From: Thermodesulfobacteriota bacterium
GTDB taxonomy: Bacteria; Desulfobacterota_D; UBA1144; Nemesobacterales; JAJCZQ01
Assembly (NCBI GenBank): GCA_965203965.1
Contig: CBDBDR010000017.1
Span: 448,001 to 512,000 of the forward strand
DNA: 64,000 nucleotides
Direction: 5' to 3'
Shown here: positions 1 through 64,000 of the stretch, in pieces
Numbering within the stretch: position 1 is the stretch's first letter
How the letters are laid out: the number at the start of each line of letters is the position of its first letter
Position numbers and translations under genes: made by a program
Notes under the pieces: generated by a model
What the model was told of the DNA's origin: nothing
Seen by the model: only the letters and a program-made list of their open reading frames with translations
Databases searched by the model: none

Positions 1-606
1 TGTTTTTTGATCTGCAGGTAAAAACGCACCCACGGGATTATAAACAAAATTCAACATCAAACCTGTTCCTTCAACTCCGTAGCCCACTTTGTTGAGCATG
101 GAGATAGATTCAATACTTTTTTCAAATACTCCTTTTCCTCTTTGTTTGTCAGTGAAATATTCCTGATAGTAGGGAAGGGAGGCTATTACTTCGACTTTAT
201 TTTCTGAAAAAAATTTGGGAAGATAAGATTTATCCTCACCAGTTACGGGGTTACCATCTATGGTTACGGTGAGATTATGACGCACCATAATGTGTCTGTT
301 TAGATCTTTGGCTCTGAGAACAAAATAATCAAAATGAGGGTTCAGTTCCGGAGCCCCTCCCGTGAGATCAAGGTTTTTTATACATTCATCGTTTTCCAAA
401 ATTTGCAGGCATCTATCTACCAATTCAAGACTGATCTGTTCAGTCCTTTTGGGTGAAGCATCTACATGACAATGCACGCATGCCTGATTGCAAAGTTTGG
501 TAACATTGACCTGAAGCGTATTTATAGAAAGTGGTGAAAGCTCAAGATTGCTGTTTTTTATAAACTTATTGAAATTGTATCTGGAATTATCTTGGTGTTC
601 TGACAT
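1..606 (-). CDS. arsS: ArsS-family (arsenosugar biosynthesis) radical SAM protein, runs off the window start
   Basis: Manual translation from ATG 606: LQVNVTKLCNQACVHCHVDASPKRTE, LDLTGGAPELNPHF, IASLPYY, QRGKGVFEKSI, VYNPVGAFLP; not in the ORF track because it is truncated. Confidence 0.85.
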   Translation of the reverse strand, partial: MSEHQDNSRYNFNKFIKNSNLELSPLSINTLQVNVTKLCNQACVHCHVDASPKRTEQISLELVDRCLQILENDECIKNLDLTGGAPELNPHFDYFVLRAKDLNRHIMVRHNLTVTIDGNPVTGEDKSYLPKFFSENKVEVIASLPYYQEYFTDKQRGKGVFEKSIESISMLNKVGYGVEGTGLMLNFVYNPVGAFLPADQKT

Positions 607-617
607 TAGTCTATTTT

Positions 618-965
618 TTACAATGCACCTTGTTTTTTCATACTGTTGTGCATTTGGACAGCGTGTATCAGCTTTATCCCGGCTTCAAGCGAGGCTGCAA
701 CGTGAACAGCTTCGGTCATTTGCTCGGGATTTGCTCCTGATTCAAGACACTGAGTGGTGTAAGCGTCAATACAATAGGGGCATTGACGCGAATGTGAAAC
801 TGCCAAAGCAATCAACGCTTTTTCTCTTTTGGTTAAAGCCCCTTCGCTATTAATTGTTGCATTGTAGTATTCAAAAAATTTATCCATTAACTCTTTGCTG
901 AAATTACCTACTTCTGCAAATCTTTTAAGGTCATCTGAATTATAGTAGTCCATTTTTTCCTCCAT
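618..965 (-). CDS. AhpD/CMD-like protein (ArsS-associated peroxidase-like)
   Basis: REKALIALAVSHSRQCPYCIDAY (CxxC) motif; directly upstream of arsS. Confidence 0.85.
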   Translation of the reverse strand: MEEKMDYYNSDDLKRFAEVGNFSKELMDKFFEYYNATINSEGALTKREKALIALAVSHSRQCPYCIDAYTTQCLESGANPEQMTEAVHVAASLEAGIKLIHAVQMHNSMKKQGAL

Positions 966-1135
966 TTGTTTAGCAACAGTTACTTGTTTCCTCTGTATTG
1001 ATGTGTTAGTAAAGTTTTGTTCATTATCAACTTCCGGCTTTATAATATAGTTTTAACCTATCTTAATTGTTATATATTCTTAAATACTAATGTATCCTCA
1101 TACTGTTATCAATTTAACTTTATCCTTATAAACCC

Positions 1136-1819
1136 GTGCTGAAAGCAATTATATTTGATTTTGACGGTATTATAGCTGATACAGAACCGATCCATCTTGG
1201 GGCTTTTAAAAAGGTACTGAATAACATAAATATATCACTGACGGATGAAGATTATTACGAAAAATATCTCGCTTATGATGACAAAACATTGTTTACCGAG
1301 ATTTTAAGACACTCTAAAAGGGAACCTGATAATGTTCTAATACAGTCACTAATAAGGAAAAAAAATAGGATTGTGACCGAAATATTTAACGAGGAAATTG
1401 CTCTTTTCCCGGGATTTTTAAGCTATTTAAAAACAGTTAAAGACAAATACCTGATTGCCATAGGTTCAGGAGCATTAAAATCTGAAATTGTATTGGTTTT
1501 AAAAAAATTTGGCATAGAAGATGAAATTCACTCTATAACCGCAGCAGATGACGTTGTTATCTGTAAACCCAATCCTGAGGTGTTTCTCAAATCTCTAAAA
1601 TCGCTGAATAAAATCAATAATAGTAACAGTGACATTCTGCCCAAAGAATGCTTGGTGTTCGAGGATTCCGTTTCTGGTGTAAAAGCTGCAAAATTTGCAA
1701 ATATGAAATGTGTGGCAATTACCAATAGTTACAGCCGAGAAATGCTTTGTGAGGCAGACATTATCTCAAACAGTTTTGAAGAATTAGAGATGAAAAAAGT
1801 AGAAGCTCTTTTTGATTAA
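1136..1819 (+). CDS. HAD-family phosphatase (beta-PGM/CbbY-like)
   Basis: FDFDGIIADTE motif I, KPNPEVF, FEDS motif IV. Confidence 0.85.
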   Translation: MLKAIIFDFDGIIADTEPIHLGAFKKVLNNINISLTDEDYYEKYLAYDDKTLFTEILRHSKREPDNVLIQSLIRKKNRIVTEIFNEEIALFPGFLSYLKTVKDKYLIAIGSGALKSEIVLVLKKFGIEDEIHSITAADDVVICKPNPEVFLKSLKSLNKINNSNSDILPKECLVFEDSVSGVKAAKFANMKCVAITNSYSREMLCEADIISNSFEELEMKKVEALFD

Positions 1820-1914
1820 TTGTCACTCAGTAATTAGTATATTTGGTTTACATTGAAAAATACTTCTTTACAGATGATCTTAGTAATTACCAACAACAAA
1901 AACAGTAAATTGCT

Positions 1915-2490
1915 ATGAAAAGAGGTGTCTTATTTGTATTTTCAGGTCCTTCTGGAAGCGGAAAAACCACTCTGGCTAAACAGATAGTTGAACAGGTTGG
2001 TAATATGAATTTTGTAATATCCTACACCACACGACCCAAAAGAAAGGGAGAGTTGAACGGTAAAGATTATTTTTTTATTAATATTCAGAAGTTTAAAAAT
2101 ATGATAGAAAACAATGAATTTGCAGAGTGGGCTGAAGTGTTTGGAAATTATTACGGTACACCAATGGAAACCGTGAAAACCCTTTTGAACGAAGGAAAGG
2201 ATGTTTTGCTTGAAATAGACGTCAAAGGTGCAAGACAAATCAGGGAAAAATTCAGTGATTCAATACACGTTTTCATACTTGCTCCGACCATAAAAGAACT
2301 GGGTCAGAGGCTTGTGAAAAGAAAAACCGACAGCAGTGATGAAATAAAAAGCAGATTAAACTTAGCAGATAAAGAGATGGCAGAGGCTAAAGGCTATGAT
2401 TATACTATTATAAATGATGAATTAAAACAATCTCTGGTGAAAATAGAAAAAATTATAAAAATAGAAAAAACAAATAATAATTTCTTATAG
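1915..2490 (+). CDS. gmk: Guanylate kinase
   Basis: GPSGSGKTT P-loop, SYTTRPKRKGE, YYGT, LEIDVKGA. Confidence 0.95.
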   Translation: MKRGVLFVFSGPSGSGKTTLAKQIVEQVGNMNFVISYTTRPKRKGELNGKDYFFINIQKFKNMIENNEFAEWAEVFGNYYGTPMETVKTLLNEGKDVLLEIDVKGARQIREKFSDSIHVFILAPTIKELGQRLVKRKTDSSDEIKSRLNLADKEMAEAKGYDYTIINDELKQSLVKIEKIIKIEKTNNNFL

Positions 2491-2529
2491 ATACAATACA
2501 TATATAGAAATTACTTTAAGGTTATTGTT

Positions 2530-4725
2530 ATGATAAGATTGAATGATATAATAGATAAAGTTGCATCATACCGTGATCTTTCAAAGAGTGATAAGGATCT
2601 AATCAATCGGGCTTATGTCTATTCTGCCAAAGTGCATGCAGGTCAGAAAAGAGCATCCGGTCAGCCTTATCTGAGTCACCCACTAGAGGTTTCTTCAATT
2701 TTAGCAGAGATAAAACTTGATGTTGCAACAATTGCGACAGGGTTGCTTCACGACACGGTAGAGGACACACTTACCACACTTGATGAAATTGAAGAACTCT
2801 TTGGTAGAGACATAGCATTTCTTGTTGATGGTACAACCAAGATCAGCAAATTGCATTACATTTCAAATCTTAAGACTCAGGGAGAAAATTTTAGGAAACT
2901 TTTTCTTGCAACGGCGCAGGATATAAGGGTTGTTCTGATAAAACTTGCCGACCGTCTGCATAACATGAGAACTCTCAAATACTTGAATAAAGACAAGATA
3001 AAAAGCATTTCAGAAGAAACAATTAATGTCTATGCCCCTCTTGCGCACCGGCTTGGTATGAATTGGATTCACATAGAACTTGAAGATCTAGCATTCGCAC
3101 ATTCCAACCCACGAGATTACAAAAAGGTACATAACCTTGTATCCAGCAAGAAAAAAGAGTGGAAAAACTACCTCAAAGAGGTTAAAACCACTCTCACAGA
3201 AAAACTGAACGAAGTCGGAATCAAAGCAGAGGTGACAGGTAGATTCAAACATAATTATGGGATATATACAAAGATGAAGATGCAAGGTCTAGATATAGAC
3301 AAGGTTTACGACATACTCGCTTTCAGAATTATTACGGATAGTAAAAATGAGTGCTATCAAGCACTGGGAATTATACACGGTCTCTGGAGCCCCGTTCCGG
3401 GTAAATTCAAAGACTATATAGCACTGCAAAAAGCCAACGGATATCAGGCATTACACACCACAGTTCTGGATCCATTAAAAGAGCGGATGGAGATTCAAAT
3501 TAAAACCAAGGACATGCATAAATACGCAGAATATGGAGTTGCTTCACACTGGAACTACAAGGAAAACATGGGTGCAAATACCAGTCAGAAAATGTATGAC
3601 TCGCTTAGAAAGCTTTTGGAGCATAAAGATATAGAGGATTCAACTGAATTTATGGAGGCTATTCAAGGTGAACTCGCATCACAGATACTTTACGTTTTTA
3701 CCCCGAATGGTGACATTATTGAACTTCCGCAAGGTGCGACACCGATGGATTTTGCCTATGCAATTCATGCCGAAATTGGTCATCATTGTTACCGAGCACT
3801 GGTAAACCGTGGACTTGTTGCCTTGAACCGGAAATTAAAAACAGGTGATACGGTGGAGATCATCACCCATAAAGACAAACATCCAAGCAGGGATTGGCTC
3901 TCGTTTGTTGTAACTTCCAAAGCTAGAACGAGAATAAGATCATGGTTGAGAAAAGAGGAAAACGAGGTATCTGAAGAAAGCGGACGAAACATCACTCAAA
4001 GGAAATTAAAAAAGCACGGAATACAGTTGGGTGAGATAGAAAAAGACAAAAAACTTTTAGATTCATTAAAGACTTTGAATTTAAGAGGTGTAGGCACTTT
4101 GAATTTAGATAGCATAGAGGAATTCTACAGAGCTGTGGGTTTTGGGAGAATTTCCGCCAGTGAAATAATAAACCTCATGTCCCCAGGAACCGATATTATG
4201 TCTCAGGGTAAAAGAGACAGAATTAAGAGTATTATCAATAAGATAAGTAAAGATCGGCTCAAAAATGCCATAAAAATACAAGGTTTCAACAATATTATGG
4301 TCAGACTTGCTGAATGTTGTCTGCCGCTTCCTGGAGAATTGATTTTGGGTTATACAACAAGAGGTAAAGGGGTGACAATCCACAAACACAACTGCTCTTA
4401 CCTGCTTGACGTAGACCCTGAAAGAAGGATAGACGTAGAGTGGGATAAAGACTTCGCTGGACAACTACTCGCAACAATTTTCGTTGTGTACTCAGATATT
4501 CCAAAAAAATTGCCAAAGTTAGAGAAAGTGATCTTAAAAAATGGTGCAAATATTATAAATGTAAAAACATTTAAATTTGATATTGAAAAGGTCAGGAGCA
4601 ATTTTGAAATATCAGTGGAAAATATAACGTGTTTGAACTCTATTATAGATTCTCTGCAAAAATTGAAGAGTGTGGTAGCCGTGGAAAGAATTTTTAAATC
4701 ACAAGTCAATTCCTGGCAGAAATAA
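2530..4725 (+). CDS. spoT: Bifunctional (p)ppGpp synthetase/hydrolase (long RSH)
   Basis: HD hydrolase LLHDTVED, KLADRLHNMRTL, NGYQALHT, TGS domain (VFTPNGD...DFAYAIH), CC and ACT regions. Confidence 0.93.
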   Translation: MIRLNDIIDKVASYRDLSKSDKDLINRAYVYSAKVHAGQKRASGQPYLSHPLEVSSILAEIKLDVATIATGLLHDTVEDTLTTLDEIEELFGRDIAFLVDGTTKISKLHYISNLKTQGENFRKLFLATAQDIRVVLIKLADRLHNMRTLKYLNKDKIKSISEETINVYAPLAHRLGMNWIHIELEDLAFAHSNPRDYKKVHNLVSSKKKEWKNYLKEVKTTLTEKLNEVGIKAEVTGRFKHNYGIYTKMKMQGLDIDKVYDILAFRIITDSKNECYQALGIIHGLWSPVPGKFKDYIALQKANGYQALHTTVLDPLKERMEIQIKTKDMHKYAEYGVASHWNYKENMGANTSQKMYDSLRKLLEHKDIEDSTEFMEAIQGELASQILYVFTPNGDIIELPQGATPMDFAYAIHAEIGHHCYRALVNRGLVALNRKLKTGDTVEIITHKDKHPSRDWLSFVVTSKARTRIRSWLRKEENEVSEESGRNITQRKLKKHGIQLGEIEKDKKLLDSLKTLNLRGVGTLNLDSIEEFYRAVGFGRISASEIINLMSPGTDIMSQGKRDRIKSIINKISKDRLKNAIKIQGFNNIMVRLAECCLPLPGELILGYTTRGKGVTIHKHNCSYLLDVDPERRIDVEWDKDFAGQLLATIFVVYSDIPKKLPKLEKVILKNGANIINVKTFKFDIEKVRSNFEISVENITCLNSIIDSLQKLKSVVAVERIFKSQVNSWQK

Positions 4726-4774
4726 CTCATATTGAAACGAATACAATACTATAATATATTTAACCGGTATATAT

Positions 4775-5527
4775 ATGCTCAAATTTTTTTATAACCGACG
4801 TAGAATCAAAAAAAGCCGCTTAGCACAGAATATTGAATCAGTTTTAATTGCTTTATTTCTGGCGATTTTCATAAGAACTTTCATTGTGCAACCGTTCAAA
4901 ATTCCGTCCGTGTCCATGGTTCCAACTTTACTAGTTGGTGACCACTTGCTTGTGAACAAGTTTGTTTATGGAACCAACATACCTTTCACAGATATTAAGA
5001 TATTTCCACTGAAAAAAATTGAGAGGGGGGACGTAGTAGTCTTTAAATTTAAGGAAAAGAAGTTAAGTGATAAAGGAATACGTCTTTTTCAAAATGTTCA
5101 TTATATAAAAAGAGTTATAGGTATTCCCGGTGATACAATAGATATAAGAGGAAGAGATGTATATATAAATAGTGAAAAAGTGAACAAGGTATTTGATAAA
5201 AACTATTTTTACTATGAAAAAAATAATGAAATAAGAACAGACAAATACACCAGTGCTCTGGGAAACCATAATTTTAGCGTTGTATACAAAAATGGATTTT
5301 TCAATACAAAAAAAGGCAAACTTAACTTCCCTGTGACAGTTCCAGAAGGGCAGGTTTTTGTCATGGGAGACAACAGGGATAACAGCTATGACAGCAGATT
5401 TTGGGGGTTTTTACCATCGTATGATATATTAGGGAAGGCGTTCTTTATACATTGGTCATGGAATTTTTACCAAAGTGATATATTAAAAAAGATTAGATGG
5501 ACTAGAATATTTTCTTCAATAAATTGA
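4775..5527 (+). CDS. lepB: Signal peptidase I
   Basis: IPSVSMVPTLLVGD, YIKRVIGIPGD, MGDNRDNSYDSRFWG. Confidence 0.95.
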   Translation: MLKFFYNRRRIKKSRLAQNIESVLIALFLAIFIRTFIVQPFKIPSVSMVPTLLVGDHLLVNKFVYGTNIPFTDIKIFPLKKIERGDVVVFKFKEKKLSDKGIRLFQNVHYIKRVIGIPGDTIDIRGRDVYINSEKVNKVFDKNYFYYEKNNEIRTDKYTSALGNHNFSVVYKNGFFNTKKGKLNFPVTVPEGQVFVMGDNRDNSYDSRFWGFLPSYDILGKAFFIHWSWNFYQSDILKKIRWTRIFSSIN

Positions 5528-5545
5528 TTTAGGAGAGGATTAAAT

Positions 5546-5884
5546 ATGAAGATTTTTTATTACTTATTATTATTAGTGGTATTAGTAGCACTTTATAAAC
5601 TAGTGCCAATATACTACAAATACTACAGTGTTAAGCTTGTATGTGAGCCTCACGTTAAATTGCTTCAAAATTCAGATGAAGAGCAAGTGAGAAATTTAGT
5701 CAAAGAAGAATTGGAAAGGTTCAAAATTCCCAAGAATAAGAGAAAGATAGTCGTAACCATTAATAATACAAGAACGGCGACAGTTAAAATTAGTTATAAA
5801 GATCAACTACAACTTCTTGATTATTATAAAAAGGATTTTAATTTCGTTATAGAATGTTCTGACAGCATTGCAGGACGAAGATAA
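5546..5884 (+). CDS. Membrane-anchored protein, DUF4845-like
   Basis: N-terminal TM helix, VPIYYKYY; DUF4845 genes typically lie downstream of lepB. Confidence 0.55.
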   Translation: MKIFYYLLLLVVLVALYKLVPIYYKYYSVKLVCEPHVKLLQNSDEEQVRNLVKEELERFKIPKNKRKIVVTINNTRTATVKISYKDQLQLLDYYKKDFNFVIECSDSIAGRR

Positions 5885-5887
5885 CCC

Positions 5888-6424
5888 GTGAATAAAAAAG
5901 CTCTGATAAACTCTAAAGAGGTTGATAGAAAGATACAGAGGATTGTTAATGAAATTATTGAAAAGAATCGTGTTGTAAATGATGTTGCCATAATAGGGAT
6001 TAAGACAAGAGGGGAGTATATAGGTAAGAGAATAAGCAACCACCTATACAAAATAGAAAAGAAAGATATTCCCTTTGGCACATTGGATATAACACTCTAC
6101 AGAGACGACCTGAGAAACAGCCTGAAATTACCCAAACTCAAGGGAACAAATATAAGTTTTGATATAAACAAACTCAAAATAATACTTGTTGATGACGTCA
6201 TTTATACGGGGCGGACGATAAGGGCTGCAATAGAAGCAATAATGAGTCTCGGTCGCCCTTCCAATATACAACTCGCGGTATTGGTTGACCGTGGATTGAG
6301 AGAATTGCCCATTCATCCTGATTTTGTAGGTTTGAAAATAAAAACCTCGGAAGAGGAAGAAGTTAAAGTGTATTTAAAAGAGCATGATAAAAAAGACGAA
6401 GTAACACTTATAAAAAATGGATGA
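5888..6424 (+). CDS. pyrR: PyrR bifunctional regulator/uracil phosphoribosyltransferase
   Basis: GIKTRG, LDITLYRDD, LVDDVIYTGRTIRAA, DRGLRELPI. Confidence 0.95.
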   Translation: MNKKALINSKEVDRKIQRIVNEIIEKNRVVNDVAIIGIKTRGEYIGKRISNHLYKIEKKDIPFGTLDITLYRDDLRNSLKLPKLKGTNISFDINKLKIILVDDVIYTGRTIRAAIEAIMSLGRPSNIQLAVLVDRGLRELPIHPDFVGLKIKTSEEEEVKVYLKEHDKKDEVTLIKNG

Positions 6425-7361
6425 ATTTAATAGGAGAAATATAATTTCAATCTCCGAGCTATCTGTAAATGAAATAAACCAGATTATGGATACTGCTGTG
6501 TCCATGAAGCAGGTAACAACCAGAGATATGAAAAAAGTTCCCACGTTGCAAGGGGTTACCGTAGTTAACCTTTTTCTAGAGCCTAGTACCAGAACAAAGT
6601 CGTCATTTGAGATTGCAGAAAAAAGATTAAGTGCAGACGTGCTTAATTTCACTTCATCTCAAAGCAGCATAGTAAAGGGAGAATCGTTGATTGATACGGC
6701 AAGGAATTTGGAGTCTATGGGTGCAAGTATAATAGTAATGAGACACCCTATGTCGGGTGCTCCATGGGTATTGTCAAAAAAGTCCACAGCATCAATTATT
6801 AATGCAGGTGATGGATCTCATGAACACCCCAGTCAGGCACTACTTGATCTATTTACAATAAGACAGATAAAGGGAAAGTTCGAAGGATTGAACGTTTTAA
6901 TAGTCGGCGATATTTTAAACAGCAGGGTGGCAAGATCTAATATTTACGGATTATTGAAACTCGGTGCAAACATTAAATTAGTGGGGCCAGGTTCTTTAAT
7001 ACCAAACTATTTTAAGGAAATGGGGATTGATGTTTTTTACAGACTTGAAGATGCACTTGTGGACACGGACGTAATTATCATGATGCGAATTCAAAAAGAG
7101 AGAAAAAGTCTGGACTACTTTCCGTCAATCAGGGAGTATTCCCGATTCTTTGGTTTGACAAAGGAGAAACTCAAATTGGCAAAGAAAGACATCATGATAA
7201 TGCATCCTGGTCCAATTAACAGGGGTGTGGAAATGACTTCTGAAGTTGCAGATGATAAAAGGTCGGTGATTTTGGATCAAGTCACAAATGGGATAGCTAT
7301 CAGAATGGCGATGATATATCTGGTTGCCAGTTGGAGATCTAAAAAAAGTGATACTGATTAA
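6417..7361 (+). CDS. pyrB: Aspartate carbamoyltransferase catalytic subunit
   Basis: FLEPSTRT, INAGDGSHEHPSQALLD, MHPGPINRGVE. Confidence 0.96.
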   Translation: MDEFNRRNIISISELSVNEINQIMDTAVSMKQVTTRDMKKVPTLQGVTVVNLFLEPSTRTKSSFEIAEKRLSADVLNFTSSQSSIVKGESLIDTARNLESMGASIIVMRHPMSGAPWVLSKKSTASIINAGDGSHEHPSQALLDLFTIRQIKGKFEGLNVLIVGDILNSRVARSNIYGLLKLGANIKLVGPGSLIPNYFKEMGIDVFYRLEDALVDTDVIIMMRIQKERKSLDYFPSIREYSRFFGLTKEKLKLAKKDIMIMHPGPINRGVEMTSEVADDKRSVILDQVTNGIAIRMAMIYLVASWRSKKSDTD

Positions 7362-8628
7362 AAATGGCAGGGTAATAGATCCGGCCAATAATGTTGACAA
7401 TATTAAAAATATTTTTATAAACAAAGACCGTATAAATGACTACCCGAAAAATACAAACCTGCTTGAATCAAAGCGTAACTTAAAAATCATTGATGCCACT
7501 GGAATGATAGTAGTTCCCGGACTGGTTGATATACATGTTCATTTAAGGGAACCGGGATATGAGCATAAAGAAACAATAAAAACAGGGACATTATCAGCAG
7601 CAGCTGGAGGATTCACTTCCATAGCCTGCATGCCCAATACAGATCCCATCAATGATAATGCCTCAGTGACGGATTACATTTTACTCAAAGCATTCAAAGA
7701 GGGCGTTGTCAATGTTTTCCCAATTGGTGCGATAACAAAGGGGGAAAAAGGTGAAGAATTGGCTGAGATCGGTGAAATGTATGAAGCTGGATGTATAGGA
7801 ATATCTGATGATGGTATGCCCGTTATAAATTCAAATCTTATGAGAAGAGCTATGGAATACGTCAGGTCTTTTAACATTCCTGTAATTTCTCATACAGAAG
7901 ATAAATACCTTTCAGACAATGGCGTTGTTAACGAGGGAAAATATTCAACTCTCCTTGGACTAAAGGGTATCCCCAATGCTGCCGAGGAGGTAATGGTCGC
8001 AAGAGACATACACCTGTCAGAATTAACTGGTACACACCTTCATATCTGCCATGTCTCAACTGAAGGTTCGGTGAGAATAATTAGGGATGCTAAAAAGAGA
8101 AATGTAAACGTAAGTGCAGAGGCAACTCCTCATCATTTTACATTGTCTCACGAAGAGGTGTTAAATTACAACACTAGCGCCAAAATGAATCCGCCACTGA
8201 GATCTGAAAAAGACGTTAAAGCAATACAGAAAGGTCTTAAAGACGGCACTATCGACGTCATTGCCACTGATCATGCACCACACAGTGAAGATGAAAAAAA
8301 TGTAGAGTTTGACAAAGCCCCTTTTGGCATTGTTGGCTTGGAAACAGCCTTGCCATTATCTTTAACTCTGACAGATAAAAAAATTCTTACCTTGAACCAA
8401 ATTATAGAAAAACTCACCGTGCTGCCTTCCAAAATCATAAATATTGACAGGGGAACACTTGGTAAAAATAAAATAGCGGATGTAATGATTTTTGATCCGA
8501 AAGAGCATTTCACGATCAATAAAAGCAAATTTTACTCAATGGGTAAGAACACCCCTTTTGATAATTATAAATTGAGAGGCAAAGTCAAATACACAATTGT
8601 TTCTGGTAAGGTTGTTTACACCGATTAG
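7348..8628 (+). CDS. pyrC: Dihydroorotase (type I)
   Basis: DIHVHLREPG, MPNTDP, KMNPPLR, ATDHAPH; GTG 7348 with an upstream GGAG chosen as start. Confidence 0.95.
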   Translation: MILIKNGRVIDPANNVDNIKNIFINKDRINDYPKNTNLLESKRNLKIIDATGMIVVPGLVDIHVHLREPGYEHKETIKTGTLSAAAGGFTSIACMPNTDPINDNASVTDYILLKAFKEGVVNVFPIGAITKGEKGEELAEIGEMYEAGCIGISDDGMPVINSNLMRRAMEYVRSFNIPVISHTEDKYLSDNGVVNEGKYSTLLGLKGIPNAAEEVMVARDIHLSELTGTHLHICHVSTEGSVRIIRDAKKRNVNVSAEATPHHFTLSHEEVLNYNTSAKMNPPLRSEKDVKAIQKGLKDGTIDVIATDHAPHSEDEKNVEFDKAPFGIVGLETALPLSLTLTDKKILTLNQIIEKLTVLPSKIINIDRGTLGKNKIADVMIFDPKEHFTINKSKFYSMGKNTPFDNYKLRGKVKYTIVSGKVVYTD

Positions 8629-8765
8629 CAAGTGGTTTCCAGCAGGATAAATTTCAGTGAAACACAGATGTAGTAACTGTGAAATTATTTTGGAATAAAA
8701 ACTCTCGGCAAGGTGGCAAATGAATATCACACAACCGAGTTTGGTGATAATAACATGAATCAGAC

Positions 8766-8954
8766 TTAATGAAGCATTTCTTCATGTTTTTCTTCCAACT
8801 CATCATCTTCATTATCAAGATCGTCTTCATCAAACTCATCATCTTCATCCCAATTTTCATCATCAAGATCATCTTCATCGGAAAACTCGTCATCTTCAAA
8901 CTCGTCTTCAATTCTTAGTTCATTATCTTGAAAAACATTAAATTTGTATGACAC
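8766..8954 (-). CDS. Small, extremely acidic (D/E-rich) hypothetical protein
   Basis: 62-aa ORF dominated by EDEFEDDEFSDEDDLDDENWDEDD low-complexity repeats; start uncertain. Confidence 0.45.
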   Translation of the reverse strand: MSYKFNVFQDNELRIEDEFEDDEFSDEDDLDDENWDEDDEFDEDDLDNEDDELEEKHEEMLH

Positions 8955-9128
8955 TCCTGCACCACCACCGATAAAATATTACACAAACCATACATCTCAA
9001 GGACTGTATGTCAAGATAAATTAACCTTAAATAAACGTTGCTTTATATATAAGGATATTGAACTCTTTTCCCAGAGTAATGTTGCTCAAAATTGTGAAAA
9101 ATCCAGTTATTATAAGGAGTTATAAATG

Positions 9129-9156
9129 TTGACAAAACTTGAGCATATCATATCAT
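9129..9156 (+). promoter_or_regulatory. Putative sigma70 promoter of the rib-nusB-trp operon
   Basis: TTGACA-N16-TATCAT about 130 nt upstream of ribBA. Confidence 0.5.
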
Positions 9157-9282
9157 TACTAAACATTTACAATCTATGTAATACAACAATCAGAGACAAT
9201 TTAATTCAGCCAACAACAGCCATATAAATTAGTTAGGGGAAACAAGCATACCAACCAATTTGAAGGTGCTAGAATAATAAAA

Positions 9283-10452
9283 ATGGTAGATATTAAAGAT
9301 GCAATTGAGGAGATAAGCAAAGGTAACCTTGTAATACTGGTTGATGATGAAGACCGCGAGAATGAAGGTGACCTTGTAATTGCAGCAGAACATGCAACTC
9401 CGGAAATTATTAACTTTATGGCAATACATGGCAGGGGTTTAATCTGCCTCGCCATAACTAGAGAGAATGCCGACAGGTTATCACTGCAGCCTATTAAGCC
9501 AGAAAATAATGACGTGCCCGAATATACTGCATTCACTATATCAATAGATGCTATAAGAGGAGTCACAACGGGTATTTCCGCTTTTGATAGAGCAAAAACT
9601 ATCGGCCTGGCTATATCGGAAGATTCAACTCCCCGTGATTTTATAAGACCTGGTCACGTCTTCCCTTTGGTTGCGAGAAAAGGTGGTGTTCTTGTCAGGG
9701 CTGGTCATACAGAGGGTTCGGTGGATTTAGCAAGAATTGCAGGACTTAAGCCTGCATCCGTAATTTGTGAAATTATGAAAGACGACGGCGATATGGCAAG
9801 ACTTAAAGATTTGAAGAAATTTTCAGAGAAGCACGGCATAAAAGTCGTAACTATTGCAGACATAATAAGCCACAGACTTCAAAATGAAACGTTAGTTAAT
9901 AAAGTTGCAGAAGCGGAGTTGCCCACTGAGTATGGGAGTTTCAGGTCAATGGTTTATGAAAGCGAAATTAATCTGGCTCACCATATTGCCCTCGTAAAAG
10001 GAAACATCAATCCCGATGAAGAGGTTCTGGTCAGAGTACACTCTGAATGTCTTGTCAGTGATGTTTTTAATACTCAAAACTTTGACAGCAGAGCAAATCT
10101 GATCAATTCAATGAGTATGATAGAAGATGAAGGTCTGGGAGTAATATTGTATATAAGGTCAGAGAGTTATGATGATAGGCTTGTCAATAAAATAAACAAC
10201 TATGCAAAAAATGGAAAATTTCCCGATCCTCTGGATGAAGGAAATTATCATGATTATAAAAATGAATTGAGAAACTACGGTATTGGTGCGCAAATTTTAC
10301 GTGACTTGAACTTAAAAAAAATTAAGCTCCTAACAAATAATCCAAAGAAGGTAAAAGGATTAGAAGGATTTGGCATGAAAATAGTAGAGAGAGTCCCCAT
10401 TAAGAAACCCGAGAAAGGGAATAACTGCTTTGAATTGAAAAAAATCAGCTAA
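9283..10452 (+). CDS. ribB: DHBP synthase fused to a degenerate GTP cyclohydrolase II domain (RibBA/RibBX type)
   Basis: DDEDRENEGD, PGHVFPL, RAGHTE intact; GCHII part reads RVHSECLVSDVFNTQNFDS and lacks the RCDC zinc ligands. Confidence 0.9.
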   Translation: MVDIKDAIEEISKGNLVILVDDEDRENEGDLVIAAEHATPEIINFMAIHGRGLICLAITRENADRLSLQPIKPENNDVPEYTAFTISIDAIRGVTTGISAFDRAKTIGLAISEDSTPRDFIRPGHVFPLVARKGGVLVRAGHTEGSVDLARIAGLKPASVICEIMKDDGDMARLKDLKKFSEKHGIKVVTIADIISHRLQNETLVNKVAEAELPTEYGSFRSMVYESEINLAHHIALVKGNINPDEEVLVRVHSECLVSDVFNTQNFDSRANLINSMSMIEDEGLGVILYIRSESYDDRLVNKINNYAKNGKFPDPLDEGNYHDYKNELRNYGIGAQILRDLNLKKIKLLTNNPKKVKGLEGFGMKIVERVPIKKPEKGNNCFELKKIS

Positions 10453-10496
10453 TAGAACTGTTAAATGATATACTCAATTAAATAAAAGGGTAGAAA

Positions 10497-10958
10497 ATGG
10501 CAATCAAAGAAGGTTCATTAAACGCAAGAGGTCTGAAATTTGCAATAGTCAAAAGCAAGGTCAATGAATTAGTTACCAAACAGTTACTTGAAGGTGCAAA
10601 AAATACCCTGATAAGGCACGGCGCGTTGGAATCTGATCTGGATATCATCAAGGTGCCAGGTTCCTTTGAATTGCCTCTTGCTGTTTTAAGTGTTATTAAA
10701 ACGAAAAAATACAATGCTGTGATTGCTATCGGTACTATTATCAAGGGACAGACCTTACATTATGAGATCTTATCTACACAAGTTACAAATGATCTTTCCA
10801 GAGTTTCTCTAGATACTGGGGTACCCGTAACTCTCGGTGTTGTAACAACTGATAGTGTAGAACAGGCAATTGATAGGGCAGGGGTTAAGGGTGGTAACAG
10901 GGGAAGTGATGCTGCTCTGTCCGCAATTGAAATGGCAAATCTCGTTAAATCAATCTGA
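10497..10958 (+). CDS. ribH: Lumazine synthase
   Basis: VPGSFELP, IKGQTLHY, EQAIDRAG, AIEMANL. Confidence 0.93.
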   Translation: MAIKEGSLNARGLKFAIVKSKVNELVTKQLLEGAKNTLIRHGALESDLDIIKVPGSFELPLAVLSVIKTKKYNAVIAIGTIIKGQTLHYEILSTQVTNDLSRVSLDTGVPVTLGVVTTDSVEQAIDRAGVKGGNRGSDAALSAIEMANLVKSI

Positions 10959-10963
10959 CTTCA

Positions 10964-11416
10964 ATGATGGGAAAGCGAAGACTCGCAAGAGAGTGTGCGC
11001 TGGAATTTCTTTATCAAATAGACACTTTGTCCTATAATGAGGATGAGGAGAATTTGGATTTTGATAAGGAATTGAGCAATTTTTTTCTTTCCAAAGAAAA
11101 CAATACCCTAGATGAAAACACAAAAGAATTTATGACCTTTCTTGCAACTGGCGTGTATGAAAATTTTGAAAACATTGATCGGATTATTGCTCAATATTCT
11201 GATAACTGGAGTATCTCAAGAATGGCCAGAATTGACCGCAATGTTTTAAGACTTGCCGTTTATGAGATGATGAGTTTAGTTGATATCCCCCACACTGTTA
11301 CTATAAATGAAGCCGTTGATATTGCTAAACAATACGGAACCAATGAGTCCGGGGCATTTATTAATGGGATTATAGACAGGGTCAGAATAGCTTTTGAAAG
11401 AGGTGAATGCAAATGA
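10964..11416 (+). CDS. nusB: Transcription antitermination factor NusB
   Basis: RRLARECALEFLYQ, DRNVLRLA, INEAVDIAKQY, FINGIID; follows ribH. Confidence 0.94.
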   Translation: MMGKRRLARECALEFLYQIDTLSYNEDEENLDFDKELSNFFLSKENNTLDENTKEFMTFLATGVYENFENIDRIIAQYSDNWSISRMARIDRNVLRLAVYEMMSLVDIPHTVTINEAVDIAKQYGTNESGAFINGIIDRVRIAFERGECK

Positions 11417-12441
11417 TTGTTGAAACAATTTCAAAATTGGTGAGAAGATTGGATTTAGAGGAGAATGAGATTTCACAAATATTTGAAAAGATGATGAATG
11501 GGGAACTCACTAACAGTCAGATAGCAACGATTATTGTTGCCTTGAGAATTAAAGGTGAAACAATAGAAGAAATTACAGGCGTATCAAAAACCATGTCAGA
11601 TAAAGCTGTCCGAATCAATCATTCCTATGACAATGTTGTGGACCTTTGTGGAACAGGAGGAGACAATCACGGAACTTTTAATATTTCAACTGCAGCTTCA
11701 TTTGTGGTTGCCGGTGCCGGGGTCCCAGTTGCTAAACATGGGAACAGGTCTGTTTCCAGTTTAGTAGGTAGTGCCGACGTTCTTGGAGAGCTTGGTATAA
11801 ATATCAACCTGGACACCGTCGGTGCTGAAAAATGTCTGGAAGAAGTAGGAATTACCTTCCTATTTGCCCCAAATTATCATCCGGCGATGAAAAACGTCGC
11901 AGCAGTAAGAAAAGAGATTGGAATCAGAACAATTTTTAATTTGATTGGACCAATGTTAAATCCTGCAAAAGTTAAGCGTCAGGTCGTTGGTGTGTATAGT
12001 GAATTTTTACTGGAACCCGTTGCCAAAGTCTTAAGAAGTTTAGGCTCCGAGCATGTGCTTGTTGTTCACGGTTCTGATTCTATGGATGAAATCACGGTTA
12101 CAGGTACAACGCTATTTGCAGAGTTAAAAGACGGAATAGTTAAAAAACGCCTGTTTGACCCAATGAAAATGGGATTTAAGAAGCGCAAGCTGAATGAGCT
12201 TATCGGTGGCAGGAACAAAAGAGAAAATGCCGATATAATACTTTCTATTTTAAAAGGAGAAGGCTCCGAAGCAAGAAGAGATATTACCTTGTTGAACGCA
12301 GCTGCAGGTATCTTGGTGTCTGGTAAAGTTGCCAAATTCAGCGAGGCTACAGAGATTGCAAAAGACTCACTTGATAACTGTAACGCTATGAAGAAATTAG
12401 AAAAATTAGTAGAATTTACTAGTAGCTGGAAAAAACCGTAA
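11413..12441 (+). CDS. trpD: Anthranilate phosphoribosyltransferase
   Basis: DLCGTGGD, FNISTA, KHGNRSVSS, GSADVL. Confidence 0.95.
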   Translation: MIVETISKLVRRLDLEENEISQIFEKMMNGELTNSQIATIIVALRIKGETIEEITGVSKTMSDKAVRINHSYDNVVDLCGTGGDNHGTFNISTAASFVVAGAGVPVAKHGNRSVSSLVGSADVLGELGININLDTVGAEKCLEEVGITFLFAPNYHPAMKNVAAVRKEIGIRTIFNLIGPMLNPAKVKRQVVGVYSEFLLEPVAKVLRSLGSEHVLVVHGSDSMDEITVTGTTLFAELKDGIVKKRLFDPMKMGFKKRKLNELIGGRNKRENADIILSILKGEGSEARRDITLLNAAAGILVSGKVAKFSEATEIAKDSLDNCNAMKKLEKLVEFTSSWKKP

Positions 12442-13247
12442 TGATCATTGATGACATTATTGAGTATAAAAAATCCGAACTGAAAAACTCAATTGAAATA
12501 AAACCCTTGAGGGAAATAGAAGAAGAAATCAAAAAAGTTTCCCCTCCGAAAGATTTTTATGACTTGATGTCAAAAAACAGAGGCTTAAAGATAATACCGG
12601 AAGTAAAAAAGAGCTCTCCTTCCAAAGGTATGCTGTGCAGGAATTTTGATCCTGTAAAAATTGCCAAATCATACGATGATAACGGTGCTTTTGCAATATC
12701 CGTGCTGACCGATAAGAAGTTTTTTGACGGCGACCTAAAATACTTATATAACATAAGAAAAGAAATTAATTTACCACTCCTGAGAAAGGATTTTACAATT
12801 GATGCTTATCAAATCTATGAGGCACGTTTACACGGTGCGGATATTATACTTTTAATTGCTTCTGTGCTGGATCTATCACAGATCATTGAATTTCTAAGTA
12901 TCACCCATACACTTGGAATGAGTGCAATTGTTGAGGTGCACGATAAAAACGAGCTTATTGAAAAAGCTATTAGAGCTGAGAGTCGGATCATCGGCATAAA
13001 CAACAGAGATTTAAAGACCTTTCAAGTGAATCTGAGCACCACGGAAGATTTGATTGAGTATGTTCCACACAACACACAAGTAATTAGCGAGAGTGGGATT
13101 GGCAAACCGCTTCACGTCAAAAGATTGATGGAATTAGGAATAAATAGTTTTTTAATCGGAGAGACTTTTATGAACTCTCCGTATCCCGGGGATAAACTCC
13201 GCGAATTTATCAGTGAGATCAAAGCAGAGACCCAAGTAATTCAATGA
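12441..13247 (+). CDS. trpC: Indole-3-glycerol phosphate synthase
   Basis: EVKKSSPSKG, SVLTD, LRKDF, GINNRDL, SESGI. Confidence 0.95.
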   Translation: MIIDDIIEYKKSELKNSIEIKPLREIEEEIKKVSPPKDFYDLMSKNRGLKIIPEVKKSSPSKGMLCRNFDPVKIAKSYDDNGAFAISVLTDKKFFDGDLKYLYNIRKEINLPLLRKDFTIDAYQIYEARLHGADIILLIASVLDLSQIIEFLSITHTLGMSAIVEVHDKNELIEKAIRAESRIIGINNRDLKTFQVNLSTTEDLIEYVPHNTQVISESGIGKPLHVKRLMELGINSFLIGETFMNSPYPGDKLREFISEIKAETQVIQ

Positions 13248-13567
13248 GTGATGAAGATAAAAAAGTCAATAGAAATGTGAAGAAGCCGATTGTTGCAATT
13301 ATACTGTCTGTGATTCTGCCGGGTCTCGGGCAAATATACAATTCACAGGTGAGAAAAGGGCTTTTCTTCATTGGGCTTAATATAGTCATAAATTTCTTGA
13401 TAAAAGAGCCTTTATCAGCGGTAATGAGTGATCCAGAAAACGTCAGTCGGCATAATATGATTGTGTTCACAGGGTATTTACTAGCAGGAACTGTATTGTG
13501 GATATACGCAATAGTTGATGCAAGAAAAAACGCATATAAAATAAATGAGGAAACTAATAAAACATAG
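13244..13567 (+). CDS. Small membrane protein (PGLGQIY motif, TM2/DUF5683-like)
   Basis: AIILSVILPGLGQIYN plus 2-3 TM helices. Confidence 0.6.
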   Translation: MSDEDKKVNRNVKKPIVAIILSVILPGLGQIYNSQVRKGLFFIGLNIVINFLIKEPLSAVMSDPENVSRHNMIVFTGYLLAGTVLWIYAIVDARKNAYKINEETNKT

Positions 13568-13588
13568 TTTGCGAGGAGTTTAATTATA

Positions 13589-14104
13589 ATGGAGAAAAGA
13601 ACATCAGTTGTAACACTTAAAGGTAATCCGCTAACATTAATAGGAGGGGAAATTAAGATTGGAGACAAAGCTCCTGATTTTAAGGCACAGGAAGGTCTTG
13701 GCAATTTTGTTTCTCTGTCCAATTTCAAGGGTAAGATAAAGTTGTTTAATGTGATAGTTTCTGTTGATACTCCCGTGTGTGATGTTCAGACCAGAAAATT
13801 CAATGACGAATCTTCAATTTTGTCGGATGACGTTGAAGTATTGACCGTCAGTATGGACTTGCCTTTTGCACAAAGCAGGTATTGTGGAAATGCAGGGATT
13901 GAAAAATTAAGAAATATTTCTGATCACCAGCATGCTTCATTCGGAGAGTCCTATGGAGTGTTAATCAAAGAAAACCGCTTATTGGCAAGAGCAATTTTTG
14001 TAGTTGATAAAGATGACATTGTAAAACACGTTGAATACGTGAAAGAAATATCCGAAGAACCGAATTATAATGCAGCTTTGGACGTTGTAAGGTCTCTGGT
14101 ATGA
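13589..14104 (+). CDS. tpx: Thiol peroxidase
   Basis: SVDTPVCDVQTRKFN, SMDLPFAQSRYC, LLARAIFVVD. Confidence 0.93.
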   Translation: MEKRTSVVTLKGNPLTLIGGEIKIGDKAPDFKAQEGLGNFVSLSNFKGKIKLFNVIVSVDTPVCDVQTRKFNDESSILSDDVEVLTVSMDLPFAQSRYCGNAGIEKLRNISDHQHASFGESYGVLIKENRLLARAIFVVDKDDIVKHVEYVKEISEEPNYNAALDVVRSLV

Positions 14105-14161
14105 TTACAGAGTAGTTCATTTAACACTTCGTGATACTTGAGCTTTTAGGAGAAAAGATAA

Positions 14162-14464
14162 TTGCCCATAACTGAAGAAAAGGTTTATGAAATACTCGGT
14201 GATATATATGACCCAGAGATCCCTGTTGACATAGTCAATCTTGGTTTGGTTTACGGAGTGGAAATACAAGATAACACCGTCAACGTGAACATGACAATGA
14301 CATCTCCCGGCTGTCCCGCAGCAACCCAAATAGTAACCGAAGCAAAACTGCTTCTTGAAGATATACCTGAAATATCTGCAGCAAACATAGAAATTGTATG
14401 GGATCCACCTTGGAGTCCCAGTATGATGAGTGATGATGCCAAAGAGAGTTTAGGGATGTTTTAA
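14162..14464 (+). CDS. DUF59 / SufT-like Fe-S cluster assembly protein
   Basis: DPEIPVDIVNLGLVY, TMTSPGCP, VWDPPW. Confidence 0.9.
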   Translation: MPITEEKVYEILGDIYDPEIPVDIVNLGLVYGVEIQDNTVNVNMTMTSPGCPAATQIVTEAKLLLEDIPEISAANIEIVWDPPWSPSMMSDDAKESLGMF

Positions 14465-14760
14465 ATTTCAAGAATTATTAGAATCAAACCACTCATTAAA
14501 TTCTGACGGAAACAACTCTAACATTTTTTCACAAGGCATGTTGTAACCACACCTCGGGCACGTAAGCGTTGACCGCAGAGGTAACAAGGTCTGCAACGAT
14601 CTTTGTCTCTCCAAGCCTGACGGCAATGCTATACCTTCTGGAAAGACAAATTTCCCCAAAACGCTACATTTTCCCCAAATTTCTACTTTCGTAGATGAAA
14701 AATTTGACGCCACCGAAAAATGTGGCAAACGACGGGTTGAGAGTAGAGGTAGAGTTTATC

Positions 14761-14880
14761 TCCCCTTGAAATCCCCTTTCCCTCCTCGCTGGGTTTTCCC
14801 AAGGGGAGGGATTTTTTTAACCACCTTTTTTTAACCACCCCGTCAGGCTTTGCCTGCCACCCCTCCATAGGAGGGGAATT
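14761..14880. repeat. GC-rich palindromic (REP-like) element cluster
   Basis: Nested inverted repeats AAATCCC...GGGATTT, CAGGC-TTT-GCCTG, CCCCTCC-ATA-GGAGGGG; tandem TTTTTTAACCACC; related copy at 40430-40475. Confidence 0.6.
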
Positions 14881-14983
14881 ATTTAAACATCTACTCTTAT
14901 TTGCAACTGCTAACTCACTGTATTTATTGCATTTTTTGCTATATTTCCATTTAAGACAAATGCGTTGCGCTTAAAGAGGGGAA

Positions 14984-14995
14984 TTGACAAATAGC
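14984..14995 (+). repeat. 12-bp direct repeat TTGACAAATAGC (left copy)
   Basis: Identical to 15975-15986; abuts the stop codon of ORF 14995-15363. Confidence 0.75.
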
Positions 14996-15363
14996 TATCT
15001 GTCTGCAAATAACCCCTTGATAATAACCATAGACAGTGCAATCACGTTAATAGTAGTTGCTGCCAACAAGGTTATGAGGACAGTGTTGGAATAAAGGGCT
15101 ATGGAGTAGAAGAAATTGGACGCTCCAACAAATATTAACACCACTGCTATAAAAATAAGCCAACTGGAAACTATCCGCCTTGCCCAAGTTGCAAACTTTC
15201 CTCGCAACTCCTGCTTTTGCTTTTCCGCATTGATCTGGAGGTTTTGCAAGCGATCTTGCAGTATGGTTTGCTCATCAGGCGAGTCTTTACTCGGTTGTTT
15301 CTGAGCCTTTTCAAGTGTTTCAGGAAATCCTGTTCTTTGTTCCCCGCTCTTGCACATACCCAA
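14995..15363 (-). CDS. Two-TM membrane protein, putative toxin partner of the Panacea antitoxin
   Basis: Starts immediately after the Panacea stop; coiled N-terminus plus two hydrophobic helices; toxin role is inferred from context. Confidence 0.6.
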   Translation of the reverse strand: MGMCKSGEQRTGFPETLEKAQKQPSKDSPDEQTILQDRLQNLQINAEKQKQELRGKFATWARRIVSSWLIFIAVVLIFVGASNFFYSIALYSNTVLITLLAATTINVIALSMVIIKGLFADR

Positions 15364-15870
15364 TCAATTCAAACTGTCATACAGATCTGTATAATATTTC
15401 CGAATGAGATTTTTTGGTATTTCTTTGCTAGGAGTGTTATCAAAGGTGTCCCACCACGGAGTGCCTTTTTTGTGTGTTAGGTCAATCAGATGTTCAGCCG
15501 GAGCGTGTTTATACGCATTCCAAATGGTTTTCAAAATTCCAAGCACTTCTTTGTCAGTAATATCTTCTTCCGTTGGTTTTTTGGGCTCTTCGTTACCAAA
15601 CGGATCATACAAAGTCGCACGACGATCTTTTATAGGGCCTTTGCCATATTCCCGAAGCTCATAATAAAGCGAAGGAACCACCGGACCATATCTCCAAGCC
15701 TCTATGCGATCAGTAAACAGATCGGCATTCTTAGCTACACTGAACCAACCGAAAAAGATGTAGACCAATTTGAGAAGTTTCAAAATACTTACGTCTGTAA
15801 CATTGTCCTTCTCTGCATTGTCCAAAATAAAGTTAGCTATGTGTGCTGCTTTGTATGTGCTTTGCTGCAC
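15364..15870 (-). CDS. Panacea-domain (DUF4065/SocA/GepA-like) antitoxin
   Basis: IANFIL, LKLLKLVY, LFTDRIEAWRYGPVVPSLY, LIDLTHKKGTPW; AGGAGG RBS before the GTG start. Confidence 0.9.
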   Translation of the reverse strand: MQQSTYKAAHIANFILDNAEKDNVTDVSILKLLKLVYIFFGWFSVAKNADLFTDRIEAWRYGPVVPSLYYELREYGKGPIKDRRATLYDPFGNEEPKKPTEEDITDKEVLGILKTIWNAYKHAPAEHLIDLTHKKGTPWWDTFDNTPSKEIPKNLIRKYYTDLYDSLN

Positions 15871-15908
15871 AGGACACCTCCTGTCGTTTTTTTGGAGTAA
15901 TGTTTTAA

Positions 15909-15938
15909 ACTATAACACTATACCAACCAACTTGACAA
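15909..15938 (-). promoter_or_regulatory. Putative promoter of the Panacea operon
   Basis: Minus strand TTGTCA-N18-TATAGT with an extended -10 TGn. Confidence 0.45.
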
Positions 15939-15974
15939 CTACTATTGGTCAGGATCCCTGTCAGGGCAGAGTGG

Positions 15975-16003
15975 TTGACAAATAGCACTACACGTGCTAT
16001 ATA
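15975..16003 (+). promoter_or_regulatory. Sigma70 promoter of ncRNA-1 with a palindromic operator; includes the right 12-bp direct repeat
   Basis: TTGACA-N17-TATATA with TGn; perfect ATAGCAC-N5-GTGCTAT palindrome at 15982-16000. Confidence 0.7.
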
Positions 16004-16008
16004 AACAG

Positions 16009-16146
16009 TTAAGAGCATGTGGCAAATTCTCCATGCGAAACGCTGAGGATATTCCTGATATCCAAAGGTTAGCCACAGGATGGTCAGAAAGGGTTGTTGG
16101 AGTCCTTAAGCATGTTCAAGGGAGCGTCAGGGGTTCCCTTTTTTTT
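16009..16146 (+). ncRNA. Unnamed structured ncRNA-1, convergent with the MuF-PBECR gene
   Basis: Own promoter and terminator; helices covary with the paralog at 18095-18232; loop UCCUG is complementary to loop CAGGA. Confidence 0.75.
16118..16146 (+). terminator. Intrinsic terminator of ncRNA-1, overlapping the MuF stop codon
   Basis: AAGGGAGC-GTCAGGG-GTTCCCTT followed by a T tract. Confidence 0.8.
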
Positions 16147-17347
16147 GTAGCTTTTCTTGTGCCAGAAGTTCTTTCACTTGAGACGTTCTTATCCGATGGA
16201 TGGTTGTCAAAAAGATTTCGTCAGTCCCCTCTACAGATTTCACGATCGCTCTTAAAAACTTTTTTGGCTGGTATTCCTGTATGAAGTGCGACTCTACTCC
16301 TTTTGTTGCAACAATCGCTTGTGAGTTATCTATGATCTTCTGCGTATCGGCGTAGTTTGCGATCTTGATATTTGAATGCTTGTCAAGATGACCTACAAGC
16401 GTTTCCTGAGATAGAAGCACTGTATGCCCGTTAGTTTTAAGGGCTTTGGAGACCTCTGCGGGGACGACCCCAACTGGAAAGAACTCTTCGCTTTTTTTGT
16501 TCACCCATATTTTAAATTGATCTCCAGACAACATATCCTGCGTAAAATCACGAGCGATACGTGGCGTGAAATTGTTTAAGTTTGGCAACCAAGACCGTTT
16601 GCCCGGATTAAAGCCAAAGCTGGCGTGTGGCAACACTACTTTGCCAGTGGGAAGGCGGTATCCGGTAAGGTTTACGCTCTTTGGGTTGTTGACAGTGCCA
16701 ATTTCAACCTTGCTTCTCACCAGCTTGCCTTTTGAACTGCTAACCTCCCATTCTCTGCTGGTTATCTGTTGTTGGGTCAACGTCCGTTTGTTGCAACGGC
16801 AGTTGTAATCCAGCGGTGGAGTAAAAGTGTTCCAGAATGGATCATCAACCGGAAATATACTGCCGTCAAGCTCAGCGTGGCTTTCCCGAGTGCGGGAATC
16901 ATGCAGTGCGATAAATTGAGCAAAAGGACGGCGCTTTTTATTTTTCTCAATAGACGCTTCCCTGCCCGCAGCATAGGCAGATAGTAGGTTTGTGCGATAG
17001 ATAGTTTTTAAGCGGTGCGGGGGGAACTTCTGAGGAATTACCTCTCCTGTTTTTTTGTTTATTTTTTCTGCACCTTTCCAGCCTCCCTTTTGTAGCTTTG
17101 GTTCAAGTTCTTTTTTGAACTGCTGAAAAGTCTTGCCATCGGTCAAAGCCCCGTCAAGTGCCGTTTTTATATCTTTTAAAAGGTCTATTTTTGCGACATT
17201 TGCAACGGTGAAAACGTGTGCATGAGCTTCGCCAAGCACCTCACGCCAACCACGCGAGACCTTGTATTGCCTTGATCTTAGGTAATTGACTGCCTGCTCG
17301 GGCGTCCTTCTAAACATAAAGTTCAGGTTAATTGTTTTCGGGGGCAT
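16127..17347 (-). CDS. Phage Mu gpF (MuF) head morphogenesis protein with a C-terminal PBECR2-like putative RNase/toxin domain
   Basis: MuF motifs RLKTIYRTNLLSAYAAGR, DSRTRESHAELDG, DDPFWNTFTPPLDYNCRC, FGFNPG; C-terminal FPVGVV...LLSQETL...H..KH...Y...AIVK...EIFLTTIHR (PBECR2 assignment by eye). Confidence 0.85.
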   Translation of the reverse strand: MPPKTINLNFMFRRTPEQAVNYLRSRQYKVSRGWREVLGEAHAHVFTVANVAKIDLLKDIKTALDGALTDGKTFQQFKKELEPKLQKGGWKGAEKINKKTGEVIPQKFPPHRLKTIYRTNLLSAYAAGREASIEKNKKRRPFAQFIALHDSRTRESHAELDGSIFPVDDPFWNTFTPPLDYNCRCNKRTLTQQQITSREWEVSSSKGKLVRSKVEIGTVNNPKSVNLTGYRLPTGKVVLPHASFGFNPGKRSWLPNLNNFTPRIARDFTQDMLSGDQFKIWVNKKSEEFFPVGVVPAEVSKALKTNGHTVLLSQETLVGHLDKHSNIKIANYADTQKIIDNSQAIVATKGVESHFIQEYQPKKFLRAIVKSVEGTDEIFLTTIHRIRTSQVKELLAQEKLQKKGNP

Positions 17348-17573
17348 TGCTTATCTCTCCCCATAGGCGGGCTATTACCCATTTGTTTTCAAGGCTTTTT
17401 TAAGAGGAATTCAAACGGGGAAACGACCCTTGTTAAACACCGATTAAACCCTATTTAAAGTGTCAATAATTCCACCAAAAGATCTCTTTAATCCGAACTT
17501 CTCCGGGATTCATAGTGTGAACTTATATACTGTTTGCAGTTGATTATTTCTTTGTTCTAATTACGCAATTTGC

Positions 17574-17666
17574 AAAAAGCTCATCAACCCAAAAACGGGC
17601 GAGATAACAAAGTTTGCACCGCACTGCCTAAAAACTATTTATCATACAAATCTACTATCTGCCTAA
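17574..17666 (+). pseudogene. Remnant of the N-terminal MuF region of the second paralog
   Basis: Translates to KKLINPKTGEITKFAPHCLKTIYHTNLLSA*, matching EKINKKTGEVIPQKFPPHRLKTIYRTNLLSAY in the intact copy. Confidence 0.8.
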
Positions 17667-17667
17667 C

Positions 17668-18096
17668 TTGAATTTTTACGAACCTGTCAGCGCCCGCCAC
17701 TATGTGCAGGAGCTGGTCAATAGTAAGGTTTTTACGCGCTGGATGAGTAAAAAAAGTCAAGAGTTCTTTCCCGTTGGAATTGTCCCCGCAGGGGTCTCAA
17801 AAGCCCTTAACACCAATGGGCATAAGTTGCTTTTGTCTCAGGAGACCTTGATCACCCACCTTAAAAAACACTCAGATATTAAACTTGCAAACTATGCTGC
17901 TATGCAGAAGATCATAGATAATTCGCAGGCAGTGTTAAGAGGGCGAGAAGTGCATTTTATACAGCAAGATCAACCCGGAAAGTTCTTAAGGGCAGTTGTA
18001 AAAGCTGTAGATGATTCGGATGAGATTTTTTTAAATACAATCCACAGAATGCGGGCATCTCAAGCAGAGGAATTTCTATCACAAGAAAAACTATAA
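17668..18096 (+). CDS. Orphan PBECR2-like domain, paralog of the MuF C-terminus (internally deleted gene; expression uncertain)
   Basis: About 64% identical (87/136, manual count) to residues 265-400 of 16127-17347; TTG start with no clear RBS. Confidence 0.75.
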   Translation: MNFYEPVSARHYVQELVNSKVFTRWMSKKSQEFFPVGIVPAGVSKALNTNGHKLLLSQETLITHLKKHSDIKLANYAAMQKIIDNSQAVLRGREVHFIQQDQPGKFLRAVVKAVDDSDEIFLNTIHRMRASQAEEFLSQEKL

Positions 18097-18232
18097 AAAA
18101 AGGGAGCCCCTGACGCTCCCTTGTGTGTGCGAGGGGGACTCGGGTAACTCCCCTACAGAACTTTTTTGGGCATCAGGCATGCCCTCAGCAATCGCGCCGA
18201 GCAGTTTTTGCCGCAACACACTTAAAATGCTT
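18095..18232 (-). ncRNA. Unnamed structured ncRNA-2, convergent with the orphan PBECR gene
   Basis: Same architecture as ncRNA-1 with compensatory substitutions; ends in AAGGGAGC-GTCAGGG-GCTCCCTT plus a T tract. Confidence 0.75.
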
Positions 18233-18238
18233 TTCATA

Positions 18239-18267
18239 TTTATAATAAAAATATAGTATTGTGTCAA
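18239..18267 (-). promoter_or_regulatory. Sigma70 promoter of ncRNA-2
   Basis: Minus strand TTGACA-N17-TATAAA, in an equivalent position to the ncRNA-1 promoter. Confidence 0.7.
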
Positions 18268-18319
18268 TCAAACGTTTATGTTTAATGATTTAGTTTACAT
18301 AATTTCAAGGAGAAAAAAT

Positions 18320-18778
18320 ATGTCCGAAAAATTAAAAGTAGGGGACACTGTACCTGATTTTGAGGCTGAAACTTACGGTGGTGAAGTAGTAAAGTTGAGT
18401 GATTATTACAAGGAGAAAATTGTAGCTCTTTACTTTTATCCTAAAGACAATACTCCCGGATGCACAAAAGAAGCCTGCTCTATAAGGGATGGAATGGATG
18501 AGCTTTCAGAGCTGGGAATTCAAGTTGTTGGAGTAAGCACAGACGGTGTGAAATCACATGAAAATTTTAGGAAAAAATACAATTTGAATTTTCCTCTGGT
18601 GAGCGATAAAAGCAAAACTATTATAAATATGTATGGTGTAAAAAGTGCGTTTGGGTCAGCAAAAAGACAAACATTCCTGATAGACGGCAAAGGCATAATA
18701 CAACACATTTGGAACAAGGTTAAGACGGCTCAACATGCAGATGAAATCGCAGATAAGGTCAGGGAGTTGAATCTTTAG
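18320..18778 (+). CDS. bcp: Peroxiredoxin Bcp/PrxQ
   Basis: YFYPKDNTPGCTKEAC, RQTFLID; AAGGAG RBS before ATG 18320. Confidence 0.9.
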   Translation: MSEKLKVGDTVPDFEAETYGGEVVKLSDYYKEKIVALYFYPKDNTPGCTKEACSIRDGMDELSELGIQVVGVSTDGVKSHENFRKKYNLNFPLVSDKSKTIINMYGVKSAFGSAKRQTFLIDGKGIIQHIWNKVKTAQHADEIADKVRELNL

Positions 18779-18799
18779 AATAATTGCCATAGTGTTGTT

Positions 18800-19540
18800 G
18801 TGATAAACATTCCAAAAAAGATATTTATTACTGGAACTGATACCGGAGTTGGAAAAACGGTGGTTACGGCTGCAATTTCCAGTTGTTTAATAAAAAAGGG
18901 TTTAAGTGTCAATCCCTTAAAACCTTTTCAGACCGGTACAGAAGACCCAGTTGTTCACGATATAGAGTTCATACATAAAGTAATTGGTAAAACCTTTGAT
19001 ATTAACAAGGCATGTCCCTTTAGATTAAAAAAGCCCCTTTCACCTTATTACGCTTCCAAACTGGAAAAGGTTGATTACAGCATCCCTGATATTATAGAAA
19101 TACTGAAAGGTCGAATATCTGAAACCAGTATAAATCTGATAGAAGGTGCAGGTGGACTTAGGGTACCGATAACAAAGAGTTATTTTATGAGTGACTTGGC
19201 AAAGGATCTGGGCTCAACCCTGGTAATTGTTGCAAGGCCAGGGCTTGGGACAATTAACCATACTCTTTTGACTATTGATCATGCAAGATCTCACGGTTTA
19301 AAAATCATGGGAGTTGTAATATCCAATTATCCGACAAAACCAAATCTGGCTGACCTTACCAATATTTCTCAATTAAGAGAATTACTTGGTGTTGAAATAC
19401 TTGGGGTCATACCATCACTGGACAACGTGGTTGTGGAAGAAGGAGAAATAGGAGAATTGAATGAAAAAAGTCAAAACTTTTTCACAAATCAACTTGGTGG
19501 CAATCTTAATATAGAAAGTATGATCAACCTTACAAGATAA
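18800..19540 (+). CDS. bioD: Dethiobiotin synthase
   Basis: FITGTDTGVGKT, KPFQTG, IEGAGG, LGTINHTLL. Confidence 0.94.
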   Translation: MINIPKKIFITGTDTGVGKTVVTAAISSCLIKKGLSVNPLKPFQTGTEDPVVHDIEFIHKVIGKTFDINKACPFRLKKPLSPYYASKLEKVDYSIPDIIEILKGRISETSINLIEGAGGLRVPITKSYFMSDLAKDLGSTLVIVARPGLGTINHTLLTIDHARSHGLKIMGVVISNYPTKPNLADLTNISQLRELLGVEILGVIPSLDNVVVEEGEIGELNEKSQNFFTNQLGGNLNIESMINLTR

Positions 19541-19661
19541 GACCCTGATACACTTGACAGACAACTACAACGTGATATAAGTAATTGCTATTTTTCAGGA
19601 GCAGCACTGTGATTTCCAAAAAGTTCGTTCTGGAAATTTATTACATAAAGATCAGGTCAAT

Positions 19662-20231
19662 ATGAGCTACTTTATAAAACTTACCCCAGTTATTATGTTG
19701 TGTATCTTGATCTCGTTAGGCATATATCAGCATAAGGCGAAAAGCGGTAACAAAGGTCCCTCTCAACCTGTCCTGTTCAGCCATAAGATACATGCAGGGG
19801 AGAATGAAATACCATGTGAGTATTGCCACAGTTTTGTAGATGTATCACCTAACCCGGGTATTCCTTCACTTCAGAAATGTATTGGATGTCACCAGCACGT
19901 GCTCGGAAGAGATGAGGATTATGTAACCAATGAGGGACAGGTAATCAACTATAAGGATGAAATTGCCAAAGTCAGGGAGTATTGGGAAAGAAAAGAGCCT
20001 ATACCGTGGATAAAAGTCACAAGTATGGGTGAATACGTAAGGTTCAATCATAAGAGACATATTAAAAGGGGTTTTGAATGCCAGACGTGTCATGGACAGG
20101 TGCAAGAAATGGACGTCGTTTATAAGGCTGAGAGACTTAACATGGGTTTTTGTATAAGCTGTCATGAAAAAAATGCTGATAATGAAGATCACTTAAAAGT
20201 TTTGAAAGATTGTCTGACCTGCCATTATTAA
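19662..20231 (+). CDS. actA: Alternative complex III pentaheme cytochrome c subunit
   Basis: Five CxxCH motifs, QPVLFSHKIHAG, N-terminal TM; first gene of the act cluster. Confidence 0.88.
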   Translation: MSYFIKLTPVIMLCILISLGIYQHKAKSGNKGPSQPVLFSHKIHAGENEIPCEYCHSFVDVSPNPGIPSLQKCIGCHQHVLGRDEDYVTNEGQVINYKDEIAKVREYWERKEPIPWIKVTSMGEYVRFNHKRHIKRGFECQTCHGQVQEMDVVYKAERLNMGFCISCHEKNADNEDHLKVLKDCLTCHY

Positions 20232-20247
20232 ATGGTTGGAGGTATAA

Positions 20248-23181
20248 ATGTCTGAAAAGAAAAAGGGTGAATTAAGCAGAAGAGATTTTTTAAAGGTAGT
20301 TGGCGTTGCCAGTGGCACAGCAGCTGTTACTGGTGCATGTTCAAATGAGCCTGTTGAACAGATAATACCTTATGTCATACCTCCAGAATCTTATATACCT
20401 GCGTTACCTAAATTCTATGCCTCTACATGCCGTGAGTGTCCATCAGGATGCGGAGTAATTGTAAAAAACAGAGATGGAAGGGCTATAAAAATTGAAGGCA
20501 ACCCCTTGACTCCAAATAATGGAGGGACTTGTGCAATGGGGCAGGCATCTCTGCAAGGTCTCTACAACCCTGACCGCGTAAGATCTCCGCTTGGCAAAAA
20601 GAAAAACAGAAAACAGCTTGTCCCCATCGGTTGGAGTGAAGGCATTGACGAATTGTCTAAAAAAATAAATGAACTCGTCAAAAAAGGTAAGGGAGACAGA
20701 ATAGTTTATCTAAGCAATAATATCGCTGGCACATTAAATGGCCTTGTTGAAAATTGGACAAAAGCTATAGGGGGTCGTCATTACACCTATGAGTCATTTT
20801 CTTATGACCCAATCAAAGAGGCTAACAGGATTTGCTTCGGTATTGATGAAATACCAACCTACAAAATAGAGAAAGCTAAATACGTCCTTTCCTTTGGTGC
20901 TGATTTTCTTGAAACATGGTTGTCACCAGTACGTTTTGCCAAAGGTTTTTCCAAACTCAAAACATATAAAAACGGTCGTATTGGCAAATTGGTTCAAATA
21001 GAACCAAGAGCTTCTGTTACGGCAGCAAGTGCAGATTCTTGGATTGCTGTTAAGCCTGGAACCGAAGTTTTTCTCGCTCTAGGAATTGCAAATGTAATAG
21101 TAGAAAAAGGATTGAATAAAACAAATGCCTCGTTTGTGGGAGAATTGCTATCAAAATACAACCCTGAGACAGTTTCCAAAATAACAGATATTTCAGTGGA
21201 AGTTATCAATCAGATCGCACAGGAATTCAGCAAGAGCAGAAGCATTGCACTTGGTGGAGGAGTAGCAGTTAGCGGAACCAATGCAACTGAAACAATGGTT
21301 GCCGTAAATATATTAAATTACCTTGTTGGCAATATTGGCCGCACCGTTGATTTTTCAAATACATTATCTATTTCCAGTGTCAGCACGTTTAAGGATATTA
21401 CAAAACTATTTGAAGATATGAATAGCGGTAAAGTTGAACTTCTTATAGTTCAAGGAGCTAATCCAGCTTTTACGCTACCAAAGTCGCTAAACGCAACTCA
21501 GGCTTTGAGTAAAGTTAATTATCTGGTCAGTTTGTCCCCATTTGTAGATGAAACAACCGAGATGGCTTCTCTCGTTCTTCCAGACAATCACCCAGTTGAA
21601 AGTTGGGGAGATTTCCAATCAAGTAAATCTTTCCGGGGGATAATCCAGCCTGCAATGAGTCCTGTCTTCAATACAAGATCAGTCGGGGATGTAATTATAG
21701 AGTTAAGTAAAAAAGTGGATTCTACAAAAAACCTCTTTTCTGAATCAACATACTATGATCATTTAAGAGCTTCATGGAAAAAAATTGCTTATGACAAAAC
21801 ATCTGCAAAAAGTTTTGAGTTGTTTTGGAAAGATGCACTTAAAAAAGGTGGAATTGAATTAAATACACCTGCAAGAAAAGTTTCAATGTCGTCACGCGTA
21901 AAGACATTAGAAATTTCTGAACCTTTTATGCAGGGTGACGGTGAATTTTATTTTATTACCTATCCTTCCTACAGGTATTATGACGGTTCAGGTGCTAATA
22001 AACCTTGGCTGCAAGAATTGCCAGAAGCACTTTCAACCTCCGTATGGGATTCCTACGTTGAGATACATCCCAATACGGCAAAAAAACTTGGTGTAAGGGA
22101 AGGTTCATACCTGAATATCAAATCACCCGATGGTGAATTCAAAATCCAGTCCTTTGTTTATGAAGGAATACGTCCCGATACAATAGCAATACCTATGGGT
22201 CAGGGACATACGAGCTATGGTAGGTATGCCAAGGGAAGGGGAGTAAATCCTCTGGACTTGCTGCCAAACGTTAAAGATAAAATATCAGGAGGTTTTGCTT
22301 TTCTTTCAACAAAGGCGTCAGTTTCAAATGCTGGCAAGCACGATCTGCTCGTAAGGACACAATATACAAAAACACAACATGACAGGAGCGTTGCAAAAGA
22401 CCTGACTATAAATGAACTAAAACATGGTGTCCATGATGAACATCACGAAGAGGTTGATTTTTACCCTCATAGGAAATATCCAAAATATAGATGGGCAATG
22501 AACATTGATCTCAATAAATGTACTGGCTGCGGAGCTTGTGTAACCGCTTGCTATGCAGAAAACAACATTCCGTTTGTAGGAAAAGAACAGGTGGCAAAAC
22601 GCCGCGACATGGCTTGGATAAGGATTGAAAGGTATTTTGAAAAAAATCAGAACAACAATCTGGATATCAGATTTTTGCCGATGCTTTGCCAACAATGTGG
22701 CAACGCTCCCTGTGAACCTGTCTGTCCAGTTTACGCAACGTATCACAACCCCGAAGGTTTGAATGGTATGGTATACAACAGGTGCGTTGGAACGAGATAC
22801 TGTGCAAATAACTGTACCTATAAGGTCAGAAAATTTAATTGGTATAGCTACAAGTTTCCTGAACCACTAAACTGGCAGTTGAATCCAGATGTAACAGTGA
22901 GAACCAAGGGTGTTATGGAAAAATGCACTTTTTGCGTGCAGAGAATTAAATTTGGAGAAGATATTGCTAAGGATGGAGACGGGATAGTTAGAGATGGGGA
23001 TATTCTTACCGCGTGTCAGCAGGCTTGTCCTACTGATGCCATTGTGTTCGGCAATCTCAAGGATAAATCCAGCAAGGTTTCAAAACTTGCAAAGGATAAA
23101 AGAGGATACAGAGTTTTTGAAGCTATTAATACAAAACCCGGCATAACCTATCTAAAGAAAATAAAATGGGATAAAGCATAA
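20248..23181 (+). CDS. actB: ACIII ActB: Tat-exported molybdopterin-oxidoreductase-like domain fused to an Fe-S domain
   Basis: SRRDFLK Tat motif; C-terminal CTGCGACVTAC, CQQCGNAPCEPVCP, RCVGTRYCANNC, EKCTFC, CQQACP. Confidence 0.9.
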   Translation: MSEKKKGELSRRDFLKVVGVASGTAAVTGACSNEPVEQIIPYVIPPESYIPALPKFYASTCRECPSGCGVIVKNRDGRAIKIEGNPLTPNNGGTCAMGQASLQGLYNPDRVRSPLGKKKNRKQLVPIGWSEGIDELSKKINELVKKGKGDRIVYLSNNIAGTLNGLVENWTKAIGGRHYTYESFSYDPIKEANRICFGIDEIPTYKIEKAKYVLSFGADFLETWLSPVRFAKGFSKLKTYKNGRIGKLVQIEPRASVTAASADSWIAVKPGTEVFLALGIANVIVEKGLNKTNASFVGELLSKYNPETVSKITDISVEVINQIAQEFSKSRSIALGGGVAVSGTNATETMVAVNILNYLVGNIGRTVDFSNTLSISSVSTFKDITKLFEDMNSGKVELLIVQGANPAFTLPKSLNATQALSKVNYLVSLSPFVDETTEMASLVLPDNHPVESWGDFQSSKSFRGIIQPAMSPVFNTRSVGDVIIELSKKVDSTKNLFSESTYYDHLRASWKKIAYDKTSAKSFELFWKDALKKGGIELNTPARKVSMSSRVKTLEISEPFMQGDGEFYFITYPSYRYYDGSGANKPWLQELPEALSTSVWDSYVEIHPNTAKKLGVREGSYLNIKSPDGEFKIQSFVYEGIRPDTIAIPMGQGHTSYGRYAKGRGVNPLDLLPNVKDKISGGFAFLSTKASVSNAGKHDLLVRTQYTKTQHDRSVAKDLTINELKHGVHDEHHEEVDFYPHRKYPKYRWAMNIDLNKCTGCGACVTACYAENNIPFVGKEQVAKRRDMAWIRIERYFEKNQNNNLDIRFLPMLCQQCGNAPCEPVCPVYATYHNPEGLNGMVYNRCVGTRYCANNCTYKVRKFNWYSYKFPEPLNWQLNPDVTVRTKGVMEKCTFCVQRIKFGEDIAKDGDGIVRDGDILTACQQACPTDAIVFGNLKDKSSKVSKLAKDKRGYRVFEAINTKPGITYLKKIKWDKA

Positions 23182-24512
23182 TGAGTGCAGAGACTAACTT
23201 AACTTATTCAAGAGTTACAAATGATGTTGTAAGAATGCTTGATAAGCCATCCGTAAAATGGTGGGTATTGTTTTTAATATCAGTTTCCTTTGTTGGTATT
23301 GGATTGATGTGCTTTATTTATCAGGTTTACACGGGTCTCGGTGTAGCGGGCTACAGACACCCAGTATTTTGGGGCACTTATATTACGGATTTTGTTTTCT
23401 GGGTTGGTATTGCTCATTCTGGGACACTGATTTCAGCAATTCTTTATCTGTTTAGGGCAAAATTTAGAATGTCTATATACAGAATTTCTGAAGCTATGAC
23501 TGTGTTTGCAGTTTTAACCGCCGGACTTTTCCCCATTATGCACTTGGGAAGACCTTGGAACTTTTACTGGTTGTTTCCCTATCCAAATCAAAGAGAGCTA
23601 TGGATAAATTTCAAGTCGCCTCTTGTATGGGATGTTTTTGCGGTCAGTACCTATTTAACTGTAAGTTCATTGTTTTTCTTAGTTGGAATGATCCCTGATC
23701 TTGCAGCTATCAGAGATAAAGTAAAAGAAACACCGAGGAAAGTAATTTATACGATATTATCATTTGGTTGGAAAGGTTCCAACTGGGAATGGCTCCATTA
23801 CGGGAGGGCTTACCTTTACTTTGCCGCGTTGGCAACGCCACTTGTTCTTTCGGTCCATAGTGTGGTTTCATGGGATTTTGCAATGGGTAACGTGCCAGGT
23901 TGGCACACCACTATCTTTGCACCGTACTTCGTGGCAGGTGCGATTTTTTCTGGTCTTGGTATGGTCATTACTCTGACAATACCTATAAGGAAAATATTCC
24001 GCTTGGAAGATTATATTACCCTTGACAATTATGACGGTATGGCAAAACTCATCCTTTTAACATCAGGAATAGTTGGCTATGCCTATGGTGTGGAATTTTT
24101 CATGGCTTGGTATAGTTCAAGTCCTTTTGAGTTTCAACAATTCATGTATAGAGCTACTGGCGAATATGCACTTTTTTACTGGATTATGATCTTCTGTAAC
24201 GTGGTAGCACCAATACCACTTTGGTGGGGAAGCATAAGGAAGAATCTGAAAATACTTTTCATAATATCAATATTCATAAATATCGGTATGTGGTTTGAGC
24301 GATTCAATATAATTGTTATATCTCTTTCAAGGGACTTTGATCCTGCTGCATGGGGTGTTTATAAAATTTCTTGGGTTGAAATAGGTATAACAGTTGGTAG
24401 CTTTGCATGGTTCTTTATGTTTTTCTTGTTGTTTATAAAAACACTGCCTGCAATTTCAATAGCAGAAATAAAAGAGATACTACCAGTGCCTAAAAGGGAA
24501 TTAAAAAAATGA
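23181..24512 (+). CDS. actC: ACIII ActC (NrfD-family quinol-binding membrane subunit)
   Basis: FVFWVGIAHSGTLISAIL, HLGRPW, SPLVWD, SVHSVVSWDF, WHTTIFAPYFVAGA. Confidence 0.92.
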   Translation: MSAETNLTYSRVTNDVVRMLDKPSVKWWVLFLISVSFVGIGLMCFIYQVYTGLGVAGYRHPVFWGTYITDFVFWVGIAHSGTLISAILYLFRAKFRMSIYRISEAMTVFAVLTAGLFPIMHLGRPWNFYWLFPYPNQRELWINFKSPLVWDVFAVSTYLTVSSLFFLVGMIPDLAAIRDKVKETPRKVIYTILSFGWKGSNWEWLHYGRAYLYFAALATPLVLSVHSVVSWDFAMGNVPGWHTTIFAPYFVAGAIFSGLGMVITLTIPIRKIFRLEDYITLDNYDGMAKLILLTSGIVGYAYGVEFFMAWYSSSPFEFQQFMYRATGEYALFYWIMIFCNVVAPIPLWWGSIRKNLKILFIISIFINIGMWFERFNIIVISLSRDFDPAAWGVYKISWVEIGITVGSFAWFFMFFLLFIKTLPAISIAEIKEILPVPKRELKK

Positions 24513-25027
24513 ACAAAAAACAAGGGATACTCGGCATATATCCTTATCTTGACTCCGTAATTGATGCGGTAAGGAAGTTGAAAGCAAACGGTTTTGATGA
24601 ATTGAGAGTTTTTTCTCCCTTTCCAAACCATGAAATTGAAGATGAAATGAATTTACCACCGAGTCCTGTCAGATTCTTTACACTTTTTGGTGCTCTACTG
24701 GGTGCAACATGCGGGGTTGGATTTACAGTGCTTACCTCTCTTGATTGGCCTATATCGGTGAGCGCCAAACCAATAGTTTCAATACCTCCATACATGGTGA
24801 TAGTATTTGAGCTAACAATTTTGTTCGGTGCACTATTTACCTTGCTTGGATTGTTGATCAATTCTCTGCTCAGAAACAGAGTGCCCGTAAATATGTATGA
24901 CCCGAGTTTTTCAGATGACAAATTTGGAATAATGGTGGTTTGCGCCACTGAGAATATGGAAAATGTTAAAGACATTTTGAACTCAGCAGGAGCAGAAAAG
25001 ATAAAAGTTGACACGGTAGATAGCTAA
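24509..25027 (+). CDS. actD: ACIII ActD (DUF3341)
   Basis: FSPFP, GATCG, FELTILFG, DPSFSDDKF. Confidence 0.88.
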   Translation: MNKKQGILGIYPYLDSVIDAVRKLKANGFDELRVFSPFPNHEIEDEMNLPPSPVRFFTLFGALLGATCGVGFTVLTSLDWPISVSAKPIVSIPPYMVIVFELTILFGALFTLLGLLINSLLRNRVPVNMYDPSFSDDKFGIMVVCATENMENVKDILNSAGAEKIKVDTVDS

Positions 25028-25049
25028 ATTCCGTGGAGGAAAGAAGGCG

Positions 25050-25565
25050 TTGAATAGTTTTAAGCTGAAAATAATTTTAGCATTTGGAATTTTGTTTTTA
25101 TATAGTGCCGAACTGTACTCATTTCCGTGGAACTATGATATGTGGGAACAACCCGCTATACATCCCTATGAATCACCCTTTATATATCCACAGAAATCTG
25201 TTACCACGGAAGGTGGTACATCTCATTCTGAATCCAGAGAAAAAACGGAAACTATTAAGAAAAACCCTGTTCCGTACAATAAGAAATCTATTGAAAGAGG
25301 AAAGCAGGTTTATGAGATATACTGCACTGTCTGCCATGGGTCTAAAGGCAAAGGAGATGGAATCATAGTAAGAACAGGTAAGGGATTCTATCCAGTCAAT
25401 CTTGCATCCCCGGTTACGGTTAAGAGGAGCGATGGTTATATTTACGCATATATAAGATATGGTGGAAAGGTAATGATGCCGAGCTACAGGGAGAGTATTT
25501 CAGAATTGGATGCGTGGAATGTGGTCAACTACATCAGAGAACTGCAAGCAGAAGTAAAACGTTAA
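25050..25565 (+). CDS. actE: ACIII ActE monoheme cytochrome c
   Basis: DMWEQP, NPVP, YCTVCHG, MMPSY, WNVVNYIRELQ. Confidence 0.88.
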   Translation: MNSFKLKIILAFGILFLYSAELYSFPWNYDMWEQPAIHPYESPFIYPQKSVTTEGGTSHSESREKTETIKKNPVPYNKKSIERGKQVYEIYCTVCHGSKGKGDGIIVRTGKGFYPVNLASPVTVKRSDGYIYAYIRYGGKVMMPSYRESISELDAWNVVNYIRELQAEVKR

Positions 25566-25595
25566 ATAAATGGTTTGAGGAGAATTAAGCACAGA

Positions 25596-26798
25596 ATGGA
25601 CACTGCTATAAAAGACGAAATATTAAGTAAGAGAAACCAGATACCTAAATGGGTAATATACTTTTTTCTGGGATTCTCAATTGTGGGATTTGGATCATTT
25701 ATCATTAACGTCAGTGGTGAAAATTCAACAGATATCTGGCAGATATTTCTAGTTAATTTTCTTTTCTGGACTGGAGTAGCACAAGCGGGAATAGTATTTT
25801 CCTGTGTACTTAGAATAACGGATGCGAGATGGGGTAGGAGTTTTTTAAGAATAAGTGAAGGATTTGGATCGTTTATACCAGTTGGCTTTATTATACTTTT
25901 GGTAATCTTGTTTATAGGTAAAAACCACGTTCTACCTTATGCCACAGAGCATTATCATCACCCAAAAGACATTTGGTTGAATATGAACTTTGTATCGGCA
26001 AGAAATATAATCGGTTTTGCTATTCTTATCGTTTTGAGCTTTTTCTACGTCAGGATATCACTTGATCAGGACCTCAACGGAGTTAATAATGATAAAAACA
26101 ACGGTTACTTTCCCAAGCTAAGAAAACTCGCCCCGGCAATTGTTATTTTTTACACTATAACATTCAGTTTTTTTGCATGGGATTTTATGATGTCTTTGAA
26201 TCCACATTGGTTCAGCACGTTGTTTGGCCCGTTTTATTTTATGGGAAGTTTTATTGCCGCAATAGGATGCACAATAATTCTATCAGTTTTACTTAAAAGA
26301 TACCTTGGACTCAATGAATATCTAGGACAACATCATTACTGGGATATGGGGAAAATACTTCAGGGCTTTTCACTATTTTGGGTGTATTTAATGTTTTCTC
26401 AATTTCTTCCAATCTGGTATGCAAATATGCCAGAGGAAACGGGGTTTGTTATAAGAAGAGTTGTTGAAGAACCTTTTAAAACCTTTTCCTGGGTGGTGCT
26501 TACGTGCTGTTTCATATTTCCATTTATTTCACTGATCCCAAGAACCCATAAGATTGTCACTCCTATACTTGTGTTTATTTCAACCGTATCCTTTACTGGA
26601 CTGTTTATGGATAAATTACTGCTTGTTGTTCCGTCTTTAGCTGATGAGTTGAGTTTTGGAATTTCTTATATTATGGTTACTTTAGGTTTTATGGGGGCAT
26701 TTATAACCACTTTTCTGATTTTTATAAATAAATATCCCATAATACCGTTTGGGGATCCGTTTTTTGATGGCAAAATTAGACAGGGAGGTCATCATTGA
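25596..26798 (+). CDS. actF: ACIII ActF membrane subunit
   Basis: DFMMSLNPHWFSTLFG, YLMFSQFLPIWYANMPEET. Confidence 0.9.
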   Translation: MDTAIKDEILSKRNQIPKWVIYFFLGFSIVGFGSFIINVSGENSTDIWQIFLVNFLFWTGVAQAGIVFSCVLRITDARWGRSFLRISEGFGSFIPVGFIILLVILFIGKNHVLPYATEHYHHPKDIWLNMNFVSARNIIGFAILIVLSFFYVRISLDQDLNGVNNDKNNGYFPKLRKLAPAIVIFYTITFSFFAWDFMMSLNPHWFSTLFGPFYFMGSFIAAIGCTIILSVLLKRYLGLNEYLGQHHYWDMGKILQGFSLFWVYLMFSQFLPIWYANMPEETGFVIRRVVEEPFKTFSWVVLTCCFIFPFISLIPRTHKIVTPILVFISTVSFTGLFMDKLLLVVPSLADELSFGISYIMVTLGFMGAFITTFLIFINKYPIIPFGDPFFDGKIRQGGHH

Positions 26799-26947
26799 TG
26801 AACTTAACCGATGAACAGTTAGATAAAGTCGCAAAATTTGTAGTGGTAAACGTAGTAGGAATTGTAGCCACACTTGTATTTGTCATTGCTTCGGTTGCTC
26901 TCTTTGGGCCTAAAATCGCCCCTTTTATGAATAAACTACCTTGGTAG
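26798..26947 (+). CDS. Small single-TM protein translationally coupled to actF
   Basis: TGATG overlap, GGAGG RBS; MNLTDEQLDKVAKFVVVNVVGIVATLVFVIASVALFGPKIAPFMNKLPW (49 aa; not in the ORF track). Confidence 0.7.
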   Translation: MNLTDEQLDKVAKFVVVNVVGIVATLVFVIASVALFGPKIAPFMNKLPW

Positions 26948-27011
26948 CCTGACTATTTTTGTACCGTTTTGTTTCTAAACTTAACTTGTATAACTTTCAT
27001 GGAAAATCTGT

Positions 27012-27356
27012 ATGGCAAGAGAAGCTGAAATTAACTTGAGATTTACCCTAAACGAAGACAATATTCCCGAACAGATACTCTGGGAGGCAAGTGAAGAGAA
27101 AGAGCAACAAGTAAAGCAGTGTGATGCAATGTTTCTTTCTCTTTGGGATAGGAAAGAAAAAAACACGCTTACAATTGACCTATGGACAAAATCAATGCAA
27201 GTTAACGAAATGAACACCCACTTCTACTTTACTATGATGAAAATGGCTGATACTTATGAGAAAGCCACAAACAATAAAGACATTGCCCAGAAATTCAGAG
27301 ATTTTGCCGGTGAATTTGCGGAGTCGGTTAAAGAATTTATCCAGAAAGGAAATTGA
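27012..27356 (+). CDS. gldC: GldC-family protein
   Basis: LNEDNIPEQILWEA, LSLWD, TLTIDLWTKSMQVNEM, MADTYEKAT. Confidence 0.75.
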   Translation: MAREAEINLRFTLNEDNIPEQILWEASEEKEQQVKQCDAMFLSLWDRKEKNTLTIDLWTKSMQVNEMNTHFYFTMMKMADTYEKATNNKDIAQKFRDFAGEFAESVKEFIQKGN

Positions 27357-27389
27357 TTAGAGATACTCGTTATCTTTTTATTTGTATTA

Positions 27390-28313
27390 CTAAACAAACA
27401 ATTCTATCTGTTTTTGAGCATCTGTAATTCTTTTTTCACTTAACCTTGTGTATTCATAATTTAGTTCATAGCCCACATATTGCCGTTCATCTTTTAATGC
27501 TGCAAGGCATGTGGTTCCACTACCAGCAAATGGATCTAATACTACATCGTCTCTGAATGTGTATAGCTGGATCAATCTATGGGGTAGCTCCTCTGGGAAT
27601 GGTGCTGGGTGTCCAATTCTTTTTGCCGAAACCGCGGGAAAAGTCCAGACACTTTTAGTCCACTCTAAAAAATCCTCTTTTCTAATTGTTGCGTGCTTAT
27701 TATTTTTTTGCCTCGAAAAAGTGTCTTTGGAAAAGATCAATACATATTCATGTATGTCTCGTAGAACCGGATTAGCGGCTGATAACCAACTTCCCCATGC
27801 AGTAGATGGGCTTGCACTTGAACCTTTATTCCATACAATCTCTCCCCTCATAAGAAATCCAATTTTCTGCATTGTGTCTATAATATAAGAATGGAGAGGT
27901 ATATAAGGTTTTCTACCAAGATTGGCAATATTGATACATGCACGACCGCCGGGAACTAAAACTCTGTATGTTTCTTTCCAAACTCTTTCAAGCAAATCCA
28001 AGTATTCTTCAAGATTAAGGTCATTATCATAATCTTTGTTTGCGTTATAAGGCGGTGAAGTTATCATAACGTGAATGCTTTTGTCGGGTATTTCATTCAT
28101 TTTTTCACTGGATTTAGTAAATATTTTATTCAGGTATTTTTCAGGAATTTTGTTTTCCACGTATTCCACTTTTTTCTCATTATTCAATCCTTCATATAGT
28201 TTTGAACTGTAAAATTTTGCTGAATTATGACCAATACGTCCTGGTGAACCAAAAGAACTTGTCTCAGTTGATATTCTTTTTATCTTTAATTCCTTTGCCA
28301 ATGTTGTAACCAC
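27390..28313 (-). CDS. DNA methyltransferase, beta class (SPPY; likely m4C)
   Basis: ITSPPY, RVLVPGG, HPAPFPEEL, VLDPFAGSGTT. Confidence 0.9.
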   Translation of the reverse strand: MVTTLAKELKIKRISTETSSFGSPGRIGHNSAKFYSSKLYEGLNNEKKVEYVENKIPEKYLNKIFTKSSEKMNEIPDKSIHVMITSPPYNANKDYDNDLNLEEYLDLLERVWKETYRVLVPGGRACINIANLGRKPYIPLHSYIIDTMQKIGFLMRGEIVWNKGSSASPSTAWGSWLSAANPVLRDIHEYVLIFSKDTFSRQKNNKHATIRKEDFLEWTKSVWTFPAVSAKRIGHPAPFPEELPHRLIQLYTFRDDVVLDPFAGSGTTCLAALKDERQYVGYELNYEYTRLSEKRITDAQKQIELFV

Positions 28314-28918
28314 CTTGAGTAAGGATTAAAATCTATTTCTTTTTTGTTCCAACTAACATTAATTTTTAGGGTTTGTTTGCATTCCAATATCTCTTTTAAT
28401 GCCTTTCCACTTATTTCTACACCTCTTGGATTTGTACCTTGAGGAGGTATTTTTATATATTCATTTCTTCCAAGTTTATTAAAAATATTTCTTTGAACTT
28501 CTATGGGTATGTAAAATAACCCACCTGTATTATCCCATATAATTTGTGCAAAAATAATACCACATGACGGAATATATTTTTCTCTGAATTTCAATACCTT
28601 TTCACGATCTACTGTCCATATAATTTTAATTCCCGAATAACCAGAACCAGTTTTTGTTTTTATTGATATGGGTTTGTTGAAAAGCAATAGGTCTGTTTCA
28701 GATTGTGTTATAGGTATTTCAGTTTCCACATTATTCTCGCCAAATTTGTAGATTAATAGAGATACTAAAATACGCTCTCTTAATGTACCAACTTCCATAC
28801 CAGTTTTACCTGCTCTCTGGCTTTCCATCTCTGCAAGTTGAAATAAGTAAGGAAGTTTCAACTGAACTTTCTTTACTGTTTCTGGATCATTAAAGATTTT
28901 GTTAATTTGATGTATCAT
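28286..28918 (-). CDS. Type II restriction endonuclease, ThaI-like
   Basis: ESQRAGKTGMEVGTLRERIL, ETD...ISIK, GTNPRGVE; overlaps the MTase gene. Confidence 0.72.
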   Translation of the reverse strand: MIHQINKIFNDPETVKKVQLKLPYLFQLAEMESQRAGKTGMEVGTLRERILVSLLIYKFGENNVETEIPITQSETDLLLFNKPISIKTKTGSGYSGIKIIWTVDREKVLKFREKYIPSCGIIFAQIIWDNTGGLFYIPIEVQRNIFNKLGRNEYIKIPPQGTNPRGVEISGKALKEILECKQTLKINVSWNKKEIDFNPYSRWLQHWQRN

Positions 28919-28997
28919 TTGAAGTTAGCTTTTTCTAAAGTTTAACCTCTTGGTTACAATTTGATAACTCGGTCAGTAAATTTATCTCATAGTGAAA

Positions 28998-30305
28998 CTA
29001 AACTTGCTTCTCAAAAGGATCCTCAATCTCAGGATGCCAGAGCTTAAAGTGGTTTTTGTGTAAATCAGTATAAGCTCCTTTTTCATAGTGTTTATCATAA
29101 AAGTCAATGTCTAGATGATGTGCTTGAAAAACCAAACGGACAAACATTGGGTCAAGAAAAGCTGGGAATCTTCCGTAATTTTCATAAACATAACTGCAAA
29201 AATCCTTAACGATTTGGACCCTGATCTCCGAAGGTGTGTATTCATCCTTGAGAACTGACTTTGGCTCTTTGTATGGATAAGGATTGTCTTCCTTCCAGAA
29301 TTCCCCTCTTAGTTTTAGAAACTTATTTACTGCTTCGTTCATGTCTCTTACATAAGGTGGACATAGAGATTCAAAAACTCCATCCAGTCCCACGGGGTAG
29401 GATGCTTTAGTTGATCTGCATGATTTTTCAGTCTGGTTAAATCTAAAACCCAACCCCTTGTGTTTCGGATCAAGTCCTAGGGCATAGTGTGGAAGAAGGC
29501 CTGTAAATGTCCACCCTCCAAGGCCAAGAGTTTGAAGTGCAAGGTTCATATTCTGGCTTATAAAAGCCTGTTCCACATTAAGTGTTGTTAGAACTCTAAG
29601 TTCAAGATCAAAAAGAGACAACTGAACGTCTTTCCTTATGTATCCTTTGTCAATCCATTTATCTAAACCACAAGATCTACTTCCATTCAATTCATCAACA
29701 ATGTTAAAGCCGTATTTAGCACCAAAATATATAAAAAGCAGCACCATATATTCAACCGTTGTGTTTGTTACAGGTATGAAAAAAGTGGAACCGGGTTTAT
29801 TACAGTTCCATGCGTTAAAATCAAACAGCCCCGGTTCACTTTCAGGAAGGTCTGCCCTGTTATCTTCCAGCTTGATTCTGCTTTTATTAAATAACTCCAA
29901 TACTTTTTCCATTTGCTGCTCTCTGGTCAAATTGGTAAAAATTGAAGTATCATTCGGCATGAAATCAAATAGTTTTATCATGTACAAACCTTTGTCGTTA
30001 GTATAAAAAAGTTCTGTGGAGTGAGAATTGCATGAACACGGCCAGCTCCTCCCTGTCCACTGAAAAAGCCAAGATATTCCCGCTCTTGGCAGATCACCAA
30101 GTGAAAGTCCGGTTGTTCCTGTTCCTGCCCATATTAAAAATGCTTCCTCCAATTCTGAAAGCGGATGAGGATTGTGTTTTGATCTGTATTTTAAATTACC
30201 CTCCGGCACTTCCATTCCCATACCAAATCTTCTAGATCTTCTTGAAAATATAGAGTCCAACAGGCTGTGTTCTATGGCTTTATAAAATCCTTCGGGGATT
30301 TTCAT
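28998..30305 (-). CDS. Conserved hypothetical protein (possibly nitroreductase-like fold)
   Basis: 435-aa ORF; RRSRRFGMGM start, QNMNLALQTLGLGGW. Confidence 0.6.
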   Translation of the reverse strand: MKIPEGFYKAIEHSLLDSIFSRRSRRFGMGMEVPEGNLKYRSKHNPHPLSELEEAFLIWAGTGTTGLSLGDLPRAGISWLFQWTGRSWPCSCNSHSTELFYTNDKGLYMIKLFDFMPNDTSIFTNLTREQQMEKVLELFNKSRIKLEDNRADLPESEPGLFDFNAWNCNKPGSTFFIPVTNTTVEYMVLLFIYFGAKYGFNIVDELNGSRSCGLDKWIDKGYIRKDVQLSLFDLELRVLTTLNVEQAFISQNMNLALQTLGLGGWTFTGLLPHYALGLDPKHKGLGFRFNQTEKSCRSTKASYPVGLDGVFESLCPPYVRDMNEAVNKFLKLRGEFWKEDNPYPYKEPKSVLKDEYTPSEIRVQIVKDFCSYVYENYGRFPAFLDPMFVRLVFQAHHLDIDFYDKHYEKGAYTDLHKNHFKLWHPEIEDPFEKQV

Positions 30306-30488
30306 AAATTTTGCTCCTTTAACCAGAATGTAGAAAAATAACTACTAACACAATTTACACGTTAATACCAATAAGGTGCTAGCGGGTCAGATTTCCGCTT
30401 TCATTAAAACAAACCGACACAATCAAAAAAGTGATTTAAGTAGGGTATATAAAACATTATATATAGTATATAATTTAGCATTTTCACG

Positions 30489-30758
30489 ATGAAAAAAGTA
30501 AAAATAATCTATTGCTCACAGTGTGGATGGCTGACAAGAAGTACATGGATCGCTCAGGAATTATTAGAAGCATTCAGTAAAGAAATTGATGAACTGGCTT
30601 TGATTCCTTCAACTGGTGGAATATTTGAAATATATGCCAATGATAAAATAGTTTGGTCTAGGAAAGAAAAAGATGGTTTTCCAGAACTTACAGTCTTAAA
30701 AAGACTAATAAGAGACGAAATAGCTCCAGGAAAGGGGTTAGGGCATTCGGATATTTAA
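30489..30758 (+). CDS. Rdx (SelW/SelT-like) family protein, Cys form
   Basis: IYCSQCGWLTRSTWIAQELL, GGIFEI, GFPE. Confidence 0.88.
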   Translation: MKKVKIIYCSQCGWLTRSTWIAQELLEAFSKEIDELALIPSTGGIFEIYANDKIVWSRKEKDGFPELTVLKRLIRDEIAPGKGLGHSDI

Positions 30759-30860
30759 TGAAAATTTTTATCAGATATTGAGGGGACATTCCCTTTATAA
30801 AATGAAACGTGACGAGGTAAATTGAGTCAGTTTCTAATAATGGAATTTACAAAGACCAAA

Positions 30861-31607
30861 ATGTCTAAAATTCTTGTATTTCAGCACGTTGCACATGAGA
30901 TTTTAGGAACTTTGAACCCTTTACTCAAAGGATCCGGCTTCAGGATCAGATATGTAAATTTCGGAAGAGAAAACTACAAAATACCTGAATTAGATAATTA
31001 TGACGGACTCATTGTGTTAGGAGGTCCGATGGGCGTAAATGAAGTTGACAAATACCCCTATCTTATTCCTGAATTAAAAGCTATTGAGCGAGCAATAGAG
31101 AAAGAAATGCCAATATTTGGCATTTGTCTTGGTGCCCAGCTTATTGCTAAAGCTTTGGGAGCAAGGGTTAAAAAAAATAAAATGAAGGAGATTGGTTGGT
31201 ATGATGTAATGCCTACCAAAGAAGGAGTAGATGACAACTTGATCTCTCAATTAAGTAAAACTGAAAAAATTTTTCAGTGGCATGGAGATACTTTTGATAT
31301 ACCCCGATGTGGAGTGCATTTAGCCAGATCTCCTCGTTGCGAAAATCAGGCGTTTAAATATGGAGAAAAAATTTACGGTTTCCAGTTTCATCTTGAAGTT
31401 GATAAAATTATGATAGAAAGATGGCTCAAAAATTCTGTCAATGTTGAGGAATTAAGTAATTTAAAGGGAATTATTTATCCTGAAGATATTAGGAAAGATA
31501 CCCCCATATACATTGATAGGCTGAAAGAGCTCAGCAACTTGGTTTTCAGTAAATATATAAAAAATTTAAGCACTAAGAAAAAGAATCATGTATTACCTTC
31601 AACTTAG
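30861..31607 (+). CDS. Class I glutamine amidotransferase
   Basis: LGGPMG, GICLGAQL, FQWHGD, FQFHLE. Confidence 0.88.
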   Translation: MSKILVFQHVAHEILGTLNPLLKGSGFRIRYVNFGRENYKIPELDNYDGLIVLGGPMGVNEVDKYPYLIPELKAIERAIEKEMPIFGICLGAQLIAKALGARVKKNKMKEIGWYDVMPTKEGVDDNLISQLSKTEKIFQWHGDTFDIPRCGVHLARSPRCENQAFKYGEKIYGFQFHLEVDKIMIERWLKNSVNVEELSNLKGIIYPEDIRKDTPIYIDRLKELSNLVFSKYIKNLSTKKKNHVLPST

Positions 31608-31701
31608 TTATTGAAAAAGAGAATGCCGTATGTATATTTGAGTTCCCGATTGAAGAATCGCCTTACTTGAAAATTAAAAAGAAATACCGCAGGAGAGTTA
31701 A

Positions 31702-32166
31702 ATGGCTAAATGGGAATCTAAAAATCATGGACATCTTGATGTCAAAGCATCTAAAAGTAAAAGAGCAATTTTTATAGGACGGTATCAACCTTACCATTTT
31801 GGGCATATAAGCCTTGTCAGACAAAAGTTGGATGAAGGCGTTCCGTGTCTTATAATGGTAAGAGACATACCACCTGATCCTAAAAATCCGTTCACTACCA
31901 AGCAAACCGTTAGCATGATCAAAAAATACCATGAAAGTAAAGGTGATGACGTTGTAGTTATGCCTATTCCCGACATAGAATCGGTTAATTGGGGTAGGGG
32001 GGTTGGATACGAGATGAACGAGTATTTTCCCCCGGATAATATAGGGTTTATTTCTGCAACTCGTATAAGAGAATCGGTCACCGAGGGCAATGATGAATGG
32101 AAAAGCCTGGTTGATTCTTCAATACAAAAAGACGTTGTAAAGTATTTGAGTGAAACGAAGGTTTAG
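31702..32166 (+). CDS. Cytidylyl/adenylyltransferase-family (HxGH) protein
   Basis: GRYQPYHFGH, GRGVGY, ISATRIRE. Confidence 0.8.
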   Translation: MAKWESKNHGHLDVKASKSKRAIFIGRYQPYHFGHISLVRQKLDEGVPCLIMVRDIPPDPKNPFTTKQTVSMIKKYHESKGDDVVVMPIPDIESVNWGRGVGYEMNEYFPPDNIGFISATRIRESVTEGNDEWKSLVDSSIQKDVVKYLSETKV

Positions 32167-32179
32167 TTCAACCAGACAA

Positions 32180-32914
32180 CTAAAGACGACCGTTAATAGA
32201 TAGATTTTGACTTTTCAGGGCTATATCACAAAAGCCAAATCTGATATCCTTATTTTTGTCGTAAGGGTTTTTGTAAGTTCTGAAAACATTATTACCAATA
32301 ATAATATTTAGTGGTTCATTAAATATCGGACCATCAAAACATAAAGTGTGAAATTCTCCATTTTCACCACATGGGTCAACATTCTCAGGTAATCTTTCAA
32401 TCACCCTTTTTGTTAGTTCTTCTCCAAGAAATGACTCACTTAGTTTAAGACTATTGATGCAGATGATAACAGCTCTATAACCAAGACTTAAAAAGTCGTT
32501 AGCAAGAGTCTTCGTGTTTTTTTTCCATAAAGGGAAAACAGTTTTGATCCCATAGGGAGATAGCATATCTTCTCGGTATTTTTTCAGATCTTCTAAAAAA
32601 ATATCTCCAAATGCAGCGTGCGTGTAGTTTTGAGATTTGAGATTTTGGATTTTTCCCTTCATTTTCATACCATATTCTTCCATTGAAGGGTTTTCAGGCA
32701 GTTCAAGTATATCAAGTAGTATCCCTATTGATCTTGTCTGTGCTTCCAAAACTTCTCTGCGAAGGCCGTGCATTGACACCCTGTTGTAGTATGAATTAAC
32801 CGTAGTTAACAGCCGATCAACATGAAACTTGTTTTCTTCAAGCAAATAATGCAATGCAAGAGTAGAATCTTTACCACTGCTCCAATTGAAATAAGTTCTG
32901 TATTGATTCGGCAA
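32180..32914 (-). CDS. PP-loop ATP-binding protein (diphthine-ammonia ligase/MJ0570-like)
   Basis: WSSGKDS, RVSMHG, FGDIFLEDL, DPCGENGEFHT. Confidence 0.87.
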   Translation of the reverse strand: MPNQYRTYFNWSSGKDSTLALHYLLEENKFHVDRLLTTVNSYYNRVSMHGLRREVLEAQTRSIGILLDILELPENPSMEEYGMKMKGKIQNLKSQNYTHAAFGDIFLEDLKKYREDMLSPYGIKTVFPLWKKNTKTLANDFLSLGYRAVIICINSLKLSESFLGEELTKRVIERLPENVDPCGENGEFHTLCFDGPIFNEPLNIIIGNNVFRTYKNPYDKNKDIRFGFCDIALKSQNLSINGRL

Positions 32915-32930
32915 GCCGCTACCTGATCAG

Positions 32931-33512
32931 TTAAACATATTTCAAGCCCTGTGACTTTAATACTACAAATCTTTTTTGTAGCAGGTAATAAGTGCCAAAA
33001 AGTAGCACGGAATAAAACAGATTGCCGAGAAGTGATCCTTTGTAAAAAGGTATTCCAGCCACGTAGCAATTGATCAAGCCTCCCAGATCGGGTGAGTATG
33101 TTGAACCTGAAGCCCAAACGCCAAAATTAGAAACAATGAAAAATATCAATCCCGCTCCCACACCACCAACTGCAATTTTAATGGCTGAAATATTTTTTGC
33201 GTATAAGAAACGCCCAAACAATACAATCAAGGCGTAGCTGGCATATTGCCAGTAAAAACCACTGTAAAGCAATGTAAACTCGGGATAGTGATCTGCATAA
33301 ATTACATTAATGACAAATATGTCGCTTAACCAAGTTGCAGCAATTGGAACGAGAAACGCTTTCCATCTTTTGTCAAAATGTGCAGCTCCAAGTAAGCATG
33401 TTGCTCCAAGTGGTGAAAAATTTGGCATGAGTGGCAATGCAAGACGGAAGAAAACCGCCCCTATTATTATGAGTGTCAGCACGCCAAATTTGATATTGGT
33501 GTTCCCATTCAT
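32931..33512 (-). CDS. Membrane protein, DUF6580 putative transporter (S-component-like)
   Basis: PNFSPLGA, FFIVSNFGVW, CYVAGIPFY. Confidence 0.7.
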   Translation of the reverse strand: MNGNTNIKFGVLTLIIIGAVFFRLALPLMPNFSPLGATCLLGAAHFDKRWKAFLVPIAATWLSDIFVINVIYADHYPEFTLLYSGFYWQYASYALIVLFGRFLYAKNISAIKIAVGGVGAGLIFFIVSNFGVWASGSTYSPDLGGLINCYVAGIPFYKGSLLGNLFYSVLLFGTYYLLQKRFVVLKSQGLKYV

Positions 33513-33523
33513 GATCCTGATCT

Positions 33524-33853
33524 CTACACTGCTTTACCCAGTGCTTTTTCTATATCACTTTTAGGCACGGCACCAACGAGTTGTTCAACTACTTCGCCGT
33601 TCTTAAACACTATTAACGTTGGTATACTCCTGATACCAAATTTCACGGAAGTTTCTGGGTTATCGTCAACGTTGATCTTACCTACTTTAAGCTTATTGGC
33701 AAAATCAGTAGATATTTCATCAACCACTGGAGCAAGAACTTTACATGGTCCGCACCAAGGTGCCCAGAAATCAACTAAAACTGGTTTCTCACTTTTTATT
33801 ACCTCTGATTCAAAACTTGCATCACTGATTTCAACTATTAATTCACTTGCCAT
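33524..33853 (-). CDS. trxA: Thioredoxin
   Basis: FWAPWCGPCK, GIRSIPTL. Confidence 0.96.
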   Translation of the reverse strand: MASELIVEISDASFESEVIKSEKPVLVDFWAPWCGPCKVLAPVVDEISTDFANKLKVGKINVDDNPETSVKFGIRSIPTLIVFKNGEVVEQLVGAVPKSDIEKALGKAV

Positions 33854-34034
33854 AAAAAGCTCCTTTACCTGTTTTCTCGGTAAGAATTTATGCCTTTGAA
33901 ATTACTTGTCAAGTTATATGCGATTTCTTTCACGTGATGCTAAATTTTTCATTCTTGGTCAGTAAAACTAAGGATAAATTTAATCCCTACAAAAGATTAT
34001 AGTTTTTTTATTTAATTAAGTTATTTTTACAATT

Positions 34035-35090
34035 ATGAGAACATTTGCGTTGATACTGATTTTCCTTTTTTCTATTTCCCAATACGTGCAGACGCAAACC
34101 CCACCAAAAACTCCGGTTGTAGTTTCTGAAGTTATGATAAAAAATTTGAAAAGGCCTGTTTATCTGATCGGAACTGTTGAGCCAATTAGAAAGAGTTTAG
34201 TTTCAGCAATAGTTGATGAGATAGTAGTTGAATATCCTTATTCCGAAGGAGATTATGTAAAAGCTGGACAGACAATTGCACGTCAGAACACGCAAAAAAC
34301 AAAAATACTTCTGAATGAAGCGATAAACGCTAAAAGTGAATCCGATGCAGAATTAAAACTTGCTCAAGATGAATTGACAAGAACAAAAGACCTACACGAA
34401 AAGGGTATAGTTTCCGAGAGTCATTTAGACATGGTGGTTTCAAAAAGAGATGCTTTGATTGCAAGACAAAAATTACTTCAAAACAAAATTGAGCAGCTTG
34501 AATATGACATATCCAAAGCAGATATTAAGGCTCCTTTCAACGGTTACATAACAAGTGAACACAGTCAGATTGGTGAATGGCTTAAAAGAGGTGACAGTGT
34601 TATTGAACTTATAGACATTGATAACATTCGGGTTGTTGTGGAAATGCCAGAGAAATATATATCTCTGGTAAATACCAGTGATGAAGTGGAGGTAACATTG
34701 CATTCATTAGCCGATAAAGCATTTACAGGTGAAGTTGTTTCAGTGGTTCCTCAGGCTGACCAAGCGTCAAGAGCATTTCCGGTGAAAATCAAGATAAAGA
34801 ACAAAGATCATACTATAAAGTCCTCAATGTCAGCAAAAGTTGCCTTCCTTCTTGGTGAAGAAAGAAAAGTCAAATTGGTGTTAAAAGACACTATTATCAA
34901 TAACGGCGACAGTAAGACTGTTTTTGTTGTAAGAAAAAACGCTGCCCAACCGGTCAGCGTTATTACTGGTCTGTCTTATGGTGGCTTTGTAGAAGTTCAG
35001 GGTGAACTTAACGCTGGAGAGCAGGTTGTCGTCAGAGGAAATGAAAGATTATATCCTATGCAGCCCGTTGAGGTAGTTTCTTATAATTAA
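34035..35090 (+). CDS. RND efflux periplasmic adaptor (MFP)
   Basis: Signal peptide, IKAPFNG, alpha-hairpin, GEQVVVRG; coupled to the RND gene. Confidence 0.88.
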   Translation: MRTFALILIFLFSISQYVQTQTPPKTPVVVSEVMIKNLKRPVYLIGTVEPIRKSLVSAIVDEIVVEYPYSEGDYVKAGQTIARQNTQKTKILLNEAINAKSESDAELKLAQDELTRTKDLHEKGIVSESHLDMVVSKRDALIARQKLLQNKIEQLEYDISKADIKAPFNGYITSEHSQIGEWLKRGDSVIELIDIDNIRVVVEMPEKYISLVNTSDEVEVTLHSLADKAFTGEVVSVVPQADQASRAFPVKIKIKNKDHTIKSSMSAKVAFLLGEERKVKLVLKDTIINNGDSKTVFVVRKNAAQPVSVITGLSYGGFVEVQGELNAGEQVVVRGNERLYPMQPVEVVSYN

Positions 35091-38000
35091 TGAAGCTAGT
35101 TGAAACATCTATAGGTCGCCCAGTAACCGTTGCCGTTGCAGTTATATTCATAATCCTGTTCGGCATTATCTCACTGTTTAGAATTCCTGTCCAATTAACC
35201 CCTGACATTGACAACCCGAAGGTTACTGTGAACACGGTTTGGAACGGTGCAAGTCCGTTTGAAGTGGAAAGCGAGATTGTCAAGAAACAGGAAGAAGAAC
35301 TAAAAAGCGTAGAGGGTCTTGTTGAGTTGACAAGTGAAAGCTCAGAGGGAAGGGGAACGGTCGTACTTGAGCTCGGAGTTGGAGCGGATCTGGATGCAAA
35401 ACTTGTTAAGATCTCAAACAGGCTTGATCAGGTTGCTGATTATCCAGATGATGCGGATAATCCTACTATAAGCAGCGTTGACACTAGATCCAACGCCATA
35501 GCATGGTTTATATTGAGAACTCTTCCGAGTAACAAGTCACACATTTATAATTACCATGATTTTGCAGATGAATTTATCAAGCCAAAACTTGAAAGGATTC
35601 CTGGAGTTGGATCATCAAACGTGCTTGGTGGCAGCGAAAGGGAAATGCAGATTGTATTCAACCCTGACGAACTTGCCGTTAGGGGTATTGGCATTGAAGA
35701 GCTTGCAAATGCCGTGAGTAGGGAAAATAAAAACTACAGTGGCGGCTCATTTGATGAAGGCAAGCGAAAATATACTGTAAGAACAATTGGGGAATACACT
35801 TCAGCAAGCGATATAGAGAATATTGTAATAAGGAACGAGAACGGGAGCCCAGTTTACGTCAGGGACGTAGCAAGGGTTGAACTTGGTTATCAAGACCCGG
35901 AATACGCAGTTAGGCAGAACGGTAATCCTGCAATTGCTATAAACGTACTCAAAGAAAGTGGGGCTAATACAATTGAGATTATAGAAGGATTACAGGAAGA
36001 GGTAAAAAGATTAAACAACGGATTGTTAAAGAATAACGGGCTTTATCTATACAATGTTTATGAAGAAGCAAGCTATATCGAAAATTCAATTGACCTTGTA
36101 AAGCAAAATTTAATTATTGGTGGATTTCTTGCTATATCCGTGTTGTTCATCTTTTTGAGAAGCGGGAGCAGTGTTTTAATAGTTGCAACTGCAATTCCAA
36201 TAAGTGTTATTGGCACGTTTGCCCTTATGGCTCTCATGGGGCGAACAATAAACATTATAAGTCTTGCAGGTATGAGTTTTGCGGTCGGAATGGTCATAGA
36301 TAACTCAATCGTCGTGCTTGAGAACGTTTACAGACACATGCAGATGGGAAAAACAAGAATGAGAGCTGCTTATGACGGCACGGTTGAGGTTTGGGGTGCC
36401 GTGTTTGCAAGTACTCTAACGACGGCAGCAGTATTTTTGCCCATAATTTTTGTTGAAGAACAGGCAGGTCAACTTTTCAGGGACATAGCAATTGCGGTAA
36501 GTGTTTCCGTTTTCTTGAGCTTATTGGTATCCATTACAGTTATACCCACGGTTGCTTCCAGTATTTTGAACATTTCTAAAAATATTGGAAAAAGCGAGAC
36601 ATACAGACCATATTTTCTTTATAAGTTTGGCAGAAATGTTTCCAGTTTAATTTCTTCAACGGTAACTCTTATAATACAAAATGTCAGGATAAAAATAGTT
36701 GTAATAATAACGTTTACGGTGGGTTCTATTCTTTTAAGTTATCTACTTATACCAAAAACAGAGTATCTTCCCACTGGTAACAGAAATCTTGTCTTTGGCA
36801 TACTCATCACGCCACCCGGATATAACGTTGATGAGTTTATAACAATAGGTCAGCAGATAGAGTCAGATTTCTCTCCACATTTTAGCCGGGATGGTAACAC
36901 TGAAACAGATAAGGGTAAGCTACCGAGGATCAAAAACTTTTTTTACATTGCAACAGATGGTCAGGTATTTATGGGAGCAGTGGCTGAAGATGAGAGAAAA
37001 GTAAAAGAGCTTATACCATTGATGCAAAGGAGCTTGTCTAAAATTCCAGGAACGTTTGCAGTGGTTACACAGGCAAGCCTATTCAGTCGTGGGCTTGGGG
37101 AAGGTAGATCTATAAAAGTCCGTGTAACAGGTGCCGATCTAAAAGAGTTGTTAAGTGCGGCACAAAGCATATTTTTTACAACTATGCAGGTGATCCCCGG
37201 TGCTCAGTTACGACCTATACCAAGTCTGGACCTGGGCAATCCGGAGCTTCAGCTTGTTACTGACAGAGAGCGAACTTCCGAAGCGGGGCTATCAAATCAG
37301 GAATTGGGGTTTCTTGTCAGAGCTATTGTAAGTGGTGCCAAAATTGAGGACTACACGATCAATGGACAGGAAATTGACCTTGTTATAAAAGGAGAAGATA
37401 AATTCAGTAGTAGAACACAGAGCATAGAGGATGTAATGATCCATACACGTAACGGAAAATTGGTAACGTTGGGATCAATGGCAAGCATCAAACTGACCAA
37501 TGGTCCTAACAGAATTGACCATTACGAAAGAGAAAGAACTATTGCAATACAGGTTAATCCACCCGAAAAAATGCCTTTGGAGACTGCAGTTGACAAAATA
37601 CATAATGAAGTTTTGATCCCTCTGAAAAAAAGTGATCAGATACGTCCAAATTTAAATGTTTTATTGACAGGCACGGCAGATAAACTCACTCAAACAAGAG
37701 AGTCACTCCAATGGAACTTTCTCCTTGCCATTGCAATCTCCTTTTTGTTAATGTCGTCATTGTTTGAGAGTTTTTTGTATCCTCTTGTAGTCATGTTTAG
37801 CGTGCCGCTCGCATCAATGGGAGGTTTTATAGGGTTAAGAGTTTTAAATCTTTTCACCTATCAATCACTTGATATCATAACCATGCTTGGGTTTGTAATT
37901 CTCATAGGTATAGTTGTAAACAACGCTATCCTTATTGTTCACCAGTCGTTGAACTTTATACGAAACGAAGGATTACTACCTGATGAGGCAATAATCCAGT

Positions 38001-38239
38001 CCGTTAATTCAAGGATCAGGCCAATTCTTATGAGCACGATGACAAGTATTTTTGGCATGATGCCCCTTGTTGTCTCTCCAGGATCAGGTTCGGAGCTATA
38101 TCGTGGACTTGGTAGTGTGATCATCGGTGGGTTGATCTTTTCAACCGTATTCACCGTGTTTTTGGTGCCATCGGTTTTCAGTCTGGTAATGAATCTACGC
38201 CGTAAAGTCCATCTGAATTCATCGCATATCTCCACTTAA
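35090..38239 (+). CDS. RND efflux permease (AcrB/AcrD/AcrF family)
   Basis: 1049 aa; GMVIDNSIVVLEN, VNNAIL, RIRPILM. Confidence 0.92.
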   Translation: MKLVETSIGRPVTVAVAVIFIILFGIISLFRIPVQLTPDIDNPKVTVNTVWNGASPFEVESEIVKKQEEELKSVEGLVELTSESSEGRGTVVLELGVGADLDAKLVKISNRLDQVADYPDDADNPTISSVDTRSNAIAWFILRTLPSNKSHIYNYHDFADEFIKPKLERIPGVGSSNVLGGSEREMQIVFNPDELAVRGIGIEELANAVSRENKNYSGGSFDEGKRKYTVRTIGEYTSASDIENIVIRNENGSPVYVRDVARVELGYQDPEYAVRQNGNPAIAINVLKESGANTIEIIEGLQEEVKRLNNGLLKNNGLYLYNVYEEASYIENSIDLVKQNLIIGGFLAISVLFIFLRSGSSVLIVATAIPISVIGTFALMALMGRTINIISLAGMSFAVGMVIDNSIVVLENVYRHMQMGKTRMRAAYDGTVEVWGAVFASTLTTAAVFLPIIFVEEQAGQLFRDIAIAVSVSVFLSLLVSITVIPTVASSILNISKNIGKSETYRPYFLYKFGRNVSSLISSTVTLIIQNVRIKIVVIITFTVGSILLSYLLIPKTEYLPTGNRNLVFGILITPPGYNVDEFITIGQQIESDFSPHFSRDGNTETDKGKLPRIKNFFYIATDGQVFMGAVAEDERKVKELIPLMQRSLSKIPGTFAVVTQASLFSRGLGEGRSIKVRVTGADLKELLSAAQSIFFTTMQVIPGAQLRPIPSLDLGNPELQLVTDRERTSEAGLSNQELGFLVRAIVSGAKIEDYTINGQEIDLVIKGEDKFSSRTQSIEDVMIHTRNGKLVTLGSMASIKLTNGPNRIDHYERERTIAIQVNPPEKMPLETAVDKIHNEVLIPLKKSDQIRPNLNVLLTGTADKLTQTRESLQWNFLLAIAISFLLMSSLFESFLYPLVVMFSVPLASMGGFIGLRVLNLFTYQSLDIITMLGFVILIGIVVNNAILIVHQSLNFIRNEGLLPDEAIIQSVNSRIRPILMSTMTSIFGMMPLVVSPGSGSELYRGLGSVIIGGLIFSTVFTVFLVPSVFSLVMNLRRKVHLNSSHIST

Positions 38240-38368
38240 AATAGTCAATAAATACTTATTTATAAGCTTTTTATAACTTACTTTTTATTGACGGAACTAA
38301 CTTATTTGACTTGTAATTCATCCCTGATAATCTGCTTTTTTTGATTATCTTTTCAGGGAGCTATACCC

Positions 38369-39775
38369 ATGACCAAGCCAAAAGTGAGTTACAGAACTGA
38401 ATCTGACTCAATGGGCGAAATGAAAGTCCCCCAAAATGCCTATTATGGTGCACAAACTGCCAGAGCACTGGATAACTTTCCCATCAGCGGTATAACGATC
38501 CCAGAAGAACTTATAAAAGCTATGGGTATGGTAAAACTTGCTGCTGCCCAAACAAACGTGGAACTTGGTATCCTCAAAAAAAATATAGGTAGTGCAATAG
38601 TGAAAGCTGCAAGTGAAGTGATAGAAGGAAAACTGAATGAGCATTTTGTATTGGATATTTTTCAGACCGGTTCAGGGACTTCTACCAATATGAACGTTAA
38701 CGAGGTTATTGCCAACAGAGCAAACGAGATTCTCGGCAGTAAAACCGGAAATAATATCCGCGTTCATCCAAATGACCACGTGAACATGGGACAATCAAGC
38801 AATGATACTTTTCCTACTGCAATGCACGTATCCACACTGGTATCAATTCATAAAGACTTGATCCCTTCCTTAAAATACCTTGAAAGGGCACTCTCAAAAA
38901 AAGCTAGAAAGTTTGATAAAATATTAAAAATAGGCAGAACCCATCTTATGGATGCAACACCTCTAAGACTTGGGCAAGAATTTAGTGGTTATGCGAGCAT
39001 GATTTCACACGATATAAGGAGATTGGAGAACATAAAAACTAACCTGTCTGAACTTGCAATTGGAGGCACGGCAGTTGGAACCGGAATAAACACAAACAAG
39101 AAATTTGGCTCTAAAGTTGCCGGCAGGATCAGTAAAATGACGAGGATTCGTTTCAAAGAGGCTGAGAACCATTTTGAGGCACAAGCTTCAAAAGATTCAA
39201 TTGTTGAGGCAAGTGGGGCATTAAAAACAGTTGCGGTGAGTCTTATGAAGATTGCAAACGATGTCCGACTGCTTGGCAGCGGACCGAGATGCGGATTTGG
39301 AGAGATAATATTGCCTGCAATTCAACCGGGTTCCTCAATCATGCCGGGCAAGGTAAATCCTGTGATCGGAGAATCCGTGACACAAGTTTCAGCTCACGTG
39401 ATAGGCAATGACCTAGCAATTACAGTTGGAGGACAGGCAGGCAATTTTGAGTTGAATGTAATGATGCCCATGATGGCTCATAATATACTTGAATCTATAC
39501 AACTGCTTTCAAATGTCTCAAGGGTGTTTGTTGATAAATGTATTGATGGGATTAAAGTCAATAAAGAGCGGTGCGAGGAGATGATTGATAAAAGTCTTGC
39601 AATGTGCACAAGTCTGGCACCGATCATAGGGTATGACAAGGCATCGGCAATTGCTAAAGAAGCCTACGATACTCGCAAAACTGTCAGAGAAGTTGCAATG
39701 GAGAAGGGATTTCTATCCGAAAAACAACTCAATAAGGTGCTTGATCCATGGTCAATGACGGAGCCGTCAGAATAA
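38369..39775 (+). CDS. fumC: Class II fumarate hydratase
   Basis: QTGSGTSTNMN, GRTHLMDATP, GSSIMPGKVNP. Confidence 0.95.
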   Translation: MTKPKVSYRTESDSMGEMKVPQNAYYGAQTARALDNFPISGITIPEELIKAMGMVKLAAAQTNVELGILKKNIGSAIVKAASEVIEGKLNEHFVLDIFQTGSGTSTNMNVNEVIANRANEILGSKTGNNIRVHPNDHVNMGQSSNDTFPTAMHVSTLVSIHKDLIPSLKYLERALSKKARKFDKILKIGRTHLMDATPLRLGQEFSGYASMISHDIRRLENIKTNLSELAIGGTAVGTGINTNKKFGSKVAGRISKMTRIRFKEAENHFEAQASKDSIVEASGALKTVAVSLMKIANDVRLLGSGPRCGFGEIILPAIQPGSSIMPGKVNPVIGESVTQVSAHVIGNDLAITVGGQAGNFELNVMMPMMAHNILESIQLLSNVSRVFVDKCIDGIKVNKERCEEMIDKSLAMCTSLAPIIGYDKASAIAKEAYDTRKTVREVAMEKGFLSEKQLNKVLDPWSMTEPSE

Positions 39776-39820
39776 AATTTATTAATTAGTAAACTATAAA
39801 ATTAAAGTTAGGGGAACATA

Positions 39821-40273
39821 GTGAAAAAATATGCAATGTTTGTTTTGTTTATATTCCTGTTGATCGTATTGCCAATTGCCAGTGTTTATGCCTCTTCCAA
39901 GGACAACAGTTATAAAAGCTATACGGATATTGGCAAGTTGAAAATGTCTGACTTGACAGTCTCGAGTGTTATATCCAATTCCTCTCTTTATCACGGAAAA
40001 AATATAATAATTGACGGTAAAGTATCTGATCTGAAATACAAAAAATTTTTCAACGGTAGAAAATTCACTTTATTTAACTTGGAGGATGACAGTAACAGCA
40101 AAATAAAAGTTTATGCAAGAGGTTTTGTTAAAGAAATTGAGGATGGTTCCAAGATAAGAATTTATGGAAAATACAATAAAAAGAAGAAATTCTTATTCAA
40201 AAAATACAATAACGTTATGAAAGCAAAGAAAATACATATTCGGGAATTACATACAAAGTTATCCGATCTCTAA
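39821..40273 (+). CDS. Exported OB-fold-like hypothetical protein
   Basis: Signal peptide; IIIDGKV...FNLED...IRIYGKY beta-barrel-like pattern. Confidence 0.55.
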   Translation: MKKYAMFVLFIFLLIVLPIASVYASSKDNSYKSYTDIGKLKMSDLTVSSVISNSSLYHGKNIIIDGKVSDLKYKKFFNGRKFTLFNLEDDSNSKIKVYARGFVKEIEDGSKIRIYGKYNKKKKFLFKKYNNVMKAKKIHIRELHTKLSDL

Positions 40274-40320
40274 TAAGGTGTTGGTTTATACTAAGTGTAT
40301 TTATTATCCAAAGATCTTCG

Positions 40321-40348
40321 GTAGGAAACACAGATCTGCGTTCCCTAC
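40321..40348 (+). repeat. GTAG-type REP-like palindrome
   Basis: GTAGGAAACACAGATCTGCGTTCCCTAC, an imperfect palindrome starting with GTAG. Confidence 0.6.
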
Positions 40349-40429
40349 ATATTCAATAGACCTCTGAGAAATGCTATTCCTATAGAAGCAGGATCAATAG
40401 GGGTTAAGGGGAGGGCGGCTTCCCTGTTC

Positions 40430-40475
40430 ACTACCTCGTCAGGCTCTGAATACGCCTGCTACACCTCTCTTAAAG
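40430..40475. repeat. Second copy of the 14834-14880 palindromic repeat family
   Basis: ACTACCTCGTCAGGCT...GCCTGCTACACCTCTCTTAAAG versus ACCACCCCGTCAGGCT..GCCTGCCACCCCTCC. Confidence 0.55.
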
Positions 40476-40498
40476 TATATAAATAAGTCCCACATATT

Positions 40499-41980
40499 TT
40501 AGTTTTTTAGATCCTTCGATCTGTCTGAATTTATTCTGTAAATTTTTAATATCTTGTTATTCATATTTTCTACTAATTCTCTGTCAAGTACAATTTCTCT
40601 GCCAGAAGAAACTTCAAACGTTACAAAATCACTGCTGGCTGACTCAACTATATTGACCAAGTCTCTTATATTTCTGATCTCCTTTCCATTCACCTTTTTG
40701 ACTACCAAATTTTTATTCCCATGGTATCCGAGGTTTACCTCTGAAGCCAGTATCTTTACAAGAATGACAATTTCCTCATCCTCTTTTGTTTTTAAGTTAC
40801 TTTTGGCAATTGTTATCAACTCACTCGGTGCTTTATTGAGCCAGTTTCTTCCCCATTCGTTAAGATAGTTAATTGTAAGAGTTGAAAAAACCAAGCCACC
40901 GTAAATAAAATAGCTCGGCAATACATCATGCTGAAATTTTACCAAATGTGTTTCCTGAATTGGTTTGGAAAGAACAAGGCTGATATTCATTTGTTTGCCG
41001 TCTCTTAGTATTTTCAGATTCAACCTGTCATTTATCTGCTTGTTTTGAATATAATACGAATAATGAGTTCTTGCTTTATGCCTGAACTCCACCGTGCCAT
41101 TTCCTGAAATTTCTTTGTCTTCAACTGAAAGTAAAACGTCTTTTTCCATTATCTTACCTTCTGCCACTGACCCGGGTATCACTTTTATCACAAGAACTCC
41201 GGTTTGATCACCTTCTAATCCGTATTTCTTTTTTAATCCTTCGTTCTCAATGTTCTGCACTCTTACTCCCAGAGAGGGAAAACCATGGTAGTTGTCTTTT
41301 TCAATATCTTTAATGAAATGTTTGATAACAGGTGGCGGAACCATATAACCTATGTTCTGAGATCTGGTGAGTGCCTGCATTATAATTCCCACAATGACAC
41401 CATTGTTGTTTATCGCGGGACCTCCACTGTTTCCCGGATTGATAGGTGCATCTATCTGTGCTGCAAGGAATGAGAGGTTGCTATGAGCATATGGCTCGTG
41501 CTCTATACGGGAGATCACACCCTTGGTAATGCTTAGAGTATCTCCACCCTTTGGAAATCCATATACAAATACTTCTTCCTGTGTTTTTGGCAGAGAACCA
41601 ATTTGCAAAGGCTGGGTGCCCTTGAAAAATTCAGGGGATTCAACCGTTAGAATTCCCAGATCAACCTCGTGGGAAACATGAAGCACCTTCGCTGTGTATC
41701 TATTTGCCTCACCGTATCGTCTGACCTGTATCAAAGTATTGTTGGCTATAACGTGGGCATTTGTAAGTATCCTGTTGCCGGAAATTATACAACCTGAACC
41801 CGTCTGAAACCGAGCGCTGTCCATAGTCCATGGATCGGAGTAATAAGGGTTTACAACTTGGGTATAAATTTTGACTATAGAGTCTCTTGTATCGTACTCG
41901 GTCTTTGCAGACACATTAACGGTTAGAAAAAAAGTAAAGATCAGTAGAAACAAGTTAAGGATTTTCATAGAAGGCTCCAA
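40499..41980 (-). CDS. Deg/HtrA-family serine protease with PDZ domains
   Basis: LTNAHV, D in EVDLG, INPGNSGGP, C-terminal PSYFIYGGLVF PDZ-like region. Confidence 0.9.
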   Translation of the reverse strand: MEPSMKILNLFLLIFTFFLTVNVSAKTEYDTRDSIVKIYTQVVNPYYSDPWTMDSARFQTGSGCIISGNRILTNAHVIANNTLIQVRRYGEANRYTAKVLHVSHEVDLGILTVESPEFFKGTQPLQIGSLPKTQEEVFVYGFPKGGDTLSITKGVISRIEHEPYAHSNLSFLAAQIDAPINPGNSGGPAINNNGVIVGIIMQALTRSQNIGYMVPPPVIKHFIKDIEKDNYHGFPSLGVRVQNIENEGLKKKYGLEGDQTGVLVIKVIPGSVAEGKIMEKDVLLSVEDKEISGNGTVEFRHKARTHYSYYIQNKQINDRLNLKILRDGKQMNISLVLSKPIQETHLVKFQHDVLPSYFIYGGLVFSTLTINYLNEWGRNWLNKAPSELITIAKSNLKTKEDEEIVILVKILASEVNLGYHGNKNLVVKKVNGKEIRNIRDLVNIVESASSDFVTFEVSSGREIVLDRELVENMNNKILKIYRINSDRSKDLKN

Positions 41981-42048
41981 AATGACGGGGTATTATAATC
42001 AAGATAAAGGGATTGCCAAGCGAGTTATATCTCTTGTTTGGGATGGAA

Positions 42049-43191
42049 TTACACAGACAACTGACTTTCATACAGATATTGCTCAACAATACTTCTCCAA
42101 AGCCTTTCATTATTACTGGCATTCACCTTATACTCCGACAAATCCTTTAGGAATAATCTCGGGTTGTTTTTCCAATTAATAATTTTTTCTACATGCTTTG
42201 TAAAAGTTCTAAACGCCGATGCTTGCGGCTGTTTTTCGTCTATCTTAGTATCAATTTTCTGATCTATATTTATCTTTGCTCTAAGTCCAACATAAGCTAT
42301 TGTTACTTTAACACTATCAGGGGAAATGCCATTTATCCTACAGAACACTCTTTTATACACTTCAAGCTGTCGGCGATGAATTGAAGATCTTTCCATATCC
42401 TTATCGGTTTTCCAATCTACAATAAGATATTTTTTTGGAGAACCTGCATTTTTGAAAACTGCGTCAATTTTTCCTCTGAATTTCAAATCGCTAGGAATAT
42501 CGGCAATGGTTGAAAAAGGAATTTCAAAAAATTTTTCCACCTGCTCAACTTCAGAATACTCGCTCTTGATTTCGCCTACTAGCTTTTCAACGTTCTCCAC
42601 GTATGGAACAAATTGCTCTTCAACCCTGTGATCTTTACCCTCTATGAAATTCTCTGCGGCGGCGTGAACTTCTTTACCAAGCTCCAGAGCTGGTGAATAC
42701 TCCCTTATTTTCAGAATGTTATTTACCATGTATTGATATGGGTTCATTCCCACGGATGAAAAGGAACCGCTGTTCAATTTGCTGAAATAGCCACAAATAA
42801 AATCAATTAACCAGACGTTATTGTTCTCCAGTATTGCTTTTGCTTCATCATATTTCTTGTTGACAAATAGCTTGTAGGCTTCTTTTTTGTAGTGAGTAAG
42901 GTCGGAGATTTTGGTTTCAGCAGCTTTATTACTTTGATAACTGTGACGCTTTTTACTCAAGGATATGGGATGATAAATACGTGAAAGATAGCTTGAACGA
43001 TATCTTCTGCGTCTTGAAGAATATGAATGACTTTTACGAGTGGGATGCCTTGAACTGCGCTTGCGTTTTGGTTTTGAGATATATGAATAATTTTCTCTGT
43101 ATGGGGGATACATAAATATTTTGTATTTCGGAAAATACGGTATTCCATACATGTCCCTCAATGTACCCCTCCATATTGTATACATGCCCAT
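42049..43191 (-). CDS. PD-(D/E)XK nuclease (AddA/RecB-type) with an unrelated Arg/Ser-rich N-terminal extension
   Basis: FRGKIDAVF, LIVDWKT, QLEVY; first ~90 aa are low-complexity and basic. Confidence 0.75.
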   Translation of the reverse strand: MGMYTIWRGTLRDMYGIPYFPKYKIFMYPPYRENYSYISKPKRKRSSRHPTRKSHSYSSRRRRYRSSYLSRIYHPISLSKKRHSYQSNKAAETKISDLTHYKKEAYKLFVNKKYDEAKAILENNNVWLIDFICGYFSKLNSGSFSSVGMNPYQYMVNNILKIREYSPALELGKEVHAAAENFIEGKDHRVEEQFVPYVENVEKLVGEIKSEYSEVEQVEKFFEIPFSTIADIPSDLKFRGKIDAVFKNAGSPKKYLIVDWKTDKDMERSSIHRRQLEVYKRVFCRINGISPDSVKVTIAYVGLRAKINIDQKIDTKIDEKQPQASAFRTFTKHVEKIINWKNNPRLFLKDLSEYKVNASNNERLWRSIVEQYLYESQLSV

Positions 43192-43269
43192 TTTAGTTTA
43201 CACCCTCTATCTTGTTTATTTTAATTCTACTACATCCGTAGAGATAATAAGAACAAACCAGGGAGATAC

Positions 43270-45096
43270 CTAATAATTTTTGTATGCTGAACCGTCATGG
43301 GTAATGATGAACAGCTTTTCTCTGGCACGTGTAAAAGCAACAAAATTTATCCTGAAAAATTCTTCTTCAAGCTCTTCTTCAGTGTTAATACCTTTGGAGG
43401 ATAGTATTGATTTAACCACGTCATCAATAAAGTTCTTTTGATCTTTTGGAACAGATGGAACATATATAACGTTGTCAAACTCTCTTCCCTTTGCCTTATG
43501 TATCGTCGTCAAAATTATCGGCTTTTCATCTTCCACGTCTTCAGTTGTCAGGTTACACGAACCGAGGTATGCAAATATATTATTCAACGTCCCGTTTTCC
43601 AGTAAAAGCAAGTTCAATGTTTTGTTTCCCAATAACTCCCATGATTCAATCAATGCCTCCCTCATCTTTTCCGCTACAAAGTAGTATTGTTTACCATAAG
43701 GGATTGAGATCGGTATAATAATATTCTCAAAAAGCTCTATCAGATCATACTTGTTCCTTGTTCCATCTCTGAGGTTTTTAAATTCTTTTAAATCTGAAAG
43801 TAAATTATCAAGGGTATCATAATTTCTATCTGCAAACTCAAAGGCATCTTGAATTGAGATGGGGAAATACGGTGTGAACATGGCATTTTTAACATCGGAT
43901 ACCTCTTTGCTTAATATGCCTTTCAAAAAATTTATAATGTCTTTTCTTGCATCTTCAGATCCACTGAAAAGCGTGATTGAAAAATCAATCCCGAACTTGT
44001 CCAACTGTTTTCCGAGCTCATCTATCTGGTGGTTCGTTCTTAAAATTACCGCGGTAGTTTTTTTATCATCAGCTATTTGAGCAAGTAGATGAATGGCTTC
44101 TTTTAACGTATTTTCCTTTTTAACTTCTATAACGGTCGGATCATCTCCATTAAGTCCCATAGGGTTTAAGAGGTCTTCAAGCTCGTTTTGATGAGAGTCG
44201 TTTTTGGTTTTAGATATAAAATACTCCCTGGCAAATTTCAGTATTTGATTGGTGCTCCTGAAGTTTTCAGATAGAACAAAGTGAGAAGAGTCTTTAAAAA
44301 GTTCAAAATTACTTATTGATCCACCTTGAAAGCCGAAAATTGCCTGTTTTTTATCGCCGACCGCTATAAAATTATCCCCTGATCCTAATGCTATATCCGC
44401 CTCCATTTTGTTCACGTCCTGAAGTTCATCAACAAGCACGTAATCAAATCGTGGTTTTTTATCCAGTTTTAAAAATTCTATGAGTAGGTCGGCATAATCA
44501 TAACCTTCAGATCGTTTTTTATCCTCTTCATAGTGCTTGTATATTTTTATAAATTCTTCAAGAAAATTCTCAAGTTCGTCACGAGTAACTTTCTCATTTT
44601 TTGGTAGCAATTCCCTTGATCTACTTTTATCAATTTGTTCAGGCAAAATGCCAAAACTCTTTAAATACCTGATCAGGTTTTCTATCTTGGGAACGAGTGT
44701 CTGCAGAATATAGGGATCTGCATAATTAAAGATATTTTTTTTCTTTACATAAGTGTAAATTGAGAATCTGAGAAGATTGGAGGAGATTATCTCCCTGCTG
44801 TTAAGGTTGCCGAGTGCATAAGAATGAAACGTATTGACGTTCAGTTTTAATACATCCAGATCAATTCCAACTTCTTTACTGATATTTAATATCCTTTCTC
44901 TCATCTCCGTCTTTGCCTTTTCCGTGTATGTAAGACAAAGGACGTTTTCAGGTTTTACTCCCTTATTTATCAATGAAATGTATTTACAAGCGAGTAAAAA
45001 GGTTTTACCCGTTCCTGGGTTGGCAGTTACCAGAATATTTCCGCTGGTGTTAATTATTTGCCTTTTTTCAAGATTTACGTCTAATTTCAGGTTCAT
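43270..45096 (-). CDS. UvrD/REP-family ATP-dependent helicase
   Basis: ANPGTGKT, LVDELQD, VGDKKQAIFGFQG, ENFRS, TIHKAKGREF, VAFTRAR. Confidence 0.9.
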   Translation of the reverse strand: MNLKLDVNLEKRQIINTSGNILVTANPGTGKTFLLACKYISLINKGVKPENVLCLTYTEKAKTEMRERILNISKEVGIDLDVLKLNVNTFHSYALGNLNSREIISSNLLRFSIYTYVKKKNIFNYADPYILQTLVPKIENLIRYLKSFGILPEQIDKSRSRELLPKNEKVTRDELENFLEEFIKIYKHYEEDKKRSEGYDYADLLIEFLKLDKKPRFDYVLVDELQDVNKMEADIALGSGDNFIAVGDKKQAIFGFQGGSISNFELFKDSSHFVLSENFRSTNQILKFAREYFISKTKNDSHQNELEDLLNPMGLNGDDPTVIEVKKENTLKEAIHLLAQIADDKKTTAVILRTNHQIDELGKQLDKFGIDFSITLFSGSEDARKDIINFLKGILSKEVSDVKNAMFTPYFPISIQDAFEFADRNYDTLDNLLSDLKEFKNLRDGTRNKYDLIELFENIIIPISIPYGKQYYFVAEKMREALIESWELLGNKTLNLLLLENGTLNNIFAYLGSCNLTTEDVEDEKPIILTTIHKAKGREFDNVIYVPSVPKDQKNFIDDVVKSILSSKGINTEEELEEEFFRINFVAFTRAREKLFIITHDGSAYKNY

Positions 45097-45134
45097 TATA
45101 AGATTGCAAATTAATCCAGTAAAATAGTCAACTA

Positions 45135-45884
45135 ATGAAAAAGCAAATTCTATTAATCCATATCTTATTCTTACTGATCATTTATGAAAACCTTGCTTTT
45201 GCCAGAGATGATTTTGACCACAAATATACTAAATATACCGAACTATTAAACAAGAATGTAGATAATGAAGAGGTGGATTATAAGGGAATAAAGCAAAAAT
45301 TCAGGGATCTGAATACGATTGTTGCAGGATTTTACGGAATAACCAGAGATGTTTACAGTTCATGGAGCAACTCGCAAAAACTTGCTTTTTTAATAAACAC
45401 CTACAACGCCGCAACTTTGAAGCTAGTCGTGGAAAACTATCCGTTAAAAAGCATCAAGGATATTGAGAAACCGTGGGACGTGGAGATAGTAGATATTTTT
45501 GACAAAAAAATTTCTTTGAACCAACTTGAGCATGATCTAATAAGAAAAGAGTTTAATGAGCCGCGCATCCATTTTGCGTTAGTATGTGCAGCAAGAGGCT
45601 GTCCCAAACTGGGAAAAGAGGCTTACATGGGCAGCAAGATCAATTTGCAGCTTGAAAGTGCAACAAAAAAATTCCTGCTTACAAAAAAGAAGAACAGTCT
45701 TGATGACAAAAACAAAATAATTATGCTCTCACCGATATTTGACTGGTATAAAAACGATTTTAACAACAAATATGGTTCAGTAGTTGATTTTATTGCTCCT
45801 TATTACTCCAGAAAACCCGGAGATATTAAGAACTACCAAATTCAATACACTTATTATGACTGGTCTTTAAATGAAAGACTGTGA
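45135..45884 (+). CDS. DUF547 domain exported protein
   Basis: LAFLINTYNA, EPRIHFALVCAARGCP, YDWSLN. Confidence 0.88.
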   Translation: MKKQILLIHILFLLIIYENLAFARDDFDHKYTKYTELLNKNVDNEEVDYKGIKQKFRDLNTIVAGFYGITRDVYSSWSNSQKLAFLINTYNAATLKLVVENYPLKSIKDIEKPWDVEIVDIFDKKISLNQLEHDLIRKEFNEPRIHFALVCAARGCPKLGKEAYMGSKINLQLESATKKFLLTKKKNSLDDKNKIIMLSPIFDWYKNDFNNKYGSVVDFIAPYYSRKPGDIKNYQIQYTYYDWSLNERL

Positions 45885-45919
45885 GTTAATAACGTCTTGC
45901 ATAGTTCTTCAAGGTTGAT

Positions 45920-46612
45920 ATGAATAAAATTGACGTGATCATTCCAGCGTTTAACGAGCAAAAATCCATTGGACTTGTGCTTGATGACATTTCAACCGAC
46001 CTTGTCAACGAAATTATAGTCGTTGATAACGGCTCCACTGATAAAACTTCTGAAATTGCTTCTACAAGAGGTGCGAAGGTGCTTTTTAAGCCTGAAAGAG
46101 GATACGGAAGTGCATGTCTCAAGGGGGTTGAATACCTGAAGTCGAAAAGCATTTCCGACCAGCCAGATGTTGTTGTGTTTTTGGATGCTGATTACTCCGA
46201 CTATCCGAAAGAGATGCCTTTTTTAGTAAAACCTATAGTTAATGATAATTATGATCTGGTAATCGGGTCAAGAATTACAGGAAACAGGGAGAAATTCTCA
46301 ATGCTTCCGCAGGCTATTGTGGGCAATTTCATTGCAACCTTCCTTATCAAGCTGTTTTACTCCGTTGAGTTTAGCGACCTTGGACCATTTAGAGCAATTA
46401 AATACCACAAATTGCTTGAGCTTGAAATGAAGGACACAACCTTTGGTTGGACCGTTGAGATGCAGGTTAAAGCTGCAAAAAAAGGCTTCAAATGCCTTGA
46501 AGTTCCCGTGAGTTACAGGAAACGGATAGGGGTTTCTAAAATTAGTGGTACCGTGTCTGGAACTGTAAAAGCCGGCTATAAAATTATATGGACTATTATT
46601 AAACATCTGTGA
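45920..46612 (+). CDS. Glycosyltransferase family 2
   Basis: IIPAFNE, VVDNGSTD, FLDADYSD, GWTVEMQ. Confidence 0.9.
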   Translation: MNKIDVIIPAFNEQKSIGLVLDDISTDLVNEIIVVDNGSTDKTSEIASTRGAKVLFKPERGYGSACLKGVEYLKSKSISDQPDVVVFLDADYSDYPKEMPFLVKPIVNDNYDLVIGSRITGNREKFSMLPQAIVGNFIATFLIKLFYSVEFSDLGPFRAIKYHKLLELEMKDTTFGWTVEMQVKAAKKGFKCLEVPVSYRKRIGVSKISGTVSGTVKAGYKIIWTIIKHL

Positions 46613-47196
46613 TACTTGATATCAGCATGTTGAACAAAGCCGTATTTTTTGACAGAGACAAAACCATAACAATGCCTAATGCTGACAACTACATTTATAG
46701 AGTGGGTGATTTTTACATTCCAGAGAAATTTACTACGGCACTCAAAAATCTGTATGACCATGGGTTCAAACTCTTCCTTGTTACCAATCAGGGTAGGGTG
46801 GCAAGGGGTTGCATGACCGAGGATGATGTAAGAGGGGTTCATCAACATATGGAAAAGCACTTTAAAGATCACGGTTTTTGCTTTGAAGATTTCGCATACT
46901 GTCCACATAATCCAATGGGTAACATTTATCCATACAATGTTGTGTGTTCATGTAGAAAACCTAAAGACGGTATGATAAAAAAACTAGCAGACAAATACAA
47001 AGTGGATAGATCAAAGTCATGGATGGTAGGAGATAGTGAGCGAGATATTACAGCGGGCAGCATGTCAGGACTCAGAACAATACTGGTTAGAACTGGTTTT
47101 GCACAAAGCTCGGAAAGAGCTGATTTTGTGGCTGATGATCTTGCAGATGCGGTGAAAAAAATAATGGATTCAATTACGCAATCAGCCATAGAGTAA
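46609..47196 (+). CDS. gmhB: HAD-IIIA phosphatase (GmhB-like)
   Basis: FFDRDKTI, VTNQG, CPH...CSCRKP, MVGDSERD. Confidence 0.8.
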   Translation: MILDISMLNKAVFFDRDKTITMPNADNYIYRVGDFYIPEKFTTALKNLYDHGFKLFLVTNQGRVARGCMTEDDVRGVHQHMEKHFKDHGFCFEDFAYCPHNPMGNIYPYNVVCSCRKPKDGMIKKLADKYKVDRSKSWMVGDSERDITAGSMSGLRTILVRTGFAQSSERADFVADDLADAVKKIMDSITQSAIE

Positions 47197-47282
47197 GAAG
47201 TAACCTGTTCATTAACAAAAGACCTGTTTCATTTTAGAACATAGAGCAGCAAATGAGAACAACCTGATGAGCGAGATAGTTA

Positions 47283-47356
47283 CGTCCCCGAGAGGATTCG
47301 AACCTCCGACCCCAAGATTAGGAATCTTGTGCTCTATCCTGCTGAGCTACGGGGAC
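47283..47356 (-). tRNA. tRNA-Arg(CCT)
   Basis: GTCCCCG acceptor stem, CAAGA-TTCCTAA-TCTTG anticodon arm, GGTTCGAATCC; CCA not encoded. Confidence 0.95.
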
Positions 47357-47435
47357 ATCCGACAATGAAAAACATTTTAGCGGATTATACATGAATTTTA
47401 AAATGACTGATCAAGTGGTTACAATTTGTTACAAA

Positions 47436-47518
47436 GCCGAAGTGGTGGAATTGGTAGACACGCTATCTTGAGGGGGTAGTGCCCGTAGGGCGTGGGAGTT
47501 CGAGTCTCCCCTTCGGCA
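47436..47518 (+). tRNA. tRNA-Leu(GAG)
   Basis: GCCGAAG acceptor stem, CTATC-TTGAGGG-GGTAG anticodon arm, long variable arm, GTTCGAGTC; CCA not encoded. Confidence 0.95.
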
Positions 47519-47582
47519 TTATCCTTGTGTTAGTGGTAACGCCCGGAACTAATAATTCTTCTTAAATTCTATTAAGACTAAT

Positions 47583-48239
47583 TTAGAATTTTTGGATATC
47601 TATAGGGACATTTGGAGAGAATACACTTTCTAAAAGCACGTTTTTATATATCTCGCGTGCTTTTTTATCTTGTCCGAGCTTTTCATAGCTCAAAGCAAGA
47701 TTGAGCTTACCTTGATGCCTGTAAAGACTGCTTGAATCATCTATTTTTGAGAGAAATTTAACCGCATCCTCCCATTTCTGTATATTATAATAAGCAAGTC
47801 CGACTGTGAGATTGGCACTGTCTTCAAGTATCCGTGTGTTAGGAGAACTGCTCAGGTATCTCAACATATCATGGATACTTTTTTCATACTGCTCCGATTC
47901 GTAGTGTATTGTCCCAGAATAATACATGGCGAGCTTGGCAGCCTGCTGGTTTGGGTATTCTGATATTATATTTGAAAAACTCCCCAATGCTTCTTTAGCA
48001 TTGCCATTATTGTAAAACTCAAGTGCTTTTCCAAGTTCAACTCCAGCTTTTTCACTAAGATTGTCTTGATAAGAGGTAAATGTAAGAACAACAAGCAAAA
48101 CTACCACAGCGATAGAGAAAATATATAGTATTTTGCTAAAATTTTCTTCAGCCTTATTCACGACTTTAATAATAAAAGCCCTGAATTTATCCGGCTGCTT
48201 CAACTCTTTTTGGGTATATTGTATCTTTTGTGATGACAT
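47583..48239 (-). CDS. Membrane-anchored TPR protein (YfgM-like)
   Basis: KELKQPDKF N-terminus, one TM helix, TPR repeats. Confidence 0.75.
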   Translation of the reverse strand: MSSQKIQYTQKELKQPDKFRAFIIKVVNKAEENFSKILYIFSIAVVVLLVVLTFTSYQDNLSEKAGVELGKALEFYNNGNAKEALGSFSNIISEYPNQQAAKLAMYYSGTIHYESEQYEKSIHDMLRYLSSSPNTRILEDSANLTVGLAYYNIQKWEDAVKFLSKIDDSSSLYRHQGKLNLALSYEKLGQDKKAREIYKNVLLESVFSPNVPIDIQKF

Positions 48240-48375
48240 TGTGGAAAAACTATAAATAAGCAGACAAGTTATTCAAGAGATTAAGCAGTGAATCGTGAAT
48301 GAAAAATCTCAACAACCCATATTGATCTAACTACTTGAGTAGAGTTACTGAAACATATAAGGTATAGTTTACTAA

Positions 48376-49755
48376 GTGATGTATCCAAGCATAGTGAGTT
48401 TTTTGACCTTGATTCTTATTTTTTTTTATGGAATTTCACAAGCGCAGGATGTATCCATTCCAGAGAAAAGTGTTGTCGGAAAAGTCATAACCGTTGAGAT
48501 AAACGGCACCATAAACCCTTCCACGACAGACTACATAAGAGCAGGTATTCATAAAGCCAAAGAAAGCGGATCTGAGGCGCTGCTCATCCTGCTTGATACT
48601 CCCGGTGGTCTGCTTAATTCAACAAAGGATATAGTTAAATTACTGCTTAATTCAGACGTTCCGGTCATTGTATATGTTTATCCAAAAGGCGCTACAGCCA
48701 CGTCTGCAGGCGTTTTTATCACACTGGCAGGTAACATTGCAGCCATGGCTCCTGGGACAAGTATCGGAGCGGCTCATCCTGTAAGTATAGGGAGAGAAAA
48801 CAATCGACCTGTGAAAAACCCTTTTGAAGAAAAAGAAAACGAGGAGAAAGACAAAGAGAATAAAACGTCCAAGGATATTATGGGTGAGAAGATAGAGAAC
48901 TTTGCAATCTCTTTTATACAGAGCATTGCCGAGGAAAGAGGAAGAAACGTTAAGTGGGCAATAGAATCTGTGAAAAACAGTGATTCCATAACTGCAAAAG
49001 AGGCATTAGAGAACAACGTAATAGATATTATATCCCCTGATATTCCTTCATTATTAAAAAGTATCAACGGGAAAAAAGTAAAAATTGGCAGTAAAGAGAT
49101 TGCACTGGTTACAAACGGTGCAAAGCAGGAAAAACTTGAAATGAGCTTGAAACAAAAAATTATCAACGTTTTGAGTACGCCAGACATAGCATTTTTACTT
49201 CTATCTCTCGGTTCTCTCGGAATAATTATTGAGTTTTACAATCCCGGCACAATACTTCCTGGTGTTGCCGGTTTGATCTCTTTGATAATCGGATTTGTTT
49301 CACTTCAAATACTACCTTTTAACTATGCGGGTTTGGCACTGCTCTTTATTGGTTTGGCGTTGTTTGCCGCTGAAGTTTACATTACTAGTTACGGACTTCT
49401 GAGCCTTGCGGGATTGGTGAGCTTTATTTTTGGAAGTTTACTGCTGTTTGATACGGATGAATCAAATCTTAGGGTTGGTATCAGTGTAATAATAGCAACG
49501 TCTTTCGCTCTGGGTCTGTTTTTATTACTCATAATTTACTCTATATCCGGAACCTTCAAACTCCGAACAATGAGCGGTTCTGAAGGGTTGCTTGATCAGC
49601 ATGGTGAAGTAGTCGACTGGGAAGGGAAAATTGGCAAAGTATTTATAAATGGTGAATACTGGAACGCACATAGCGATGACTCACTGAATAAAGGAGATAA
49701 GGTAAAAGTTGTTGAAAGTGAAGGAAACTTGGATATAAAAATATCTAAAATATAA
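48376..49755 (+). CDS. nfeD: NfeD-family membrane-bound serine protease (long form)
   Basis: LDTPGG, SAG, AMAPGTSIGAAHPV, GEYWNA OB domain. Confidence 0.9.
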   Translation: MMYPSIVSFLTLILIFFYGISQAQDVSIPEKSVVGKVITVEINGTINPSTTDYIRAGIHKAKESGSEALLILLDTPGGLLNSTKDIVKLLLNSDVPVIVYVYPKGATATSAGVFITLAGNIAAMAPGTSIGAAHPVSIGRENNRPVKNPFEEKENEEKDKENKTSKDIMGEKIENFAISFIQSIAEERGRNVKWAIESVKNSDSITAKEALENNVIDIISPDIPSLLKSINGKKVKIGSKEIALVTNGAKQEKLEMSLKQKIINVLSTPDIAFLLLSLGSLGIIIEFYNPGTILPGVAGLISLIIGFVSLQILPFNYAGLALLFIGLALFAAEVYITSYGLLSLAGLVSFIFGSLLLFDTDESNLRVGISVIIATSFALGLFLLLIIYSISGTFKLRTMSGSEGLLDQHGEVVDWEGKIGKVFINGEYWNAHSDDSLNKGDKVKVVESEGNLDIKISKI

Positions 49756-49771
49756 AACTCGGAGGCAATAA

Positions 49772-50545
49772 ATGGGGACACCCGCAATTGTTTTTATACT
49801 GATTATTGGACTAATAGTTTTTTCGGGCATTAGAGTGCTGTATGAATATGAAAGAGGGGTTATATTCAGACTCGGAAGATTAGCCGGGACAAAGGGACCG
49901 GGATTTAAATGGATCATTCCGGGTATAGATAAGATGTTGAAGATAAGCCTACGAGTAATTACAATGGACGTGCCTCCTCAGGATGTAATTACAAAAGATA
50001 ATGTATCGGTAAAAGTAAATGCAGTTGTTTATTTCAGAGTGATGGAGCCGGAAAAAGCAGTTGTACAAGTAGAAAATTATCTTTATGCAACATCTCAATT
50101 AGCACAAACAACTCTGAGAAGCGTGTTGGGTCAGGTTGAACTTGACGAACTGTTGGCAGAGAGAGAAACACTGAACCTGAAACTTCAGGACGTTCTTGAC
50201 AAACAGACGGATGCATGGGGAATTAAGGTTACTCTTGTAGAGGTAAAATATGTTGATCTGCCTCAGGAAATGCAGAGAGCAATGGCTCGTCAGGCAGAAG
50301 CAGAGAGAGAAAGAAGAGCAAAGGTTATAGCTGCTGAGGGTGAATATCAGGCATCAACAAAGCTCTCAGAGGCTTCCAATATTTTGTCTCGGAATCCTAT
50401 GGCACTTCAACTGCGATATTTACAAACAATGATAGAAATGTCCTCGGAAAAAAGCTCAACGATCGTCCTTCCGCTTCCAATAGATCTTCTGACGCCGTTT
50501 TTGGGTCTAAATAAGAACACCGGTGAAAAAGGACAAAACAGCTAA
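49772..50545 (+). CDS. Slipin / SPFH (band 7) protein
   Basis: [36 protein letters not shown]. Confidence 0.92.
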
Positions 50546-50604
50546 TCAATCCGTGTGTAAATAGGTGTTCAGCAGGCTATAAAATTTTTTGAAAGGAAAG
50601 GTGT

Positions 50605-52446
50605 ATAGCAACGAGTAATATAATAAGGCTCTTTTTAATCTTTATTTGCCTCTTTGCCATTTCGTGTACAAGATCTGAGGCTCAGAGTGAAGATACAAGT
50701 AACAAAGAAACATCCGGTGGGTGGTTAATCTACCATCTGTCGTCCGAACCTGCAACTTTGAACCCAATAACCGCTACGGATATTTATGAGTCAATAATAA
50801 ACCGTAACATTTATGAAACTCTTACAAAAAGAGATAATAAGACTCTTGATCTCAAACCTCTTCTTGCAGAATCTTGGGAAATATCTGCTGATAAGCTGAG
50901 ATACAAATTTAAATTAAAGTCAAATATTAAATGGCAAGACGGAATACCGTTCACTTCCAAGGACGTTGTCTTTTCATATAAATCTATAATAAATCCAAGT
51001 GTTGACGCACCACATCTAAGAAACTACTATAAAGACATAATTGACGTAAAAGCCATCAACGACCATACGGTTGAGTTTATTTATTCCAAGCCTTATTTCC
51101 TCGCTCTTGAGTTTTGTGGGGGAATGCCCATAGTTCCAAGCCACCTGTTTAACAAGAAAGATATAACCCTTCCTGAGATCGGTGAAGGAATAAAGCAAGC
51201 CTCAGTTATAAGCGTCTTTATATCTCATGGAGACTCAATACAAAAGGAACAGCCGGTAATAGAAATAGAGACAGACAAGGCTGCTATTGAACTTCCATCC
51301 CCCTATGATGGAACAGTCAGTGAGGTGGCTGTAAAAGTAGGTGATACCATAGGTATTGGGCAACTCATAGCAAAAGTTAATAAAGATTTCAATAAAAATC
51401 CCAATGGGAGAAAACCCATTGGCACCGGCCCGTACAAATTTTCAAAGTGGAATACAGGTAGTGAAGTGGTGCTTGAAAGAAATGAAAATTACTGGGGAGA
51501 AAAACCGAAACTGCAAAAAATTGTTTTTAAGATAATAAACGACAGGACAGTGGCTTTCCAAGTTTTAAAAAGAGGTGATCTGGACTATTACGGACTTACC
51601 CCGATCCAGTGGGACAGACAAAGCAATACCAGGTCATTTAAAGAAAAATTCAATAAATACAGATATTTCAGACCCAACTATAGCTTTATTGGCTGGAATA
51701 TGAACAAACCTTACTTCAAAGATAAAAAAGTCAGAACCGCAATGACTCACCTGCTGGATAGGGAGCTTATACTGAACAAAATACTTCTTGGTCTGGGCGC
51801 AATCATCACCAATCCTTTCTACATAAACAGCCCAGAATATGATAAGTCCATTCAGCACTTAAATTTTGATCCTGAAAAAGCACGGAAATTACTGGACGAA
51901 GCAGGTTGGATAGACCATGATAATGACGGTGTGAGGGATAGGAATGGGGTTAAGTTTGAATTTGAATTTCTTTTACCTAGTGGTTCAGAAACCGGCGAGA
52001 AAATAGCAACAATATTAAAGGAAGAACTTGATAAAACCGGCATAGTTATGAAAATACGCAAAACGGAGTGGGCAGTGTTCACCACAAGGTTGAATGAGCG
52101 AAGATTTGATGCTGTAACGCTTGGTTGGAGCATGGGCGTTGAGTCCGACCCATACCAGATATGGAGCTCAACCCAAGCTGAGAGTGGCTCCAATTTTATC
52201 GGATTCAAAAATAAAAAAGCCGATGAATTAATCAGCAAAGCAAGGCGGGAGTTTGACAGGAAGAAAAGGATTGATCTATACCAGAAATTCGCCAAAATAG
52301 TTCACAAAGAACAACCATACACCTTTCTTTTCTGTAGTGAGTCAACGGTTGCTGTAAACAACAGGTTCAAAAACGTAACAGTCTATCCTCTGGGACTTGA
52401 TCCAGTTGAGTGGTATATCCCAAAATCACTTCAGAAATACTATTAG
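50605..52446 (+). CDS. Peptide ABC transporter substrate-binding lipoprotein (family 5) with an inserted lipoyl domain
   Basis: EPATLNP, PIGTGPY, ERNENYWG; in-frame signal peptide/lipobox (FAISC) upstream of the track start 50758; ETDKA lipoyl domain at 51154-51378; start codon uncertain (ATA 50605). Confidence 0.85.
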   Translation: MATSNIIRLFLIFICLFAISCTRSEAQSEDTSNKETSGGWLIYHLSSEPATLNPITATDIYESIINRNIYETLTKRDNKTLDLKPLLAESWEISADKLRYKFKLKSNIKWQDGIPFTSKDVVFSYKSIINPSVDAPHLRNYYKDIIDVKAINDHTVEFIYSKPYFLALEFCGGMPIVPSHLFNKKDITLPEIGEGIKQASVISVFISHGDSIQKEQPVIEIETDKAAIELPSPYDGTVSEVAVKVGDTIGIGQLIAKVNKDFNKNPNGRKPIGTGPYKFSKWNTGSEVVLERNENYWGEKPKLQKIVFKIINDRTVAFQVLKRGDLDYYGLTPIQWDRQSNTRSFKEKFNKYRYFRPNYSFIGWNMNKPYFKDKKVRTAMTHLLDRELILNKILLGLGAIITNPFYINSPEYDKSIQHLNFDPEKARKLLDEAGWIDHDNDGVRDRNGVKFEFEFLLPSGSETGEKIATILKEELDKTGIVMKIRKTEWAVFTTRLNERRFDAVTLGWSMGVESDPYQIWSSTQAESGSNFIGFKNKKADELISKARREFDRKKRIDLYQKFAKIVHKEQPYTFLFCSESTVAVNNRFKNVTVYPLGLDPVEWYIPKSLQKYY

Positions 52447-52800
52447 AAAGTTTGTTGGAGCATCCAGAACCTGTAGTCTCGCCATTTAGAAAACGGTAAA
52501 TCTGACTTTAATATCCCTCAACAGCTCACTATCACACCCGATCCGCATGCCATCAATGAAAATCCCACGTTATAGTAGGATAATTGTTTGTAGGTTCCAA
52601 TACTTATCATCCCCTCGACACAAGGTTGATATGATCGTCATAATACAATCTAATCTATAAAACTTATCGCATAGAGTAAATATGATATATTATAGAGTTC
52701 AAAGTTTGTTCTGTCTCATTTACACTTACAGTTCACCTCAACAAGTTAGTTTAAATATGAATATGAAATGATAATTATTCTTCAATAATTACAATAAGTT

Positions 52801-53793
52801 ATGAAAGACTATTTAATTAAAAGGTTTATCTTATTGATTCCAACGATTCTCGGAATAACCATCATAACGTTTTGTATAATCCAACTTGCTCCCGGTAGTC
52901 CCATCCAGCAGAAACTAGGAATTGATGAAGGAATTAAAGCTGAGTCCATCACAAAGGACATAATAGAGCAGACAAAAAAATTGTATGGTTTGGATAAACC
53001 CATACACGAAAGATATATCATCTGGCTGAAACAAATCATAACATTGGATTTTGGCAATTCATACAAAGACCACAGACCTGTTATTGATAAGATTGCCGAA
53101 AGGCTTCCTGTTACGCTGGTTTTAAACTTTCTTTCGATTTTTTTTATATACATTATTTCAATACCACTGGGTGTCTATTCCGCAGTCAGGCAAGGGACGG
53201 TAACAGAAAGGCTGACGACATTCTTGCTGTTTATACTTTATTCAATCCCCAGTTTCTGGATGGCAATGATACTGATATTCTTTCTAGGTGGTGGGGAGTT
53301 TTGGAACGTTTTCCCGGTTTACGGTATTTCTTCACAAGGAGCTGAAAATTACAGTTTTGCAGGGAGAGTGCTGGATTTCCTTTGGCACATTATACTCCCG
53401 GTCTTTTGTCTGACTTATGCAGGACTCGCATCGCTTTCACGATTTCAGAAGGGAAGTCTGCTTGAAGTGCTTAGAGAAGACTATATAAGAACTGCAAAGA
53501 GCAAGGGACTTGATGAGAGAAAAATTCTATTTAAGCACGCTTTGAGAAATTCCCTGATACCCATTATTACAATTTTGAGTGCAATACTTCCTGCACTTAT
53601 AGGGGGTAGCGTCATTATTGAGACAATGTTTTCTATTCCCGGTATAGGCAGGCTAGGTTTTGAAGCCATATTGTCTCGTGATTATCCCGTTATAATGGCA
53701 ATTGCGACAATTTCAGCTTTCCTGACCCTTTTGGGAATACTGATCTCAGATATAGCCTATGTGTTTGTTGACCCGAGAATAAGTTTTGATTAA
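52801..53793 (+). CDS. Peptide ABC transporter permease (OppB/DppB-like)
   Basis: LDFGNSY, DYIRTAKSKG, HALRNSLIP, RDYPVI. Confidence 0.9.
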   Translation: MKDYLIKRFILLIPTILGITIITFCIIQLAPGSPIQQKLGIDEGIKAESITKDIIEQTKKLYGLDKPIHERYIIWLKQIITLDFGNSYKDHRPVIDKIAERLPVTLVLNFLSIFFIYIISIPLGVYSAVRQGTVTERLTTFLLFILYSIPSFWMAMILIFFLGGGEFWNVFPVYGISSQGAENYSFAGRVLDFLWHIILPVFCLTYAGLASLSRFQKGSLLEVLREDYIRTAKSKGLDERKILFKHALRNSLIPIITILSAILPALIGGSVIIETMFSIPGIGRLGFEAILSRDYPVIMAIATISAFLTLLGILISDIAYVFVDPRISFD

Positions 53794-53801
53794 AAAACGC
53801 C

Positions 53802-54797
53802 ATGAATAATGAAAGTTCAGGATACTGGAAAACAGTCTGGAGAGAGTTCAAAAAGGACAGAATGGCTTTGGCTGCTCTGGTTTTCATTGCTTTACTGGGA
53901 TTTATTGCAGTTTTTCAGGATTTTATTGCGGGCAACAAACCGATCCTGCTCATAGAAAACGGGAAGTTTTACACCCCTGCCGTATTAAATTATCCTGAAA
54001 TAAGCAGCTTTGGATCTAAAGAAGCATACATGGGGAAAAAAGATACATTTACAATATTTCCACCTTTCGCACATAGCCCAACTGAGAATGACCTTCATGC
54101 CATATTGGAAGCACCATCTATAAAACATCCGTTCGGGACGGATGACAGGGGCAGAGACGTGCTGAGTAGGATGATCTACGGAACAAGGGTTTCTCTTTCA
54201 ATCGGTTTTATAGCAGTGGGAATATCCACGTTGATCGGGATAATTCTGGGTGCGACAGCCGGTTATTATGGTGGAACAACAGATTTTATCATATCAAGAT
54301 TATTTGAAATAATGATCACGTTTCCCGTCTTTTTTCTGATACTTACAATTCTTGCATTCAGCAACCCGAGTATATACAACATTATGATAGTAATTGGTCT
54401 TACAAGCTGGACCGGGATAGCAAGACTTGTCAGAGGTGAATTCCTGAAATTCAGAAATTTTGCATTTGTGGAAGGAGCAAGAGCACTTGGTGGTAGCAAC
54501 CTGAGAATAATATTCAGGCACATAATGCCAAATTCCCTTGCCCCAGTTCTTGTAAGTGCCACATTTGGGATTGCCGGTGCAATTTTGGTTGAATCATCAC
54601 TCAGTTTTCTGGGATTTGGTGTGCCTCCACCCGAACCGAGTTGGGGAGATACGCTTTCACAGTCCCAAAAGTATGTTGATTTTGCATGGTGGCTTGTATT
54701 GTTTCCCGGTCTGTTGATATTCTTAACGATCACTTCACTGAATCTTGTAGGAGAAGGTTTTCGTAACGCAGTTGATCCAAAATTAAAGGACGTTTAA
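53802..54797 (+). CDS. Peptide ABC transporter permease (OppC/DppC-like)
   Basis: HPFGTDDRGRD, ARLVRGE, LSFLGFG, PSWG. Confidence 0.9.
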   Translation: MNNESSGYWKTVWREFKKDRMALAALVFIALLGFIAVFQDFIAGNKPILLIENGKFYTPAVLNYPEISSFGSKEAYMGKKDTFTIFPPFAHSPTENDLHAILEAPSIKHPFGTDDRGRDVLSRMIYGTRVSLSIGFIAVGISTLIGIILGATAGYYGGTTDFIISRLFEIMITFPVFFLILTILAFSNPSIYNIMIVIGLTSWTGIARLVRGEFLKFRNFAFVEGARALGGSNLRIIFRHIMPNSLAPVLVSATFGIAGAILVESSLSFLGFGVPPPEPSWGDTLSQSQKYVDFAWWLVLFPGLLIFLTITSLNLVGEGFRNAVDPKLKDV

Positions 54798-55780
54798 TGA
54801 ATTTAGAAAACGTATTAGAGATCAAGAATTTAAGTATAAGTTTTGCGGACAACAAGCAGAGATATGAGGTGGTAAGCAATGTCTCTTTGAACGTTCCTAA
54901 AGGGAAGATCGTATGTGTAGTTGGTGAAAGTGGCTGTGGAAAAACGGTAACCGCTCTTTCCATAATGGGACTACTTCCAATACCACCTGGGAACGTTGAT
55001 AATGGAAAGATATTTTTTGACGGCACAAACCTGCTTGAACTGTCTGAAAAAGAGCTTAGAAGCTACAGGGGAAACAGGTTATCAATGATATTTCAGGAGC
55101 CGATAAGTTCGTTTAACCCCGTTTTTACCATTGGAGATCAGATAGGAGAAGCATTAAGGATACACAGGTCCTTATCAAAGAATGAAGAAAAGGAAAAGGT
55201 GATTGAGTTGATGAAGACCGTCGGCATACCTGCCCCGGAAACAAGGATAAACAGCTATCCGCACGAATTAAGTGGAGGTATGTGTCAAAGAGCAATGATC
55301 GCTATGGCACTTTCATGTGATCCGGAGCTTTTGATAGCCGACGAACCAACTACTGCACTGGACGTAACTATTCAAGCGGAAATACTACGGCTGATTCTTG
55401 AATTGAGAGACAGGACAAAAATGGCAGTCTTGCTGATAACGCATGATCTTGGCATAGTGTCTGAAGTTGCCGATGAGGTGTATGTATTTTATGCGGGAAA
55501 AGTAGTTGAGAAAGGAACAAGAGATATGGTGTTTAATAAACCTTTACATCCATATACGGCTGGGCTTATGAGATCAATACCTTCTCTCAGTGAAAAAACT
55601 GAAAGTCTGCATACAATTCCGGGTTATATACCGTCTCCGAAAAATTTCCCAGTTTCCTGCAGATTTCAGGACAGATGTGAGTATGTCTTTGACAGATGCA
55701 GGGAAAAAGAACCTGGACTCGAAAAATTTGATGGCTCGCACTTTTCAGCATGCTACAGATCGGGTGAAATTTCAAAATAG
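54797..55780 (+). CDS. Peptide ABC transporter ATPase (OppD/DppD-like)
   Basis: GESGCGKT, LSGGMCQR, ADEPTTALD. Confidence 0.92.
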   Translation: MNLENVLEIKNLSISFADNKQRYEVVSNVSLNVPKGKIVCVVGESGCGKTVTALSIMGLLPIPPGNVDNGKIFFDGTNLLELSEKELRSYRGNRLSMIFQEPISSFNPVFTIGDQIGEALRIHRSLSKNEEKEKVIELMKTVGIPAPETRINSYPHELSGGMCQRAMIAMALSCDPELLIADEPTTALDVTIQAEILRLILELRDRTKMAVLLITHDLGIVSEVADEVYVFYAGKVVEKGTRDMVFNKPLHPYTAGLMRSIPSLSEKTESLHTIPGYIPSPKNFPVSCRFQDRCEYVFDRCREKEPGLEKFDGSHFSACYRSGEISK

Positions 55781-55786
55781 TAAATA

Positions 55787-56755
55787 ATGAGCTTAGTTGA
55801 GATAAAAAATCTGAAGAAGCATTTCCCGGTAAAAAGTGGTCTATTTGCCAGAATAATCGATCACGTTAAAGCCGTTGATGGTATTGATTTGAATATAGAA
55901 AGAGGATCTACGCTTGGACTAGTTGGTGAAAGTGGTTGTGGAAAATCAACTCTTGGAAAGACAATAATAAGGCTTCTTGAACCAACTGACGGTCAGATAA
56001 TATTTGATGGCAGAGACATCACAAGGTTAAACACCTCTGCTTTAAGGCATATCAGAAAAAATATGCAGATGATATTCCAGAACCCCTATGGCTCTCTCAA
56101 TCCTAGAATGAACGTGAAAAGTCTTATTACCGAGGGTGTGGATATACACAACTTATACAGTAAGTCGGAAAGGGCAAGCATAGCAAGTGATCTACTAAAT
56201 AAGGTCGGTTTAGTAAACAGTTCTATGGACAAGTATCCACACGAGTTCAGTGGAGGACAAAGACAGAGAATAGCTATTGCTAGAGCACTTGCAGTGCAAC
56301 CTTCTTTTCTTATTTGTGATGAACCGATTTCTGCTCTCGATGTGTCAGTTCAGGCACAAATAATCAATTTGCTATCATCCCTTCAGCAAGAATTTAATTT
56401 AACCTATCTATTTATCTCACATGATCTCAGGGTTGTAAAACACATAAGCAACAAAGTGGCAGTGATGTATCTGGGTAAGATAGTGGAAATTGCAAGTAGT
56501 GAGGAAACTTACTCAAATCCACTTCACCCTTATACAAAGGTACTTATTTCTGCTATTCCCGATATAAAAAAGAAGAGCAAAAATACCGATAGAAAATACT
56601 CATTTATAACTGGGGAAGTTCCAAATCCGATCAATCCACCGATAGGATGCAGCTTTCACCCAAGGTGTCCAATAGCAGAAGAAAAATGTAAAACCACTGA
56701 ACCTAAACTGATTGATCACGGACAAGACCATAAGGTAGCGTGTCATTTGGTTTAA
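55787..56755 (+). CDS. Peptide ABC transporter ATPase (OppF/DppF-like)
   Basis: GESGCGKS, FSGGQRQR, CDEPISALD, GCSFHPRC. Confidence 0.92.
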   Translation: MSLVEIKNLKKHFPVKSGLFARIIDHVKAVDGIDLNIERGSTLGLVGESGCGKSTLGKTIIRLLEPTDGQIIFDGRDITRLNTSALRHIRKNMQMIFQNPYGSLNPRMNVKSLITEGVDIHNLYSKSERASIASDLLNKVGLVNSSMDKYPHEFSGGQRQRIAIARALAVQPSFLICDEPISALDVSVQAQIINLLSSLQQEFNLTYLFISHDLRVVKHISNKVAVMYLGKIVEIASSEETYSNPLHPYTKVLISAIPDIKKKSKNTDRKYSFITGEVPNPINPPIGCSFHPRCPIAEEKCKTTEPKLIDHGQDHKVACHLV

Positions 56756-56819
56756 TATCTTGTAAATATAGTTGCAATGTATTACATTAAGAAATTTCAA
56801 GTGCTTAAGTTGTAATAGA

Positions 56820-57335
56820 ATGCTAATAAAAACTGATAACATAACTGAAAGCGGGTTGGAGATAAAGAGTTGCCAAAGTGCCAAGTGGGTTACTAACATT
56901 CCTGAAATATTTAATGGAACCCGGGAACTGAGTTTAAATAAAAATATTGAGATCGATTGTAAAGCAACAAAGGTATTAAAAGAGATAAACGTAAACGGGT
57001 TAATACGATTTGGAATAAAGACTTTTTGTCACAAGTGCCTGAAAGAGGTTAAATTGGATTTGCAAGCTGACGTAAACATGACTTTAACACCAAAAAATGA
57101 GAGCGAGGATCATCAGGCTGACATTGACTATGAATTCTATGGAGGAAAATCAATAGACCTGTCAGGATATTTCAGGGAGCAAATTGCAATGAATATACCA
57201 TACAGGGTAATTTGCAAAGAGGTATGTAAAGGTTTATGTTCTAAGTGTGGGGCAGATCTTAACGTTGAAGAATGTGAATGTAAAAGAGACTTGGAAAAAT
57301 CTACGTTTGCAGTGTTGAAAAATATTAAAATTTGA
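56820..57335 (+). CDS. yceD: YceD/DUF177 protein
   Basis: CHKCL and CKEVCKGLCSKCGADLN; directly upstream of rpmF. Confidence 0.85.
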   Translation: MLIKTDNITESGLEIKSCQSAKWVTNIPEIFNGTRELSLNKNIEIDCKATKVLKEINVNGLIRFGIKTFCHKCLKEVKLDLQADVNMTLTPKNESEDHQADIDYEFYGGKSIDLSGYFREQIAMNIPYRVICKEVCKGLCSKCGADLNVEECECKRDLEKSTFAVLKNIKI

Positions 57336-57362
57336 TAATAATTTGTAGGAGAAACAACAACA

Positions 57363-57566
57363 ATGGCACTACCAAAAAGAAAGAAATCAAGATCAAAATC
57401 GAGAAAGAGACGAACTCACTACAAGGCAATCATACCCGGGCAATCCTTGTGTCCAAACTGTGGTGAGGTAAAACCTCCTCACAGAGCATGCCCAGATTGT
57501 AGTTTTTACAAAGGCAGGACTTACACAAAAGAACAGGAAGAGATTGTAGAAGAAACCCCTGAATAA
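57363..57566 (+). CDS. rpmF: 50S ribosomal protein L32 (Zn-binding form)
   Basis: MALPKRKKSRS, CPNC...HRACPDC. Confidence 0.95.
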   Translation: MALPKRKKSRSKSRKRRTHYKAIIPGQSLCPNCGEVKPPHRACPDCSFYKGRTYTKEQEEIVEETPE

Positions 57567-57584
57567 GGGCAGGTTTAAGATAAG

Positions 57585-58517
57585 ATGATAGCTTTTGTTT
57601 TTCCAGGACAGGGGGCACAATACGTTGGGATGGGAAAGGAGTTTTACGACCAATTTCCTGCTGCAAAACAAGTTTTTGAAGAAGCAAGTGATATGCTCAG
57701 TTTTGACATGTCAAGATTGTGTTTTGAAGACAATACAGAGAAATTAAACTTGACGGCAAACGCTCAACCTGCAATTCTCACCGCAAGCATTGCGGCTTTG
57801 AGAGTACTGAATCAAGAAACAGGCATTAGACCGGATTTTGTTGCTGGGCACAGCCTTGGAGAGTATTCAGCACTGGTTGCATCAGGAGCGATGAATTTTA
57901 AAGATGCTGTTCACACGGTGAGAAAACGTGGTGAATTCATGCAGAGTGCTGTTCCCATTGGCATTGGTGCAATGGCAGCAGTAATAGGTCTGTCAAAGGA
58001 AGAAATAGAAAACATCTGTGAAAGGGTAACGAGTTCACAAAGCATAGTAAGTTCAGCAAATTATAATTCACCACAGCAAACTGTTATATCTGGACATAAA
58101 GAAGCAGTTCAAAGAGCAGAAGGCATGTTAAAAGAAGCAGGGGCAAAACGGATCGTTCCCTTGTCAGTAAGCGCTCCTTTTCATTGCAAATTAATGAATA
58201 AAGCAGCAGAAAACCTGTCTGAAGTTTTAAACGATATTCGGGTATCAGAGATTGAAACGCCGGTGGTTACCAACGTAGAATCCATTGCCAACAGTGATAA
58301 AACTAGGGTAAAAGATTTACTTGTTCAACAGGTTGTTAAGCCAGTAAGGTGGTTTGAGTCCATCCAGTATCTAGCTGAACAAAAAGTCAAAAATTTCGTA
58401 GAAATAGGTCCGGGCAAAGTTTTAACGGGACTTATTAGGAAAACAATTAAAGAAGTAAATTTGATTAACCTTGAAAACATAACTCAATTAGCTCATATTA
58501 AAAAAAATGGAATTTAA
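57585..58517 (+). CDS. fabD: Malonyl-CoA-ACP transacylase
   Basis: FPGQGAQ, GHSLGE, SAPFH, EIGPG. Confidence 0.95.
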   Translation: MIAFVFPGQGAQYVGMGKEFYDQFPAAKQVFEEASDMLSFDMSRLCFEDNTEKLNLTANAQPAILTASIAALRVLNQETGIRPDFVAGHSLGEYSALVASGAMNFKDAVHTVRKRGEFMQSAVPIGIGAMAAVIGLSKEEIENICERVTSSQSIVSSANYNSPQQTVISGHKEAVQRAEGMLKEAGAKRIVPLSVSAPFHCKLMNKAAENLSEVLNDIRVSEIETPVVTNVESIANSDKTRVKDLLVQQVVKPVRWFESIQYLAEQKVKNFVEIGPGKVLTGLIRKTIKEVNLINLENITQLAHIKKNGI

Positions 58518-59250
58518 AGATAAAGTTGCATTAATAACAGGGGCATCGCGCGGGATAGGCAGAGAAGTTGCCCTGGAATTAGCTTCAAAAGGAGCTAAAG
58601 TCATTTTAAATTACTTAAAAGATGACGAATCAGCACAGAAAACCGCAAGCTTAATATCAAATAATGGCGGGAGCGCGTTATTATGCAAATTTGACGTTAG
58701 CAATTATGAAAACGTGCAGAAGCGTATTGGTGCACTGATTGACGACCTGGGTAAAATTGATCTACTTGTAAACAATGCTGGGACTATAAGAGACAGCCTG
58801 TTTATGAGAATGAATGAAGAAGATTGGGATATGTTGTTTAATATAAACATGAAGGGTGCCTTTAACTGCACTAAGGCAGTTATCAGAAATATGAGTAGAA
58901 AGAGATATGGACGGATTGTCAATGTCGTATCGGTGGTAGGAGAAATAGGCAACCCAGGACAGGCAAACTACTCAGCAACAAAAGCCGGCTTGATAGGATT
59001 TACAAAATCTATTGCAAAGGAATTTGCATCAAGAAACATAACTGTTAACGCAGTTAGTCCCGGTTTTATTGACACGGATATTACGAAAGATTTAACACCT
59101 GATTTGAAAAAGAAATATATGGATGCAATTCCTTTGGGTAGATTTGGCAAACCCGAGGATGTGTCGGGCATCATAGCTTTTTTACTATCAGATAATGCAT
59201 CTTATATTACCGGTGAAGTTGTAAAGGTTAATGGCGGCGTGCATATGTAA
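58507..59250 (+). CDS. fabG: 3-oxoacyl-ACP reductase
   Basis: TGASRGIG, NNAG, GQANYSATK, PGFIDT. Confidence 0.95.
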   Translation: MEFKDKVALITGASRGIGREVALELASKGAKVILNYLKDDESAQKTASLISNNGGSALLCKFDVSNYENVQKRIGALIDDLGKIDLLVNNAGTIRDSLFMRMNEEDWDMLFNINMKGAFNCTKAVIRNMSRKRYGRIVNVVSVVGEIGNPGQANYSATKAGLIGFTKSIAKEFASRNITVNAVSPGFIDTDITKDLTPDLKKKYMDAIPLGRFGKPEDVSGIIAFLLSDNASYITGEVVKVNGGVHM

Positions 59251-59294
59251 ACAAATACTTAAAATGAAAAACTATATTCTAGGAGGATTTTTTA

Positions 59295-59546
59295 ATGTCA
59301 GAGCAGGAAATACAGGAAATATTAGAAAAAGTAAAGGACTTGGTTGCAAGCCAGCTCGGTAAATCAAAAGATAAAATAACACCGGATTCATCATTTATTG
59401 AAGATCTGGATGCCGATTCATTGGACTTGGTTGAACTCATTATGTCAATGGAAGATGAATACGGATTGGAAATATCTGATGAAGATGCCGAAAGCATTAT
59501 AACTGTAAAAGACGCAGTAAAATTCATCATGGAGAATGCAAAATAG
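59295..59546 (+). CDS. acpP: Acyl carrier protein
   Basis: DLDADSLDLVELIM. Confidence 0.95.
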   Translation: MSEQEIQEILEKVKDLVASQLGKSKDKITPDSSFIEDLDADSLDLVELIMSMEDEYGLEISDEDAESIITVKDAVKFIMENAK

Positions 59547-60779
59547 ATGAATAGAAGGGTGGTTGTAACTGGTATTGGGCTTGTAACACCTCTTGGTATT
59601 GGCACCTTGGAAACGTGGGAAGCCGTGTGTAACGGCAAAAGTGGAATCACCAACATAGACAAGTTTGATACCTCGGATCATAAAACCCGGATCGCAGGAC
59701 AGGTCAGAAATTTTGATCCATTGAAATATGTAAATGCCAAAGAAGCAAAGAGAAATGACGACTTTATCAATTTTTCAATTGCAGCTACAAAAATGTCACT
59801 TGATGATGCAGAGCTTGAAATAAGCGATGAACTTGCACCAATGGCAGGCTGCGTGATTGCTTCTGGAATAGGTGGAATGGCAACCTACTGCGATACTCAT
59901 ACCACTCTATTAAATAAGGGGCCATCAAGACTGTCTCCTTTCTTTATTCCCAACATCGTTACTAATATGGCTTCCGGATACGTCTCAATACTTTTCAATG
60001 CAAAGGGACCTAACTGTTGCACAACAACCGCATGTGCAGCAAGCGGTCATGCGTTATCTTTGTCACAAATGCTTATTCAAAGAGGTGAAGCTGACGTGAT
60101 TATCTCGGGTGGGGCGGAAGCCCCCATTCTACCAATTACAGTTGGTGGCTTTAACGCAATGAGGGCTCTTTCCACAAGAAATGAAGACCCTTCAACGGCA
60201 TCTCGTCCTTTTGATAAAGACCGTGATGGTTTTGTTATGTCTGAAGGTGCCGGAATATTAATTCTTGAGGAACTTAAACATGCAAAGAAACGCGGGGCAA
60301 GAATTTATGCTGAGTTGATTGGATCCGGAATGAGTGGAGATGGAGGACATATAACAGCTCCAACTCTTGACGGTCCAGTAAGGTCAATGAAAAATTCACT
60401 ACGTGACGCCAAGATCAATTCTGATGAAGTTAATTACGTAAACGCTCACGGTACTTCTACACCGCTAAATGACGTTAATGAAACCAATGCGGTAAAAGAG
60501 GTGTTTGGTGAACATGCTTACAAAATTTCCGTCAGTTCAACCAAATCTATGACAGGGCACATGTTGGGAGCGGCTGGCGCCGTTGAAGCTTCACTATCAT
60601 GTTTGGCTATATATAACGGTGTAGTTCCACCAACAATAAATCTTTTAAATCCCGACCCAGAATGTGACCTTGATTACGTTCCGAATGAAGTTAGAGAGGA
60701 CAAAATTGAAACCGTTATGAGCAATACTTATGGATTTGGAGGCACTAACTCAAGTATTGTATTAAGAAAATTTATCTAA
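59547..60779 (+). CDS. fabF: Beta-ketoacyl-ACP synthase II
   Basis: [34 protein letters not shown]. Confidence 0.95.
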
Positions 60780-60876
60780 TCCGAAGCATTTTTGAATTAA
60801 TCAATAATTTAAATTGGCTACTATTGTAAAACTGAGTTTTATTCCATTAGCAATATAATTTTAGAGAGGGCAGTAT

Positions 60877-63561
60877 ATGTCAAAGATAATCAATAAAGTC
60901 AAAGCAAAAATTAGCGTCGGTGGAAAAGATTATGATATTTTTTCATTAAAGTTGCTTGAAAAAAACAGTGGTTGTAAGTTATCCAATTTACCTATATCAA
61001 TAAAAATTTTACTTGAGAACATTCTCAGAAATTACGATGGGAATATCATCAACGACAACCACATTGAATTGCTTTCAAAGTGGGACCCCAACAACAAAGA
61101 ACCAAAAGAAATCCCATACAAGCCCGCGAGAGTAATACTTCAGGATTTTACAGGTGTGCCTTGTGTTGTTGACCTTGCTTCAATGAGGGCAACCGTGAAT
61201 AAAATGAACGAAAACCCTAACAAGATTAATCCTATTATCCCAGTGGATCTGGTGATTGACCATTCAGTTCAGGTTGATCATTTTGCAAATGAAAATGCCT
61301 TTCAAAAAAACGTAGAACGTGAATATGAAAGAAATAGGGAAAGATACCAATTCTTGAGATGGGCACAGGAATCTTTTGATAATTTTAGGATAGTTCCACC
61401 CGGCACCGGTATTGTTCATCAGGTAAATCTCGAGCGATTGGCAAGCGTAGTAGCAACGGAAGAAATGAACGGAGATACAATTGCCTTTCCGGATACTCTG
61501 GTAGGAACAGACTCTCATACAACTATGATAAATGGTCTCAGTGTTTTGGGATGGGGAGTTGGCGGAATTGAAGCGGAAGCATGTATGCTCGGACAGCCTT
61601 TATACATGCTGGTACCCGATGTGGTTGGATTTAAACTTCATGGACGGTTAAAAGAAGGTGTAACGGCGACCGACTTGGTATTGAACGTAACCGAAATATT
61701 GAGAAAAAAAGGAGTTGTTGGAAAATTTGTAGAATTTTACGGTCCCGGGCTCAGTCAGCTTGCCCTTGCAGATAAAGCTACTATTGCCAATATGGCACCT
61801 GAGTATGGAGCCACCATGGGATTTTTCCCGGTTGACTCAGAAACGTTGAGATACCTACGCACCACCGGTAGAGATAAACATTTAATAGACTTGGTAGAGG
61901 CATATACGAAAGAGCAAGGTATATTCAGAACTGATGGTATGACAGACCCTTCATATACCGACATAGTAGAGCTCGACATATCAACAGTTGAGCCATCTCT
62001 GGCGGGACCAAGCCGCCCACAGGATAGAATAAACCTTAGTGATATGAAAAATGTTTATCAAAAAAGCCTCACGGATGATACATCAGGTTCTTATGAACAG
62101 AAAACAGTAGATATTCAAATGAACGGCAACAAAACTAAGATTGGAAATGGTTCAGTTGTAATAGCGGCAATAACCAGTTGCACAAATACTTCAAACCCTT
62201 CAGTTATGATCGCATCTGGGCTTGTAGCTAAAAAAGCCGTTGAGCTTGGTCTAACTGTTAGTCCATCGGTAAAAACCAGTTTAGCTCCTGGATCGAGAGT
62301 TGTAACTGATTATCTAGAGGCATCAGGACTATTGCCATATTTGAATCAATTAGGATTTAATCTTGTCGGCTATGGATGTACTACCTGCATTGGGAACAGC
62401 GGACCTCTTCCCATCGAGGTTGAATCCGCCATCAGAGGAAATAATCTAAAGTGTGCCTCAGTTATAAGTGGAAACAGAAACTTTGAAGGCAGAGTGCATC
62501 CATTTGTCAAGTTTTCCTATCTTGCTTCACCTCCACTTGTTGTCTCTTATGCACTTGCGGGAACAGTTGATAAAGACTTCACGAAAGAGCCATTAGGTAT
62601 TAACAAGGAAGGTGACGCCGTGTATTTAAGAGATATATGGCCGACTCAGGAAGAAATTGAGAAAATATTATCCAGTGTTATAACTCCTGATATGTTTAGA
62701 AGCCAATACAAAACGGTCTTTTCTGGTGATGAAACTTGGAAATCCCTGCCAACCCCTACTGGTAACTTATACAAGTGGGAATCAGACTCAACCTATATAC
62801 AGAACCCTCCTTTTTTCAGGGACTTTTCATTGAAAGCTAACACTCTATCTGATATAAAAGGTGCCCATGCAATTGCACTACTGGGGGATTCAATTACAAC
62901 CGACCATATTTCTCCCGCTGGATCTATACCGGAAGACGGTCCCGCCGGAAAATATCTAATATCAAAAGATGTTGAAAAATCAGATTTTAACAGTTTTGGT
63001 TCAAGAAGAGGCAACCATGAAGTAATGGTAAGAGGAACTTTTGCAAATATCAGGATTAGGAACAAGATGGTCGAAGGCACTGAAGGAGGTGTTACTTTAC
63101 ATGTTCCTTCCAGGGAAGCTATAAGCATTTATGAAGCATCTGAAAAGTATATCTCGGAAAACATTCCACTAGTAGTAATTGGAGGCAAAGAATATGGCAC
63201 GGGAAGTTCAAGAGACTGGGCGGCAAAAGGAACGGTGCTTCTTGGTATTAAATGCGTTATTGCGGAGAGTTTTGAAAGAATACACAGAAGCAATTTGGTG
63301 GGTATGGGTGTGCTGCCTCTTCAGTTCAAAGAGGGAGAAAGTGCTGATTATCACTCGCTGACTGGATTGGAAAGATATGATATATATGGACTTTCTGATG
63401 GTCTGAAACCAAGAAAGATGCTGAAAATCAGCGTAACAGATAACAATAATGGGAACAAGAAAGAATTTGAAGTAGTTTGCAGGATAGATAGCTCAGTTGA
63501 AGTTGATTACCTCAAAAATGGGGGAATATTGCAAACAGTTCTTAGGCAACTGGTTTCATAA
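60877..63561 (+). CDS. acnA: Aconitate hydratase A
   Basis: [49 protein letters not shown]. Confidence 0.96.
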
Positions 63562-63638
63562 GTTGCAGTCAAGATTGCAAAGCAACCTTTTTTGATTATA
63601 ATTTCCCCTCTAAACTTTTATTTCATACAGGAGAGAAT

Positions 63639-64000
63639 ATGTCTAAATCAGAAGCGGAAAAAATAACAATTGACAAAAAAGCAAAAAAACTAATAGTTCC
63701 CGACAGACCAGTTATTCCATTCATTGAAGGAGATGGTATTGGACCCGATATATGGCACGCATCCCAGATAGTATTTGATGCCGCGGTGGAAAAAGCATAC
63801 AATGGCAAAAGGGAGATTATATGGCATGAGGTGCTTGCAGGGGAAAAGGCTTATGAACAAACAGGAGAGTGGCTTCCTGAAAAAACATTGGAGGATATAC
63901 GAAGCTATATTGTTGCCATTAAAGGACCACTGACGACACCTGTCAGTGGTGGAATAAGAAGTCTGAACGTTGCTTTGCGACAGCTTCTGGATTTGTATGC
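63639..64000 (+). CDS. icd: NADP-dependent isocitrate dehydrogenase (partial, runs off the window end)
   Basis: Manual translation: [47 protein letters not shown]. Confidence 0.93.

Follow-up and report, generated by a model that had tools for sequence, protein, structure and literature searches.

The window (the whole stretch of DNA analysed, 64,000 nt) carries two genes that share a related domain, each met at its 3′ end by a small structured RNA. A 406-aa MuF gene lies on the minus strand (16127–17347), and a stand-alone PBECR3-like domain gene of 142 aa with a TTG start lies on the plus strand (17668–18096), both as placed by the initial annotation. Residues 58–186 of the 406-aa protein match Phage_Mu_F (Pfam PF04233; E 7.2e-25) with 88.4 bits, well over the profile's cut-off of 29.6, and the protein matches phrog_220, ‘minor head protein and DNA pilot’, at 1e-80. 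The PBECR3-like domain forms its C-terminal part (about residues 257–406, 16130–16579). This domain and the 142-aa protein are indeed close paralogs, with an identity that falls from the earlier estimate of about 64% to 62% on recounting (89/144 residues). PADLOC assigned no family to the four proteins of the locus. The module stands by itself amid housekeeping genes.

RNA-A (16009–16144, plus strand) has a core at 16013–16117 containing helices P1–P5, followed by a 3′ hairpin (16118–16140) and a U-run. RNA-B (18225–18096, minus strand) has its core at 18221–18123 and its 3′ hairpin at 18122–18100. A SocA/Panacea antitoxin ORF (PanA; 15364–15870, minus strand) lies 256 nt downstream of the MuF gene and is abutted by a membrane ORF (14995–15363, minus strand), which qualifies the earlier statement that no immunity ORF follows the nuclease genes. 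PanA and its membrane ORF look like a separate pair, apart from the MuF module, and Pfam detected no SocA_Panacea among the scanned neighbours of the other RNA loci.

A new structured RNA family

RNA-A and RNA-B are members of a new family of structured RNAs, each about 125 nt long. A closing stem P1 is followed by P2, P3 and P4, by a P5 region that varies between members, and by a hairpin at the 3′ end that also serves as the terminator. Covariance model R1, which contains no RNA-B-type copy, scores RNA-A at 162.8 bits and RNA-B at 69.8 bits, while R2 gives 113.6 and 101.6 bits, respectively; type B copies are picked up by a type-A-only model at 51–70 bits. MAFFT misplaces P1 and P2 when type A is aligned with type B, and model-based alignments were used instead. 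Across 78 distinct sequences, 91.3% of the pair cells are paired, compared with 69.8% in shuffled alignments (none of 500 shuffles reached the observed value) and 35.6–45.1% in slid-alignment controls. Double changes occur in 29 of 33 pairs. Covariation over these sequences bears out the structure proposed in the initial annotation for P1 (96.3% of cells paired, double changes in 8/8 pairs), P2 (95.1%, 3/5) and P4 (85.0%, 5/5). The P5 drawn there holds in a subset, having letters in only 6–8 of the 32 sequences of alignment A5 (75.9% paired), and its RNA-B version, AGUUCU/GGAGUU, lacks family-wide support. For a candidate further helix, P6 (AAGG/CCUU, flanking the 3′ strand of P2), pairing reaches only 73.5–78.2% in two registers.

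A long-range contact joins the P4 loop CCUGA (16054–16058, plus strand, in RNA-A; 18177–18173, minus strand, in RNA-B) to UCAGG in the loop of the 3′ hairpin (16127–16131 and 18113–18109). This pairing was absent from the model used to make the alignment; four of its pairs are 98.0% paired over the 78 sequences, and the fifth is GC in 49, AU in 17, GU in 2 and other in 3. The hairpins described earlier as intrinsic terminators are present and terminator-like at 16118–16140 (plus) and 18122–18100 (minus), and through the loop–loop pairing they also belong to the fold. Among the short motifs reported as invariant, AAG, GGCAAA, CUGAGG, CCAAA and GAG(U/C)CC are conserved, and ‘CCUGAU’ corresponds to the P4 loop, the partner of the 3′ hairpin loop. 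Many pairs in the RNA are G-U, and the opposite strand would have A-C at these places.

Rfam 15 returned no match over either RNA in window positions 15000–19500 at E up to 10, or over the RNA at seven further family loci at E up to 1. No paper describing the family was found in the literature. A 96-codon frame (15994–16284) begins within the promoter, and the changes between copies are compensatory base pairing, so a coding role was rejected. A cis-regulatory leader was ruled out because no gene lies downstream in the direction of the RNA.

Upstream of the RNAs lie the promoter-like sites already read in the initial annotation, TTGACA-N17-TATATA for RNA-A (15975–16003, plus strand) and TTGACA-N17-TATAAA for RNA-B (18267–18239, minus strand). 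A consensus scan, in which the final −10 base must be T, misses both and gives TTGATT-N18-TATTAT (18271–18242, minus strand) as an alternative for RNA-B. Matches of at least 9 of 12 promoter positions occur at a fixed place in 35% of the 78 RNAs, compared with 1.5% of control positions, and each family member is predicted to have its own sigma-70-like promoter. Similarity of a metatranscriptome contig to the window begins exactly at 15975, and DNA-run contigs of other RNA-B copies lose similarity at 18223–18225, the 5′ end of the RNA. Contigs from RNA libraries (two runs of one study) cover 15975–16295 and leave the remainder of the MuF gene uncovered. This coverage is a weak hint of transcription, as the contigs are strandless, run about 150 nt beyond the terminator and could derive from MuF mRNA or library DNA; parts of the window uncovered in these two runs are not evidence of silence.

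The PBECR-like domain and its coupling to the RNA

Both proteins match nearly the whole PBECR3 profile (PF18812), weakly and below its cut-off of 30 bits (16.3 and 15.3 bits; E 0.0096 and 0.019); a viral relative reaches 21.2 bits. An AlphaFold2 model of the 142-aa domain (pLDDT 94, pTM 0.87) models as a RelE/BrnT/colicin D-like (BECR-like) fold. The best Foldseek match to this model is BrnT (E 4.9e-3, probability 1.0). The five best of 48,161 chains in structural comparison are, as named in their entry titles, the ribonuclease toxin BrnT (Z 6.8), the Salmonella toxin 7vd7 from a toxin–antitoxin pair (6.3), two CdiA-CT toxins (5.8 and 5.1) and the tRNase domain of colicin D (5.3), all of them below the Z of 8 under which the tool regards a score as middling. 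A sequence search of the PDB with the domain profile returned only a chance-level row (E 0.55). H68 (in 142-aa numbering), P35 and Q80 are each found in at least 90% of 25 aligned domains. H68 is the catalytic-type histidine of the N-terminal helix region, as in BECR-fold RNases, and by analogy with the family as treated by Iyer et al. 2017 (PMC5512222) it may have a catalytic role. Iyer et al. call the PBECR domain of phage Mu inactive and suggest an RNA-binding role for this inactive gp30 domain.

The RNA family is present in 12 copies in the genome that contains the window (2 Mb). Of 120 genomes from the phylum, 24 have it, and it also occurs in contigs of viral and metagenomic origin with 43–73% GC. 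The counts from the collections are lower bounds, because these scans relied on one exact pattern, biased to one motif. In viral contigs with Mu-like head modules, the RNA occupies the gap that separates the MuF gene from the Mu G-like gene, on the opposite strand, and no ORF fits in this gap. The order MuF, antisense RNA, G is thus conserved among the head modules of Mu-like phages and is not private to the locus in the window. In the genome of the window, modules of MuF, domain and RNA, together with truncated remnants, occur at eight places without other head genes, and no Mu G-like gene was found there. Remnants of RNA plus domain have housekeeping genes as neighbours, and the extra RNA copies are solitary or tandem, with RNA-B-type copies second in tandem arrays at three loci. 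Near-identical RNA-B copies have differing neighbours. About half of the bacterial RNA copies are orphans, often in defence islands, where they adjoin Type ISP restriction, HsdM, DUF4238 and DncV_C genes.

The RNA family is genetically coupled to one predicted RNase domain family, the PBECR3-like domains. Across 101 genomes of the order there are 21 PBECR-like matches, 19 of which lie no more than 75 nt from a copy of the RNA, and in the genome of the window the RNA lies at the 3′ end of all eight. Each of the 16 distinct RNAs from viral contigs that have sufficient flanking sequence is adjoined by a domain gene in convergent orientation, so the earlier proposal that the RNA travels with the nuclease domain holds; in metagenome contigs, 17 of 27 RNAs with flank have an adjacent domain. 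The convergent arrangement proposed for each nuclease is found in 53 of 54 adjacent rows (one row repeats a locus). It does not extend to the orphans or to one co-directional case (L028, genome G005), in which the RNA lies downstream and a separate TTGACA-N17-TATATT promoter directly follows the stop codon of MuF. Because the RNA of G005 is co-directional, the link between RNA and domain is independent of antisense overlap. In most cases RNA and gene overlap at their 3′ ends by 1–19 nt, involving only the hairpin.

Truncated genes with open frames of 142–320 aa retain the C-terminal domain and the RNA, and the RNA persists beside domain fragments as short as 37–105 aa. A second MuF gene of the same genome has an almost identical N-terminal region of 248 residues (…HASFGFNP), beyond which the proteins diverge, and each of the two genes is adjoined by a different RNA type. 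The conserved N-terminal region and sharp C-terminal switch of MuF polymorphic toxins are thus present in this pair. The divergence of RNA and domain is correlated (Mantel r 0.74, reached by 0/999 permutations), in line with the co-evolution claimed earlier; this is weak support, because adjacent genes co-diverge through linkage alone. In contig C13, an RNA-A abuts a fragment that resembles an RNA-B-linked domain.

Five cultured phages carry a domain matched by the profile (E 5e-20 to 4e-8), and the RNA models give no significant match in any of them; one, VW-6B, has no gap after F. The profile is skewed to the RNA-linked subfamily because it was built from RNA-adjacent proteins. A narrower search with the domain alignment found only three loci in genome contigs, all already in the set, and none in viral contigs. 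Models R2 and R3 gave no significant match in nine cultured Mu-like phage regions (5.8 bits, E 7.4, at the expected RNA site of a Mannheimia phage), and neither BLAST of a viral RNA region nor tblastn of its domain matched cultured phages. In several cultured phages (Mannheimia 3927AP2, Ochrobactrum POA1180, Alteromonadaceae B23 and Helicobacter prophages) the MuF gene is followed by a gap of 150–308 nt, where sister RNA families might lie. Genome G010 has a full domain with only a partial, sub-threshold RNA match (9.5 bits, E 0.09). The short MuF genes of BcepMu and Komp_PAO1_1, which lack the domain, have neither gap nor RNA. The F and G genes of phage Mu overlap, leaving no gap and no RNA; as its PBECR domain is the one called inactive by Iyer et al. 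2017 (PMC5512222), Mu counts in favour of the RNase reading.

Possible functions of the RNA

What the RNA does we infer from sequence. The best reading, which we hold tentatively and at somewhat less than even confidence, is that it acts as a trans-acting inhibitor, or immunity factor, of the predicted RNase domain. The RNA would be produced independently of the late phage operon and would bind the RNase domain in trans, holding it inert. Since the domain would otherwise be packaged and delivered with the phage DNA, the RNA would serve as its immunity factor or antitoxin, and orphan RNAs in bacterial genomes would act like orphan immunity genes. On the side of inhibition stand the reality of the RNA, its coupling to the domain, an addiction- or immunity-like pattern, the RNase-like domain and the promoter-like sites. 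The pattern comprises truncated genes that keep domain and RNA, the switch at the MuF junction, tandem and orphan RNAs, and a MuF–G gap without an ORF. On the other side are the PBECR3 matches below cut-off, structural Z scores of 5–7, the many RNAs with no PBECR-like gene nearby, the near-identical RNA-B copies in differing surroundings, the cultured phages and G010 without a significant RNA, and the pairing in C13. A fuller version, possible and on the unlikely side, is that Mu-like phages carry an RNase warhead on MuF that is disarmed by the folded RNA, that the pair is retained or acquired by bacteria for addiction or defence, and that they gather orphan antidotes in defence islands to blunt incoming phages.

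Coupling data identical to those for inhibition would also be expected if the PBECR-like domain were an RNA-binding module and the RNA its bound partner, not its inhibitor, in a ribonucleoprotein for portal-side head assembly, co-packaging or injection, or RNase target choice. This we regard as unlikely. The RNA is sited inside the head module, adjoining portal and MuF, its elaborate fold displays conserved single-stranded motifs, and the RNA-binding role suggested for the inactive Mu gp30 domain in PMC5512222 is of this kind. The complementary loops could even join RNA molecules together, and pair counts cannot separate intra- from intermolecular loop–loop pairing. Orphan RNAs are, however, hard to square with a role in the virion, as are RNA-plus-domain remnants kept amid housekeeping genes in a genome without a found Mu G-like gene. 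The RNA promoter is directed against the late operon, Mu and several Mu-like phages are without the RNA, and the Rfam scans contain no match to phi29 pRNA. The same orphans lead to another explanation: because no PBECR-like gene lies within about 1.4 kb of 23 of the phylum's 48 RNA rows, or of 10 of the 27 flanked RNAs from metagenomes, the RNA may have its own separate role. It could be an independent ‘moron’ RNA, expressed in lysogeny and inherited in a permissive gap after MuF, with a job unrelated to the domain, such as acting as a decoy against a host defence, regulating genes of the host or the phage, or excluding superinfecting phages. That it has a promoter and a terminator of its own and is oriented against the late operon is consistent with this, as are the many orphans adjoining defence genes and the near-identical RNA-B copies in differing surroundings, whose similarity starts from the RNA 5′ end. 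We nevertheless consider such independence doubtful, as the RNA stays by the C-terminal domain after the rest of the phage is lost, even by the shortest fragments, RNA type switches with domain type inside one genome, and the domain-less MuF genes of BcepMu and Komp_PAO1_1 have no gap and no RNA.

Control in cis, in the manner of type I systems, is very improbable. Here the RNA or its read-through would pair with the MuF mRNA at its 3′ end, or the shared hairpin would act as a two-way terminator, setting the levels of MuF and G. The short overlap of gene and RNA 3′ ends and the RNA-library contigs that extend about 150 nt from the RNA into the gene point in this direction. The overlap is, however, limited to the hairpin, and structure is conserved rather than complementarity to the mRNA, with many G-U pairs whose counterparts on the other strand would be A-C. 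The co-directional case L028 and the orphan copies also argue against it, and the protein is large, not a small hydrophobic peptide.

To our knowledge, complex bacterial RNAs with many covarying helices and a long-range loop–loop contact are rare, and are usually ribozymes, riboswitches or protein-binding machines. This family spans 43% to 73% GC and accompanies just one predicted RNase domain, which belongs to a group of phages that has been well studied. If the RNA is an inhibitor, it would account for the absent immunity protein in this PBECR group and add an RNA-based mode of immunity to polymorphic toxins and phage ‘pilot’ effectors. Polymorphic toxin systems would then have their first immunity factor made of RNA, and the pair would be a new class of RNA–protein toxin–antitoxin system that combines a BECR-fold toxin with a non-repetitive, pseudoknotted RNA. 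Were it instead a cofactor, phage head biology would gain a second case of an integral RNA.

Comparison with known systems

MuF polymorphic toxins of temperate phages and MuF-PBECR polyvalent proteins are treated by Jamet et al. 2017 (PMC5576092) and Iyer et al. 2017 (PMC5512222), respectively. As in these MuF toxins, an N-terminal MuF region is followed by a swappable C-terminal effector behind a conserved junction, and as in the MuF-PBECR proteins of PMC5512222, the C-terminus is a predicted BECR-fold RNase, with a phage head-module context in the viral contigs. In these described systems, protein immunity genes are present or expected downstream, whereas here an opposite-strand structured RNA gene fills this slot; no mention of an RNA partner was found in the searched passages of either paper. 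A protein immunity gene directly downstream of MuF is absent, the 3′ end of the RNA overlaps or abuts the stop codon, and the next phage gene is Mu G-like.

Among RNAs of phage head regions, Mu-gpT-DE is an Rfam motif downstream of Mu-like gpT genes, and phi29 pRNA is an Rfam family with two complementary loops, through which the packaging RNA molecules are joined. The present family resembles the former as a structured RNA inside a phage head-gene region and the latter in its two complementary loops. It differs from both in place (after MuF), strand and fold, and matches neither in Rfam.

Type I toxin–antitoxin systems consist of a small hydrophobic toxin and an antisense RNA that pairs extensively with the toxin mRNA; RalR/RalA is reportedly counted among them, and pairs of convergent genes overlapping at their 3′ ends occur in Bacillus subtilis prophages. 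What they share with the present family is a small convergent RNA, located in prophage DNA, that overlaps a toxin gene at its 3′ end. Unlike type I toxins, however, the proteins here are soluble-looking (142–468 aa) and not membrane peptides, the overlap is confined to the hairpin (1–19 nt), the tertiary fold of the RNA is conserved, many copies are orphans, and in one case RNA and gene are co-directional.

In type III systems (ToxIN, CptIN, TenpIN), an endoribonuclease is neutralised by an RNA that binds to it, and the pair probably takes part in phage–host conflict. This RNA is a short tandem repeat array placed upstream of the toxin on the same strand, with a terminator between them. Tandem Repeats Finder detected no array in 15900–18300; in place of repeats there is a single complex fold of about 125 nt with loop–loop pairing. 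The type III RNA lies upstream in the toxin operon, whereas here the RNA is convergent in 53 of 54 rows, lies downstream in the co-directional case and has a predicted promoter of its own. The toxin is ToxN-like in type III systems, and here it is a domain with a RelE/BrnT/colicin D-like model, fused to a virion protein. The RNA and its domain thus fall outside the type I and type III toxin–antitoxin families. If the RNA does act as an inhibitor, what it would share with type III systems is the neutralisation of an endoribonuclease through RNA binding and a likely role in the conflict between phage and host.

The MuF locus and its two facing cassettes

The MuF gene (16127-17347, minus strand) encodes a 406-aa protein with a Pfam Phage_Mu_F match (E 7.2e-25), and a second gene (17668-18096, plus strand) encodes a stand-alone domain of 142 aa. 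PBECR3 matches both proteins over almost its full length, though weakly and below the Pfam cut-off (E 0.0096 and 0.019), and the 142-aa protein shares 62% identity (89/144) with the C-terminal 150 residues of MuF. The 3′ end of each gene is met by a non-coding cassette on the opposite strand. Facing MuF, a promoter-like TTGACA-N17-TATATA (15975-16003, plus strand) is followed by the ~105-nt core of RNA-A and a hairpin with a U-run (16118-16140, plus strand); the mirror-image cassette of RNA-B has its promoter at 18267-18239 and its hairpin at 18122-18100, both on the minus strand. Both −10 boxes end in A, which is why a consensus promoter scan missed the two TTGACA sites.

Metatranscriptome contigs identical to the window, from two runs of a single study, span 15975-16295, and none covers any other part of the MuF gene or RNA-B. 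These contigs, which give neither strand nor ends and may stem from DNA in the library, are a weak hint of RNA-A expression. One contig from a DNA run joins 17849 to 18098, omitting 248 nt from the gene for the stand-alone domain, and may represent a deletion variant in the population. The locus is surrounded by housekeeping genes (trpC, tpx, bcp, bioD). Adjoining the MuF module, a SocA/Panacea antitoxin ORF (15364-15870, minus strand; 168 aa, E 7e-19) and an abutting membrane ORF (14995-15363, minus strand; 122 aa, hydrophobic in its C-terminal half) together look like a PanA-PanT-type pair (14995-15870).

A new structured RNA family

Further copies in the 2.0-Mb assembly containing the window were first located by BLAST and motif searches, and three covariance models were then used in turn. 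R1, built from three RNA-A-like copies with the helices of the initial annotation, recovered exactly seven copies in this genome, including four RNA-B-like copies (51-70 bits), none of which was among its building sequences; among 150 other genomes, 16 had full-length matches. A rebuilt model, R2, based on 32 matches, finds 12 copies in the same genome and has matches in 24 of the 101 genomes of the order (18/37 in family f8, 5/33 in family f2 and 0/4 in other genera of the window's own family). Across the phylum it matches 24 of 120 genomes, with no additions outside the order. The search of Rfam proposed at the outset returned no known family matching the RNA.

The final alignment comprises 78 distinct sequences and was fitted to the model, which biases it towards the model's own helices; in it, standard pairs occupy 91.3% of pair cells, against 69.8% in shuffles (0/500 reach the observed value) and 35.6-45.1% with slid partners. 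The conserved pairing originally claimed for P1, P2 and P4 is borne out (96.3%, 95.1% and 85.0% paired; P3 reaches 99.3%), with changes on both sides in 29 of 33 pairs overall. The P5 helix proposed with them is confined to some lineages. A candidate helix additional to these, around the P2 3′ strand, shows ambiguous pairing.

No model used included a pairing between the P4 loop (CCUGA or CCUGG) and the 3′-hairpin loop (UCAGG or CCAGG), yet the two are complementary. Four pairs of this loop-loop contact are 98.0% paired across the 78 sequences, and the fifth is G-C in 49, A-U in 17, G-U in 2 and unpaired in 3. The initial annotation had read the hairpin as an intrinsic terminator; the U-run is there, but the hairpin is also part of the fold, since its loop pairs with that of P4. 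Three features fix the strand of the RNA: the promoter, the U-run and the abundance of G-U pairs. In 35% of the 78 RNAs, a promoter-like site matching at no fewer than 9 of 12 positions stands at a constant distance upstream, compared with 1.5% of 390 control positions.

Linkage to the PBECR3-like domain of Mu-like phages

Contig collections were scanned with a single exact conserved-core pattern; members lacking it are invisible to such a scan, so the counts are lower bounds. Viral contigs hold at least 27 stretches with the pattern, all 27 being model matches (52-110 bits, 51-73% GC) that represent 17 distinct RNAs; metagenome contigs hold at least 67, of which 32 are model matches, 31 of these scoring at least 53 bits. 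Within 10-kb viral flanks, Pfam gives the gene order large terminase, Portal_Mu, Phage_Mu_F (with PBECR3), RNA, Phage_tail_S, Mu I protease and gpT major head protein, the RNA lying on the opposite strand and Phage_tail_S representing the Mu G family. The element is thus not peculiar to the window locus but a feature of Mu-like phage head modules. One viral contig additionally carries Mu transposase, GemA and, adjoining the transposase, an AAA ATPase gene in the position of Mu B. At viral locus L106 (~10049-10090) and its equivalents, the RNA gene takes up the entire ~160-nt F-G gap, its promoter region reaching into the start region of the Mu G-like gene, which lies on the other strand. Phage Mu has no such gap, its F and G genes overlapping, and neither R2 nor the third model, R3, gave a significant RNA match in nine cultured Mu-like phage regions.

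A profile of 25 C-terminal domains from RNA-linked proteins was used in both directions. A convergent adjacent domain accompanies 16 of the 17 distinct viral RNAs (the other has no flank) and 17 of the 32 metagenome RNAs (four of the others have no flank and one a weak match). Among 48 rows from the phylum, the domain is convergent and adjacent in 20 (one row repeats a locus), co-directional and adjacent in 1, distant or second in a tandem array in 4, and absent in 23. Conversely, the profile gives 21 matches in 14 of the 101 genomes of the order, and by comparison of coordinates an R2 match lies within 75 nt of 19. The two exceptions are a 66-residue domain fragment in genome G021 and a gene in G010, where the expected place holds only a partial RNA match (9.5 bits, E 0.09). 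In the window's own genome, each of the eight PBECR-like domain matches has an RNA after it. Linkage is tight, though not exclusive.

The G010 match (contig C9; L195, 1930-2010, minus strand), 3′ of a full PBECR-like gene, is a shorter relative of the RNA (GGUGAAUCUCCCGG..., GGGAGUCCCC) with a 9-bp closing stem; it lies behind a TATAAT box, and P4 and the 3′ hairpin are apparently missing from it. Five cultured phages matched by the profile (E 5e-20 to 4e-8) gave no significant RNA match; the gap after F is 150-308 nt in four and absent in VW-6B. Single-sequence folding of the opposite strand in three gapped phages (B23 excluded) yields a stem closing the whole stretch in all three. Three Mu-like phages, cultured or deposited, namely Mannheimia vB_MhM_3927AP2 (L120, 2777-2902), a Helicobacter prophage (L124, 2634-2771) and Ochrobactrum POA1180 (L121, 2709-2787; all minus strand), have a gap after MuF whose opposite strand folds into a stem-closed multi-hairpin RNA; inspection by eye places a promoter-like site upstream. 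These folds, which do not significantly match the RNA model, may be sister families in the same slot, a lead only.

The window's own assembly contains five MuF matches and no Mu G-like gene, and its RNA-domain modules adjoin housekeeping genes. The assembly's two full-length MuF genes hardly differ as far as ...HASFGFNP (~residue 248) and diverge beyond it, each facing a different RNA type; the remaining copies are N-terminally truncated and retain domain and RNA. Near-identical RNA-B-type copies, whose likeness begins at the RNA 5′ end, at three sites also occupy the outer position of tandem arrays. Contig C13 (6.5 kb) is an alternative form of the window locus (14995-20250) with different content, opening with the same PanT/PanA pair and ending in bcp, bioD and cytochrome genes; in between are a MuF gene with a frameshift, another C-terminal domain accompanied by a third type of RNA, and a same-strand tandem of RNA-B and RNA-A. 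The comparison suggests a rearrangement at the strain level here. On contig C17 (1176095-1176230, plus strand), a solitary RNA-A-type copy whose 3′ hairpin has decayed is flanked by dnaE and a type I restriction-modification operon; a GCCAGTTAAA-like motif is repeated several times 3′ of the copy. Orphan RNAs in other genomes adjoin Type ISP restriction, HsdM, DUF4238, DncV_C, DUF6361, STAND or housekeeping genes.

Proposed function and relation to known systems

Foldseek on an AlphaFold2 model of the 142-aa protein (pLDDT 94, pTM 0.87) placed BrnT first (E 4.9e-3), followed by HP0892, RelE and HigB toxins. The best hits of an all-against-representatives alignment were BrnT (Z 6.8), toxin 7vd7 (6.3), a CdiA-CT (5.8), colicin D (5.3) and another CdiA-CT (5.1), values that the tool's own note ranks as middling. 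Going by their entry titles, these top matches are all toxins of the RelE/colicin D kind. One His, one Pro and one Gln are nearly invariant among the 25 aligned domains.

We tentatively favour a role for the RNA as an inhibitor that would act in trans on the PBECR3-like domain, a predicted RNase. Several features argue for this: domain and RNA persist as paired remnants, the C-terminal domain and RNA type change together, orphan copies and tandem arrays exist, the phage arrangement leaves no room for a protein immunity gene, and the RNA's promoter does not depend on the late operon. Phage Mu is consistent with it too, lacking the gap and carrying a PBECR domain described as inactive by Iyer et al. 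2017 (PMC5512222). A bound cofactor or cargo seems unlikely to us, and a lysogeny RNA unrelated to the domain equally so. Cis antisense control is more improbable still: in genome G005 MuF and the RNA share a strand, the RNA lying 3′ of the gene behind a TTGACA-N17-TATATT that immediately follows the stop codon, so antisense overlap is not required.

A full-text literature search, whose scope stops short of the text of a bioRxiv preprint on BECR classification possibly relevant to the domain's class, found no paper linking MuF or PBECR to an RNA partner, and the portions covered of Iyer 2017 (PMC5512222) and Jamet 2017 (PMC5576092) mention none. For an inhibitory RNA, the likeness to type III antitoxins would at best be one of mode of action, as the defining features of that family are lacking: no repeats typical of type III antitoxins were found in the RNA, and both gene order and toxin fold differ. 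The RNA-domain pair likewise lacks the defining features of type I toxin-antitoxin systems. With the exception of a protein immunity gene, the MuF-domain pair has the features of the MuF polymorphic toxins.

What the first reader, a model, noticed from the sequence alone, without database searches (positions are those of the whole stretch)
16009..16146. ncRNA-1: multi-helix fold with a perfect 5-bp kissing-loop complement
Seen: P1 16013-16020/16110-16117 encloses P2 16029-16033/16098-16102, a GCG-AAA-CGC mini-hairpin, hairpin P4 16047-16063 (loop UCCUG) and hairpin P5 16072-16084 (loop CAGGA). The two loops are exact complements. G-U pairs in P1, P5 and the terminator would be A-C mismatches on the other strand, which fixes the plus strand as the functional one. 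Inference: a compact tertiary fold (aptamer-, ribozyme- or tRNA-mimic-like) rather than a simple antisense RNA, since only ~20 nt overlap the ORF.
Basis: partly seen in the sequence, partly recalled or inferred. Interest (0 to 1): 0.8.

Follow-up and report, generated by a model that had tools for sequence, protein, structure and literature searches.

The report
New structured RNA beside phage MuF genes
The flagged stretch is a real, separately transcribed small RNA of about 135 bases from a previously uncatalogued family that sits tail-to-tail with the RNase-like end of phage "MuF" head-protein genes, which suggests an RNA partner, possibly an RNA antidote, for that protein domain.

Summary
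The RNA has its own promoter (15975-16003) and terminator (16118-16146). It belongs to an RNA family with no Rfam 15 match.

Family size: 48 copies in 25 of 120 genomes of this phylum, 12 of them in this genome. One is a mirror copy at 18096-18225(-).

Comparative analysis supports P1, P2, the mini-hairpin, P4 and the terminator. It adds a helix, P6, whose loop holds the 3' strand of P2, which makes a pseudoknot.

The proposed P4-P5 kissing loop is not conserved. P5 is a subtype insert, and only 2 copies have the complementary loop. The P4 loop is instead complementary to the terminator loop in 33 of 48 copies, with some compensatory changes.

Context is the main result. In this phylum, 19 of 20 MuF C-terminal (PBECR3/RelE-fold) coding matches have such an RNA at their 3' end, nearly always convergent. 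A second subfamily occupies the same place in 17 of 20 viral contigs.

Best guess (about 0.4): a trans-acting RNA that binds, and probably neutralises, the MuF C-domain. Orphan copies persist in defence islands. The function is inferred, not shown.

The parts
15975..16003 (+). Promoter of RNA-1: TTGACA, 17 nt, TATATA, with TG two bases before the -10 box
   Evidence: Read. The simple scan skipped it because the last -10 base is A. A TTGAC-type -35 box recurs upstream of most of the 48 copies. 31/48 pass a strict -10 test and 25/48 pass both boxes.
16009..16146 (+). RNA-1 (subtype A), about 135-138 nt, the finding itself
   Evidence: CM R1 156.3 bits. CM R2 111.2 bits. No Rfam match at E<=10.
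16013..16020 (+). P1 5' strand, pairs with 16110-16117
   Evidence: 7 of 8 pairs change on both sides and 95.1% of cells pair.
16110..16117 (+). P1 3' strand
16029..16033 (+). P2 5' strand (CUCCA), pairs with 16098-16102 (UGGAG) inside the P6 loop, forming a pseudoknot
   Evidence: At least 10 different complementary strand pairs across copies. Own-partner mean run 4.88 against 3.99 for swapped partners, 0/5000.
16035..16043 (+). P3 mini-hairpin GCG-AAA-CGC
   Evidence: Hairpin kept with different sequences in homologues. The 2 modelled pairs are 95.7% paired.
16047..16063 (+). P4 hairpin. Loop and closing bases UUCCUGA (16052-16058) are complementary to the terminator loop
   Evidence: 6 of 6 pairs change on both sides. 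Loop core CCUG is conserved.
16072..16084 (+). P5 hairpin (loop CAGGA), a subtype-specific insert
   Evidence: 25-27 of 36 sequences have gaps at these columns. The CAGGA loop occurs only here and at C17:1176095; the C13 paralogue has GAGA.
16089..16107 (+). Its loop carries the P2 3' strand
   Evidence: 4 of 4 pairs change on both sides and 99.3% of cells pair.
16118..16146 (+). Intrinsic terminator. Loop GUCAGGG (16126-16132) is complementary to the P4 loop
   Evidence: 8 of 8 stem pairs change on both sides. Loop complementarity tested.
16127..17347 (-). MuF (gp30-like) gene, 406 aa. The C-terminal PBECR3/RelE-fold domain is encoded at about 16130-16579. Its last codons overlap the RNA-1 terminator
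   Evidence: Pfam Phage_Mu_F E 7.2e-25 and PBECR3 E 0.0096. Family link by jackhmmer. AF2 pLDDT 88.2. Foldseek top hits are BrnT and HigB2.
17668..18096 (+). 142-aa remnant of a second MuF gene (C-domain only), convergent with RNA-2
   Evidence: PBECR3 E 0.019. 63% identical to residues 253-390 of the 406-aa protein. 17740-18123 is an inverted 73% copy of 16117-16507.
18096..18225 (-). RNA-2 (subtype B), a second family member and mirror partner of RNA-1
   Evidence: CM R1 80.8 bits. CM R2 105 bits.

Best explanation
Shown: 16009-16146(+) is an independently transcribed, structured small-RNA gene. It has P1, P3, P4, a P2/P6-loop pseudoknot, a terminator hairpin whose loop matches the P4 loop, and a subtype-specific P5. 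It belongs to an uncatalogued family that is genetically tied to the 3' end of MuF (phage Mu gp30-like) genes, whose C-terminal domain has the RelE/BECR (PBECR3) RNase fold.

Inferred: the RNA acts in trans as the partner of that domain. Most likely it binds and neutralises it, as an RNA 'immunity' factor in the slot where MuF toxins normally carry a small immunity ORF. Prophages would express it from a constitutive sigma-70-type promoter. After the prophage decays, the RNA would be kept as an orphan, often in defence islands, where it could blunt the MuF protein injected by related incoming phages. The conserved unpaired stretches and the pseudoknot core would form the protein-binding surface. 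The P4-terminator loop contact would lock the fold or link two molecules.
For: RNA reality:
- Covariation is strong.
- Promoter-like boxes recur upstream and a terminator follows.
- Contigs from RNA libraries cover 16021-16295 and 16048-16260 with 0 differences. This is weak support, because DNA can be present in such libraries.

Linkage in this phylum:
- All 5 Pfam PBECR3 matches, in 3 of 120 genomes, lie next to an RNA copy.
- With a profile of 14 C-domains, there are 20 matches in 12 of 120 genomes. 18 abut a CM-detected RNA. 1 (G010) abuts a divergent RNA that keeps P1/P2/P6. 1 is a 96-aa fragment with no RNA.
- 22 of 48 RNA copies have such an ORF ending within 400 nt of the RNA 3' end. 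21 are convergent. 13 overlap the RNA end by exactly 3-4 nt.

Linkage outside the phylum: a second subfamily lies convergent to a MuF C-domain ORF in 17 of 20 viral contigs.

No protein gene sits between MuF and the RNA.

Cassette behaviour: the N-terminal part of the window MuF gene is 92% identical to C17:1419029-1419827. The C-domain and the RNA subtype differ between the two loci (with RNA places).

Decay series: full MuF plus RNA, then truncated C-domain plus RNA, then RNA alone.

Orphan copies lie beside Type ISP and Type I restriction genes, HEPN-MNT, HicA, PIN-Phd, a DncV-like gene and a CRISPR array.

Literature, passages read:
- Iyer et al. 2017 (PMC5512222) predict RNA binding or RNase activity for the MuF C-domain.
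- Jamet et al. 2017 (PMC5576092) report a small ORF after 89.4% of MuF toxin genes.
Against: - No binding, cleavage or toxicity was tested.
- 26 of 48 copies have no MuF C-domain neighbour, so the RNA works, or at least persists, without it.
- Physical adjacency alone would produce co-inheritance of RNA and C-domain.
- The presumed catalytic His is replaced by Gly in 8 of 37 aligned C-domains. 7 of those 8 still have the RNA, so the RNA does not track a catalytically intact domain.
- MuF is a late lytic protein, and a dying cell may need no antidote.
- The convergent orientation differs from every known toxin-antitoxin layout.
- Foldseek support for the RNase fold is weak by E-value (best 0.011).
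- The Pfam PBECR3 score of the window protein is below the cut-off (16.3 against 30 bits).
Confidence: 0.4

Rival explanations
1. Cis-acting antisense or insulator element. The RNA gene with its bidirectional terminator ends MuF transcription. By convergent transcription or 3'-end antisense pairing it keeps the late MuF gene silent in lysogens. The structure mainly stabilises the RNA.
For: 21 of 22 linked copies are convergent, and 13 have a fixed 3-4-nt overlap. Subfamily 2 has no terminator of its own, so its transcript would run antisense into MuF. Its promoter lies at the start of the next late gene.
Against: 26 of 48 copies have no MuF neighbour yet keep promoter, fold and terminator. One linked copy is co-oriented (L019). 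The overlap is only the terminator. About 35 conserved unpaired bases, a pseudoknot and loop-loop covariation are more than an insulator needs.
Confidence: 0.15
2. Ordinary trans-acting regulatory sRNA, carried by prophages and islands. It base-pairs with host or phage mRNAs through its conserved loops (CCUG, CAGG, CUCC).
For: It has its own promoter and terminator, a size of about 125-140 nt, conserved exposed loops and multiple paralogues.
Against: The conserved loop sequences pair with each other within the RNA. The near-complete linkage to one protein domain is not expected for a general regulator. No target search was done.
Confidence: 0.15
3. Ribonucleoprotein cofactor. The RNA is bound by the MuF C-domain as a working part of the phage particle or of DNA delivery.
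For: Two complementary loops covary. The gene lies in the head-morphogenesis module next to a portal-associated protein. Iyer 2017 predicts RNA binding for the inactive Mu C-domain.
Against: Phage Mu itself has no gap between gp30 and G. Two MuF relatives, L063 and L064, have no gap and no RNA. Orphan copies outside prophages have no use under this model. Subfamily 2 lacks P4 and the terminator loop. No match to the phi29 pRNA family in Rfam.
Confidence: 0.12
4. One reading: a compact fold locked by a P4-P5 kissing loop, acting as aptamer, ribozyme or tRNA mimic.
For: The 5-nt loops are exact complements in the window copy. The family has many conserved unpaired bases, as ribozymes and aptamers do. 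New self-cleaving ribozymes are often found near phage genes (recalled).
Against: P5 is absent from most copies. The complementary loop occurs in 2 copies only. No match to any known ribozyme or riboswitch family. Catalysis is untested.
Confidence: 0.06
5. A DNA-level element (integron attC-like site, miniature transposon or recombination site) rather than an RNA.
For: It is multi-copy, flanks variable cassettes, and occurs as inverted copies around a 2-kb segment. An alternative haplotype of the same locus exists on contig C13. A metatranscriptome contig joins 16207 to 18035 on opposite strands.
Against: There is no integron integrase: the best match scores 87 bits against a cut-off of 265, and the same search rings below cut-off in all 14 control genomes. 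Promoter and terminator are conserved. The fold is branched with a pseudoknot, and G-U exceeds A-C. Copies in one genome are divergent subtypes, not near-identical repeats.
Confidence: 0.04

Closest known systems
MuF polymorphic toxin and immunity modules of temperate phages (Jamet et al. 2017, PMC5576092; passages read)
   Same: An N-terminal MuF domain carries a swappable C-terminal effector domain, and a small genetic element lies immediately after the gene. The N-part is conserved and the C-part is exchanged.
   Different: The downstream element here is a convergent structured RNA gene, not a small protein ORF. Toxicity and protection are untested.
MuF-C / PBECR domains of polyvalent phage proteins (Iyer et al. 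2017, PMC5512222; passages read)
   Same: Same architecture: MuF plus a C-terminal BECR-fold domain, predicted to be an RNase or RNA binder.
   Different: The passages I read describe no RNA partner. Phage Mu itself has gp30 and G overlapping, with no room for an RNA.
Type III toxin-antitoxin systems (ToxIN-type; features recalled, not from a call)
   Same: An RNA genetically coupled to an endoRNase-type protein, linked to phage conflict. The proposed mode is RNA binding the protein.
   Different: There are no tandem repeats. The layout is convergent, not upstream and co-oriented. The protein has a RelE/BECR-like fold fused to MuF. The RNA is one large pseudoknotted fold.
phi29 packaging RNA (features recalled)
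   Same: A phage head-module RNA of about 120 nt with two mutually complementary loops.
   Different: No Rfam match. The phage type is different. Orphan chromosomal copies exist. It is unknown whether the loop pairing is within or between molecules.

Membership tests
Any Rfam 15 family | Covariance-model score at or above the gathering score, or any match at a lenient E-value | tested here: not met
   Window at gathering threshold: only a tRNA at 47283-47356. 15800-16400 at E<=10: 0 matches. 13 other member loci at E<=1: only tRNA, CRISPR-DR16 and a tymovirus-like match, none on the RNA. 7 subfamily-2 loci: 0 matches.
Type III toxin-antitoxin (ToxIN-like) | Antitoxin is a tandem array of short RNA repeats | tested here: not met
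   TRF on 15800-18400 finds only a 14-nt repeat at 18275-18305, outside the RNA.
Type III toxin-antitoxin (ToxIN-like) | RNA gene upstream of and co-oriented with the toxin gene | tested here: not met
   21 of 22 linked copies are convergent. The one co-oriented copy lies downstream of the gene.
Type III toxin-antitoxin (ToxIN-like) | RNA binds and inhibits the endoRNase | not testable with these tools
   Needs binding and toxicity assays.
Type I toxin-antitoxin | Small hydrophobic toxin whose mRNA is extensively paired by the antisense RNA | tested here: not met
   The partner ORF is a 406-aa MuF protein. The overlap is about 20 nt here and 3-4 nt plus the stop codon in 13 other loci.
MuF polymorphic toxin module | N-terminal MuF domain | tested here: met
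   PF04233, E 7.2e-25, 88.4 bits against a cut-off of 29.6.
MuF polymorphic toxin module | Variable C-terminal domain on a conserved N-terminus | tested here: met
   16605-17400 is 92% identical to C17:1419029-1419827. No DNA match for 16127-16604 at that locus.
MuF polymorphic toxin module | Small immunity protein ORF immediately downstream | tested here: not met
   The RNA gene occupies the slot. The next protein gene is a Panacea-domain gene with its own promoter.
PBECR3 / BECR RNase domain (the neighbouring protein) | Pfam PF18812 at or above cut-off | tested here: inconclusive
   Window protein scores 16.3 bits against a cut-off of 30. Homologous C-domains reach 32.8 bits (L005) and 33.5 bits. 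All are linked by jackhmmer at E<=1e-29.
PBECR3 / BECR RNase domain (the neighbouring protein) | RelE/barnase-like fold with His and Ser/Thr active-site residues | tested here: inconclusive
   AF2 pLDDT 88.2. Foldseek has no hit at E<=0.001; the top hits are BrnT (E 0.011, prob 1.00) and HigB2. His is present in 29 of 37 aligned domains, and Ser/Thr in 39 of 39.
Integron attC site | Integron integrase in the genome and co-oriented cassette array | tested here: not met
   TIGR02249 best match 87 bits against a cut-off of 265, as in all 14 control genomes. Copies are convergent or dispersed.
phi29 pRNA | Match to the family model | tested here: not met
   No Rfam match of any kind.

The most novel reading that the evidence does not exclude
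The RNA is an RNA immunity factor or decoy for a BECR-fold phage effector. Prophages and hosts would express a pseudoknotted RNA that traps the C-terminal RNase-like domain of the MuF pilot protein, which enters the cell with phage DNA. This would give RNA-based superinfection exclusion, with RNA subtypes (A, B, C) matched to C-domain variants like toxin-immunity pairs. It would be the first RNA immunity partner of a polymorphic-toxin-type RNase, and the first ligand for the enigmatic MuF-C domain. A sub-variant: P4 imitates an anticodon stem-loop. Colicin-D-like enzymes cut such loops (recalled). The window loop reads UUCCUGA.
Probability: 0.3. Interest if true: 0.9.

Novelty: new variant of a known kind. 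Interest (0 to 1): 0.74.

Why it matters
The MuF (gp30) head protein is widespread in tailed phages. Its C-terminal BECR-like domain has no known ligand or role. A conserved structured RNA encoded tail-to-tail with that domain gives a concrete, testable candidate partner. The linkage is 19 of 20 genes in one phylum, and a second subfamily sits in the same place in 17 of 20 viral contigs.

If the RNA neutralises the domain, it widens the idea of toxin immunity and anti-phage defence to structured RNAs. It would also explain why orphan copies sit in defence islands.

Independently of function, this is a new RNA class with a pseudoknot and a covarying loop-loop contact, well suited to structural study.

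Tried and rejected
- **Exact-pattern scans for close relatives.** Genome contigs gave 1 hit, the G037 contig. Metagenome contigs gave 2 hits that share only the 20-mer and are chance. Viral contigs gave 0.
- **BLASTN against GenBank phages.** No match for either subfamily.
- **CM R2 on 5 viral MuF loci.** Nothing found, best 8.5 bits. Subfamily 2 was found by eye in L062, then by pattern. That pattern forces the 23-nt core to look invariant (ascertainment).
- **His versus RNA.** I tested whether the RNA accompanies only C-domains with the presumed catalytic His. It does not: 7 RNA-linked subfamily-2 ORFs have Gly there. Mu and L063/L064 lack both gap and RNA, but the sample is too small to use.
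- **Kissing-loop test with G-U allowed.** On 32 sequences it was not significant (1613/5000). It was significant only with Watson-Crick pairs on all 48 (0/5000), and 159/5000 with G-U allowed.
- **Sequences dropped.** 4 of 36 (L031, L033, L039, L041; truncated or aberrant) were dropped.
- **16S rRNA mimicry.** The genome's own 16S 3' end shares only a 7-8-nt word (CCGUAGG) with the RNA. This was not tested statistically and was set aside.
- **P5 as a CsrA-type GGA hairpin.** Recalled resemblance, not conserved, not pursued.
- **Read laying.** Parts of 14900-18400 without contig cover, including most of the MuF body, say nothing. Runs X3 and X4 mostly hold paralogues or variants.
- **Earlier notes of this scan.** Nothing at this place or with this sequence. 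The four notes on this genome concern other loci.
- **Text searches for a described RNA at Mu-like head genes.** 0 papers. 'Mu-gpT-DE' gave an unrelated methods paper. The BECR preprint listed could not be opened.

Full report
**1. The observation**

- P1, 16013-16020/16110-16117, 8 bp with two G-U pairs.
- P2, 16029-16033/16098-16102, CUCCA/UGGAG.
- The GCG-AAA-CGC mini-hairpin.
- P4, 16047-16063, loop UCCUG.
- P5, 16072-16084, loop CAGGA.
- A terminator, stem 16118-16140 followed by a U-run.

Upstream lies TTGACA (15975-15980), 17 nt, TATATA (15998-16003), with TG two bases before the -10 box. The simple scanner skipped it because its rule demands T at the last -10 position.

The single-sequence fold is unremarkable. 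The plus strand gives -41.6 kcal/mol with z = -1.89, and the minus strand gives -32.4 with z = -1.69. The case therefore rests on comparison.

**2. A family, not a singleton**

Rfam 15 has no match. This holds for the window at gathering threshold, for 15800-16400 at E<=10, for 13 other member loci at E<=1, and for 7 loci of the second subfamily.

The window's own genome (2.0 Mb, 17 contigs) holds paralogues at 81-83% identity. BLASTN found weak relatives in 2 other genomes of 60.

A covariance model built from 5 sequences found matches in 22 of 101 genomes of the order. A second model, built from 38 matches of which 36 are distinct, found the RNA in 25 of 120 genomes. Those 120 are all that are held for the class and the phylum. 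By family the counts are:
- f8: 18 of 37.
- f2: 6 of 33.
- The window's own family: none of the 4 other genomes.
- f7: 0 of 15.
- f9: 0 of 19.

In total 48 copies were collected. The own genome has 10 clear copies by nhmmer and 12 by CM. They fall into three subtypes:
- A: the finding itself, C13:2554-2687 and C17:1176095.
- B: window 18096-18225(-), among others.
- C: copies with a different insert.

**3. Structure**

On the 36 distinct sequences, 87.4% of helix cells form standard pairs against 69.4% in column shuffles (0/500). 30 of 32 pairs show changes on both sides. Sliding the partner by 1-3 columns drops pairing to 40-53%. The alignment was fitted to the model, which favours it, but the slid controls and the many pair types are convincing.

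That helix is P6, 16089-16092/16104-16107 (AAGG/CCUU; elsewhere GGGG/CCCC or GGAGG/CCUCC).

P2 was not in the model, so I tested it separately. The stretch after GGCAAAA was compared with the P6 loop of the same sequence and with the loops of other sequences. Own partners give a mean complementary run of 4.88 nt against 3.99 for swapped partners (0 of 5000 permutations; 32 of 36 sequences used, 4 aberrant ones dropped). At least ten different strand pairs occur, for example CUCCA/UGGAG, CUGCUU/AAGCAG, GCUCGG/CCGAGU, CUCGA/UCGAG and CUCCC/GGGAG. Because the 3' strand of P2 lies inside the P6 loop, P2 and P6 form a pseudoknot.

P5 is missing from most copies: 25-27 of 36 sequences have gaps there. 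Its CAGGA loop occurs only in the window copy and in C17:1176095. The C13 paralogue has GAGA, and subtype-C inserts carry other loops. The P4-P5 kiss is therefore not a family feature.

The P4 loop core CCUG faces CAGG in the terminator loop. The window pair is UUCCUGA with UCAGGGG. A Watson-Crick run of at least 5 nt is present in 33 of 48 copies, and in 39 of 48 if G-U is allowed. The variants are coordinated:
- CCUGA with UCAGG.
- CCUGG with CCAGG.
- CUUGG with CCAAG (L038).
- CCUAG with CUAGG (L031).

Exceptions exist (L020, L022, L040, L041). Own versus swapped partners gives 0/5000 with Watson-Crick pairs only, but 159/5000 with G-U allowed. An earlier test on 32 sequences was not significant. 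I rate this contact as likely, not proven. Whether it forms within one molecule or between two cannot be told.

Strand: G-U exceeds A-C, 64 to 44 in subfamily 1 and 34 to 4 in subfamily 2. The promoter and terminator also lie on the plus strand.

**4. Transcription**

A TTGAC-type -35 box at a fixed distance recurs upstream of most copies. 31 of 48 pass a strict -10 rule and 25 of 48 pass both boxes. Several others, including the window copy, fail only my last-base rule.

Contigs from metatranscriptome libraries hold 16021-16295 and 16048-16260 without a difference, and also hold paralogues. Such libraries can contain DNA, so this is a weak hint only.

**5. Context**

The RNA-1 terminator overlaps the last codons of a 406-aa ORF, 16127-17347(-). 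The ORF carries a Phage_Mu_F domain (E 7.2e-25) and a weak PBECR3 match in its C-terminus (E 0.0096).

RNA-2 is convergent with a 142-aa ORF, 17668-18096, which is also weakly PBECR3-like. That ORF is an internally deleted MuF remnant. The segment 17740-18123 is an inverted 73% copy of 16117-16507. The locus therefore reads: RNA-1, then MuF pointing towards it, then the MuF-C remnant pointing away, then RNA-2 pointing back.

In the whole phylum, Pfam PBECR3 rings 5 times in 3 of 120 genomes, each time beside an RNA copy.

A jackhmmer search from the window C-domain linked many more neighbours. A profile of 14 C-domains matched 20 places in 12 of 120 genomes:
- 18 abut a CM-detected RNA.
- The G010 match abuts a divergent RNA that keeps P1, P2 and P6 but lacks P4 and the terminator.
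- One 96-aa fragment has none.

Seen from the RNA side, 22 of 48 copies have such an ORF ending within 400 nt of the RNA 3' end. 21 are convergent and 1 is co-oriented. In 13, the ORF end overlaps the RNA end by exactly 3-4 nt. 2 of the 22 are the upstream member of a tandem RNA pair.

The G010-type RNA also lies after the MuF gene of viral contig L062. A 23-nt pattern from it found 20 viral contigs. In 17 of them a full-length MuF ORF with this C-domain ends at the RNA 3' end, convergent. In that subfamily P1, a variable hairpin and P6 covary: 14 of 20 predicted pairs have compensatory changes. CUCCC sits in a hairpin loop opposite GGGAG in the P6 loop, so the P2 equivalent is a true loop-loop kiss.

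Copies without a MuF neighbour lie at the edges of accessory gene clusters. These include Type ISP restriction enzymes (3 loci), hsdM, HEPN-MNT, HicA, PIN-Phd, a DncV-like gene, DUF4238, DUF6361, tRNA genes and a CRISPR array.

**6. The protein partner**

The modelled C-domain is confident (pLDDT 88.2, pTM 0.82). Foldseek gives no hit at E<=0.001, but the three best are the RelE-family RNase toxins BrnT (E 0.011, probability 1.00) and HigB-type toxins. A His is nearly invariant and a Gln is invariant in the 14-sequence alignment.

Iyer et al. 2017 (PMC5512222, passages read) state that Mu gp30 ends in a PBECR domain. They say it is inactive in Mu and probably binds RNA, while orthologues are likely active RNases. 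In Mu itself, gp30 and G overlap by 4 nt, which leaves no room for an RNA.

**7. Cassette behaviour**

The N-terminal two-thirds of the window MuF gene is 92% identical to the copy at C17:1419029-1419827. The C-domain has no DNA match there, and the adjacent RNA is subtype C rather than A.

Contig C13 is an alternative haplotype of this very locus. Its flanks are 99-100% identical to the window's. Between them it carries RNA-C with its C-domain, a remnant of the window-type C-domain end with RNA-A, and RNA-B.

Many partner ORFs are 5'-truncated MuF remnants, and some loci keep only 70-aa fragments or the RNA alone. The RNA is the part that survives.

**8. Mechanism**

I commit to a trans-acting RNA partner of the MuF C-domain, most likely an inhibitor, that is, an RNA in the immunity slot. 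Jamet et al. [quoted passage not shown] Here the RNA is the only element in that position.

Shown:
- The RNA family and its fold.
- The promoter and terminator signals.
- The near-complete linkage to the MuF C-domain.
- The joint exchange of C-domain and RNA.
- The orphan copies in defence-type neighbourhoods.

Inferred: binding, neutralisation and protection.

Against the model:
- Half of the copies have no partner ORF.
- The presumed catalytic His is Gly in 8 of 37 aligned domains, 7 of which still have the RNA.
- The convergent layout has no precedent among toxin-antitoxin systems.
- Adjacency alone explains co-inheritance.

Rivals are a cis antisense or terminator element, an ordinary base-pairing sRNA, a virion or cofactor RNA, a ribozyme, and a DNA-level element. 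For the last, no integron integrase is present.

**9. Comparison and novelty**

The RNA fails the defining features of type III antitoxins: there are no repeats and the order and orientation are wrong. It also fails those of type I systems and of attC sites, and it matches no Rfam family.

It resembles MuF toxin-immunity modules in logic but replaces the immunity protein with an RNA. I found no description in print. The searches were 'Mu-like' with 'antisense RNA', 'head morphogenesis' and 'structured RNA', 'RNA motif' with 'Mu-like', 'prophage' and 'covariation', and PBECR. One listed preprint on BECR RNases could not be opened, and supplements were not consulted.

**Verdict**

This is a real and new structured RNA class. 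The functional link to the MuF C-terminal domain is strong genetically and open biochemically.

Noticed in passing
G000 contig C13 (L055) compared with window 14995-21890: C13 (6.5 kb) is an alternative haplotype of this locus. Its flanks are 99.2-99.9% identical to window 14995-15919 and 18104-21890. The 1.8-kb middle carries a different set and order of RNA and MuF-C cassettes.
   Followed up: partly
window 14995-15870 (-): A Panacea/SocA-domain gene (168 aa, E 7e-19) is directly followed by a 122-aa predicted membrane protein. It has its own promoter-like site at 15938-15909. This looks like a separate PanA-type toxin-antitoxin pair next to the RNA.
   Followed up: no
window 16207 joined to 18035: One metatranscriptome contig (run X4, record 14) joins 16207-16295 to 18035-18089 on opposite strands. 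Two runs share the same unlike sequence after 16295. The natural population seems to carry rearranged or inverted versions of the cassette.
   Followed up: no
L023 (G039:C39) 1501-3106: Two convergent RNA copies bracket MuF-C-like reading frames, as in the window. A CRISPR array (6 DR16-type repeats) starts about 200 nt away.
   Followed up: partly
L026 1339-1412 and L030 1738-1809: tRNA genes lie within about 100 nt of RNA copies. In L026 the tRNA sits between the RNA and a virion-morphogenesis gene of a Mu-like prophage.
   Followed up: no
L018, L020, L021, L022, L025, L031, L033, L038, L039, L041 (upstream 50 nt of each RNA): The main copy in genus g10 shares a nearly identical 50-nt upstream sequence across species, so the conserved unit extends beyond the modelled RNA.
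   Followed up: no
L072 about 1700-1740: A second, partial copy of the subfamily-2 RNA core seems to follow the first in this viral contig.
   Followed up: no
window 47283-47356 (-): A tRNA gene, the only Rfam match in the window.
   Followed up: no

Follow-up and report, generated by a model that had tools for sequence, protein, structure and literature searches.

A self-contained pseudoknotted RNA family with a conserved terminator loop, found tail-to-tail with MuF nuclease-like frames and with unrelated accessory genes

Introduction

Antisense RNAs of type I toxin-antitoxin systems can face their target tail-to-tail: in Bacillus subtilis txpA/RatA and bsrG/SR4 the RNA and the toxin gene are convergent and overlap at their 3' ends, and first contact is made by loop-loop kissing. 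Each such RNA has complementarity to a single gene for a small membrane-peptide toxin and co-evolves with it. Type III RNAs (ToxI/ToxN, CptIN, TenpIN) consist of tandem repeats that lie upstream of the toxin on the same strand, with a terminator in between; they are processed by the toxin, which they bind and inhibit. Antisense transcription can also be controlled by a riboswitch, as in the Listeria B12 riboswitch with AspocR and the Clostridium acetobutylicum S-box antisense to the ubiG operon. The raiA motif represents orphan structured bacterial RNAs that have their own promoter and terminator.

A terminator-embedded aptamer has been described for the HMP-PP thiS riboswitch (PMC6478431). 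For MuF toxin genes, Jamet et al. 2017 (PMC5576092) reported a small downstream ORF, presumed to encode a protein immunity factor, in 89.4% of 191 cases. Iyer et al. 2017 (PMC5512222) described the fusion of MuF with PBECR domains, pointed to phage Mu gp30 as a carrier of such a MuF-C domain, and described the BECR fold as alpha/beta, similar to RelE, BrnT or colicin-type RNases, having a His in the N-terminal helix region together with a C-terminal Ser/Thr.

Here we analyse two paralogous RNAs, nc1 and nc2, in a 64 kb window (the whole stretch of DNA under study). The full-length protein beside nc1 is built like a MuF polymorphic toxin, with an N-terminal Phage_Mu_F part and a C-terminal BECR-type RNase-like domain; unlike in those toxins, the downstream slot is occupied by an oppositely oriented RNA gene. 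In the literature on MuF/PBECR proteins we found no RNA partner. The RNAs belong to a self-contained, previously uncatalogued family of about 125 nt that matches no Rfam 15 family.

Results

nc2 is a complete RNA gene with a diverged paralog

The elements of nc2 and the position of its paralog are as follows.

18239-18267, minus strand: nc2 promoter, -35 TTGACA (18267-18262), 17-nt spacer, -10 TATAAA (18244-18239), read from the sequence
18095-18232, minus strand: nc2 RNA, about 127-138 nt; covariance-model match 18226-18095
18221-18212 / 18131-18123, minus strand: closing helix P1, 9 pairs with U18215 bulged, enclosing the pseudoknot core
18201-18197 (CUCGG) / 18143-18139 (CCGAG), minus strand: P2, its 3' strand within the P5 loop
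18184-18179 / 18173-18168, minus strand: P4 hairpin GGGCAU-GCCUG-AUGCCC, loop GCCUG
18153-18149 (GGGGA) / 18138-18134 (UCCCC), minus strand: P5 in its supported form, replacing an earlier P5 at 18162-18146
18121-18115 / 18107-18101, minus strand: P6, intrinsic terminator, with loop GUCAGGG at 18114-18108 and U-run at 18101-18095
16008-16146, plus strand: nc1, paralogous RNA, with promoter TTGACA (15975-15980), 17 nt, TATATA (15998-16003)

A previous reading of this DNA, made from the sequence only, had placed the nc2 promoter at 18267-18239, and TTGACA, 17 nt and TATAAA are indeed read there on the minus strand. The consensus scanner reported only an overlapping variant, TTGATT/TATTAT at 18271-18242, and overlooked other obvious sites elsewhere as well. 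Transcription would begin near 18232. At the other end, P6 is an intrinsic (Rho-independent) terminator in which a GC-rich hairpin stands directly before the U-run; the terminator scanner called an 8-pair stem and a 7-nt loop followed by TTTTTTT on the minus strand at 18122-18100. On the opposite strand the hairpin has no T-run, so the nc2 terminator is unidirectional.

The two RNAs are identical at 83 of 143 aligned columns, making nc2 a diverged paralog of nc1 as had been proposed, and nc1 carries a 10-nt extra hairpin between P4 and P5. Their terminators are closer still. A 24-nt terminator string occurs twice in the 64 kb, at 18097-18120 on the minus strand without mismatch and at 16120-16143 on the plus strand with one (expected count 0.00 from 100 shuffles), and the sole difference is the one already noticed in the earlier reading, a G-U pair in nc1 versus G-C in nc2 (P6 position 2). 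The GTCAGG heptamer of the P6 loop has two further occurrences just upstream of the nc1 promoter, at 15951-15969. The predicted folding energy of nc2 is -54.8 kcal/mol (z = -2.78), with 2/200 shuffles as good, and nc1 gives z = -1.35, with 19/200; folding energy alone is therefore weak evidence, and the case for structure is made by comparison between genomes.

A family of seven RNAs sharing a covarying pseudoknot

An exact-pattern scan of 185,579 species-representative genomes returned 63 loci. The pattern fixed 17 bases of the P4 region, including the two outer P4 pairs and CCUGA; because all five members outside the window were found through it, membership and P4 conservation are biased and only the inner P4 pairs count as evidence. 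No locus had two pattern matches, which indicates that the scanned representatives exclude the window's own genome. Covariance model R1 was built from the two window copies and three of the loci (L016, L041 and L050). These five building sequences score 103-140 bits by construction, among them nc2 with 123.4 bits (E 1e-25, model positions 1-128) and nc1 with 102.9 bits. Outside the building set, R1 matched L059 (75.4 bits) and L003 (63.8 bits), both of them true members that a simple hairpin filter on the 63 loci had overlooked. The remaining 58 pattern loci score at most 19.6 bits, and seven low-scoring ones that we inspected by eye are unrelated to the family. The family totals seven members (nc1, nc2 and five outside) in about four lineages and at least four genomes besides the source.

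In the seven-sequence alignment 90.7% of cells pair, compared with 36-57% when the partners are slid; both sides have changed in 16 of 33 pairs, against 1-6 with slid partners, and none of 500 shuffles reached any of the five pairing measures. In a manual register that includes the pseudoknot, 213/231 cells are canonical and 20 of 34 positions show compensatory change. P1 is canonical in 62/63 cells and compensatory at 4/9 positions, P2 in 32/35 cells and at 3/5 positions, and P5 in its supported form in 42/49 cells and at 4/7 positions; P6 stems covary at 6/7 positions. Because the 3' strand of P2 lies inside the P5 loop, these two helices form an H-type pseudoknot. Within nc2 the pairs kept are 9/9 in P1, 5/5 in P2, 6/6 in P4, 5/7 in P5 and 7/7 in P6.

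Covariation thus backs P1, P2, P4 and the terminator as they had first been drawn. It does not back the original P5 at 18162-18146, in which 27/36 cells pair in the six sequences that could be placed and the three inner pairs barely vary; with that helix we also discarded the kissing contact (CCUG/UAGG) that had been imagined between its loop and that of P4. A three-pair hairpin, P3, suggested by RNAalifold, was set aside as well: it shows no covariation and would leave a 2-nt loop in L016. We likewise rejected a conserved small ORF within the RNA, since in nc1 it meets a stop after 10 codons from the AUG, in L041 the frame shifts, and in L050 there is no start codon.

Every family member has its own promoter, P1, a P4 hairpin with NCCUG(A), and the P2/P5 H-type pseudoknot. 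In L016 a TATAAT -10 stands at the same place as the -10 of nc2. When a terminator/promoter scanner was applied to the gaps of L003, L041, L050 and L059 it returned nothing, missing even the obvious L041 terminator, so that its silence on these gaps carries no information. Conserved junction sequences are GCAAAAU, GCUGA and AAAGGUUCCGU. P6, which lies outside the search pattern, is present in six of the seven; L003 has no recognisable P6 or terminator, and its homology to L059 ends right after P1. Where P6 is present its loop is conserved as (G/A)UCAGG(G/C), with UCAGG in five members and CCAGG in the sixth, and it forms a strong terminator with a run of at least five U in four of six, the U tail being weaker in L059 and L050. 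The P4 loop is conserved as NCCUG and reads CCUGA with the closing A. It is complementary to the P6 loop over 4-6 nt in 6/6 members that have P6, including nc2, where the P6 loop is GUCAGGG.

By inspection, the 3' strand of P5 has a second possible partner, the terminator's 5' strand. Such pairing reaches 9 pairs in L041 and L016, and the minimum-energy fold of L016 uses it; in nc1, nc2, L050 and L059 it amounts to only 4-5 pairs, and its register is not fixed.

The family has no counterpart in the collections that were searched. At the gathering threshold, Rfam 15 found only a tRNA in the whole window; at E<=10 it gave three weak matches in 15800-18400, none on the RNA, and nothing on the RNAs of L016, L041 and L050. 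Searches with blastn of the nc2, L016, L050 and L059 RNAs against phage and plasmid collections produced short AT-rich chance matches or nothing. The literature covered, on MuF/PBECR proteins and on structured RNA motifs, does not describe the motif. nc2, itself one of the building sequences of R1, shows the features that define the family, a full-length R1 match, intact P1, P4, P5 and P6, and a possible P2 pseudoknot; it is almost certainly a real member of a structured RNA family.

The MuF gene beside nc2 is broken, probably by a recent deletion

Both RNA copies lie tail-to-tail with a MuF C-terminal RNase-like reading frame, and beside nc2 the MuF part is broken.

16127-17347, minus strand: full-length MuF minor head protein with C-terminal RNase-like domain (P0001), 406 aa
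17583-17663, plus strand: MuF remnant, corresponding to residues 96-124 of P0001 and read in another frame than the nuclease (tblastn)
17668-18096, plus strand: MuF C-terminal RelE/BrnT-like RNase domain, copy 2 (P0002), 142 aa from TTG 17668 or 117 aa from ATG 17743

The last six codons and the stop of P0001 lie inside the nc1 terminator. This protein matches Phage_Mu_F (PF04233; 88.4 bits versus a cut-off of 29.6, E 7e-25), TIGR01641 (65.7 bits versus 39.65) and PHROG 220, 'minor head protein and DNA pilot' (E 1e-80). With PBECR3 (PF18812) it stays below the cut-off (16.3 bits versus 30, E 0.0096), and P0002 has no match to that family nor, in the Pfam search, to MuF. The copy 2 frame is open, ends in a stop codon that shares 2 nt with the 3' end of nc2, and aligns to residues 257-400 of P0001 with 63% identity (90/144). 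It keeps the conserved S57, H68, Y76 and K112; both copies have H68 directly after K67 and, in the last strand, T124.

The nuclease domain is modelled by AlphaFold2 with a pLDDT of 94.6. Its top PDB match is the BrnT RNase toxin 3u97 (E 7.8e-3, prob 1.00, TM-target 0.66); HigB and RelE rank next, and no PDB match reached E<=0.001. As modelled, this putative RNase has a BECR/RelE-like fold. Close relatives are few: 5.8 billion clusters yielded only the domain itself and P0004 (55% identical). Two Mu-like prophages carry the domain simply as the C-terminal part of their minor head protein, inside the head-gene block and with no annotated immunity gene; in the window no other phage head genes surround the MuF genes. 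An immunity ORF of the MuF-toxin kind, immediately downstream on the same strand, is absent at both copies. The first same-strand gene to follow copy 1 encodes a 168-aa SocA/Panacea protein and lies 256 nt away, beyond nc1; copy 2 is followed after 182 nt by the host bcp (AhpC/TSA), with no small protein-coding frame in between.

The sequence-only reading had described the RNA unit and the nuclease frame as intact and the MuF part as destroyed. This is what we found: the helices are kept, the frame is open, and only residues 96-124 of MuF survive beside nc2, residues 1-95 and 125-252 being lost. The surviving stretch is 72% identical to copy 1 in protein over 29 aa (tblastn), and 56 nt of it form an inverted repeat (I2) at 84% identity. 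Synonymous divergence of one nuclease copy from the other has reached saturation (pS 0.757). That the remnant is still so similar despite this saturation favours a recent deletion over a selected orphan immunity, so that of the two explanations originally offered for the intact pair the recent deletion fits better. The intact RNA and nuclease frame need no special selection as explanation.

The RNA recurs beside unrelated genes, always convergent

The neighbours of the outside members are a type ISP/IIG restriction enzyme, a DUF6794 protein, an SSB with a D5 primase, a SAM methyltransferase and a DUF4238 protein. No protein is common to all RNA loci, and there is no conserved partner gene within 2.5 kb. 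PADLOC, run for known defence systems, matched only the restriction enzyme and the methyltransferase, and no recombinase gene lies near any RNA locus. L003 and L059 are close relatives (L31 94% identical) in which the RNA and about 115 nt upstream are kept while the flanking genes differ on both sides.

We looked for the association with MuF from both directions. A MuF-C/PBECR reading frame lies within 2.5 kb of 0/5 outside RNAs, a MuF-C profile search of all 63 pattern loci gave no match at E<=1, and the RNA is present at 0/5 loci with distant members of the MuF-C domain. Comparison with other genomes thus added five members to the RNA family but did not support a functional pairing of RNA and nuclease domain, be it as RNA antitoxin or as orphan immunity. 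Because its relatives adjoin quite different genes, the RNA is probably no dedicated antidote to the phage nuclease, and we are fairly confident that nc2 is not a dedicated partner of the nuclease beside it. The family is independent of the MuF nuclease and recurs beside unrelated accessory genes.

What the loci do share is orientation. In 7/7 the RNA is convergent with the next gene, and no co-oriented ORF follows the RNA terminator, so a riboswitch 5' leader with a co-oriented regulated gene is seen in none. As the seven RNAs face six different neighbour genes, the one-sided probability is (1/2)^6 = 0.016. In three of seven loci the neighbour ORF runs into the terminator or stops right against it, with 3' overlaps of 20 nt in nc1, 19 nt in L016 and 2 nt in nc2; in the other four the gap is 36-186 nt.

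Discussion

The explanation that we put forward, tentatively and at rather less than even confidence when its mechanism is included, is a gene-agnostic silencer or insulator of accessory genes. Our best guess is that nc2 works as a self-contained sensor or decoy-like RNA which, having its terminator built in, is directed against the gene convergent with it. The conserved junctions and the pseudoknot would together shape a compact core, to which a conserved partner would bind: a small molecule, or else a protein whose gene lies elsewhere. The terminator hairpin would dock on this core through the P4-P6 loop-loop contact. Output would be local, at the terminator: in the folded RNA transcription would stop exactly at the 3' end of the convergent gene, and in the unfolded RNA read-through would extend an antisense RNA across the opposite gene. 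Even when terminated, the RNA would have a 3' hairpin complementary to the 3' end of neighbour mRNAs running into it. nc2 would have stayed intact because it has no need of MuF and the MuF deletion is recent.

The cis mechanism of termination and antisense, taken by itself, is possible but doubtful. The orientation bias has modest significance and could reflect selection against read-through from a strong RNA promoter, and the conserved terminator loops suit a constitutive fold as well as a switch. The putative anti-terminator pairing, as drawn by inspection, is strong in only two of seven members and has no fixed register. We regard as unlikely the most elaborate form of the idea: a mobile, gene-agnostic RNA switch, always tail-to-tail with an accessory or defence gene, whose terminator is part of a pseudoknotted sensing fold docked through P4 CCUGA and P6 UCAGG, and in which a ligand or protein would decide between termination and antisense read-through, switching the opposite gene without any sequence relationship to it. 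Moreover, the RNA and MuF-C have travelled together for long in the source lineage, as both copies and the saturated pS show, and a neighbour-agnostic model does not predict this.

The RNA may, on a reading that is also possible but doubtful, act autonomously in trans: serving as sponge, decoy, ribozyme or scaffold, it would use its fold to bind a protein or ligand that is encoded at another locus, and neighbour and orientation would be by-products of its place in variable regions. Conservation of fold and junction sequences whatever the neighbour, an own promoter and terminator, the lack of a shared neighbour protein and the retention of the RNA in L003 and L059 while both flanks change would all be expected, and the complementary P4 and P6 loops could equally serve dimerisation or contact with another RNA. 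It leaves unexplained, however, the convergent placement in 7/7 and the ORF ends at the terminator in 3/7; no candidate partner was found, and the distribution is sporadic, with only five members among 63 exact-core matches in the 185,579 species genomes. A far less probable account dispenses with RNA altogether, in favour of a small protein gene or of a site that works through its hairpins as DNA, such as a recombination site or the boundary of a hotspot. A frame MRQNL..AEGxP(D/E)xQ is open in several members, terminator-side genes differ between close relatives, the end of L003/L059 homology exactly after P1 could mark a recombination breakpoint, and the P6-loop heptamer recurs upstream of the nc1 promoter. 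Yet the frame is broken or lacks a start in three members, substitutions are compensatory in helices rather than synonymous, a covarying pseudoknot (P2) is not expected of a duplex-DNA site, and recombinase genes are absent from the loci; we consider this account very improbable.

A further account takes the RNA for an antitoxin or immunity factor against the MuF C-terminal RNase, as a type III-like decoy or a type I-like antisense RNA overlapping at the 3' end, with nc2 as an orphan immunity. At each of the two copies in the window a single RNA faces a single RNase-like frame tail-to-tail, and the 3' ends overlap; the module persisted while synonymous sites became saturated; the domain is confidently RelE/BrnT-like and keeps S57, H68, Y76 and K112; and copy 2 has no small protein-coding frame before bcp. 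The P6 loop GUCAGGG matches 5/7 positions of the anticodon loop UUGAGGG of the window's tRNA-Leu(GAG), and the nc1 P4 loop with its closing pair opened (UUCCUGA) matches 6/7 positions of UUCCUAA in tRNA-Arg(CCU), a resemblance that would suit a decoy for an anticodon-loop RNase but is a lead only. Against this view stand the two null results of 0/5, frame near RNA and RNA near frame, and the presence of the domain in Mu-like prophages without an annotated immunity partner. Unlike type III antitoxin RNAs, the RNA is neither a tandem repeat array nor co-oriented and upstream of its neighbour, and unlike a type I toxin the neighbour is no small membrane peptide. The co-oriented SocA/Panacea antitoxin-domain gene that follows full-length MuF could supply a protein partner, yet the membrane protein encoded next to it is its more likely counterpart. 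On balance we find an antitoxin role improbable.

If confirmed, these findings add a compact, well-covarying pseudoknot RNA to the few free-standing bacterial RNAs of unassigned function. Two of its traits are unusual, the conserved terminator loop complementary to an internal hairpin loop and the strict tail-to-tail placement relative to unrelated accessory genes, and they raise a testable question: is a single RNA module enough to silence or insulate whatever horizontally acquired gene faces it? They also correct the tempting, probably mistaken idea that the RNA serves a phage MuF nuclease as its antitoxin, which might otherwise be taken for a new toxin-antitoxin type.

Among described systems, orphan RNAs such as the raiA motif share with this family a complex conserved fold, a free-standing gene and the lack of an obvious partner; unlike them, the RNA described here is much smaller, rare, located in accessory regions and without a match in Rfam 15. 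Type III systems likewise set a structured, pseudoknot-forming RNA beside an endoribonuclease gene, here an RNase-like frame. In the window, by contrast, a single RNA unit without repeats is convergent with a protein that is RelE/BrnT-like rather than ToxN-like; at both copies it lies on the opposite strand, downstream of the protein frame, instead of in the ToxIN layout, and Tandem Repeats Finder on 15700-18400 detected only a 14-nt repeat at 18275-18305, outside the RNA, and thus no ToxIN-type repeat array. With riboswitch-controlled antisense RNAs the family has in common an aptamer-like conserved fold directly before an intrinsic terminator, with no co-oriented gene downstream, and by that analogy antisense transcripts would extend into the gene opposite. 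It differs from those riboswitches in that the alternative pairing is weak in 5/7, the terminator loop is conserved and complementary to another loop, and the targets are mutually unrelated. As in type I systems, finally, a small RNA with its own promoter is aimed at the 3' end of a neighbour gene (a harmful one in type I), and the terminator regions may overlap. Type I toxins are hydrophobic peptides of less than about 60 aa, whereas the window's neighbours are soluble RNase-like proteins of 142 aa and 406 aa; across the family the neighbours are enzymes of 112 to more than 780 aa, the overlap is 0-20 nt, and the RNA core is conserved while the neighbour changes completely.

The RNA genes and their relatives

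On the minus strand nc2, the small structured RNA gene under study, consists in order of a promoter, a short leader with UUUAAG at its end, a structured segment and a terminator.

18267-18262, minus strand: nc2 -35 box TTGACA (sequence reading)
18244-18239, minus strand: nc2 -10 box TATAAA, after a 17-nt spacer (sequence reading)
18121-18095, minus strand: nc2 terminator, AGGGAGC-GUCAGGG-GCUCCCU followed by seven U
15975-16003, plus strand: nc1 promoter, TTGACA-17-TATATA
16008-16146, plus strand: nc1, a full paralog around the second terminator site

The coordinates that the sequence-only reading had assigned to the nc2 promoter, helices P1, P2 and P4 and terminator proved base-exact. The 64-kb window has two occurrences of the terminator string, at nc2 and, with one mismatch, at 16120-16143 on the plus strand (expected 0.00; 100 shuffles), and a covariance model found no third RNA copy in the window. 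Two direct repeats of the terminator (P6) loop heptamer stand immediately 5' of the nc1 promoter (15951-15969, plus strand; GGTCAGGATCCCTGTCAGGGC) and could be an operator or the leftover of another 3' hairpin. At nc2, the start codon of the host gene bcp (AhpC/TSA; 18278) is just 11 nt from the -35 box (18262-18305 area), so that bcp must depend either on a promoter within nc2, on the strand antisense to it, or on transcription continuing out of the nuclease frame. A 14-nt tandem repeat occupies 18275-18305.

Neither window RNA matched Rfam 15 at gathering or E<=10, nor did the outside members scanned (L016, L041, L050) match Rfam, and blastn against phage and plasmid collections returned no relevant match. 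A pattern of 17 bases common to nc1 and nc2 around P4 was found at 63 loci in 185,579 species genomes, against a rough chance expectation of ~70; at L016, L041 and L050 the similarity extended well beyond the pattern. The covariance model built from these three, nc1 and nc2 gave 75.4 bits to L059 and 63.8 bits to L003, both outside its training set, and at most 19.6 bits to the remaining 58 loci. The family comprises only seven members: two in the window and five elsewhere, of which L003, L016 and L041 come from MAGs with the label Spirochaetia, L050 from a Competibacteraceae MAG and L059 from a Thermodesulfobacteriota MAG. All five outside members were found via a pattern that fixes part of P4.

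L003 and L059 have in common a 94% identical ribosomal protein L31 and the end of hemB (L003 1972-2295; L059 56-478), so one of their two taxonomic labels is probably wrong. In these close relatives the RNA and ~115 nt 5' of it (2352-2467 in both) are kept, and the genes on both sides differ; L059 carries a 1.9-kb insertion (a DUF1295 gene and a 222-aa ORF) between rpmE and the RNA. Within the shared upstream stretch, a TGATT-N6-AATCA inverted repeat, possibly a regulator site, lies over the putative -35 region.

A pseudoknot core supported by covariation

RNAalifold, run on five sequences, already predicted P1, P4, the terminator and a new P5; of the 33 pairs, 12 were compensatory. In the seven-sequence model alignment, which is fitted to the covariance model and thereby biased towards its structure, 90.7% of cells pair (36-57% with partners displaced by 1-3 columns), the pairs changing on both sides number 16 (1-6 after displacement), and 0 of 500 shuffles equalled the observed value on any of five measures. 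A manual, coordinate-based register that includes P2 has 213/231 canonical cells and compensatory change at 20 of 34 positions.

Canonical cells and compensatory positions of each helix (manual register)
P1: 62/63 canonical; 4 compensatory
P2: 32/35 canonical; 3 compensatory
P4: 37/42 canonical; 3 compensatory
P5: 42/49 canonical; 4 compensatory
P6: 40/42 canonical; 6 compensatory

P2 has its 3' strand within the P5 loop, abutting the P5 3' strand, which makes the core an H-type pseudoknot with P1 as closing helix. Its single-stranded junctions are strongly conserved: GCAAAAU after P1, GCUGA before P4 and AAAGGUUCCGU after P4. We regard a non-RNA explanation as very improbable.

The P5 proposed earlier (18162-18146) is unsupported: it has 27/36 canonical cells in the same register, its inner pairs being invariant and its outer pairs failing. 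It competes with the supported P5 and is at most a transient alternative. An apparent protein frame in the RNA region (MRQNL..AEG.P) is broken in nc1, L041 and L050, and was rejected.

The terminator loop is complementary to the P4 loop

Five members have UCAGG in the P6 loop, and L059 has CCAGG, a complement of the P4 loop taken together with its closing A (CCUGA). In all six members that possess P6 the two loops are complementary over 4-6 nt, and L050 gains a sixth loop-loop pair through a G-to-C change in the P6 loop.

P6 stems
Window copies: GGGAGC/GYUCCC
L016, L041: GGGGGCU/AGCCCC
L050: GAGACGG/CCGCCUC
L059: GAGGUG/CACCUC

Because P6 lies outside the search pattern, conservation of its loop is not an artefact of how members were discovered. 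Constraint on the P6/P4 complementarity accounts for two window terminators that are identical at 28/29 positions, as against 58% identity in the remainder of the RNAs and saturated synonymous sites in the adjacent genes. L003 has no recognisable P6, and its similarity to L059 ends right after P1. Comparison of the members' sequences shows a predicted RNA that is free-standing and compactly folded around a pseudoknot core, with a terminator loop under sequence constraint matching P4.

Neighbouring genes and possible modes of action

Gene on the terminator side of each RNA
nc1: MuF-CT1 (full MuF gene with C-terminal RNase-like domain), overlap 20 nt
nc2: CT2 (RNase-like domain of copy 2), overlap 2 nt
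L016: type ISP/IIG restriction-modification enzyme, overlap 19 nt
L041: DUF6794 protein
L050: SSB, with a D5-type primase before it
L059: SAM methyltransferase
L003: DUF4238 protein

This gene is convergent with the RNA in 7/7 members; by our own arithmetic, with six different neighbours, this would arise by chance at a one-sided ~0.016. Its end lies inside or against the terminator in three of the seven (nc1, nc2, L016) and 36-186 nt away in the other four. That the RNA acts in cis, at its terminator on the convergent neighbour, is a tentative reading of this arrangement. The local effect would be a clean stop at the neighbour's 3' end, or read-through as antisense RNA across it. No protein is common to the RNA loci, and a purely trans-acting RNA is likewise possible rather than probable. 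We infer that a conserved partner, whose gene is not close by, binds the core and that P6 docks on P4. An alternative pairing of the P5 3' strand with the P6 5' strand would be the switch, but is weak in most members: judged from the sequences and the L016 fold, it spans 9 bp in two members, L016 and L041, and 4-5 bp in the others.

None of the 63 pattern loci has the MuF-C domain. At E<=10 the RNA was missing from all five loci with a distant MuF-C domain: a prophage of Helicobacter, two plasmid-borne Mu-like prophages and two copies in Azospirillum that stand alone. In the plasmid prophages the domain ends the minor head gene, within a terL-portal-MuF-protease-gpT block.

The island and the broken MuF gene

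Both modules lie in a 3.8-kb island (about 14468-18270; G+C 0.42-0.49 vs 0.33-0.39 in the flanks) bounded by a host Fe-S assembly gene and host bcp. They are arranged as a large imperfect palindrome: nc1 rightwards, MuF-CT1 leftwards, remnant and CT2 rightwards, nc2 leftwards. The island holds no further phage head genes.

14995-15363, minus strand: predicted membrane protein, 122 aa, directly after the SocA/Panacea gene
15364-15870, minus strand: SocA/Panacea antitoxin-domain gene (Pfam E 7e-19; NCBIfam SocA_antitoxin 97.5 bits, under cut-off 190)
16127-17347, minus strand: P0001, full MuF protein, 406 aa (Pfam Phage_Mu_F E 7e-25; TIGR01641)
17668-18096, plus strand: P0002, nuclease-like frame, 142 aa from TTG, 63% identical (90/144) to P0001 residues 257-400

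The first two look like a Panacea-type toxin-antitoxin pair within the same island. Elsewhere in the window, 8802-8909 holds five overlapping copies of a 42-nt unit (15-18-nt period, ATC/TTC-rich) between the dihydroorotase and ribBA genes; the opposite strand of these copies would encode an acidic Asp/Glu-rich repeat.

P0002 lacks the MuF part. By tblastn, copy 2 retains MuF residues 96-124 only, at 17583-17663 in another frame with 72% identity; residues 1-95 and 125-252 are gone, and a TAA replaces a Gln codon six codons ahead of the original end. The sequence-only reading of a broken MuF gene beside an open nuclease frame was thus correct. At 72% identity in protein and 84% across 56 nt, this dead remnant resembles the live copy as closely as the selected nuclease domain does (63% protein, 67% nt), which leaves little time for decay and makes the deletion recent on that scale. 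Of the alternatives proposed for the intact nc2, recent deletion is favoured; the intact RNA and open nuclease frame need no special explanation, selection for the pair included.

The two nuclease copies differ at pS 0.757, which is saturated, and dN 0.244; the RNA-nuclease link is therefore old in this lineage. On the loci compared, it is real only there and a property of neither family. Persistence of the module, and the want of a protein immunity candidate after copy 2, would suit an RNA antitoxin for the MuF nuclease. The P4 and P6 loops also resemble the anticodon loops of the window's tRNA-Arg(CCU) and tRNA-Leu(GAG), as would befit a decoy for an anticodon-loop RNase; however, this likeness may mean no more than that the two loops contact each other, and we consider an antitoxin role improbable. 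Those tRNA genes form a divergent pair at 47282-47518 (Arg minus, Leu plus strand).

The full MuF gene forms inverted repeats with the remnant (16974-17029 / 17610-17665, 56 nt at 84%) and with CT2 (16317-16507 / 17740-17930, 191 nt at 76%). Were an inversion to occur between them, the other nuclease domain would be fused to the MuF N-terminus, as in orphan-cassette or shufflon switching; the surroundings of these repeats showed no recombinase gene.

The nuclease domain represents a genuine family: searched against 1.84 billion representatives, a profile made from both copies matched 166 clusters at E<=1e-3, which include MuF fusions of ~400 aa and stand-alone proteins of 110-200 aa. S57 is invariant and H68, Y76 and K112 nearly so, and all are present in both window copies. 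The AlphaFold2 model, with the family alignment as input, has pLDDT 94.6; in the PDB it is most similar to the RNase toxins BrnT (3u97, E 7.8e-3, probability 1.00), HigB and RelE, with no match at E<=0.001. Close relatives are nearly absent: the only one found, P0004, has 192 aa, is 55% identical and is encoded on a 15-kb contig. It starts at the equivalent of residue 210 of the full MuF protein, is copy 1-like in its N-terminal part and copy 2-like in its middle, and may be another truncated MuF-C gene.

P0001 matches PHROG 220 at E 1e-80 ('minor head protein and DNA pilot'), and its C-terminus matches PBECR3 below threshold (16.3 bits vs cut-off 30). Iyer et al. (PMC5512222) describe PBECR / MuF-C domains fused to MuF, and the window's MuF protein with its C-terminal RNase-like domain fits their account.
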